Source: Eledone cirrhosa (Eukaryota). From it: DNA of 43,776 nucleotides. Shown here piece after piece: positions 1-43,776 of this stretch. Each line of letters opens with the position of its first letter. Positions within the stretch are counted from its first letter, which is position 1. The notes below the pieces were generated by a model. It was not told the DNA's origin. It ran no database searches and was given only the letters and a program-made list of their open reading frames with translations. The position numbers were made by a program, and so were the translations under genes. The DNA lies in assembly GCA_964016885.1 (NCBI GenBank), contig CAXHJY010001459.1, positions 1-43,776 of the forward strand. The letters run 5' to 3'.

Positions 1-89
1 TATATATATATACATATATATATATACATATACATATATATATATACATATATATATATACATATATATATATACATATATATATATAC

Positions 90-136
<47 letters not shown>

Positions 137-163
137 CATATATACATATATATATATACATAT
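1..163. repeat. (TA)n microsatellite with TACA interruptions (runs off window start)
   Basis: Direct reading of the sequence. Confidence 0.98.
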
Positions 164-570
164 AAAAATACGTATTTAAGAAAGCCACAACAATGCAAAG
201 GGAAATCTCGAGGTAGGAAGTGAAATATAGATAGGAAAAACAGGTGAAAGTGAAAATTGAGAGAGACAAAGATGAAAACAAAACAAAGGTAGAAGGGTTA
301 CCGTAGTAGAGATTTAATCCCAATATTTCGGGCTCACGCCCATCAACGGGGGAAAAGTTCCAAAAGGGGGGAAACAGACCAAGCGGAGAAAGTTGTGATG
401 TCGTTAAGACAGGAATGCCGTTATGGGGAGAAAAATATTTAAAATTTAAACGAGGGAAAGAATGCGCGTGCGCGTGATAGGCTGTGGCAAAAGCTACTGA
501 CCAAATGGGTTAAATCAAGAGGGTGCGTTAGCGTGTGAAAGCCGTAAGATATGTGTATGTAAATATATAT

Positions 571-905
571 GTGTGTGTAACTGTGTGTGTATAAGTGTAA
601 GTGTGTATGTGTGAGTGTGTGTGTGTGTGAAAGATAGTGGGCTGTAGAAGTTGGAAATCAAAGGGTGTGAAAGGTGGTAGGTTGTAAAATATGTGTGCGT
701 GTATAAATATAGATGTGTGTGTGTAAGCGTATGGGTATACATGTGTGTGTAACTGTGTGTGTATATGTGTGAGTGCGTTTGTGTGTGAAAGATAGTGGGC
801 TGTATAGAAGCTGGAAATCAAAGGGTGTGAAAGGTGGTAGGTTGTAAAAACATGTGTGCGTGTATAAATATAGATGTGTGTGTGTATGCGTATGGGTATG
901 CATAT
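571..905. repeat. Tandem duplication (~175 bp x2) of TG-rich sequence in the PLE1 3' UTR
   Basis: aaagatagtgggctgt...ggaaatcaaagggtgtgaaaggtggtaggttgtaaaa...gcgtatgggtat occurs twice. Confidence 0.85.
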
Positions 906-957
906 ACGTGCGTGTGTGTGAAGATAGCAGGCCGTAGGCTGTGAATGGTCATTATGG

Positions 958-1665
958 TTAAGTTAGCCATGTCAGCTCATTTCTCTCAGCCTGGTTGTTA
1001 AGTGGGGGTCTGAGGTTCTTAATAACAAGTGCTTCCTTTATCCTTAAGGATCCGATGCTGCGTTCAGTCGCTAGGACTGTGACCAAGGGTCTACCCTGTG
1101 GGTTTCCGCATTTAAGGATATGTTTACGGAAGGAAGATGCGTTGGTGTTGATATGTTCCTTGATACGAACATGTAGGGGTCGGATGGTGCTACCTATGTA
1201 AAACTTGTTACATTTATCGCATTGAATCTTATATACGACATAGGTGTGTAGGCAATCTGCCCCCTGTATCGGGCAGTTGCTGAGGGAACACGTCCCATCT
1301 GCCTCGTAGGGTTTGTTGGAGAGGCATCTTCGCAGCGAAGGTCCTGTGTGGGCCAAATGTATGTCAAGTCCCTCCGTCCGTATGGCCCTGCGGATGGCGT
1401 TCGTGGTATATTCACTCAGGTGGGGGATTTTAAAGAAGCACCTGCTAATATTAAGTTTTCTAGTGGGTGTCAGTCTACTGGGTCTGGGGTCTCTAATTCC
1501 GTTAATCAGTCGCTTGGGATAACCATTAGATCTGAGTAGATTACGGAATTGCGTGGTATGGGTGAGACCACCCATCGGGTCGCTGCATCTGTTAGTGATC
1601 CGTGTCAGTTCATTTAGGACATAGCCTCTCTTAGCGTTGTTGGGGAGGGCTGAGTTATAATGCAC
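958..1665 (-). CDS. PLE ORF C-terminal part: RT thumb/linker plus GIY-YIG endonuclease (partial)
   Basis: Motifs HYNSALP, NGYP, CSLSNCP, VVYKIQCDKCNKFYIGST, R-x3-H (RIKEH), IKEAL, PPLN; frame is open upstream to the truncation at ~1717. Confidence 0.9.
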   Translation of the reverse strand: MHYNSALPNNAKRGYVLNELTRITNRCSDPMGGLTHTTQFRNLLRSNGYPKRLINGIRDPRPSRLTPTRKLNISRCFFKIPHLSEYTTNAIRRAIRTEGLDIHLAHTGPSLRRCLSNKPYEADGTCSLSNCPIQGADCLHTYVVYKIQCDKCNKFYIGSTIRPLHVRIKEHINTNASSFRKHILKCGNPQGRPLVTVLATERSIGSLRIKEALVIKNLRPPLNNQAERNELTWLT

Positions 1666-1731
1666 AAATAAGTCCTTGCATGCTGCTTTGCGGTAGAAGG
1701 TGGTGTTTATGTCTCCATAAACACCACCTTT

Positions 1732-1767
1732 TCCCCCGTTGATGGGCGTGAGCCCGAAATATTGGGA
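1732..1767 (+). ncRNA. Non-canonical minimal hammerhead-like motif in PLE1 pLTR (second copy at 318-353, minus strand)
   Basis: UUGAUG-GGC-GUGA-GCC-C-GAAA-UAUU closed by UCCC/GGGA; the core deviates from CUGANGA. Confidence 0.45.
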
Positions 1768-1960
1768 TTAAATCTCTACTACGGTAACCCTTCTACCTTT
1801 GTTTTGTTTTCATCTTTGTCTCTCTCAATTTTCACTTTCACCTGTTTTTCCTATCTATATTTCACTTCCTACCTCGAGATTTCCCTTTGCATTGTTGTGG
1901 CTTTCTTAAATACGTATTTTTACACATTTCACAATGCTTCAAGCAAACTTTAACACCCTC

Positions 1961-3970
<2,010 letters not shown>

Positions 3971-4252
3971 GTCGTGGAGGTGCCACCCCCACCGCAAGGT
4001 GGTCGTGGAGGTGCCACGGCAAAAAAGCACCCAGCCCACACTGTAAAGTGGACGTGTAGGCGCCACGAAAAAGCACCCAGCACTCACTGTAAATGAGGTT
4101 GGTGTTAGGAAGGGCATCCAGCTGTAGAAATCAAGCCAGATCAGTTCCTGTATGAGCAAGGCATGGTCAGCCGACCAGACACTGCCCACAACAGGACAAC
4201 CCGTCTAACCCATGCTAGCGTGGAAGAACGGACGTAAAACGGTGATGATGAT
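3971..4252 (+). mobile_element. RTE subfamily C 3' UTR only (severely 5'-truncated copy)
   Basis: 3989-4250 reads identical by eye to 34631-34892; ends cggacgtaaaacggt(gat)n running into (TA)n. Confidence 0.92.
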
Positions 4253-5741
<1,489 letters not shown>

Positions 5742-8700
5742 TAGCAGAAAAGTGGGCAGATAAGATAATAGACGTAAATAGAGTGAACGACAGAATAATT
5801 AAAATAAGACTTGTCCTCAATAGAACTACGGTGACAGTAATATCTGCGTACGCACCCCAATCCGGACTGCTCGGCACTATAAAAGACAGATTCTATGAGA
5901 CACTGATGCTCACTACCTCCCAAATAACCGACAGTGACTATATAATTATTGCAGGCGACCTAAATGGTCACGTTGGACAACATTGTGACGGCTACGACGA
6001 AATCTATGGAGGCTATGGGTTTGGTACTAGAAATGAGGAAGGCTCCAGAATCCTGGAATTCTGTGACGCAAATAACCTAACTATCTGTAACACTAACTTC
6101 AAAAAACGTGACAATCACCTGATCACCTATAGATCCAGGTAGATTATATCCTTACCAGAAGACGTGACAGAGTGTCTGTTGTAAACACTAAATCCCTCCC
6201 ACATGTAGAATGCACCTCCCAACATAGACTGATAATTAGCGACCTCATAGTCAAATATGGAAGCTAAAGGACCCCACAGCCAGAAATAAATTTCAAAGCA
6301 TATTACTTGATGCTTTCGACAGTAAGGAAGAGCATTTAGAGTCGGGCAATATAGAGGGACAGTGGGAATTTCTGAAAGCAAACCTGCTGATGGCGACAGA
6401 CGAAGTCTGTGGCTGGAGCAGGCCTGTTGGCAGGAGGAGAGTAACATGGTGGTGGAACAGTAAGGTGGAGGGGTCAATTAAGGCCAAAAAGCAGGCTTGG
6501 AAAGTATGGCAGGATGGGGGAAGTAGAGAAGACTATCAAGTGGCCAGGAGGGAAGCTAGGAGACAAGTGTACTTCGCAAGAAGGGAAGCAGAGGAAAGAA
6601 AGTTCAAGCATGTTCTACAACGCGAGGACCAAAAACGTGAGGTGTTCAGGATTGCTAGGCAATGTGTCAAGGAAAACCGTGATATTGTCGGGGAGAAGTG
6701 TGTACTTAATGATGACGGCGTACTTGCCATCACCGACGTTGATAAGAAGGTAGCTTGGAAGTGTCACTATGAAAGGCTACTAAATAAGGAGAATAAATGG
6801 GAGAAAGACAGTCTCCCCCACATCGACCCAATAGAGGGACCAGCAGTGTTAGTCGAGGGGAGTATAATAAGTAAGGCAATCAAGGATATGAAGACGGGTA
6901 AGGCGGCTGGGCCTTCGGAAATAGTTGCTGAGATGCTGAAGGCATCTGGCACGGTGAGACACACCATGGTCACCCGCATAGTTAACCAAGTCGTACAGAA
7001 TGGGGTTGTTCCGAAGGACTGGCATAGCAGCATCATCGTTAACTGTTATAAGGGTAAAGGAGATGCCCTAGATAGGAGTAACTATAGAGGCATTAAATTA
7101 ATCGACCAGGTCATGAAGGTCACGGAAAAAGTAATAGCGCAACTAATCAGAGAGAGAATTGACCTAGATGAAATGCAGTTCGGGTTTGTGTCAAGCAAAA
7201 GTACCACAGATGCTCTTTTCATTGTACGTCAACTACAGGAGAAGTACCTAGCTAAAGGTAAACCCCTCTACTTAGCTTTTGTCGACTTGGAGAAAGCCTT
7301 CGACAGAGTCCCTCGTTCCATTATCTGGTGGGCCCTTAGAAAACTAGGTGTCGATGAATGGCTTGTGAGAGCTATACAAGCCATGTATAAAGAAACAGTC
7401 AGCAAGTTTAGAATTAACAACGAATATAGTGAAGAGTTTAGCGTAAAAGTTGGCGTCCATCAGGGCTCTGTTCTCAGCCCCCTACTATTTATTATTGCCC
7501 TTCAGGCTATAACAGAGGAGTTCAAGACCGGCTGCCCATGGGAACTCCTATACGCAGACGACTTGACACTCATAGCTGAATCAATGGCCGAGCTAGAGAA
7601 GAAATTCCAAACATGGAAGCACGGCCTAGAATCAAAAGGCCTTAAAATTAACCTGGCTAAGACTAAAGTTCTAGTTTGTAGGAAAGAAAATAAGGCGCCG
7701 GTCCCTTCCGAGAAATGGCCATACTCAGTGTGTAGGAAAGGCGTAGGTAGAAACTCCATTTTATGTCCCAAATGCAAAGTATGGGTGCATAAAAGACGTA
7801 GTGGGATCACAGGTAAGCTAACTAAGAACATAGATTTTACATGTGGGCGGTGCTCTGGTGCAATAAGTAGCAGCAAGTGCCGACAAAATACTAGCTCTTA
7901 CAACTGCGCAGAGGGCTCTATAGAAATAGTTACCTGGGTGACAAAATCAGCAGTGGGGGAGGGTGCTCTGAAAGTACAGTAGCTAGAGTCAGAACTGGAT
8001 GGAAAAAGTTCAGAGAGCTTATACCACTATTAGCTGCTAAAGGGTTCTCCCTAAAAATGAAAGGCAGGTTGTATGATGCCTGCATACGAACAGCAATGTT
8101 GCATGGCAGTGAGACCTGGGCATTGTGTGCAGAGGATATACGCAGACTAGAGAGGAACGAAGCTTGCATGCTCCGCTGGATGTGTAATAGTAATATACAT
8201 GAACGGCAAAGCATAAACGAACTAAAGAAAAAATTAGAAATAAGAGGGATCAGATGTTGTTTACTCGAGAGAAGGCTATGGACACATGATGCGCATGAAA
8301 GTCGACAGCTGTATAACAAAGTGCAGGGCAATAAAGATAGACGGTAGCCACGGAATAGGCAGACCTAGAAAATCCTGGGACAAGCTGATAAACTCCGACC
8401 TCACACACTTACACCTCTCCAAGACAATGTCACTGGACCGAGACCTTTGGCGGTACTCAGTAATAGATAAGACCCGCATTACCTAAATACATAGTAAAAC
8501 CTACTACAGCCAGTAGGCATCTCTAACAAAATACACCCCCGTTCCACCACCCCCACCCCATCCACACCACCCCCTCCTATGTAAAGTTATGTTGGTGCCA
8601 CACCATCCAGGCCGAAACAAATGAGATCGTGTAGGTGTCACGACAAAAAAACAGACAGTCCACGCTGTAATGTGGCCGTGTAGGCAACACGGTAAAAACC

Positions 8701-8871
8701 TCCCAGACCCACACTGTAAATGTGGTTGGTGTTAGGAAGGGCATAGAAAACCTGTAGAAAACCTGCCAGACAGTCCTATGCGAGCAAGACAATCACTCTT
8801 GCCTCAAGTGGGAATACTCCCGTCCAAACCCATGCAAGCGTGGAACACGGACGTTAAACGTTGATAATGAT
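5742..8871 (+). mobile_element. RTE-clade LINE, subfamily A, 5'-truncated and disrupted
   Basis: APE endonuclease fragments ([17 protein letters not shown]), RT (FVDLEKAFD, GVHQGSVLSP, LYADD), [13 protein letters not shown], ~380-nt 3' UTR, gat tail; frameshifts and deletions near 6137, 6262, 7930, 8277. Confidence 0.95.
6390..7982 (+). pseudogene. RTE-A reverse transcriptase ORF fragment
   Basis: 530-aa ORF with all non-LTR RT motifs, followed by a degenerate PHD-like finger. Confidence 0.92.
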
Positions 8872-8987
8872 ATATATATATATATATTGTTATACTTTGG
8901 GAGGGTCATGTTGCCCAAAGTATAACAATATCGGTTTCAACACACGATTTCAGATAAAGAATCTTGCTAAACAAATTCAGAAACGAA

Positions 8988-9062
<75 letters not shown>

Positions 9063-9203
9063 CATATACATTTTTATTAAAATATATTTGCTCTACGGTT
9101 CTTATATATTTGATATATATTTTCCTTATCGAGCCCTCTTTGGATTTTAGTCTTCAATTTTATTATTATTACTATATATATATACATATATATATGTATA
9201 TAC

Positions 9204-9252
<49 letters not shown>

Positions 9253-9265
9253 TATATGTATATAC

Positions 9266-9314
<49 letters not shown>

Positions 9315-9437
9315 CATATATATATACATATATATATATATACATATATATATACATATATATATACATATATATATATATACATATATATATACATATA
9401 TATATATATACATATATATATACATATATATATATAC

Positions 9438-9468
<31 letters not shown>

Positions 9469-9573
9469 CATATATATATACATATATATATATACATATA
9501 TATATATACATATATATATATACATATATATATATACATATATATATACACATATATATATACATATATATAT

Positions 9574-9627
<54 letters not shown>

Positions 9628-9641
9628 GTATATACATATAT
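8988..9641. repeat. (TA)n/TACA arrays interrupted by a ~100-bp unique island (9071-9172)
   Basis: Direct reading. Confidence 0.95.
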
Positions 9642-9754
9642 GCAAAAGTTTTATTTAAAATTGTTGGGTTACAACAAGTAAATATTTTATAACTGATATA
9701 AAGCACTCCACAAGTTTTTGGAGTAGATATACGATATTAAACAAATGGAAACTA

Positions 9755-11365
9755 AAATCTGACCTGGGAAAACTTAGCAAAAACATTCTAGACAGGGTAA
9801 TACAGCAAATTAAAAACTTACATAATTTACCTTACTTAAAGTTATGGAAGGGGACTGGTGAGGTTATTGAGTGGTTTAAAGAAATTAAATATAACTATAA
9901 TAATAAGTTTATTCAACTTGATATTGCTAACTACTATTCATCTATCACTCCTAATCTACTGAATAAGGCACTAAATTACGCATTTAAACATACAGACCTA
10001 ACTAGCAATGAAATGCACATTATATTATCGGCAAGGAAAACATTGATAGAATTTAATAACCAATTATGGACTAGGGCAGATAGAGATAATAATTTCGACA
10101 TAACTATGGGATCATCTGACTCAGCTCAGGTAACGGACCTTGTGGGCCTATTTATAATTAATTCGCTGCATAGAAAAATACCAGGTGTAACCGGAGGTTT
10201 ATATCGTGATGACATGCTTTTACTTATTGAAAATAATAACTGTGAACTAAATAGAAAAAGAAAACAAATTATACAATTTTTTAATTACCTTAATCTAAAA
10301 ATAGAAATAGAGAATAACCATAGAATAGTCAATTTCCTAGATGTAACACTAAATCTCAACACATGTCTTCACTATCCATTTCACAAACTAAATGAGAACT
10401 TGAATCATGTCAATTTTAACTCTAATCACCCCAGATCTGTTAAAAATACTATAGTGAACTCTGTTCAAGAACGAATCTCAAGAATTTCCTCTAATAAAAA
10501 TATTTTTGACGAAAAAGCGCAGTATTACAATGAAGCGTTAGCTAGAGCAGGATATAGTGATAAAATTAAGTACATCGATAATAATAAGCAAACTAACCAA
10601 AATAATAACAATTTTAATTACGGTAACAACATTAACAACTATAATAGAAAACATTACAATAATTCCAAAAGCCGAAAAAGAAATAGAACTAGAAATATAA
10701 TATGGTTTGCCCCCTCTTTTTCACTAAATATTAAAACCCATATTGCTAAACTATTCTTTAATGCTCTTGACAAATGCTTCCCTAGAACACATAAATATCA
10801 CTCAATTTTTAATAGACATACTATAAAATTAACTTACTCGTCCACCAAAAATTTAGCACAAAATATTAACAGAATTAATAATAGGAATTTAAAACATAAC
10901 CAAAATACCAATAATAACCCAAACAATATTCAATTAAATAACTGTAACTGTAGAAATAAATCTAACTGTCCGTTAAATAACAATTGCTTAGTTAAAAATA
11001 TAGTATACAATTGTAATGTTAAAACTAACTTAAATTCTTACAACTATGTTGGTTCCACCTCGACAGAATTTAAACTTCGCTTCAATAATCATAAGAATTC
11101 TTTCACAGATCCAAACAAAAAATCCTCAACTTCGCTATCAAGCCTACTCTGGCAACTTAAACGAGATAATGTTGAGTATTCGATGTTTTGGAATATTGTC
11201 GCAAGAGGGATTCCTTTTAATTCCTCATCTGAGACATGTGATCTCTGTGTGGAGGAGATATTCTTTATATTAAAATCCAAAAATTCCCTTAATTTAAGGA
11301 GCAATTTATTCAGTTGCTGCAGACATAGATTGAACTCAACGTTTAAATATAAATTTAAAATGTAG
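9755..11365 (+). CDS. PLE reverse transcriptase plus GIY-YIG endonuclease (N-terminally truncated, uninterrupted)
   Basis: Frame of ORF 10013-11365 is open back to 9755: QLDIANYYSSI, FDITMGS, GLYRDD, NFLDV, RNIIWF, CNCR-x4-CPL, IVY...YVGST, R-x3-H, CDLC, CRH. Confidence 0.92.
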   Translation, partial: KSDLGKLSKNILDRVIQQIKNLHNLPYLKLWKGTGEVIEWFKEIKYNYNNKFIQLDIANYYSSITPNLLNKALNYAFKHTDLTSNEMHIILSARKTLIEFNNQLWTRADRDNNFDITMGSSDSAQVTDLVGLFIINSLHRKIPGVTGGLYRDDMLLLIENNNCELNRKRKQIIQFFNYLNLKIEIENNHRIVNFLDVTLNLNTCLHYPFHKLNENLNHVNFNSNHPRSVKNTIVNSVQERISRISSNKNIFDEKAQYYNEALARAGYSDKIKYIDNNKQTNQNNNNFNYGNNINNYNRKHYNNSKSRKRNRTRNIIWFAPSFSLNIKTHIAKLFFNALDKCFPRTHKYHSIFNRHTIKLTYSSTKNLAQNINRINNRNLKHNQNTNNNPNNIQLNNCNCRNKSNCPLNNNCLVKNIVYNCNVKTNLNSYNYVGSTSTEFKLRFNNHKNSFTDPNKKSSTSLSSLLWQLKRDNVEYSMFWNIVARGIPFNSSSETCDLCVEEIFFILKSKNSLNLRSNLFSCCRHRLNSTFKYKFKM

Positions 11366-12626
11366 TATAATTAATTAAGAAATTTAATCAATGTATGTAA
11401 CCTGACGATAAATCTTTCGATTCCTTCACCTTTTTCTTTTTAAACCTTCTTCATAAATATAAACTAAGATGTAATTAAACTACTCTAAAATGTATATGCT
11501 CCCAATGTATTAAATAAATTTTACGCAAGATAAATTTCTATACTAAATATAAGGGTAGCTGTAGAACCACTGGGTCTTCTAAATCTTTTAAATAATTTTT
11601 GTTAAATAATTTTTGTTTTTTGACTCTGATTGCTTCTAAAAGACTTTGCAATATATTGTCTGAAAAATTGGAAGGATAGATTTCTGTGGTAAATATATGA
11701 AGCATATTGTTTTTGGCCTGAGATACTCTATAGTGTGTTGAAAATATTTTAGCGTTTTGATGTTTCTGTGCTGGTATATTGATATTTGATTATCTCTATA
11801 CAAAGGCCATATGTATATTAACATGCATATAGAAGGCTTATAGAGTTTATTTTATGTGTTCATGGGTCTGTATGTGTGCATAGAGATGCTGGAATACTCG
11901 CGCAGATATCTTGTATATATATATATATATATATATATAGGTATAGTTATGTATATGTTACAGATATGCATAATATTAAATACATGAACGGTAATCATAT
12001 ATGTGAGCGCATGAATATTAATCGTTTATTTTTTATGTATATATATAGTGAAATTTTTTATAACACAAGAAATTCTTTTTATGACAAGAAATTATAGAGC
12101 TGATCACGTAAAGTCATGTATATGTCTATATTATTGACTAGAGCTAGACATAACTTTCTCTTTTTCTTTTTTCAGAAAGTACAAATACGTATATATATAT
12201 ATATACATATATATTTCCGTATTTTTATAAATAGGGTAATTTTTTGAAGGTTTATCTCAAATTTTGGTACATTGACCTCAGAGTTTTAAACTAAACATAT
12301 GGTCATTATTGAACAAAGTTATTTTCTCATATTATATATCTATGTCTCATTCATGAATATTGATATTTACATTCTATTATCCATTTCATATGAATTGATA
12401 ATTCAAATTGATATGACATGACGTAAAGATGTAACTGTATCCTTCTCTCTATATATATTGCTCTTTCTCCTCTCTCTTTATATATGATGAAGTATTATGT
12501 ATCTGTCGCTTTGGTTTTGCCTCTCATATTTCTCTCTTGGTTTTTCACTTCCCCCTATCTAGTTATATTTTCTCTCTCTCTTCCCCCCCCTCTCAGTTTT
12601 CTCTTTATCTCCATTTTTTCTTTTTC

Positions 12627-12875
12627 TCTAACTGTGCTTAACACTATAACTAAATAATTACTGTACTCTCTCTCTCTATATAGTACTCCCTCTCTCTTGA
12701 ATCTCTCTATTTGTATGGTGAATTATTATTATTTGTCTGTTGCTTTCGGTTGCCTCTCTTTTTTCACCTCCTCCTTCTTTCTCTCTCCCCTCTCTCCCTC
12801 TGTTTTTCTTTACCTCCTTTCTTCTTTTTCTCCGTCTTTTTTCTAACTGTGCTTAACACTATAACTAAATAATTA
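12627..12875 (+). repeat. 34-bp exact direct repeat in the PLE2 3' UTR (12627-12660 and 12842-12875)
   Basis: tctaactgtgcttaacactataactaaataatta twice, each preceded by CT-rich sequence. Confidence 0.9.
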
Positions 12876-12965
12876 TAAACACTTCACTACCAAGGCAGCC
12901 TCCTAATTTAATGGTCGCTTATATTATGGTACGTCAAAATTATTTATAAAACTGTTTATATATTG

Positions 12966-13031
12966 TATTTTATCTGACGAAGGCATGCCATATTTTTAAT
13001 ATGGTATCCCTGAAATATGTATAATGAAATA
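12966..13031 (+). ncRNA. Type I hammerhead ribozyme motif in PLE2 terminal repeat
   Basis: CUGACGA (12974-12980), stem II AGG..AUGCCAUAU/AUAUGGUAU..CCU, GAAA (13012-13015), near-palindromic AUAUGU, then A. Confidence 0.72.
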
Positions 13032-13072
13032 AATATGGTTTTATAAATATAGTTTCCATTTGTTTAATATCG

Positions 13073-13077
<5 letters not shown>

Positions 13078-13128
<51 letters not shown>

Positions 13129-13165
13129 CATATATATATACATATATATATATATATACATATAT

Positions 13166-13200
<35 letters not shown>

Positions 13201-13300
13201 TATATATATATACATATATATATTGTCCCACCCTTGCAAGCAGGGAAAAGCGGACGTAAAATGATGATGATGATATATATATATATACATATATATACAT

Positions 13301-13387
<87 letters not shown>

Positions 13388-13422
13388 CATATATATATAT
13401 ACATATATATATACATATATAC

Positions 13423-13453
<31 letters not shown>

Positions 13454-13793
13454 CATATATACATATATACATATATACATATATATATATACATATATAC
13501 ATATATATATATACATATATACATATATATACATATATACATATATATATATACATATATATATATACATATATACATATTCGGTTAGCTTCCCCCTGTG
13601 TTGTTTACTTGTATCACTCGCTTTACGTGTTTCTATTGTCCTAATAACTTATTTTAGTTATTATCGCTCCAACGTGAGGTATATGATTTTTAATGCGATG
13701 AAATACCCATGATCGTTTGGTAAATCACTGATGAGGGATTCATTTTATAACATGTTATCCATGTGCAACCAGCAGTATTCTTCTCACCCATAT

Positions 13794-13866
<73 letters not shown>

Positions 13867-14083
13867 TATACATATATATATATATATACATATATATACA
13901 TATATATATATATACATATATATACATATATATATATATACATATACATACATATACATATACATACATATATATATATATACATATACATATATATACA
14001 TATATATACATATATATATATATACATATACATATATATACATATATATACATATATATATATATACATATACATATATATAC

Positions 14084-14146
<63 letters not shown>

Positions 14147-14157
14147 CATATACATAC
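13078..14157. repeat. (TA)n/TACA arrays interrupted by the RTE tip and a 220-bp island (13581-13798)
   Basis: Direct reading. Confidence 0.93.
13224..13274 (+). mobile_element. ~50-bp RTE subfamily B 3' terminus inserted in (TA)n
   Basis: gtcccacccttgcaagcagggaaaagcggacgtaaaatgatgatg matches 17231-17280 with about one mismatch. Confidence 0.88.
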
Positions 14158-17100
14158 AGCTTATCAGCACAGCAACAAAACAGCATAGAAAAATATGAAG
14201 ACGTCGCATCTCAGAGTTGCAACACTTAATGTTGGCACTCTCAGAGGTAGATCTGCTGAAATAGCGGAGATGCTGGAGAGAAGGCAGGTGGATGTGTGCT
14301 GCGTGCAAGAGGTGAGATGGAGAGGTGCCTCTGCGAGACTAGTAGTAGGCAAGCGTCTTAGCTATAAGCTATTCTGGGTAGGTAAGGATGATGGGTTAGG
14401 GGGAGTAGGCATTTTCCTGGCTGAGAAATGGATCAATAAGACAATAGAGGTAGTTTGAGTTAGTAATCGAATAATTAAGCTTAGATTAGTTGTAGGTAGG
14501 AGACTACTGACAATCATCTCGGTCTATGCTCCCCAAGCAGGCCTAGGCAAAGATGAGAAAGACTGCTTTTATGAGCAACTTTTGCAAACAACCACAATGA
14601 CAGAGGACGGAGACATCGTTATGCTAGCAGGAGACTTCAATGGTCATGTTGGACAGCTCCAGGATGGTTACACTGGGGTACATGGTGGGCACGGTTACGG
14701 TTCAAGAAATGAAGAAGGAGTGAGACTTCTTGAATTTTGTGATGCAAGTACATTGACTATTTGCAACACAAACTTCCAGAAACCTGCCAATCACCTAATA
14801 ACCTACAAATCTGGTGAGCACATAAGCCAGATTGACTTCCTGCTAGTTAGGCAGCGGGACAGGCAGATAGTGTCTAATACCAAGGCATACCCTGGGGAAG
14901 AATGTACCCCACAGCATAGGTTAGTTGTTAGTGATATCTCAGTAAGCAAGAGATGGAATGAGACATATAGGAAGGTGTGGAGAAGAAAGGTCTGGAAGCT
15001 AAAAGACCTTTCACTAAAATACAAATTTAGGAAAGCCCTTCAAGATGTATATGACGAAAAAGAATACGATTTAGAGACGTATGACATAGATAATAACTGG
15101 AATTTCTTACGTGACAACTTGCTGCAGGCTACTGATGAAACCTGTGGCTGGAGCAGAGCTCCAACCAGACAGAGAGTGACCTGGTGGTGGAACAGCACAG
15201 TAGATAAGGCTATTAGAGACAAAAGACTAGCATGGAAGGCTTGGAAAAAGGGTGGGAGTAGGGAAGAATATACAGCCACTAAGAGAGAAGCTAGACGTCA
15301 GGTGTACTTAGCATGCAGGGAGGCAGAGAGTAGGAGGTTTGCCAATGTTCTGCGACGGGAAGATCAGAGGCATGTGGTGTTCCACATTGCAAGGCAGTGT
15401 GTCAATGCAAATCAGGATGTTGTTGGAGATAAATGTGTCCGGGATGATGCCGGTGTACTTAGTGTCACGAATGACCAGAAAAAGGAGGCCTGGAAATGTC
15501 ATTATGAGAGACTGATGAATGTGGAGAACGAATGGGAGAGAGAGAAATTACCCTTGGTAGATCCGACAGAGGGACCAGCTATTGAGATTGACGAATATAG
15601 GGTCCAAGAGGCAATTAGGGAAATGAAAAATGGTAAGGCTGCCGGACCATCGGGGATAGTTGCTGGGATGCTGAAGGCATCAGGGGACGTAGGCACTAAA
15701 CTGGTTGCACGCATCATCAATCAGACTATATATGGTGGTGTCATACCCAAAGACTGGTGCAGCAGTATTCTCATAAATTGCTACAAAGGTAAAGGGGATG
15801 CTTTGGAGAGGAGCAATTATAGGGGTATAAAACTGATAGATCAGGTTATGAAAGTGGCAGAAAGGATTTTAGCACAACTAATTAGAGAAAGGGTCAAACT
15901 AGATGAGATGCAGTTTGGTTTTGTGCCTGGGAAGAGTACAACAGATGCCCTCTTCTTGGTGAGACAAATGCAAGAGAGGTTCTTAGAGAAGAATAAGCCA
16001 CTATACTTAGCCTTTGTTGACCTAGAGAAGGCCTTTGATAGGGTACCCCGATCTGTCATCTGGTGGTCCCTAAGGAAGCTAGGTGTTGAGGAATGGCTTG
16101 TGAGGACAGTGCAAACTTTGTACAGAGGTACTCTCAGTAAAGTCAGGGTAGGAATGGAGTTTAGTGAGGAATTCCAGATACAAGTAGGAGTACATCAGGG
16201 TTCGGTCCTCAGCCCGCTCTTGTTCATTATAGTCCTCCAAGCCATAACAGAGGAGTTTAAGACTGGCTGTCCATGGGAACTTTTCTATGCTGACGATCTG
16301 GCTCTTATAGCAGAATCAGTAGAGGAGCTAGAGAATAAATTCCGGCTATGGAAACAGCAGTTGGAAGCAAGAGGACTGAGAGTAAATCTAGCTAAGACAA
16401 AAGTGTTGATGAGTAGAAAAGAGGACAAAACCCTGATTCCGTCAGGGAAATGGCCATGTTCGATATGCAGAAAAGGAACTGGCATAAATTCTATAAAATG
16501 CACACAATGCAGGTCCTGGGTACACAAGAGATGTAGCGGGATAGCAGGCAAACTAACAGGTAGGGAGAAATATGTATGCAGTATAGATGTACAGGGAAAT
16601 TAGACAGTAGAAGTCGCACTGATAGACACATTTTTCAAATGCGAGAGGGCGCTATAGAAGTGGTGGATAGCTTCCGGTACCTAGGAGATCAGATTAGCAT
16701 GGGAGGAGGGTGTTCCGAGGCCATAGTATCTAGAATAAGGACGGGTTGGAAGAAGTTTAGGGAGCTGCTTACTCTGTTTACGAAGAAGGGTTTCTCCCTG
16801 CGTACAAAAGGCCGGTTGTATGATGCCTGTGTGAGGAGCGCGATGCTGCATGGTAGTGAGACATGGGCAGCAACCGCAGAGGATATGCGACAGCTGGAGA
16901 GAAATGAGGCAAGCATGCTCCGTTGGATGTGCAGTGTAAATGTGCGTGAACGACCCAGCATAAATGTGTTGAGAGAGAAACTGTGTCTGAGAGGGATAGA
17001 ATGTAGTGTACGGGAGAGGAGACTGAGGTGGTATGGACATGTGATGTGCATGGAGGATGACCGATGGGTGAAGAAGTGCCAGGAAATGCCAGTTGAAGGA

Positions 17101-17282
17101 AGATGTGGTAGAGGTAGACCACGAAAAACATGGGCGGAGGTGGTGAGAACAGACCTCAGATCATTGAAGCTCACGGTGGAGATGACGAGGGACCGTGACG
17201 AGTGGAGAGATGCTGTGCTGAATAAGACCCGTCCCACCCTTGCAAGCATGGAAAAGCGGACGTAAAATGATGATGATGATGA
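14158..17282 (+). mobile_element. RTE-clade LINE, subfamily B, near-complete coding region
   Basis: Begins at the endonuclease N-terminus ([15 protein letters not shown]), full RT, ends [13 protein letters not shown] directly into (GAT)n. Confidence 0.96.
14195..17265 (+). pseudogene. RTE-B APE endonuclease-RT-PHD ORF (~1020 codons) with two lesions
   Basis: ORFs 14195-14458 and 14582-16603 share a frame and are separated by one TGA (14456-14458); 2-bp insertion near 16582 relative to the copy at ~20675. Confidence 0.93.
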
Positions 17283-17379
17283 CATATACATATATATATA
17301 CATACATATACATATATATACATATATATATATATACATATATATACATATACATATATATATATATACATACATATAC

Positions 17380-17426
<47 letters not shown>

Positions 17427-17443
17427 CATATACATACATATAC

Positions 17444-17528
<85 letters not shown>

Positions 17529-17529
17529 C

Positions 17530-17600
<71 letters not shown>

Positions 17601-17673
17601 CATATATATATACATATATATATATATACATATACATATATATACATATACATATATATACATATACATATAC

Positions 17674-17707
<34 letters not shown>

Positions 17708-17919
17708 ACATATATATATATACATATATATACATATATATATATACATATATATATATACATATATATATATACATATATATACATATATATATATATA
17801 TACATATATACATATATACATATATACATATATATACATATATATATATATATACATATATACATATATATACATATATACATATATATACATATATATA
17901 TATATATACATATATATAC

Positions 17920-18016
<97 letters not shown>

Positions 18017-18045
18017 CATATATATATATACATATACATATATAC

Positions 18046-18110
<65 letters not shown>

Positions 18111-18155
18111 CATATATATATATACATATATATATATATACATATATATATATAC

Positions 18156-18202
<47 letters not shown>

Positions 18203-18211
18203 CATATATAC

Positions 18212-18244
<33 letters not shown>

Positions 18245-18373
18245 CATATATACATATATATATATATACATATATATATACATACATATATACATATATA
18301 TATATATACATATATATATACATACATATATACATATATATATATATACATATATATATACACATATATATAT

Positions 18374-18420
<47 letters not shown>

Positions 18421-18553
18421 CATATATATATACATACATATATACATACATATATATATACATACATATATATATACATATATATATATACATATATACA
18501 TATATATATATACATATATATATATACATATATATATACATATATATATATAC

Positions 18554-18584
<31 letters not shown>

Positions 18585-18691
18585 CATATATATATACATA
18601 TATATATACATATATATATATATATACATATATATATACATATATATATATATATACATATATATATACATATATATATATATACATATAC

Positions 18692-18723
<32 letters not shown>

Positions 18724-18737
18724 ATATACATATATAC

Positions 18738-18770
<33 letters not shown>

Positions 18771-18832
18771 CACATATATATATATATATACATATATATA
18801 TACATATATATATATATATACATATATATACA

Positions 18833-18863
<31 letters not shown>
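17283..18863. repeat. ~1.6 kb (TA)n/TACA microsatellite array
   Basis: Direct reading. Confidence 0.98.
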
Positions 18864-18865
<2 letters not shown>

Positions 18866-19313
18866 CATCATCATCATCATCATCATCATCAACGTTTAAC
18901 GTCCGTGTTCCACGCTTGCATGGGTTTGGACGGGGGTAGTCCCACTTGAGGCAAGAGTGATTGTCTTGCTCGCATAGGACTGTCTGGCAGGTTTTCTACA
19001 GTTGGATGCCCTTCCTAACACCAACCACATTTACAGTGTGGGTCTGGGAGGTTTTTACCGTGTTGCCTACACGGCCACATTACAGCGTGGACTGTGTGTT
19101 TTTTTGTCGTGACACCTACACGATCTCATTTGTTTCGGCCTGGATGGCGCGGCACCAACATAACTTTACATAGGACGGGGTGGTGTGGATGGGTGGGGGT
19201 GGTGGCGGGACGGGGTGTATTTTGTTAGAGATGCCTACTGGCAAGGCGGGTCTTCTCTGTTACTGAGTACCGCCAAAGGTCTCGGTCCAGTGACATTGTC
19301 TTGGAGAGGTGTA
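18864..19313 (-). mobile_element. RTE subfamily A 3' end, 5'-truncated
   Basis: Reverse complement closely matches ~8409-8871; (CAT)n tail on the + strand. Confidence 0.92.
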
Positions 19314-19889
<576 letters not shown>

Positions 19890-19982
19890 AACATAAGAAT
19901 GACTTTTCTGATGATCGTTATTCTTATAATTTTTCAAACATATTTTACCAAACCAAAGATTTTCTTCATTTTCTAATATATA

Positions 19983-20857
19983 TATCATCATCATTTTACT
20001 ACGCTCTTCCCTGCTTGCAAGGGTGGGACGGGTCTTATTCAGCACAGCATCTCTCCACTTGTCACGGTCCTTCGTCATCTCCACTGTGAGCTTCAGCGAT
20101 CTGAAGTCTGTTCTCACCACCTCCACCCATGTTTTTCGTGGTCTACCTCTACCACGTCTTCCTTCAACTGGCATTTCCTGGCACTTCTTTACCCATCGGT
20201 CATCCTTCATGCACATCACATATCCATCCCACCTCAGTCTCCTCTCCCGTACACTACATTCTATCCCTCTCAGACACAGTTTCTCTCTCAACACATTCAT
20301 GCTGGGTCGTTCACGCACATTCACACTGCACATCCAACGGAGCATGCTTGCCTCATTTCTCTCCAGCCATCGCATATCCTCTGCAGTTGCTGCCCATGTC
20401 TCACTTTCATGCAACATCGCGCTCCTCACACAGGCATCATATAACCGGCCTTTCGTATGCAGGGAGAAACCCTTCTTCGTCAGCAGAGGAAGCAGCTCCC
20501 TAAACTTCTTCCATCCCGTCCTTATTCTAGATACTATGGCCTCGGAACATCCCTCTCCCATGCTAATCTGATCTCCTAGGTACCGGAAGCTATCCACCAC
20601 TTCTATAGCACCCGCCTGCATTTGAAAAATGTGTCTATCAGTGCGACTTCTACTGTCTAATTTCCCTGTACATCTACTGCATACATATTTCTCCCTACCT
20701 GTTAGTTTGCCTGCTATCCCGCTACATCTCTTGTGTACCCAGGATCTGCATTGTGTGCATTTTATAGAATTTATGCCAGTTCCTTTTCTGCATATCGAAC
20801 ATGGCCATTCCCTGACGGAATCAGAGTTTTGTCCTCTTTTCTACTCCTCAACACTTT
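19983..20857 (-). mobile_element. RTE subfamily B, 5'-truncated
   Basis: ORF 19659-20621(-) N-terminal ~210 aa nearly matches ORF 16576-17265; same terminus. Confidence 0.94.
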
Positions 20858-20875
20858 TGTATATATATATACATC

Positions 20876-22330
20876 ACATAGCAGTGTGTCAGAGTGAATC
20901 AGGATATTGTTGCAGAAAAGTGTTTTCAAATTGACATAAGTACATTTAGCACCACTGATGCTCAAAAGAAAGAGTGCTATGAAAGGCTGATGAATGCGAA
21001 GAATGAGGGGAAGGATGAGAGACGACTCCCAACTGACCAAACAGAGGGAGCAGCTATCAAGATCAACAGTTATAGAGTCAACGAAGCAACGACGGAGACA
21101 TAAAATAGTAAAGTTGCTGGACTGTCAGAAATAGTTGGTGAGATGCTAAAGGCATCTGAGAAAGTAGGAGCAGTACTAGTCACCCACATAGTCAATTAGG
21201 TAATACAGGATTGGGTAATATCCAAAAGCTGGTGCAGCAGTATAACTCGATTGCTACAAAGGAGAGGGTGATGCTCTATAGAAAGGAGCAACTACAAGGT
21301 AAAAAAAACTAACAGACCAAGTTATAAACACAATGGGAAGAGTTCTAGCACAACTGATTAGGGAAAGAATCAAATTAGATGAGATGCAGTTTGTTTTTGT
21401 GCCATGGAGAAGTACTACAGAAGCTCTCTTCTTAGTGAGACAAATACAAGAGAAGTTGTTAGTTAAGAATAAGTCACTATATTTTGCTTTTGTTTATCTA
21501 GAGAAAGCCTTTGACAGAGTACCACAATCTGACCTCTGGTGGTCCTTAATGAAACTAGGTGTAGATGATTGGCTTGTGTGAGCAGTGTTAACCATGTATA
21601 GAGGAGCTGTTGATAAAGTGAGAGTTGGAAGTGAGTTTATTGAGGAATTCAGAGTACAGGTAGAAGGATGTGGAAACAGAACTTAGAATCAAAAGGGCTC
21701 TGAGTAAACTTGGCAAAAGCCAAAGTTTTAGTAAGAAGGAAAGGAGACAGGACCTTTATTTCATCAGTGAAGAGAGCTTGCTTGATATTTAGAAAAGGAG
21801 TAAACAAAAACTCTATATGATGTACACAGTGTAACTCTTGGGTACACAAGAGGTGTAGTAGGATAACAGGCAGACTAACAGAAATGGTAGACTTTGTTGT
21901 AGGTGTACAGGGATAGTTGGTAGTAAGAGCATAAGTGAAATAAATCTTTTCCTATTCCAGGAAGGATCCATAGAAATGGTTGATAGCTTCTGCTACCTAG
22001 GTGATCTAATTAACAATGGGGGAGATGCTCTGAAAGCATAGTAGCTAGATTAAGAACATGATGGAAAAAGTTCTGCGAACTACTACCTCTGTTGACAAGA
22101 GGCTTTTCTCTACAAACAAAAAAACAGCTGTGTAACACCTGTGTGATGTGCGATGCTGCATGGAAGTGAGATATGTGCAGTGTAGAGGAAGACCTGTGTG
22201 GAGGTGGTGAGAGCTGATCTCAAATCAATGAAGCTCTCAGAAGAGATGATGAAGGGATGAAAAAGACCCATCGAACCCATACAAGCATGGAAAAGCAGAT
22301 GTAAAATGATGATCATGATAGTAATGATGA
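20876..22330 (+). mobile_element. Old degenerate RTE (subfamily D, B-like terminus)
   Basis: LDEMQF, FAFVYLEKAFDRVP fragments with many stops and deletions; ends cccatacaagcatggaaaagcagatgtaaaatgatgat. Confidence 0.88.
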
Positions 22331-22969
22331 GAGAAATGTGTTGCATTGACACAATTCCCTTTATTTATGGCTTTGCAATGTAAACTGATGTTGAATTACT
22401 ACAAGTTCTTTGAGGTGTCAGCTTGCTAAAAGCCTACTTTTTTTTTTTTTCTTACACTTACACAAATTTGAAATATCATCTTTGCACATTAAAATAGCAT
22501 CCTACCGTTTTGCTTTTTCCATTCCAGTGAGGTCACACGGGCTTACAACATACTTATTAACTAACTGAATGTCTTGTGTTGATCTGAAATCAAAACATGC
22601 TGACAGTGTATGACCTAATTGTTAACCACATGTATTAATGTGCTGTTAGTATTAATGTTATTGATTCAGATGAGATAACATGCCTTGTAGCCCTTTTTCA
22701 TGGATTCAACTGCATAAACATAACATATATGACTTATCTACACCAACATGCTACTACTTGACTATCCCTGACTAAATTTGGTAGATGGAATTTCATTGAA
22801 TTTATTTCATTATCAGTATATTTTAAATACACTAGTTGACATTTTAGGTCAAATATTAATTACAGTTGACTCAGAATTAAAATATAACTTCCTGAATGCA
22901 CCTTGTGTGTATATATATGTATGTGTGTGCCTGTATATATATATATATACAAACAATGTATATATATAT

Positions 22970-23696
22970 ACAACAATGTTGCATGGTAGTGACCTGGGTG
23001 CTGTGTGCAGAAGATTTGCATAGATTGGAAAGAAATGAAGCTTGCATGCTCTGATAGATGTGTAATAGTAATATACGTGAACGGCAAAGCATAAATGAAC
23101 TGAGAGAAAAACTAGGAATAACAGGAATCAAATGCTGTGTGCAGGAAGGAGATTACGTTGCTATGGCCACGTGTTGCATATGAAGGATGACAATCGTATA
23201 AAAAAGTGTGGAACGCTCAAAGTCGATGGAAGCCTTGGAGTGGGGAGACCCAGAAAGACTTGGGATGAGGTGATAAAAGCTGACCAGGCCCAATTGCACC
23301 TCTCAAAGGCAATGAATGACACAGGACCGAGATCTCTGGCGTTACACAGTAATACAGAAGACCTGACTTCCCACGGGCACAGGCTGAAGCTGAAGCATAT
23401 ATAGAGTATGCCCCACCCCACCCTCCTACTGTAAAGTGGTCGTATAGGTGTCTTGACAAAAAGCACCCAGCTCACACTGTAATGTGGTCATGTAGGCGTC
23501 ATGACAAAAAGCGCCCAGTACTCACTGTAAATGAAGTTGGCATTAGGAAGAACATCCAGCTGTAGAAACCAAGCCAAATCAGTTCTGTATGAGCAAGACA
23601 TGGTCACCTGACCTAGCATTGGCCACAACAGGACAACTCATCTAACCCATGCTAGTGTGGAAAAATAGCCATAAAACGGTGATGATAATGATGATA
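22970..23696 (+). mobile_element. RTE subfamily C, 5'-truncated, moderately diverged
   Basis: MLHGS...GRPRKTWDEVIKAD; 3' UTR homologous to 34600-34900. Confidence 0.9.
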
Positions 23697-23708
23697 TATA
23701 TATATATA

Positions 23709-24233
23709 GTGAACGATTGAAGAGTAACATGGTCGGCTGTACAAGGGGCTTTATTTCAAGTATTAACAATTGTTTCATTGATCAGGTGAGTCTAGAGGCC
23801 GCTAATTGCTCAAAGTTGCATCACTCGATCTCCAATACATTGTTTACCTCTGATCAAATTCTCAGAATACGCAACGAAATCACACATGGCATGGTATATA
23901 TAGAGAAATAGCGTAGAATCAAAACAATAACATCAATAATAAAATATAATGATAAATAGGTAAAGAAGTTACAGATGTAAAAAGTAAAAAGATAAAAAAT
24001 AATATAAAGAAATAAAAATAAGTAAGAGCATATAAGTACAGAATACAATAGTTGATAATAGTGGTGATGGTGAGTAAGTGTCTGTATAAGGTTGTGGGGG
24101 TGGATGTAGTGCTAACATGAAAAGCAATATTCGAAACATACATAGATACGCTGCCTAACTATTAAACTATCCACGACACAGAGTACTCACAACCTCTAAC
24201 TGGATTACCTATAATGATAACTTGTTATCCCAT
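23709..24233 (-). mobile_element. Probable PLE terminal-repeat/3' UTR remnant
   Basis: Contains a hammerhead motif on the minus strand ~50 nt from a (TA)n flank, the same layout as PLE2; no ORF retained. Confidence 0.5.
23760..23870 (-). ncRNA. Type I hammerhead-like motif with extended stem II
   Basis: Minus strand: GUAUU-CUGAGA-AUUUGAUCAG-(64 nt)-CUGAUCAAU-GAAA-CAAUUG-UU-AAUAC; stem I GUAUU/AAUAC, palindromic ACAAUUGU. Confidence 0.65.
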
Positions 24234-25295
24234 GATGTAGTGGGATCACAGGTAAACTAACCAAGAATATAGATTTTATATGTGGCCGGTGCTCTGGTGC
24301 AATAAGTAGTAGCAAGTGCCCACAGGATACTAGCTCCTTCCATTGCCCAGATGGTTCTATAGAAATAGTAGACACCTTCCGTTACCTGGGTGACAAAATC
24401 AGCAGTGGTGGAGGGTGCTCTGAAAGTACTGTAGCTAGAGTCAGAACTGGTTGGAAAAAGTTCAGAGAGCATATACCACTATTGGCCGCTAAAGGTTTCT
24501 CCCTAAGAATGAAAGGCAGACTGTATGATGCCTGCATACGAACAGCAATGTTACATGGCAGTGAGACCTGGGCATTGTGTGCAGAGGACCTGCATAGACT
24601 GGAGAGGAACGAAGCTTGCATGCTCCGCTGGATATGTAATAGTAATATACGTGAACGGCAAAGCATAAATGAACTAAGTGAGAAATTAGGAATAAGAGGG
24701 ATCAGATGCTGTTTACTCGAGAGAAGACTACATTGGTATAGTTACGTGATGCTCATGAAAGACGACAACTGTATAAACGGTAGCCACGGAGTAGGCAGAC
24801 CCAGAAAAACCTGGGACGATTTGATAAATTCCGACCTCACACACACCTCTCCAAGACAATGTCACTGGTCCGAGATCTTTGGTGCTATGCAGTAATACAG
24901 AAGACTCTCCTTGCCTAAGTACAAAGCGAAACCTACAGACAGTAAGCACCTCCTAACCAAAAGTACACCCTCACCCCACTACCCTTACCCCACACCCCCA
25001 TCTACACCTAAAGTTATGTGGGTGCCACAACATCCAGTCCTAAATAAATGAGGTCGTGTAGGTGTCACGACAAAAAAAAACACACAGTCCATGCTGTAAT
25101 GTGGCCGTGTAGGTAACACGGTAAAAACCTCTCAGTCCACATTGTAAACGTGGTTGGTGTTAGTAAGGGCATCCAGCCGTAGAAAACCCGCCAGACAGTC
25201 CTATATGAGCAAGACAACCAATCTTGCCTCACGTGGGACAATTCCCATCTAAACCTATGCTAGCATGGAAGATAGACGTTAAACGACAATGATGA

Positions 25296-25298
<3 letters not shown>
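24234..25298 (+). mobile_element. RTE subfamily A, 5'-truncated
   Basis: Homologous to ~7796-8871 including the 3' UTR; (GAT)n tail into (TA)n. Confidence 0.93.
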
Positions 25299-25337
<39 letters not shown>

Positions 25338-25340
<3 letters not shown>

Positions 25341-25454
25341 AGGTGCATTCAGGAAGTTTTGAGGCTTCTTCAGGAGAGACATTTATTAATTTCAAAGAGG
25401 TACAAAACTCTAATCTCTTTCAAAGCACTTATTGTAGTGCTCCAACTACTCGTA
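25338..25454. mobile_element. Possible Tc1/mariner-type non-autonomous remnant
   Basis: Begins caaggtgcattcaggaagt and ends ctcgta, both next to TA/CA runs; the terminus is repeated inverted at 22886-22910. Confidence 0.4.
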
Positions 25455-25527
25455 TATATATATATATATATAAATGTTGAATTATAAGTACTGTGACAGT
25501 TCCGAAGACCTGATTTTTAGATTTACA

Positions 25528-25706
25528 TGTGTTAGTGCCATGATAAAAAACACCTGGTAGCACTGTAAAATGCTAGTGCTGGTACCACAATAAAAAGGAC
25601 CCAGTCCACACTGTAAAGCGGTAGTGCTGGTGCCATAAAACTAGTTAGCACTGTAAAGTGATATTACTGGTACCACGAAAAAAAAAAAAACACTCAGTCC
25701 ACTGTG
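25528..25706 (+). repeat. Degenerate tandem array (~4 x 40-48 bp) of the unit found in RTE-A/C 3' UTRs
   Basis: Repeating gtgctggtgcca...aaaaa...cccagt...cactgtaaa. Confidence 0.75.
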
Positions 25707-26423
25707 TGATAATGATATTCCTGATACATGAATTCTGTAAAGTCCCCTCTGATCTTCATTTAACAGCAAGTTAAGCTAAGCTTAAAAAAATAAAAATACA
25801 TAACTGCCAGAATATGAAAGAATTAAAGCAAGTGAGAGGTGTGAACCATTGAAACCAACTGTTGCTTTTTGGTCACTTGAGCTGTTCAACATAGCAGTCT
25901 GCTCCCACCCAAACACACACTACCATCTTTAAAAATATGTATTTTGGCTAATACAAATCTAGATTATATTTGGTAAAAATTATATGATAATTGTAAATGA
26001 AGTATTTTTGCTCATAGACCTGCTCAAACAGGTTTGTCCTAGGGCTAAACAACAGCAACTATAGAGTTTCAATGTGGTCAATTGAATACTTCAATATATA
26101 ACTGGTGTCTGTTTTATTAATTCCCAATATGCGAAGAGAAAAAACAGTTGACGCTTGTGGTGTTTAGCAATAGAAATGTCTATATACCTTTGATTTACAA
26201 TTCAAATGAATAGTTATATGAGTAAAAAATGAAAATCACCAACTAGTTTAGGTTTTTTGGGGAGAGAAGGATGAGGAAAATCATGTTCTTCATTTACATG
26301 AATTCAATTGAAGAAAATTATCAACAACAAATGAATAAGGGTATCAGAGATGAAAGAAAATCAATAGCAATAAGGAAGAAGAATAATCAATGAATATTAC
26401 TATGAGAATAATCAATGTATATG

Positions 26424-26815
26424 AGGCACATGGCTTAGTGGTTAGAGCATTGGCCTTGCAATCGAAAGGTTGTGAGTTCAATTCTCAGACCGGGTGATGT
26501 GTTGTTTCCTTGAGCAAAACACTTTATTTCACATTGCTCCAGTTTACTCAGCTGTAGAAATGAGATGATAGGGACTGGAGTCCCTATCATTCCACTGCAA
26601 AGTAGTTGTGGAGGTGCCACGGCAAAAAAGGACCCAGCCCACACTGTAAAGTGAACGTGTAGGTGCCATGGAAAAAAAGCACCCAGCACTCACTGTAAAT
26701 GAGGTTGGTGTTAGAAAGGGCATCCAGCTGTAGAAATCAAGCCAGAATCAGTTCCCATCCCACCCTTGCAAGCAGGGAAAAGCGGACATAAAATGATGAT
26801 AATGATGATGATGAT
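26424..26815 (+). mobile_element. Chimeric tRNA-derived SINE with RTE-C 3' module and RTE-B terminus
   Basis: A box tggcttagtgg, B box gagttcaattc, CORE-like ccttgagcaaaacacttt; 26592-26756 matches the RTE-C UTR; 26758-26815 matches the RTE-B end. Confidence 0.85.
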
Positions 26816-27189
26816 ATGAGCTGTTGAAGGTGGACATTTTCATAATGGTGGAACTATAATTTCTACAAAACAAGGAATGTTTTGGCTATGTTAGTTTTAA
26901 CATTTAGGTAACAGGAAACTATATTTTCATTCTGGCTATGTTCTTAGAGCCTGAAGGTTGCAGGAGTGAAGCAAATCTTCTCTTTAAAGCTGATATCGGA
27001 CAAAGCAATATTGCAATAATGTAATCCCCAGCCTATCCTCTCAAACTTCATGCTCAAGAACAGGCCCAGGAAGATTGGAAAGTCCAATCTAGCATAAACA
27101 AAACATTAGCCTATACTAAGCATAGTAAACGATGCATGAAGGGTAGAACTCTTGAATTAAATGTATGAAGGCATACATCAGCAACAAAC

Positions 27190-27680
27190 CAAAACAGCAT
27201 TCCAGGTTGTCTCTGTAGAAAGTCCAAAATATACCCACTGGACCAAGCATACAACATGGAATCCATTATGTATGAAGCAGAAGTTATTTCAACCACACCA
27301 AAAGTCCAACTGAGAAAAACATCTACATTGGTATGGTGCAAAGTAAATCCAAGCAAAAATGTTTTCAATCCTGAAACATCATTTTGATATGCAAACAAGC
27401 AAAATTCTTTGTAATTAGCCAACCATATATGGAAGTTGATAAAATGCAACTCAATTTACAAGATCAAGGGAAAATCCTAGAACGCTACAGACCCTATTCT
27501 AATGGATCACAGAAATGCTACTGCTGCACAACAGATAGGTGGCACATATTAAACAAGATAAAGAACTCCAATAACTGCCTTAAAACCACAAGAGACTTTT
27601 TTAGCAGATGCATTATGCAAATAAGTATATTCTTAAACATTGGAAGATCCTACCTTCACAAGGCTTGCACTCAATAACCA
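27190..27680 (+). pseudogene. Decayed PLE (Naiad-like) GIY-YIG region; the element probably extends ~26950-27960
   Basis: Translations CLCRKSKIYPL, IMYEAEV, IYIGM, ILERYRPYSNGSQKCYCC, FSRC parallel the PLE2 C-terminus. Confidence 0.7.
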
Positions 27681-27984
27681 CAATACACATACTAGACTAT
27701 AAATGATAATTCTAGCTTTAACAAGAGGTTTGCAGATTATGGATGTATATATATTGCTGTAGCCCAAGACAAACAAAAACCTATTCTAATATACTTTCTC
27801 ACCCACACACTAAACTACAAGGTCTAACATAGCAACAGCTACCTACCAAAATAACATCAATAACCTTCCAAACCCAATAACCAATAACTCTCCACTTAAA
27901 CATATCCAATGATGCACAATCACATAGAATTAAAATACATATATAACACATATATTCTAATAAGCTTCTTTTCACAAAAATATG

Positions 27985-29480
27985 TTACATATGGCAGCAG
28001 CAATAACTGCCAGTGTCATTCCTCTGTCAACTATCATCCAGTCAGTCTTACTAGCTGCATTGCTAAACTGATGGAATCCTGTGTCAGAGAAACACTTTGG
28101 AACTTTTGGAACTTCTGGAACCCTCAGTCTTATCCAGCCCTCGCAATTTGGATGTATCCCTAACTCCATCTGCTGTGATCAACTTATCGAGTTTCTTGAA
28201 GACATCACCCGGATCACTGATGGTGGCTCATGGGTAGATGTTGTTTACTTTGACTTTGCTAAAGCTTTCAATTCTGTGCCACCCAAAAGACTTATGGCAA
28301 AACTCTCTGCAATGGGTGTGAAGGATGATCTTTTTAACTGGTTGAAGTCGTTCATTCTCAGTCGAAGAGAGGTAGTCACGGTTCTAGGACAGCATTCCTC
28401 ACCATATGAGATGTCATCTGGTGTACCACAGGGATCTGTTCTTGGCCCCCTTTTGTTTGTGGCATATATTAATGACATAGATGCCAATTTAAAGAATGCC
28501 AGAGTACAGAAATAGGCAGATGACATCAAGCTGTACCTTGAGATAAAAAGGACAGATCCTGAACACTATAGATTTTTCCTGCAATCTGACCTGGACACAA
28601 TGCAGCAATGGATCATGGACTGGTTACTCAAGTTGGCTGTGGACAAGTGTACCACCATGCATTTTGGGAGTAAAAACTCAGCGTCCACATACTCCCTCCA
28701 CAATGCTAATATCAAGAAGTCTTCTTATGAACGTGACCTGGGCATTACTGTCAGCAGCGATTTGCGTTGGACAAAGCACGTCTCTAAAATTGTCAAGAAG
28801 GCCGAGGGTGTCTTAGCATCACTCAGCAACACCTTTGTCAGCCGCTCTCCAGCTATCTATTTAAAGCTGTATATAGCTATGGTGCGGCCACACTTAGAAT
28901 TTGCATCACCAGTCTGGAACCCCTATCTTGTTCAGAACATTGATCGCCTGGAAACTGTTCAGAGACGGACAACCAAGTGAATACCCTCCATCAGGCATCT
29001 ACCATACACTGAGCGCCTTGCTTCCCTGGGCATGGATACATTGAAGCTCCAATGTCTGTCAACTGACTTGGTAAACACCCACAAAATTATTAACCATCTT
29101 GCCAACAAGAACCCTGAACACTTTTTTGATTTCCATGTCTAACACATGTGGGCATGCCAACAAAGTCAGAAAACAGCACAGCTCCCATGACTTTCGGAAA
29201 CATTTTTTCATGCTCAGAGTTGCTGAAGCATGGAACAAACTACCTGCATCAGTTATTAGCTGTCGAGACACTGCATCCTTTAAAACTTCCATGCTTCCTG
29301 AGATTCGCCAACACTATACCTGATATCCCCCCTCTATACACACACACACACATGTATTTCATGACTGGTACACTGTTCATTTTCCTGACATTTGTACATT
29401 ATTCTATGTACTATACATGCACCTTTGATGAGTTGTAGTGCACCTAAGCACTGTACACAATAATTTCATTACTATTATAA
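27985..29480 (+). mobile_element. CR1/L2-group LINE, 5'-truncated and degenerate
   Basis: NYHPVSLTS, DVVYFDFAKAFNSV, SGVPQGSVLGPLLF, (Y>*)ADD, ERDLG, VRPHLEFASPVWNP, WNKLP; short (TTA)-like tail. Confidence 0.92.
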
Positions 29481-29537
29481 TCTATAAACCCTTCTTACAC
29501 AGAATATACAATATTTATCCATATACAATATTTATCC

Positions 29538-29575
<38 letters not shown>

Positions 29576-32556
29576 CTGTCTGTCTGACTGTCTATTTGTT
29601 TTTCTGTGTTTTGGGCAATTAACTTTATCATTACTAAAGTAATGTGGATTTTTGTTTTAAATTTAACAGACAGTAAAGGATGGCGATAATGATAATGATG
29701 ATGATGATGATGATATGGTGTGAAAACTGATAAAGTGCCAAAGTTAGTTGAATAGAATTTGTGAAATTCACATCAAGAGCCTCACCTAGATGACTAAAAG
29801 CAGTAAGTTTCATAGTGTGAAGAATTTTTTAAAGAAATTAATTTACAAGATAAAAAACTGAAGGACTATTTGTACTGTGATAAAAATAAAAAGAAAAGAT
29901 TAATAATAAAAAAATAACTCTTAGATAGCTTCAGATAATTGCTTCAATCTTGATGCATTGATCACTTTGGTTGGATCACTTATAATTTTGAACTTACAGG
30001 GAAGGAGCACGAATCACAACCTTAGGGAAAACAAAATTCAAGATCAGATGATAAAACGTTTTAGAACAAACTAGAATATGTGAAAAAGAGAGGTGATATG
30101 TCTTAATCCGTATGGTGAGAAAATGGGGTCCCACGTGCTGGCCTCCTCACAGCCCCGACAGACAGAATGAAAATTATGTACCTGTTGCTGAGGCAACATT
30201 CCAATAAATTATGCACTCAAGTCAGTCTCTAAAGTATGTAATGGCACACCTGCATTAGGAAGTCTTCTTCTCCAGTAATGTATGGAGTATTTCAGTAGTG
30301 AAGCAATACATCAATAGTTTGTGTTTTCCTGATACAGGTTGTGGATTGAAGTGCTTTCTATTATTTTATCCCACAAAAGGCATGCAGATGTCAAGTGACA
30401 GTCTTATCTGTTGGGAGTTTTTTTAGGCTTACCACAATAAAAATAGATTGCAGTGCATTTATGTCATCAGCACTTGATGAGACTTTCACAAATTCTATAA
30501 ACCCCATTCCCATCCACAAATATAAAATTCTTATCTTGTTGGTCTCATAAATTTATATTTGTGGTTGGGAATGGGGTCTATATTAAAAAAAGTAATCGTT
30601 TGCATATGTTCTGCTGATATAGAGGGCATTAACATTTGTTGGAGTACAATGTCAGATGGATGTGAAGGAACAGTCCGCTACGACCCATTTCCATCATGAT
30701 ATAACTCAGATGTCCACAATCAAAATTTTTAAAAGAAAATTAAAAGGGTAAAAAAATGGGAGAAAAATAGAAATAAAAACATTTAAACAAAATAAGATGG
30801 AGTGAAAGGCAGAGAAAAAGGAAAATTAGAATAAAGGAAAAATAAGAAGGAAAAATAACGAAACAAAAGAACACATTGAATTTCTCGAATATGAATTTTC
30901 GATGGATATTTTTCAAGAGAGAAAAATGTAGAAATAAAAGCAAAATTCGTGATTTTCATCGGTAGGTAAACAATAGAAATGTAAATAAAAGTAAATTAGT
31001 TCAATGTCAGTTTATATAGCTGAGAATTTTAAACAAGTATACATAAAAGGTGATTTGAAAGCAGGTGGAAGAGATAGAGAATATACAAATATGAATAAAA
31101 TATCTGTTCGTTTGGGAGTCTTAAACTGAATGTAGTTTAGTACATCGTTTGCTGGCAGTTATCTGTAATGCTGATGCGTGAGTGAGAGTCTGTAAAACAT
31201 ATATATACACCAGGTTCAAATACAAAAGTACCAAACTTCCACTGTCACTGCCTCGGTCTCTCTCCATCTCTCACTATTCTAAATATATTTCTATTTTACT
31301 AGACAATGAAAAAAAAGAAGGTAAAACAGTGTGAGGAAAACAAGGAAACATATTTCAATTGCATCGTCACTCAACGTAAAAAGTAATAAATAATGGAGTT
31401 TCAAAATGCGATTATAAATCCCTAAAGTCAGTTGTATCATTCAACAGAGTCATTAAGCAAGCATTATACAATACGTTGATTTAGACTTCGTTTTAAAATT
31501 CCAATTCTATCAATTATTTTAATGCTTCACAAAATTTTTCAAATTACTGCAAGCCAAGGGACACAACTGTAAAATAGTATTTACATTAATTACCCTCCCC
31601 TAGAATACAATTTAGGCCTGCAGTTTTGAAATTTCATAAGTCACATATGGGTCAAGAACGCAGTTCTTATTAATGGATTTTCATTCGTAATTTATAAACT
31701 AATATCACTATTTTCAACAATATTTACGAAACTTTTTTCTTATAGAGAAGGAATTTGGAAAATTGTGGTATTCTTAAACATGGCTAATTAACAACTCTTC
31801 TTACTGTAACAAACGAGGACCTATTGGCGATATATATGACATACAAATCAATGATCAAACTAAAATCTCCAAAAACAATATTAATAACTATTAATACATG
31901 ATCTCAATAATCAGGTAATCTCATTCTGAACTCTCTTCCCTATTTTCAGAATTGAAATCTGTTTGTTTGTTTTTTAACAATTTTTTTGAAAAAAAAATTA
32001 CCCTCACATATCAAATATAAACTCTCCTCCTATTATTAAACAAAGGTTATTATAAGCTAAAGATGAGTTTAAAATGAAAACGGCCACAGATCTAAATGAA
32101 ATATCTAATTTTAGCCCTGCTAAATAATCAGTTGATAACCTACTAAGGAGGAGTAAAAAAAATATTTCACCAAAATTTCAGTTTCAGTGAATAAAAACAC
32201 TGAGAATTGAGTACGTGAAATATTTACTAAAAATTCTAAACTAATCGGAGAAAAATCCACCAGTTTGATACCATTGTATATAAAGGGAACTTATAATAAT
32301 GTAGTTTAATTCATAAGATATATTGTGAAATTTCCAGTTTGTAACTAGGTAGCTAGTTTCCCCACTCATTGCAATATGATTTTGGTAGTGATAAAAGTCG
32401 AATTCCAAATATTGCTTCTTGAGGGTCTTCCATGGGACTCTCCAGTTTTACCTGTTCTTTTTCTATTCTATACAACAGATTTGTTTAATTCTCTAAATGA
32501 AATTATCAAAGTGTCAGATATTGCCAATGATAACAACATATATACTTACGCTAGTA

Positions 32557-32726
32557 TAGGGTTTCCCAAACCTTTTCAAATGCAGAACTCTTTTTGGTTC
32601 AGAAACTTTGGGGGGGACCCTAAAGTCTAATATTGTTATATGGTCGTAATATAAATATACTACTCCTCTACTTTTTTTCACATAACTCTAGACACTCCTT
32701 TTCAGAACCCAATTTGGGAATCACTG
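32557..32726. mobile_element. hAT-like MITE remnant
   Basis: Imperfect TIRs tagggtttcccaaac / atttgggaatcactg; interrupts the ancient RT just after the YADD-equivalent motif. Confidence 0.6.
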
Positions 32727-33705
32727 CTTAAGTATCATCAATAACAATAAAGCTAAGTTGTGTACAGCTCTAACAACTGCAATTAACTGAACAAACGAAA
32801 ATGGTCAACAATTTGATCCCTCTAAAACACAATAAATTCCTTTCCGTAACTCAGAGTATTTTAATTGCCAATGTGATAAAATATATTTAATGAACCAGCA
32901 ATGAATGCCACAAAAAACTATTAAGATTTTCGGAATTTGGTTAAAACCTTATTTGAAATGGGAAAGTCATCTTAAGTATTCATTGAAAAGAATGACTTCA
33001 ACATGACACTAACAAAGATATATCAAAGAAATACCACTGTCTAAGATATAAACACTTGAAATTATATAATATGGGAGTAATCAACATTTAATTTTTGTAT
33101 GGCAGATGGGTATGGGGAGATACGAGTACTGTCTATCATCAAGTTATTGAAGAATTTCATACTTAAATAGGGAAAACTATATAGGGTTGTTTAAGCTCTA
33201 CTCCTAAAAAAGCTATTTTTCATGAGGAAAGGTTAACCTTTCCTCATGAAGACTCTAGAACATTGAAGTTGCCAACTGCTCAATATAAACAGACAAGAAA
33301 GCAGTATGATATTTGGCTACTTCCATGGATAGAATAATTAAAATCCTTCAAAATAACAATTGAAAAATCTAGAGGAAGTCAAAAATTATAAAAAGAACAT
33401 TATACAAAAAACTGTTTTAACAACTGAGTTATATAGATGGGTGACATTCAGACAATGGGGTAGGGCATAGAGCTACTTAGTCTTTTCAAAATAATAGTAC
33501 AAATATGAGCTTCAGATTACACCATGATTTTACAATAGTTGATGCATAGTGGCAGGGGATGTTAACATCTATAGATTCTACTAAAGAAATACCAGGAAAA
33601 AAGTTTTTCTATTTTCTAGTAGTTTATCAAAGCTAGAACTATTTCAATCAAGAAAGAGATTTTAGGTTTAAAAACATTGAGAGTATTCTGCTAAAAATAA
33701 ATAAT

Positions 33706-34906
33706 AAGCAGGGACTAGAGAGAAAGGGCCTCAAAGTCAACATGACAAAGACTAAGGTCCTTATAAGTAGACGAGAAAACAGAACCCAGATCCCCTCAGG
33801 GAAATGGCCTTGCTCAGTATGTAGGAAAGGTGTAGGTAGGAACTCCATTCTTTGCCCCAAATGCAAACAATGGGTACACAAGAGATGTAGCGGGATCTCA
33901 GGAAGCTTAATTAAGAATGTAGGATTCACATGCAGCAGCTGTGCTGAAACAGCAAGCAAACAGCCACAGGAAACAAGTACCACCAATCTCTGGGAGGGCC
34001 CTGTAGAAACAGTAGACAGCTTCTGCTACCTAGGTGACCGAATTAGCAACGGAGGTGGGTGCTCAGAAAGTACAATAACTAGGGTAAGAACGGGATGGAA
34101 GAAGTTTAGGGAACTACTACCACTGCTAGCTGCAAAAGGCTTCTCCCTCAGAATGAAAGGCAGACTGTATGATGCGTGTATCCGAACAGCGATGTTGCAT
34201 GGTAGTGAGACCTGGGCGCTGAAGGTGGAAGACTTACGTAGATTAGAGAGAAACGAAGCCTGCATGCTCCGATGGATGTGTAACAGTAATATACGTGAAC
34301 GACAAAGCATAAATGAATTGAGAGAGAGACTGAGCATAAGAGGAATCAAATGCTGCGTGCAGGAGAGGCGGTTACGCTGGTATGGACATGTGATGCGTAT
34401 GAAGGATGACAGCTGCATAAAAAGGTGCAGAGCACTAGAAGTTGATGGAAACCGCGGAGTGGGGAGACCCAAGATGACTTGGGATGAGGTGATAAAAGCC
34501 GACCTTACCCAACTACACCTCTCAAAGTCAATGACACACGACCGTGACTTCTGGCGTCACGCAGTAATACAGGGTACCCGACCTCCCATGGGTACATGCT
34601 GAAGCATATAAACAATATGCCCCCCCCCCCCCACCGCAAGGTGGTCGTGGAGGTGCCACGGCAAAAAAGCACCCAGCCCACACTGTAAAGTGGACGTGTA
34701 GGCGCCACGAAAAAGCACCCAGCACTCACTGTAAATGAGGTTGGTGTTAGGAAGGGCATCCAGCTGTAGAAATCAAGCCAGATCAGTTCCTGTATGAGCA
34801 AGGCATGGTCAGCCGACCAGACACTGCCCACAACAGGACAACCCGTCTAACCCATGCTAGCGTGGAAGAACGGACGTAAAACGGTGATGATGATGATGAT
34901 GATGAT
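33706..34906 (+). mobile_element. RTE subfamily C, 5'-truncated, young (uninterrupted ORF 33742-34602)
   Basis: Intact PHD finger, [22 protein letters not shown]; ~300-nt 3' UTR; (GAT)n tail. Confidence 0.95.
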
Positions 34907-35539
34907 TTATCAGAAAATAATATACAAGTGAAAATGATTTGATACTAGGCCATACATATCATCATCATCGTTTATATTAGGGGAAACAAGAAAGCAGATG
35001 AATTAGCAAAAGATGGAGCACAAAGAGAAATGATAGATATAAGTTAAATCATTCACCGAAAACATAATTAGTGAAGGGTGGGAAAATATTGGGAAGAATC
35101 TAGAGGTAAGCAAGCTATCAAATTTCAATCTTCCATTATCTCAACCAGATCTGTGGATGTATGAAATGTATCAAGATATTGAATAAGGTTAAAAAATAGA
35201 GACTTTATTGACTTGGAATGGGCCATATTCCTTTAAACTGTATTTTATCAAGATCAGGTCCTATGAAATCACTATGAAATCACATTTATGTTGTCATAAA
35301 GACTATCTTGAGACTTTATGGCATTATTTGTTCCAATGCAAACATGCCAGTCTGAGAGAAATAACATTTTAAAATTAGTTGTAAAAAGGCTGCCATTACT
35401 GGAGGTGAAATTTATTTTCAATGATCCACTAACCATAAATAAGATCTTTTAATTTATGGAAGCTACAAAAAGATTTAACAGAAACATTTAACAGTTTTTT
35501 ACCCTACCTTCCTCTAATGTTTTTGTTTATTATATGGTG

Positions 35540-36567
35540 ATTGCTTCATCTTTGCAGATGATTGCCATCTCCCTATGTACCCCCATCAACCATCATCAAC
35601 TCCAAACGTCCGCTCATGGTCTTTTAGGTGGCTTTTCAGTGCAACTTTAGATCTGCACGGTTTGCAGCAAATGTGACAGACAAAAGATGTACCCTCTTGG
35701 ATTGATTGGGTCAGTTTATGGGATGTCATCCTTATGTGTCCTCATATGCCTTTTAAGACCAGAGATTGATTTGCAGATCTTGTATACCACACATGTCTCA
35801 CCTAGTATTTGGAGGGACAGAGCTGCATACGGTTGGCTTTTATGTGATTTTAAATGAGTGATGTACCCAGATTTAGAGAGAATTAGAGAACCACACACTA
35901 CACATCACCATCTCCCTATGTTCTTATTGAGGTTCATACTGTGGCCTTTTCGAAGCTGACTTTTAAGTTTTTCATGGTCAAGATGTCTCTCTTCAAACAT
36001 TCTGCAGCCTTCTTTCACATGTCATCTCCATTCAACCTTCTTTAAAGCAAGCACTTCCCAGTTCTGAACTTCAAACTGTAGATCCTTAAAGTTGTTTTTT
36101 ATACAATCTTTATATCTTTTTCTTGATTTGTGCAGGTGTTTCCCAGTGTGCAATTGACTGTAAAATAGTTGTTTTGGTAGTCTTTCCTCATTCATGCGCA
36201 CAACATGGCCTACCCAACGTATTTAAGAAGACATGATGTTAGATTCAATGCTTGTGCAACCCGCATCTATAAAGATTTGTACGTCGGGTATTTTTTGTTG
36301 CCATTTGAAGTTTAGGATTCATCTTAAGCACTTTTGATTAAAGTGTTCAAGCAAATTAAGGTGTCTACAATGTACTGCCCATGTTTCCGAGAGTACAACA
36401 GATCACTCAGAATGCAGGCCTTGTACACACTAATCTTGGTCTGGATATTGATGGCATGATTCGCCCACACTCTCTTTTGAAGTGTTCCGAACGCTACAGA
36501 GGCCTTCTGTATGCTCAGGTGTATTGTTACATCCAGTGAACCATCACTCAACAATGCACTGCTCATT
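35540..36567 (-). mobile_element. Degenerate RTE of a different (BovB-like) lineage with C-terminal C2H2 zinc fingers
   Basis: IQKASVAFGTLQKRVW, TKISVYKACILSDLLY, WVGHV, RLPKQLFYSQL, then three finger-like motifs (SKSGYITHLKSH, CKSISGLKRHMRTH, CHICCKPCRSKVALKSHLKDH). Confidence 0.8.
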
Positions 36568-36714
36568 GTTTCTTATATATAAGGGTTATAAGATAACTTT
36601 AAATTGATTAAATAAATAAATAAGAATAAATAAGGGTTCTTCCATTACTACTTCAACATTTCTCTTATTTGCTGATGGAAAGGGGAATGACAATTTCAAT
36701 TTTAGTAATTTCTT

Positions 36715-36879
<165 letters not shown>

Positions 36880-37269
36880 AGACAAGGAGAAGGAAGAAAA
36901 AAATTAAATACAAAAATAGACCAATAGACAATGAAGTACTGTTTCAGAATTGTGCAGTGTTGACAGTGATCTCCAGTTTCAAATATCTAGAACATAAAGA
37001 AAGGTTAGAGGGTCATACATGTATTCCATTTCCATGGGCTGTGTCAAATATACCTGTGAAATCAAATATAGTTTTTTTAAGGCCACAGATGTCTGATTGT
37101 ACATTATGTTACACCAATGTTAACACTTTTATTATGGAGTTTATAATGAAATACACTGCATTTGAATTAATTAATGGACAATTTGGAGTTATTTGCTAAA
37201 ATAATTAATTATTTCATCATTAAGATTGTATTTATAATATAATTTAACAAAATATTCTCATGTCAAATA

Positions 37270-37452
37270 ATTGTTTCTACTATTGGCACAAGGCCATCAA
37301 TTACCCAGTGCATTACTGGTACTTTATTTTATCGACCCCGTAGGGATGAAAGGCAAAGTTAACCTTGGCGGGATTTGAACTCAGAATGGCAAGGGCGTAA
37401 CTCTATGCATCAAAGCATGGCGTCCGACCCTCTACCGATACTGCCAATCCAT
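37270..37452 (-). mobile_element. tRNA-derived SINE with Nin/Deu-like central domain
   Basis: Reverse complement has B box gagttcaaatcc, gcctttcatcc...ggggtcgataaaataaagtacc and ggccttgtgcc tail. Confidence 0.8.
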
Positions 37453-37734
37453 GTCAAATAATGTTGAAAGATTTTAGTTTAAATAGGAACCTTTTGAAAT
37501 GGATTTATCCAGCCCTGGATTAATGTGATTTAATAGTATAATCTCCTTGGTGCTATACGATAGAAAGAGAGAAAAAAGAGGGAATGAGAGTATGTGATCA
37601 CCTGGATATGTATTAAAAGAGAGAGTGTGTGTGTGTGTATGTGTATGTGTACGCGTGCGCATGTTTTCAATTTCTATGGCGATGCTTGTAGCTGGTCAGC
37701 TTTTATTTCAGCCATTATTTACCACTATTGCCAT

Positions 37735-37927
37735 AGTGGTAGATAGCAGAATCTCTCAAGTGCTACAATAAAACGCCTGTCAGTACATAGTTACGTCCCT
37801 TTACATTTTGAAATTTAATTCTCTCAAGATCAACTTTGTTTTTCGTTTTCATAGATCGATAAAATAAAGTACAAATTGACTATATCCTAAATTTGTGACA
37901 TTGTGCTTTTGTTAGAAATCATTGTTA
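37735..37927 (+). mobile_element. Degenerate copy of the same SINE family
   Basis: tcgataaaataaagtac and ttgtgc...ttagaaatcatt remnants. Confidence 0.6.
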
Positions 37928-38018
37928 CGACAGATATCCAATCAGTTCTCAAACTACAATATAACACAGTCAAACGATTATGTAAATCTCTCTCTCTCTA
38001 GCTATCAACTAGACGCCG

Positions 38019-38240
38019 AGGGCGGCAGATTAGCAGTATCTGTGGAGCATCGGACATGTTTTATGGCATAGAATTACGGCCCTTTACGATCTGAGTTCAA
38101 ATCCTGCCGAGGTTAGCTTTACCTTTCATCCTTATGGGGTTGATAAAATAAAGTACCCGTAATGCACTGGAAGCGATTTAATCGATTTTCCCCACCACCA
38201 AAATTTTGGCCTTGTGCCTAAATCAGAAACCAATATTATT
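38019..38240 (+). mobile_element. tRNA-derived SINE (Nin/Deu-like domain)
   Basis: gagttcaaatcc B box, cctttcatcc...gataaaataaagtacc, ggccttgtgcc, (TTA) tail. Confidence 0.82.
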
Positions 38241-38342
38241 GGTTATTGGTTCATAAATATAAGTTATGAACAAAGTTATCGAAGGAATTCATTTGGTTGA
38301 TTAACAACTGGGACACTGCCCAATCCTACTGTGACCCACCTC

Positions 38343-38561
38343 AATAATAATAATGGTTTCTTATTTAGGCACAAGGCCAACAATTTGGGGGAGAAGAAAG
38401 TCGATTAAATTGACCCCAGTAGGTTACTGGTGCTTTATTTTATCGACCCTCGTAAGGTGACAGGCAAAGCTAACCTCAACAGGATTTGAACTCAGAACGC
38501 AAAAAGCCATAACTAGATGCTGCAAATTATATTGTCCGACGCTCTACCAATGCCAATTCCC
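38343..38561 (-). mobile_element. tRNA-derived SINE (same family, inverted)
   Basis: Reverse-complement homology to 38019-38240. Confidence 0.82.
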
Positions 38562-38639
38562 AATGATGATGATGGAGATTTCTATTATTTGCCACAACAG
38601 TACCAAATGTGGGGTACATTACTGGGCAGATTACATAAA

Positions 38640-39015
38640 GCAAGGGGATTTACATAAAAATCCAATTAAAATAAGAGGTATACATAGTGGAATGATCCTC
38701 AGTTTCGACGCTGTCTTAGCTGTTCAATCAATGGAACAGCCTGTTTATGAAGTAACTTGTAAATGTTGTAGCATTTCACAAACACGAACACCCTTAATGT
38801 AATTCTCAGAGAGATTCAGCAGGACACAGTAATGTGACAACGCTAGCCATTTGAATTACAGGTACAACCCATCCGTTTCCATCTACCCAATTTAACTCAC
38901 ATGTCTTGGATTGATCCGAAGCTGTGGTAAATGACACTTTCCCAAGAAGCCATTCATTGGGATTGAACCCATGACCTAATGATTGTCAAACAAACTTCTT
39001 AATCATTTAGCTACA
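38640..39015 (-). mobile_element. Second tRNA-derived SINE type, degenerate
   Basis: Reverse complement shows B box gggttcaatcc and a CORE-like cttgggaaagtgtc; the extent of the body is inferred. Confidence 0.55.
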
Positions 39016-40164
39016 CTGTGTCCACAGATGTATATAGTGTACATGATTTTATGTTTAAATCTTGTTGAGGTTAATATTGTCTTTCATCCTTCTAAAGTTG
39101 ATTACATTAATACCAGTTAATTACTGGAGTCAATTTAATTAGCTATATCTTGACTGTAAAAGGTGGGGTGAAGTGAATTCCATCTGCTGGATTGTTCATG
39201 CAGAGAATCTAGAATACATGTGTGTCTAGCAGTGGTCATGCCTTTAAGAATTCTACCCACAAAAGAAGCTTCAACATTTACATTACTCTATATATACTAT
39301 TGTATTTTTGTGGTAAAGGCTTTATCGCACATAATTATCTCACATAATATTGAATCTATGAGATTTTGATATTATTCATTTTGAGAACCATACCTTAACA
39401 TCAGTATGAGCAGCCAGTTACAATTAGTTTGAACAGAAAGAGGTGAGAGAATTCTGTCCAGATACAGCTAGTTTAAATGCTAAAAGGTTATGCCTTTTGT
39501 TCTATAAAAAAAGCCACCCAATTTAAAGAGTTCCTATTTAAATTAATGTTCCAACATAATTTGATATAAGAACCTTTTCTTAAGTTATGTTATAAATGCT
39601 ACCTTAATAATTGAATAAATAATCATTTTTGTAAATCCCTCCACTCCAGCTTCTTCAATAATTATAATTAATTCATATACACTGTAATTTATAAAAAAAA
39701 AAAATGGTCATGAAAAAGTGATGAAAGAGAAATATGCTAATGAAACACTATCATGATACTTTATAGTTAGGATGAACCATTGACAGTTAAATGTGTTGGC
39801 CGGGGACAAAGGGTAATGAACATGACAGAACACAAACTAAAATCCTTTTGTTTGTACAAACAATTCCCTATTGACATGGGTAGTTACAATTCTCAGTCTT
39901 ACAAAAATAGGTAGTAAATAAGTTGACCTATAAAGATTAAATATCTCATTGTTCTCCTGGCAGAACTTTCGTAAAGAAAAAACAAAAGGTGTCATTTCTT
40001 TAAACACACACACACACAAGCGCACGCATTTTTTCTCTTTCAAATCTATTACATTTCACCTTTTACAAAAATGTATGAACATACAAACATATCTCTTTCA
40101 ATTTATACATATATAAGCATTTGAAAAAATATAGATTCTTAAAATGTTATATTACAGTGATGTA

Positions 40165-40795
40165 AACCTATTCCAGTCACAAGAAGGACCCATACAAGTG
40201 GTTGATAGCTTCTGCTATCTAGGTGGTGCAATTAGCAATGGAGGAGGGGAGGGCGCTCTGAGAGCATAATAGCTAGAATAAGGATAGAATGGAAGAAGTT
40301 TAGAGAGCTACTCCCAACAAAAGGTTTCTCCCTACATATATGAGGCCTGTGTGAGAAGTGTGATGTTGCATAGTAGTGAAACATGGGCTGTGGCTGCAGA
40401 AGACATGCATAGACTGAAGAGAAATGAAGCAGCCATACTTCGTTGTATGTGTAATGTAAAGATGAGAGAAAGGCAGGATTTAGATGAACTGAGAGAGAAA
40501 CTGGGTTTAAGAGGAATCCAAGGTGGTGTGCAGGAGAGAAGACTGTGTTTGGTATGGACATATGACTCACATGGATGATGACCAATCAGTGAAGAAGTGC
40601 TAGGAAATGTCATTGGAAGGAAGTCACAGTAGAGGTAGACCAAGAAAGACCTGGGCAGAAGTGGTGAGAACTGACCCAAAATTCTTGAGACTCACAGAGG
40701 AGATGCCAAAGAAACACAGCGAGTGGAGTGATGCTGAGAAGGATCCGTCCAACCCATGCAAGCATGGAAAAATGGATGTAAAAATGATGATGATA
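40165..40795 (+). mobile_element. Degenerate RTE with B/D-type terminus, 5'-truncated
   Basis: [31 protein letters not shown]; ends ccgtccaacccatgcaagcatggaaaa...atgatgat. Confidence 0.88.
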
Positions 40796-41710
40796 TATAC
40801 AAATAATACTTATATATTTGAATACACGGTTTTAGATAGACATTATGGAAATAGTAATTTCATAATTTGCACTGTTAAAGGAATACATCTTACTTTGAAT
40901 ATATATACATATAATAAAGAATATGTAGGGCTTTAACAGTTTAAACTATTAAAGTACTATGTCCAACAAAATCTATTTATTAAAATATATATCTTTCCTC
41001 TATGTGTACATGTTAAGGGCTCACACTTTTCGTCATATAAAATCATACTCAAGCAGCTACAAATAATACTTGTGTATGCAGATGGTACATACTGATGGTA
41101 AATGCTGAGATGAGATTGTAGCCCTAGTATTTCTATAGATACATAGTATGTATCTTTAAAGGAAAATAGAATGCCGGAAGATAAATTGTACACTATATAT
41201 TACCTCTATGGTTAGTCAGTGTCTCTATAGACGGATATCAAATCTGTAGACGGATGGGATCAATATGAACAGTATGTATGTATGAGAAATGATATAGACT
41301 AGAAGTATGTTCTGAATAATCCAAGTTTGCAATCCAGTTTTGATATGCAGCTGAACCCATTTGATTTCACTTAAATTGTTAATACCCCCAGAAATGATTA
41401 GAACATCTCAAGTCTTTCTCTTAAAATATATTCTACATCAATCCTTAACAAAGCAACACAACTTGTAAAATAAGTCAATATTTATACAGATAATTACTAA
41501 TTAATTTAACATATATACAGTAATGGAGCTGACACAATTAACACCCTCATACACTCAACCAGACTGATGTTTCTCATCTATTATTGTACCTTATCACCTC
41601 ACAATCAATAAGAACATGTAGAAGCTCAAATCAATTACTTTACTTTTTATTTTAAATGTGCTTTGTATCTCAGCAAAAGAAGTGTGGGTGTGTGTGTGTG
41701 GGGGGGTCTG

Positions 41711-41787
41711 CAGGGTGTCCGCAAAAATCTATGCACACTTCAACAGCATTCTAATAAAAAGTATTTATACATTTTTGGGGCACCCTA
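41711..41787. mobile_element. Tiny Tc1-like MITE remnant
   Basis: Imperfect TIRs cagggtgtccgcaaaaat / atttttggggcacccta followed by TA. Confidence 0.5.
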
Positions 41788-41816
41788 TATACATACACAC
41801 ATATATATATATACAT

Positions 41817-43776
41817 TCATCATCATCATTTAACGTCCATCTTCCATGCTTGCATGGGTTTGGACGGGAGTTTTCCCACTTGAGGCAAGAGTGGTTGTCT
41901 TGCTCGCATAGGACTGTCTGGCGGGTTTTCTACGGCTGGATGCCCTTCCTAACACCAACCACATTTACAGTGTGGAACTGGGAGGTTTTTACCGTGTTAC
42001 CTACACGACCACATTACAGCGTGGACTGTGTGTTTTTTGTCGTGACACCTACACGACCTCATTTGTTTCGCGCTGGATGTTGTGGCACCGACATAACTTT
42101 ACATTGAAAGGGGTGGTGTGGATGGGGTGGGGGTAGTGGGACGGGGGTGTATTTTTGTTAGAGGTGCCTACTGACTGTAGTAGGTTTCACTTTGTACTTA
42201 GGTAAGGCGGGTCTTCTGTATTACTGTGTAGCGCCAAAGATCTCGGTCCAGTGACATTGTCTTGGAGAGGTGTAAGTGTGTGAGGTTGGAATTTATCAAG
42301 TCGTCCCAGGTTTTTCTGGGTCTGCCTACTCCGTGGCTACCGTCTATTTTTATTGCCCTGCACTTTTTTATACAGCTGTCGTCTTTCATGCACATCACGT
42401 GACCGTACCAACATAGTCTTCTTTCGAGTAAACAACATCTGATCCCTCTTATTTCTAATTTTTCCCTTAGTTCATTTATGCTTTGCCGTTCACGTATATT
42501 ACTATTACACATCCAGCGGAGCATGCAAGCTTCGTTCCTCTCCAGTCTGCGTATATCCTCTGCACACAATGCCCAGGTCTCACTGCCATGTAACATTGCT
42601 GTCCGTATGCAGGCATCATACAGCCTGCCTTTCATTTTTAGAGAGAACCCTTTAGCGGCTAATAGTGGTATAAGCTCTCTGAACTTTTTCCATCCAGTTC
42701 TGACTCTAGCTACTGTACTTTCAGAGCACCCTCCACCACTGCTGATTTTGTCACCCAAGTAACGGAACTATTTCTATAGAACCATCTGTGCAATGGAATG
42801 AGCTAGTATTCTGTGGGCACTTGCTGCTACTTATTGCACCAGAGCACCGGCCACATATAAAATCTATATTCTTAGTTAGCTTACCTGTGCTCCCACTACA
42901 TCTTTTATGCACCCATACTTTGCATTTGGGACATAAAATGGAGTTTCTGCCTACTCCTTTCCTACACACTGAGCATGGCCATTTCCCAGATGGGACCGGT
43001 GCCCTATTTTCCTTCCTACAAACTAGAACTTTAGTCTTAGACAGGTTAATTTTGAGGCCTTTTGATTCTAGGCCATGCTTCCATGTTTGGAATTTCTTCT
43101 CTAGTTCAGCCATTGATTCAGCTATGAGCATTAGATCATCTGCGTATAGGAGTTCCCATGGGCAGCCGGTCTTGAACTCCTCTGTTATAGCCTGAAGGGC
43201 AATAATAAATAGTAGGGGGCTAAGAACGGAGCCCTGATGAACACCAACTTTTACGCTAAACTCTTCACTATATTCGTTGTTAATTCTAACCTTGCTGACT
43301 GTTTCTTTATACATGGCTTGTATAGCTCTCACAAGCCATTCATCAACTCCTAGTTTTCTAAGAGCCCACCAGATAATGGAATGGGGGACTCTGTCAAAGG
43401 CTTTCTCCAAGTCGACAAAAGCTAAGTATAGGGGTTTACTTTTAGCTAGGTACTTCTCCTGTAGTTGTCGTACAATGAAAAGAGCGTCTGTGGTACTTTT
43501 ACCTGACACAAACCCGAACTGCATTTCATCTAGATCAATTCGCTCTCTGATTAGTTGCGCTATTACTTTTTCTGTGACCTTCATGACCTGGTCGATTAAT
43601 TTAATGCCTCTATAGTTACCCCTATCTAGGGCATCTCCTTTACCCTTGTAGCAGTTAATAGTGATGCTGCTACGCCAGTCCTTCGGAACAACCCCATTCT
43701 GTATGACTTGGTTTACTATCCGGGTGACCATAGTGTGTCCCACCGTTCCAGAAGCTTTCAGCATTTCAGCAACTAT
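41817..43776 (-). mobile_element. RTE subfamily A (continues beyond window end)
   Basis: ORFs 42751-43764 (RT plus intact PHD) and 42198-42758 are nearly identical to RTE-A at 5742-8871; same 3' UTR and tail. Confidence 0.95.

Follow-up and report, generated by a model that had tools for sequence, protein, structure and literature searches.

What would a retrotransposon gain, if anything, from short, tandemly repeated RNA hairpins placed between its reading frame and its 3' end? The question is raised by an RTE-type LINE near 34 kb of the 43,776-nt stretch of Eledone cirrhosa DNA analysed here (the window), in whose 3' UTR units with a tandem period of 46-48 nt stand directly behind the ORF for the C-terminal RT/PHD region. 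A sequence-only reading had noticed ~48-nt tandem units at this place, which is confirmed, and had described them as three copies of a module, consisting of a GNRA-capped hairpin and a predicted H-type pseudoknot, that forms a selected RNA fold in RTE 3' UTRs. The window as a whole abounds in retroelement copies and in (TA)n and (TG)n repeats, and the features relevant to the locus are collected in Table 1.

The RTE label rests on domain order, the tail and a 5'-UTR motif common to named RTEs. The copy at the finding, of family C, is 5'-truncated; a sibling copy (14195-17245) has the single ORF of an RTE, with N-terminal AP endonuclease and RT, comprising an endonuclease start, an Exo_endo_phos_2 match that just missed the cut-off (26 bits; cut-off 27.4), RVT_1 and a PHD finger. 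When the family C ORF was used in a protein search, the best named match was a hydrozoan protein (50%). The element ends in the manner of RTEs, with a 3' stem-loop and then a microsatellite in place of poly(A), and neither AATAAA nor ATTAAA was found in the long UTRs of family C and of the family A copy at 42.0 kb (A42). The tandem units begin about 30 nt past the stop codon, 130-220 nt upstream of the terminal stem-loop.

Table 1. Features of the family C locus and of related copies, in window coordinates.
Feature	Position	Strand	Remarks
ORF of 5'-truncated RTE-type LINE: end of RT region, PHD finger, C-terminal domain	33706..34602	+	stop 34600-34602; PHD E 9e-7
265-nt derived insert, from ORF end (CCCG) to terminal stem-loop region (CCCG)	34577..34841	+	alignment and tree; short-UTR families without insert
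Unit 1 hairpin H1, 5 bp, CCACC-GCAA-GGUGG	34631..34644	+	GCAA tetraloop closed by C-G
Unit 1 predicted H-type pseudoknot	34644..34673	+	S1 34644-49/34657-62, S2 34652-56/34669-73, 6-A linker; prediction
Unit 2	34676..34722	+	H1 34681-92, weak 4-bp S1 34695-98/34706-09, interrupted loop-tail helix
Third H1 hairpin (CUCA/UGAG)	34725..34739	+	abuts leader motif
RTE 5'-UTR-type leader motif, core AGGAAGGGCATCC, ending GTAGAAA	34739..34772	+	motif scans; PMC7245038 supplement
RTE 3'-terminal tail with stem-loop (34852-34865)	34842..34884	+	common to long-UTR families, short-UTR families and SINE
(TGA)n microsatellite, element end	34885..34906	+	
Family C tail copy, 5'-truncated, starts at unit 1	3983..4252	+	99.6% identical
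Family A long UTR, behind endonuclease-RT copy beginning near 5744	8477..8871	+	
Family A tail, 5'-truncated	18870..19314	-	
Family B long UTR, two units and leader motif, behind ORF remnant	23381..23695	+	
Family A long UTR (RTE-A of the sequence-only reading)	24908..25299	+	
Degenerate array, about four units, different H1 stem	25520..25705	+	without ORF, leader motif or tail
SINE: tRNA-like head, two units and leader motif close to family C, tail of short-UTR RTE family	26425..26815	+	
Family A long UTR (A42), preceded by an RT ORF that continues beyond the window	41817..42211	-	

All three hairpins of the sequence-only reading are present (34631-34644, 34681-34692 and 34725-34739), but the count of three modules does not hold. 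At the family C locus only two units are of pseudoknot type, with a second hairpin, an A-run and a complementary tail, while the third hairpin runs into the leader motif; the third-hairpin region gave no match at E≤2 to a covariance model of the units (R1). A clean H-type pseudoknot is predicted at the finding for unit 1 only (34631-34675), where the 6-bp stem S1 (GUCGUG/CACGGC) encloses a 7-nt loop whose last five letters, GGUGC, complement GCACC (34669-73) behind six A and would form S2; G34644 is claimed by two stems, H1 and S1. A strict compact pseudoknot descriptor, written after unit 1 had been seen, finds unit 1, the version of it at 4002 and one further unit, at 23487. When 34631-34785 was shuffled 1500 times the descriptor never matched, and the ten other rows that it gave in the window lie in AT-rich or (TA)n sequence.

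The loop-tail pairing claimed for the whole array is predicted intact in unit 1 and interrupted in unit 2. The latter begins with CACU-GUAA-AGUG, its 4-bp S1 is worth -2.8 kcal/mol, its loop-tail helix is interrupted by a mismatch of C34703 with A34717, and its tail has a stronger rival pairing with 34740-47, the strand behind the next hairpin, at -12.8 kcal/mol. When two interleaved stems with feasible loop lengths are sought, C1 and B2 fit, C2 and the third unit do not, and family A does so partially. Similarly, a GNRA hairpin heading each unit is found in unit 1 of families C and B and of the SINE, where the tetraloop is closed (in family B and the SINE by a U-A pair, around a GUAA or GCAA loop), but not in family A, in which the unit 1 hairpin is lost and unit 2 has U opposite U. 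Across the rows, the tetraloop closing position is unpaired in 4/15 and is A-U in four whose hairpin is lost, and what the H1 hairpins keep in common is CUGUAA(A/U) enclosed by a stem of 4-5 bp. RTE-A, said to keep the same geometry in different letters, has a counterpart of the stem and loop-tail arrangement at 25105-25130, without the GNRA closure and with the partial pseudoknot fit of family A. In sequencing run X1, C>T occurs at 34635 (52%) and G>A at 34640 (49%), unphased. A third pseudoknot, on the leader motif, was rejected, as it has 2 bp in families C and B and 4 bp in A19 and is absent in most metagenome loci.

The third "unit" is a known RTE 5'-UTR segment. The leader motif GGTT..G.GT.AGGAAGGGCATCC.GC..TA.AAA has seven matches in the window at up to three mismatches, against 0.14 expected, all of them in 3' tails or the SINE, in a window that holds no intact 5' UTR. 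Scanning metagenome contigs with the motif core gave at least 120 loci; among the 121 matches listed, 97 have twister-like sequence directly upstream by a pattern devised for this analysis, 15 belong to a plain-hairpin family and nine are other. Rfam twister-P1 matches 17 of 18 loci picked from the twister-like class, with E from 1e-10 to 0.46 and all below gathering. The motif stands some 200-300 nt ahead of an endonuclease ORF at four loci (L010, L018, L041 and L124); in L041 the first codons are followed by an internal deletion. Short elements made up of a head, the motif, a spacer and an RTE tail were found as well (L044, L057, L074, L148 and L151), and the tail of L148 is close to that of the window. 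Among 13 non-twister representatives, a hairpin of at least 5 bp and unrelated sequence adjoins the motif in six, compared with 1.6 in shuffles, at an allowed distance widened after the first run (4/13 against 0.7 at the narrow setting). RNAalifold gave the motif a weak six-pair consensus (-1.79 kcal/mol), with most letters fixed by the search pattern.

The same motif is carried by hagfish RTE 5' UTRs and bipartite SINEs, as set out in passages of PMC7245038 (Kojima 2020): RTE-2_EBu/RTE-4_EBu, SINE1-1_EBu and SINE2-9/10_EBu share the core GGAAGGGCATCC ... TAAAA, with a structured element before it. As at this locus, the motif is followed in the hagfish SINEs by a spacer and an RTE 3' tail, and two RTE 5' parts stacked in one SINE are also described there. 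Unlike these, the block in the window lies in the 3' UTR of coding RTEs, with tandem 47-nt units ahead of the motif; the hagfish passages contain no such units, nor a structure for the segment. The third unit is also similar to the leader of Schistosoma Perere-3, in which, in the part of PMC8501958 covered, a hairpin segment behind the twister starts with GGTTGG and ends with GTAGAAAA; there the twister is present, the position is 5' and the middle sequence differs, whereas the window block is 3' and has no twister. Conserved RTE 5' parts are, in the portion of PMC5786205 (Kojima 2018) available, recurrent SINE bodies of unknown function. Identity with the Ceph-domain RTE segment was rejected, as four motif strings had no matches in the supplement of PMC5786205 and the printed Ceph-SINEs differ by eye. 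Within the window, the bipartite layout, a 5'-UTR part joined to a 3' tail, is seen in 34739-34906 and in the SINE at 26425-26815, the former being fused behind an ORF.

The block formed by the units and the leader motif is a derived insert confined to one RTE clade. In alignment it is present in 5/5 long-UTR copies and 0/3 short-UTR copies, the latter running directly from ORF end into tail, and between its two CCCG words it measures from 265 nt in family C to about 345 nt in A42. A tree of ORF ends, midpoint-rooted and with one long outgroup branch, places the five long-UTR copies in one clade (100/100), with the three short-UTR copies and four outgroup loci outside. The RTE 3' ends of L012, L024, L032 and L074 have no leader motif between ORF end and tail, and the same is true of 15 of 19 further loci, namely the 15 displayed. 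Because the block is a late insert that sister RTE families lack, it is ruled out as the basic signal for RT recognition in this clade.

The simplest history would be a single capture of a bipartite element at the 3' end of a LINE. Probably a short non-autonomous element, an RTE 5' leader joined to an RTE 3' tail, was taken into the LINE 3' UTR, by insertion at the LINE 3' end or by template switch to it; both sides of the insert read CCCG. The 47-nt unit would have been duplicated in tandem before or after this capture. All long-UTR copies in the window are incomplete, and none is full-length to show its own 5' end. The SINE block in the window is more similar to that of family C than the family C block is to those of families A and B, which makes the SINE a recipient or exchange partner and not the donor. 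Pairwise scores of the upstream units remained at chance level, both against the leader motif (49-292 of 1000 shuffles as high) and against the sequences upstream of the motif at seven loci (51-938 of 1000), and a homology of the units to V-domain-like hairpins was rejected as not significant. Elements that join a 5'-UTR part to a 3' tail, with modules swapped by recombination or template switch, include Bov-A/Bov-tA, AfroSINE and Ceph-SINE, and some RTEs carry two copies of a conserved 5'-UTR domain (both from the part of PMC5786205 covered). The flow described in that part goes from LINE to SINE, and not back into a LINE 3' UTR.

The block recurs in seven RTE tails of three families: C at 34.6 and 4.0 kb, B at 23.4 kb and A at 8.6, 19.1, 25.0 and 42.0 kb. 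At E<0.001 R1, built from 16 units, has 19 matches in the window; its training rows account for 16 of them. The module is not restricted to RTE 3' UTRs, as the sequence-only reading had supposed, since the block occurs in a tRNA-headed SINE, at 26592-26755 with 92% identity, and units alone form the degenerate array of 25520-25705. The SINE head has a tRNA match at 26431-26488 (28.1 bits; gathering 29), and its middle segment is one that we take to be CORE-like. Its block is 89-100% identical to that of family C and its tail is that of a short-UTR RTE family, and the SINE junction was also seen as a loose end in run X4. In run X1, 49,027 contigs align to 34420-34910, compared with 12 in X4, 76 in X7 and none in X24. 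Over the units and the third motif, summed contig depth in X1 is some 4-5x what it is over the ORF end or spacer; this depth is not copy number, and its profile fits a block common to several families.

Comparison of family C with A42 gives identities of 73/91 (80%) in the units, with unit 1 counted so as to take in a C-rich stretch aligned across a long gap, 35/39 in the leader, 31/41 in the tail and 28/54 in the spacer. The corresponding values are 18/50 (36%) at four-fold sites, 102/186 at third codon positions and 33/51 in the 5' part of the insert. By Fisher's test the units exceed the four-fold sites (p 3e-7) and the spacer (p 7e-4), while unit 2 alone does not clearly exceed the insert 5' part (38/47 vs 33/51, p 0.11). 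On this comparison, conservation of the units across diverged families is far above that of neutral sites; the high identity of the block could also stem from recent exchange between them.

Covariation was assessed on 17 units from the window, D3 having been dropped for want of a tail. Cells of S1 and S2 are paired in 79.7% of cases versus 75.3% in column shuffles, which ignore the relatedness of the rows (1/5000 as high; 18/5000 on ten family representatives). Most of this comes from S2 (2/5000, and 112/5000 on the representatives) as against S1 (258/5000 and 424/5000). A MAFFT alignment, with S2 out of register in several family A rows, gave 76.4% pairing and a covariation score of 0.217, each reached by 0/500 shuffles and by none of the slid controls. 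Double-sided changes tell less: four pair types versus 2.9 in shuffles (1317/5000 as high) for the 17 units, and five pairs with a double change in the MAFFT alignment (121/500). Against shuffles, the covariation between units that the sequence-only reading had reported shows as an excess of pairing, the double changes not being significant.

Individual pair-keeping series can nevertheless be followed, some of the changes being at CpG sites: U-A, U-G and C-G at S1 pair 2; C-G, U-G and U-A at S2 pair 5; a replacement of U-A by C-G at S2 pair 3, seen in a single old copy; and the same replacement at the pair that closes the unit 1 tetraloop, where both variant letters occur in run X1 at about half depth. 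Since rival downstream pairings exist, for the tails of the units labelled C2 and S2 and of family A unit 1, the U-A change in stem S2 need not serve the pseudoknot. The loop-tail helix is broken in family C unit 2, in family A unit 1, where the first S2 pair is lost and an alternative downstream fold exists, and in unit 2 of A19 and A8. The proposal of a selected fold, in at least one unit per element, is supported by the conservation and the pairing above shuffles, but is weakened by double-sided changes that are not significant, by related rows and by these breaks. The evidence fits a selected RNA structure with redundancy between units, the pseudoknot itself being unproven.

Searches beyond the window located relatives of the motif more readily than of the units. 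Among 150 of 222 Rfam matches listed for the whole window none lies at the locus, and a search focused on it gave one 13-bit snoRNA match, on the microsatellite, and nothing else; none of 12 motif loci matched Rfam at gathering, and no ribozyme was found in 17 further loci. R1 run against 157 distinct other loci (excluding L001 and L122) had a best E of 0.076. Scans with the unit pattern gave no match in genome contigs and one chance-like match in viral contigs, motif scans gave 0 and 8 chance-like matches in viral contigs and one match, then nine animal-like ones, in genome contigs, and protein scans gave 1 and 19 loci in genome contigs and none in viral contigs. A search of the literature outside subscription journals, Repbase and Dfam found no account of tandem pseudoknots in an RTE 3' UTR, and the unit is not described in the parts covered, supplements excluded, of the octopus repeat papers PMC9115989 and PMC13282606 or of PMC4824008, PMC4758252 and PMC6765202. 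The suggestion that the structure is undescribed consequently applies to the two upstream units, for which neither an Rfam family nor a paper was found, but not to the third, a described RTE 5'-UTR segment (PMC7245038, in the passages covered). The motif and the bipartite layout are already known; the fixation of the motif in the 3' UTR of coding RTEs and the tandem hairpin-pseudoknot units were found neither in Rfam nor in the literature searched, and repeat libraries may well hold the sequence uncommented.

The reading preferred here, held tentatively at a probability of roughly 0.47, is that the insert was captured from a bipartite element and that the tandem units are an accessory RNA signal for binding or protecting the element RNA for reverse transcription. 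Their role would lie in RNP assembly or RNA survival. The core recognition site is likely to be the terminal stem-loop, because short-UTR sister families transpose with the stem-loop alone. A 3'-tail stem-loop is recognised by ORF2 in L2-clade LINEs, and the 3'-tail stem-loop of the stringent LINEs ZfL2-1/ZfL2-2 likewise places structured RNA near a 3' end common to LINE and SINE (PMC4176376, in the part available); its counterpart at this locus would be 34852-34865, to which the tandem units are an addition. An accessory role is favoured because SINEs of several phyla put an RTE 5' segment before the tail and because this clade kept the segment as synonymous sites neared saturation.

The alternative that survives best, although unlikely, is that the block is a passenger, conserved through exchange of 3' modules by template switching or gene conversion among the LINE families and the abundant SINE, its pairings being palindromes that were inherited and serve no present purpose in the LINE. 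Sister RTE families without the insert still left copies, and unit 2 is degenerate in family C, whose two copies are 99.6% alike. That module exchange happens is evident from the SINE, whose block is so close to that of family C in front of a different tail, and the raised X1 depth over units and motif points the same way. Nor is the folding energy out of the ordinary, with a nested z of -1.32 at the finding (20/200 shuffles as low) and values from -1.47 to +0.50 over eight regions. However, both flanks of the insert have stayed in register across families A, B and C while diverging more than the units, and the differences at S1 pair 2 and S2 pair 5 between families keep the pairs, both of which argue against a mere passenger.

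A bolder version of the capture is also unlikely. It holds that an autonomous LINE lineage moved the 5'-leader module of its own clade to the 3' UTR, where the module grew into a tandem hairpin-pseudoknot array. This array would be a cis-acting RNA element of a new kind, which gives higher-affinity RT loading or replaces poly(A) for translation and stability, and which SINEs of this genome pirate.

H-type pseudoknots of TMV and luteoviruses are compact and have an A-rich linker, those of the TMV upstream domain standing in tandem in a 3' UTR without poly(A) signal, and the predicted geometry of unit 1 is of this compact kind. By analogy, the units might serve as a TMV-like translation or stability element replacing poly(A), or as an exonuclease block giving a stable short 3' RNA, which is improbable. 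The (TGA)n ends and the lack of polyadenylation signals in the two long UTRs searched suit such a role, as does the TMV upstream pseudoknot domain, which stimulates translation in a manner that poly(A) can replace, according to the part of PMC5382211 covered. The 5' end of one copy (3983) coincides with the start of unit 1, but a single such case proves nothing. At the locus there is no Rfam match to viral 3'-UTR elements, and no Rfam or sequence relation to Xrn1-resistant RNA or the TMV domain; unlike the viral knots, the units of the window are interleaved with hairpins and have at most one intact predicted knot per element. Moreover, a non-coding SINE keeps the block and coding short-UTR families manage without it.

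A function in DNA is still less probable. The relocated motif would here be an internal promoter or transcription-factor site, multiplied by the units, that drives leader-plus-tail or read-out transcription. Kojima 2018 speculates that conserved RTE 5'-UTR parts, present in two copies in some RTEs, bind transcriptional regulators (PMC5786205, in the part covered), and the motif is conserved mostly in sequence, with a weak RNAalifold consensus. It often stands directly behind a twister-like ribozyme, however, in elements that would thereby be cut from host transcripts (from the portion of PMC8501958 available), and the unrelated hairpins adjoining it and the pair-keeping changes point to RNA.

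It is very improbable that the units represent a small self-cleaving ribozyme of an undescribed type, or what is left of one: they do occupy the place directly upstream of the motif that twister-like sequence takes in 97/121 listed metagenome matches, but twister (RF03160; L4 loop UCCCAAGC, P2/P4 stems and two pseudoknots) was rejected for want of the twister loop and of an Rfam match, hammerhead for want of a CUGANGA and GAAA core in the long UTRs of C and A42 and of an Rfam match, no other Rfam ribozyme matched, other non-twister families carry plain hairpins at the same place, and cleavage between ORF and tail would part the coding region from the priming end and behead the SINE (the SINE argument following the part of PMC5786205 covered).

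An RTE 5'-UTR segment is kept in front of tails by SINEs of many phyla, for which PMC5786205, in the part covered, offers speculation only as to function. The block in the window suggests that modules flow from non-autonomous elements back to autonomous LINEs; were it a passenger, it would represent ordinary retroelement mosaicism. RTE elements are being engineered as gene writers, in which changes to the UTR raise yield (PMC13708176, as far as the available part goes), and an accessory RNA signal, if true, would be of practical use there. Here the segment has moved behind the reading frame of coding elements, and one genome contains sister families that carry it and others that lack it, a natural controlled comparison for assays of binding, stability and retrotransposition.

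The repeat unit of the long-UTR RTE elements, a hairpin (H1) followed by a predicted pseudoknot, also occurs in the window in degenerate form. An array with altered H1 stem letters is accompanied by neither an ORF, the leader motif (the 5'-UTR-type segment found behind the units) nor the RTE 3'-terminal tail, and probably represents another family bearing the unit. Family A elements carry an extra partial unit that ends, as does the leader motif, in CATCCAG. Separately, at the start of a 5'-truncated family C copy, a short stretch of its unit 1 sequence is duplicated ahead of the C-run (3971-3990, + strand). The remaining features tabulated include an open frame for which a Pfam search gave no convincing match.

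Positions in the window of unit variants, the mosaic SINE and other features
Feature	Position	Strand	Details
Tandem duplication	584-903		158 bp, 91% identical
Family A extra partial unit	8583-8615; 19135-19167 (-); 24990-25045; 42065-42100 (-)		degenerate, upstream of unit 1
Open frame	9659-11365	+	568 codons; Pfam hit to BET scores 17 bits, under the cut-off
Degenerate array	25520-25705	+	about four units; H1 stem UAGCA/UGCUA
Mosaic SINE	26425-26815	+	tRNA-like head, middle part, near-perfect hairpin, body, RTE tail
Long inverted repeat, MITE-like	38166-38420		sub-threshold MIR7533 match

Eukaryote-type RTE and SINE sequences lie within contigs of prokaryote genome bins (loci L124-L151, from genome_contigs), and look like contamination of those bins. 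Among the sequencing runs compared with RTE-C, two labelled as other organisms (X4, in record 9, and X7, in record 17) contain contigs that match the end of the RTE-C ORF letter for letter; this identity may equally stem from a closely related species, from mixing of samples or from horizontal transfer.

Run X4 also shows, as a loose end, the junction of the mosaic SINE, an element combining a body close to RTE family C with the tail of a short-UTR RTE family. Its near-perfect hairpin lies at about 26561-26591, and part of the element is presumably CORE-like. A short bipartite RTE family (L037, L045, L059, L067, L069, L072, L093, L099, L103, L107 and L121) has a fixed 5' end, starting with a plain hairpin in place of the twister, and its first bases are predicted to be able to pair with the leader-motif core.

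Follow-up and report, generated by a model that had tools for sequence, protein, structure and literature searches.

A 3' untranslated region common to two RTE-like LINE families of Eledone cirrhosa and its probable derivation from RTE sequence

Introduction

The stretch of Eledone cirrhosa DNA analysed here (the window, 43,776 nt) carries TA microsatellites and many LINE fragments throughout, and among these are copies of four LINE families, A to D, which we take from their anatomy to be RTE elements. All four families have a microsatellite tail at the 3' end. B and D have a very short 3' untranslated region (UTR) or none, in contrast to A and C, in which a long UTR lies between the end of the open reading frame (ORF) and the terminal hairpin. 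The locus raises the question of where this additional sequence came from and whether the two families acquired it together or separately. The original prediction was that the LINEs had taken up a SINE-type 3' module, A in its own diverged version, with an old terminus left to decay in C.

Results

Self-BLAST of the window recovered four 3' ends of family A, two copies of family C, two B copies without a UTR together with a lone B-type terminus, two D-type copies without a UTR, and two ORF-less copies of the module (Table 1). Pfam matched RVT_1 and endonuclease domains in B1 and in L001, an element fetched through protein similarity, and RVT_1 in A1; tblastn with the L001 ORF reached all four families, in the 5'-truncated C1 through the C-terminal part alone. 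Trees were built on the C-terminal region of unnamed homologues. The sole cephalopod-named protein match was from Octopus bimaculoides (56% identity, 67% of the query covered). The window also holds an old, weak RTE C-terminal remnant (36025-36429, minus strand, 20% identity), a Penelope-like ORF with a GIY-YIG Pfam match (958-1767, minus strand), an open frame of 568 aa that is Penelope-like by eye and has no Pfam match (9659-11365, plus strand), and reverse transcriptase (RT) fragments that by eye resemble CR1/L2 and belong to a different LINE clade (28072-28980, plus strand). On the whole window Rfam returned just sub-threshold, microsatellite-driven miRNA matches and a weak tRNA, and ARAGORN found no tRNA gene.

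Table 1. Coordinates of RTE copies, module copies and parts of the C1 3' end in the window
Feature	Position	Strand	Remarks
Headless C-type module and terminus	3972-4252	+	99.6% to C1 over 266 nt; TA microsatellite
RTE-A1	5743-8871	+	UTR 8477-8818; terminus from 8819
Lone B-type terminus	13226-13270	+	45 nt, inside TA microsatellite
RTE-B1	14189-17280	+	UTR-less; hairpin within last codons; without 5' leader
RTE-A3	18870-19309	-	3' end only; self-BLAST
RTE-B2	19984-20860	-	Without UTR
D-like RTE	21665-22330	+	UTR-less; decayed, with internal deletions
RTE-C2	22970-23700	+	Older; ORF end, UTR and terminus unbroken; 80% to C1
RTE-A4	24234-25295	+	Self-BLAST
Four decayed tandem units	25529-25707	+	Without core or terminus
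SINE-like element	26424-26815	+	C-type module 26592-26753; B-type terminus
RTE-C1, 3' part of ORF	33712-34602	+	PHD finger and C-terminal domain; 5'-truncated; stop 34600-34602
C1 anchor at K-T-R position and weak terminus look-alike	34576-34612	+	Possible old terminus; not above chance
C1 C-run	34620-34632	+	13 C
C1 tandem units (two, ~45 nt)	34644-34735	+	34644-34689 and 34694-34735
C1 module core	34725-34787	+	Homologous to RTE 5'-leader motif; exact 18-nt pattern 34747-34764
C1 spacer	34788-34840	+	First ~15 nt in common with A, remainder family-specific
C1 terminal hairpin and TGA-repeat tail	34841-34906	+	Terminus 34841-34881; tail to 34906
RTE-D1	40186-40794	+	Without UTR
RTE-A2	41817-43776	-	Self-BLAST

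The layout foreseen for C1, a terminus look-alike followed by the C-run, the module, a second terminus and a TGA tail, was found in that order. The UTR-less end of B1 was likewise borne out base by base, its ORF closing within the terminus over 17224-17265 (13 protein letters), and in A1 342 nt separate positions 8476 and 8819. C2 aligned without a break to C1 34400-34900 at 80%, from ORF through UTR to tail, and three further A copies have the A version, so that the UTR is a family trait and not a lone chimera. Contigs with no letter difference to C1 over 33995-34625 were present in two sequencing runs; C1 is near a young subfamily sequence, and family C is young. The stretch was seen across 17 organisms, and this spread was not taken as horizontal transfer: two sequencing runs from that set, X4 and X5, had just 10 and 17 contigs of low depth, in part identical to C1, a pattern that looks like trace DNA.

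By analogy with SINE/LINE work (PMC3747384), the terminal hairpin and tail are likely the recognition site of the reverse transcriptase. The hairpin has six predicted pairs, one of them with a two-sided change among 11 sequences, and its folding energy was not beyond that of shuffles. The module as a whole had been described as structured, which the folding comparison did not uphold: 34631-34760 gave z = -1.63, with 11 of 200 shuffles folding as well, and 34730-34845 gave z = -0.19. The headless copy at 3972-4252 is likely a truncated C copy that has lost its 5' part and in which 15 nt are duplicated at the junction. It opens at 3972-3986 with a 15-nt duplicate of the start of unit 1, ahead of the C-run. 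Both ORF-less module copies start at or beside the C-run position, and these two copies suggest a stall or switch point there.

Sequencing run X1 was used to view the C family beyond the window. Summed contig depth, which is a rough guide and gives no copy number, was 1.2-1.3 million at the ORF end, 1.5 million in the C-specific spacer and 2-5 million in the module; read in this rough way, most C-type tails are joined to ORFs and the module is also used by other families. No joint skipping the UTR was present among 15 of 250 joints listed, a sample that leaves room for rare UTR-less C variants. In the same run 481 contigs depart from the core at 34772 and continue into different sequence (median 101 nt); additional families would therefore share that core.

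The anchor that had been taken to mark a decayed old terminus in C consists of coding codons, K-T-R in A, B and C2 and G-T-R in C1, and the anchor alone is thus no evidence of an old terminus. A terminus profile drawn from 10 UTR-less or bipartite termini was placed at the anchor and compared with 500 shuffles of each sequence. Real termini scored 32-38 in this test and were equalled by 0 of 500 shuffles. The look-alike behind the anchor scored -1.7 in C1, equalled by 56 of 500 shuffles, and -0.9 in C2, equalled by 38 of 500, while in the four A copies 121-218 of 500 shuffles scored as high. Past the K-T-R codons the predicted decayed terminus is accordingly not above chance. A first pairwise test had given 53 of 2000 shuffles for C1 (~0.025), with the anchors of C2, A3 and A4 placed 2-3 nt off. 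An old-terminus remnant in C1 is possible on its sequence.

Two tandem units are present in each A or C copy, and the number varies between families; among the joints called in sequencing-run contigs, some skip a unit and some repeat one. Searched against 212 kb of loci, the units matched nothing beyond the window (best E 1.3), and the part of the UTR that could be traced amounts to ~45 nt out of 250-340. A fifth LINE family ahead of the decayed units at 25529 was considered and dropped (tblastn best E 0.33). By eye the tandem unit is loosely like part of the Deu segment of BivaMD-SINE1, among the MetaSINE and Deu/Nin SINEs of PMC4824008. A 19-nt Deu motif, the one short motif searched, had 0 matches at up to 3 mismatches. 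Identity with the Meta domain was rejected, the 66-nt domain that follows the tRNA head in MetaSINEs not being seen by eye against the alignments available in the PMC4824008 supplement.

The UTRs of the two families align with each other over the tandem units, the core and the terminus, and what had been regarded as A's own version is one homologous structure with that of C. A and C are 74-80% identical over the final ~380 bases of coding sequence and 75-83% identical over the module; for C1 and C2 the values are 82% at the ORF end and 86% in the module. In the trees A and C form a clade with support of 100/98, weakly adjoined by P0004 and P0005 (91/81; 83/59), both of which stop short of the hairpin peptide. 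B1, P0014 and P0123 are the sister group of the A+C side, within a clade at 100/99, and close with an RPTHAS-like peptide, the translation of the hairpin. The same ending occurs in the outgroup proteins P0009 (Hydractinia), P0007, P0124, P0129, P0057, P0077, P0131, P0015 and P0020, and the outgroup RTE DNA of L001 and L019 has the hairpin at the ORF end with the UTR absent. Of 224 homologous proteins in which the C-terminal helix is recognisable, 52 fit strict hairpin-peptide patterns, 42 of them in one frame and 10 in a second; 172 fit neither pattern, and protein sequence alone does not allow their ends to be classed. Since UTR-less ends are found in B, D, the sister proteins and several outgroup lineages, parsimony makes the extended UTR derived and the UTR-less state ancestral. 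A single gain in the A+C ancestor, and not two captures, fits the collinearity of the two UTRs and their divergence, which is about that of their ORFs.

The one tRNA-headed carrier of the module in the window is the SINE-like element at 26424-26815. Its tRNA-like head (26431-26488) scored 28.1 bits against the Rfam tRNA model (gathering threshold 29; E 0.0008 in a 451-nt search), and ARAGORN found no tRNA gene in the element. The body is presumably CORE-like. A 12-bp inverted repeat without mismatch lies between body and module, its loop 2 nt long (26565-26590); it recurs with one change in an X4 contig. The module begins just past the C-run position, agrees with C at all 13 columns that tell A from C, groups with C1 (90/87) and is without the spacer common to A and C. 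This nesting inside family C makes the element, as far as its sequence tells, a likely borrower of the module and not its donor. Its terminus is 90% identical to B1 and 71% to C1; at 26753-26794 a C-type module is joined to a B-type terminus, and the element thus draws on two LINE families. The head-side junction recurs in one X4 contig, which differs at 1 of 30 nt, apparently lacks one unit and has a depth of 38 compared with 8 for the ORF contig; as far as the head side goes, this suggests that the element forms a family. An X4 contig that shares the extra A (at 34781) runs on into a C-type tail, and the tail may be variable within the SINE family.

The module core, of ~45 nt, is a fragment of an RTE 5' leader. 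L001 is an RTE of 1087 aa, intact and equipped with endonuclease, RT and PHD domains. The 18-nt pattern of the module stands in the 5' leader of L001, at 618-635, and again in an inverted neighbour; the alignment of core to leader spans the ~45 nt. The motif was found in 1 of 17 protein-fetched loci, most of which are short or without a 5' end, and by arithmetic the chance of the 18-nt pattern over these loci (~40 kb) is about 5e-6. A scan of a genome contig collection with a 21-nt pattern gave 33 stretches, many of them in animal-like contigs within bacterial bins, and the loci of these stretches, L001 and one viral match make up 32 distinct motif contexts. In four of the 32 the motif lies just 5' of an RTE ORF start (L001, L019 twice, L044). 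Four more are short elements without an ORF in which the same hairpin follows within ~65 nt (L031 twice, L039, L041). Some of the remaining contexts have other short tails, L038 has a tRNA-like head by eye, and 10 of the 32 look like chance bacterial sequence; in none does the motif lie inside the 3' UTR of an RTE. The contig matches were chosen by the motif itself, so that a profile built from them is partly circular. A viral contig collection gave 0 matches to a 29-nt pattern, none to the protein and one chance-like match to the 21-nt pattern. Two RTE 5' leaders stand back to back in L001, facing outward (1-280, minus strand; 470-650, plus strand), and L019 and L044 are RTE pairs arranged head to tail on animal-like contigs inside bacterial genome bins.

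From core to hairpin is ~55-75 nt, and the terminus is 76-81% identical to those of B1, D1 and L001. The appended part thus has the body-plus-tail anatomy of a SINE yet is ultimately LINE-derived, and with a LINE-derived core any step from SINE to LINE would be a return trip. No donor older than the A/C split was found in a search short of a whole genome. The idea that LINEs gained a SINE-type 3' module is supported as regards the derived UTR and its body-plus-tail anatomy, and is not supported as regards separate captures by A and C, a decayed old terminus and a SINE as donor. Two observations had been named in advance as counting against it, an ancestral UTR and SINEs nested within the LINE lineages; the UTR appears not to be ancestral, and the sole tRNA-headed carrier does nest within a LINE lineage, C.

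Discussion

We favour, at a probability of roughly 0.55, a history in which a short bipartite RTE derivative fused once behind a UTR-less LINE in the ancestor of A and C, giving the shared UTR. This derivative would have had no head or would have come from a SINE, as its body plus tail. By one route, the RT would prime on the hairpin of the short RNA, copy it and switch to the 3' end of the full LINE mRNA; by another, the short element would insert just 3' of a LINE and be fixed by read-through. The new hairpin would then serve target-primed reverse transcription, releasing the last codons of the ORF, while the old one probably decayed or disappeared. At a later stage the C1 lineage probably passed the module, beginning at the C-run, to a tRNA-headed SINE; such a transfer would go from LINE to SINE, as is usual.

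A head-to-tail pair of LINEs could also have supplied both parts without any short element, read-through or deletion joining the first ORF to the 5' leader of the second and then to a terminus, in one or two steps. Such neighbours do occur: L019 has an RTE whose end is 541 nt ahead of the motif in the leader of the following RTE, L044 is similar, and B2 and A3 of the window are tandem neighbours. We nevertheless consider this origin, the chief rival, unlikely, as the second event must remove ~3 kb exactly between leader and terminus, whereas elements with core and hairpin ready-made exist (the two of L031, L039 and L041) and the literature calls bipartite RTE derivatives common (PMC7245038; PMC5786205).

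Separate capture of a tRNA SINE body and tail by A and by C, each old terminus then decaying, strikes us as quite improbable. The two UTRs are collinear and have diverged like the ORFs, the SINE module is nested in C and has no A/C-shared spacer, and the remnant is non-significant with correct anchors. In favour of such captures are the tRNA-headed SINE with the module, the recurrence of its head-side junction in X4 (depth 38 versus 8 for the ORF contig), and the two CATG words that C1 has at hairpin spacing, with ~0.025 in the first test. Least probable is an extended UTR that was ancestral locally and was lost in B and D by deletion between two ACCCG words: in C1 ACCCG does stand where the hairpin starts and again at the K-T-R position, and P0004 and P0005 end before the hairpin peptide and group weakly with A+C, but distant outgroups share an in-frame K/N-R-P-T-H-A-S ending with the hairpin directly at the ORF end, and the loss must recreate the ancestral frame exactly, so that this account is largely refuted.

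The single fusion that we prefer may be extended into a full circle, in which a LINE 5' leader became a SINE body, this became the 3' UTR of an autonomous LINE, and from there it passed to a new SINE, the sequence being kept by selection. We regard this extension as doubtful. The RNA advantage would lie in ribonucleoprotein assembly, translation or stability, and the module, being as conserved between A and C as the coding sequence, fits selection. If true, a LINE would have domesticated the body of its own parasite. The origin and function of conserved SINE bodies are described as an open question (PMC4824008 and PMC5786205).

Bipartite RTE derivatives and SINEs join a piece of RTE 5' UTR to an RTE 3' end, with an optional tRNA head, and their tails are exchanged between families, for which template switching or recombination has been proposed (Kojima 2018, PMC5786205; Kojima 2020, PMC7245038). 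The A/C module has the same core-plus-terminus architecture; in those accounts, however, the bipartite unit ends up in SINEs, whereas here it is the 3' UTR of ORF-bearing LINE families. A 12-nt core motif had 0 matches in the available PMC5786205 supplement, and the leader segment thus differs from those aligned there. B and D are like RTE-2_OV of Octopus vulgaris, an RTE-clade LINE with APE, RT and PHD/zinc finger domains, in their single ORF and microsatellite tail, and the microsatellite of RTE-2_OV starts at the ORF end (PMC9115989). A and C differ from RTE-2_OV, which is known by description, in the 250-340 nt of unique UTR before the hairpin. BovB lineages reportedly, after Walsh and colleagues in 2013, have SINE fragments at their ends. 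Ingi-3_AC apparently took up SINE-associated sequence in its 5' UTR (PMC5786205), and both are likewise LINEs with SINE-associated sequence; compared with Ingi-3_AC, the A/C piece replaces the functional 3' terminus and was retained through a family split.

The literature searched gave no account of autonomous RTEs whose 3' UTR is a bipartite module, Repbase, Dfam and most subscription papers lying outside that search, and the structure is not described in the accessible portions of PMC4758252, PMC3747384, PMC13295347, PMC10294476, PMC6036668 and PMC13282606. These ends may already be present in consensus libraries. The A/C UTR is an instance of known bipartite-RTE shuffling, and the uptake of SINE pieces by LINEs has precedent.

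To most biologists this will be ordinary transposon shuffling. It also shows that the whole 3' end of a LINE can be exchanged, and it calls for caution with headless 'SINE-like' copies of the module in such genomes, which may be truncated LINE tails. With A and C carrying the module beside B and D without it, in one genome and with C young, these families offer a natural pair for testing the role of the module.
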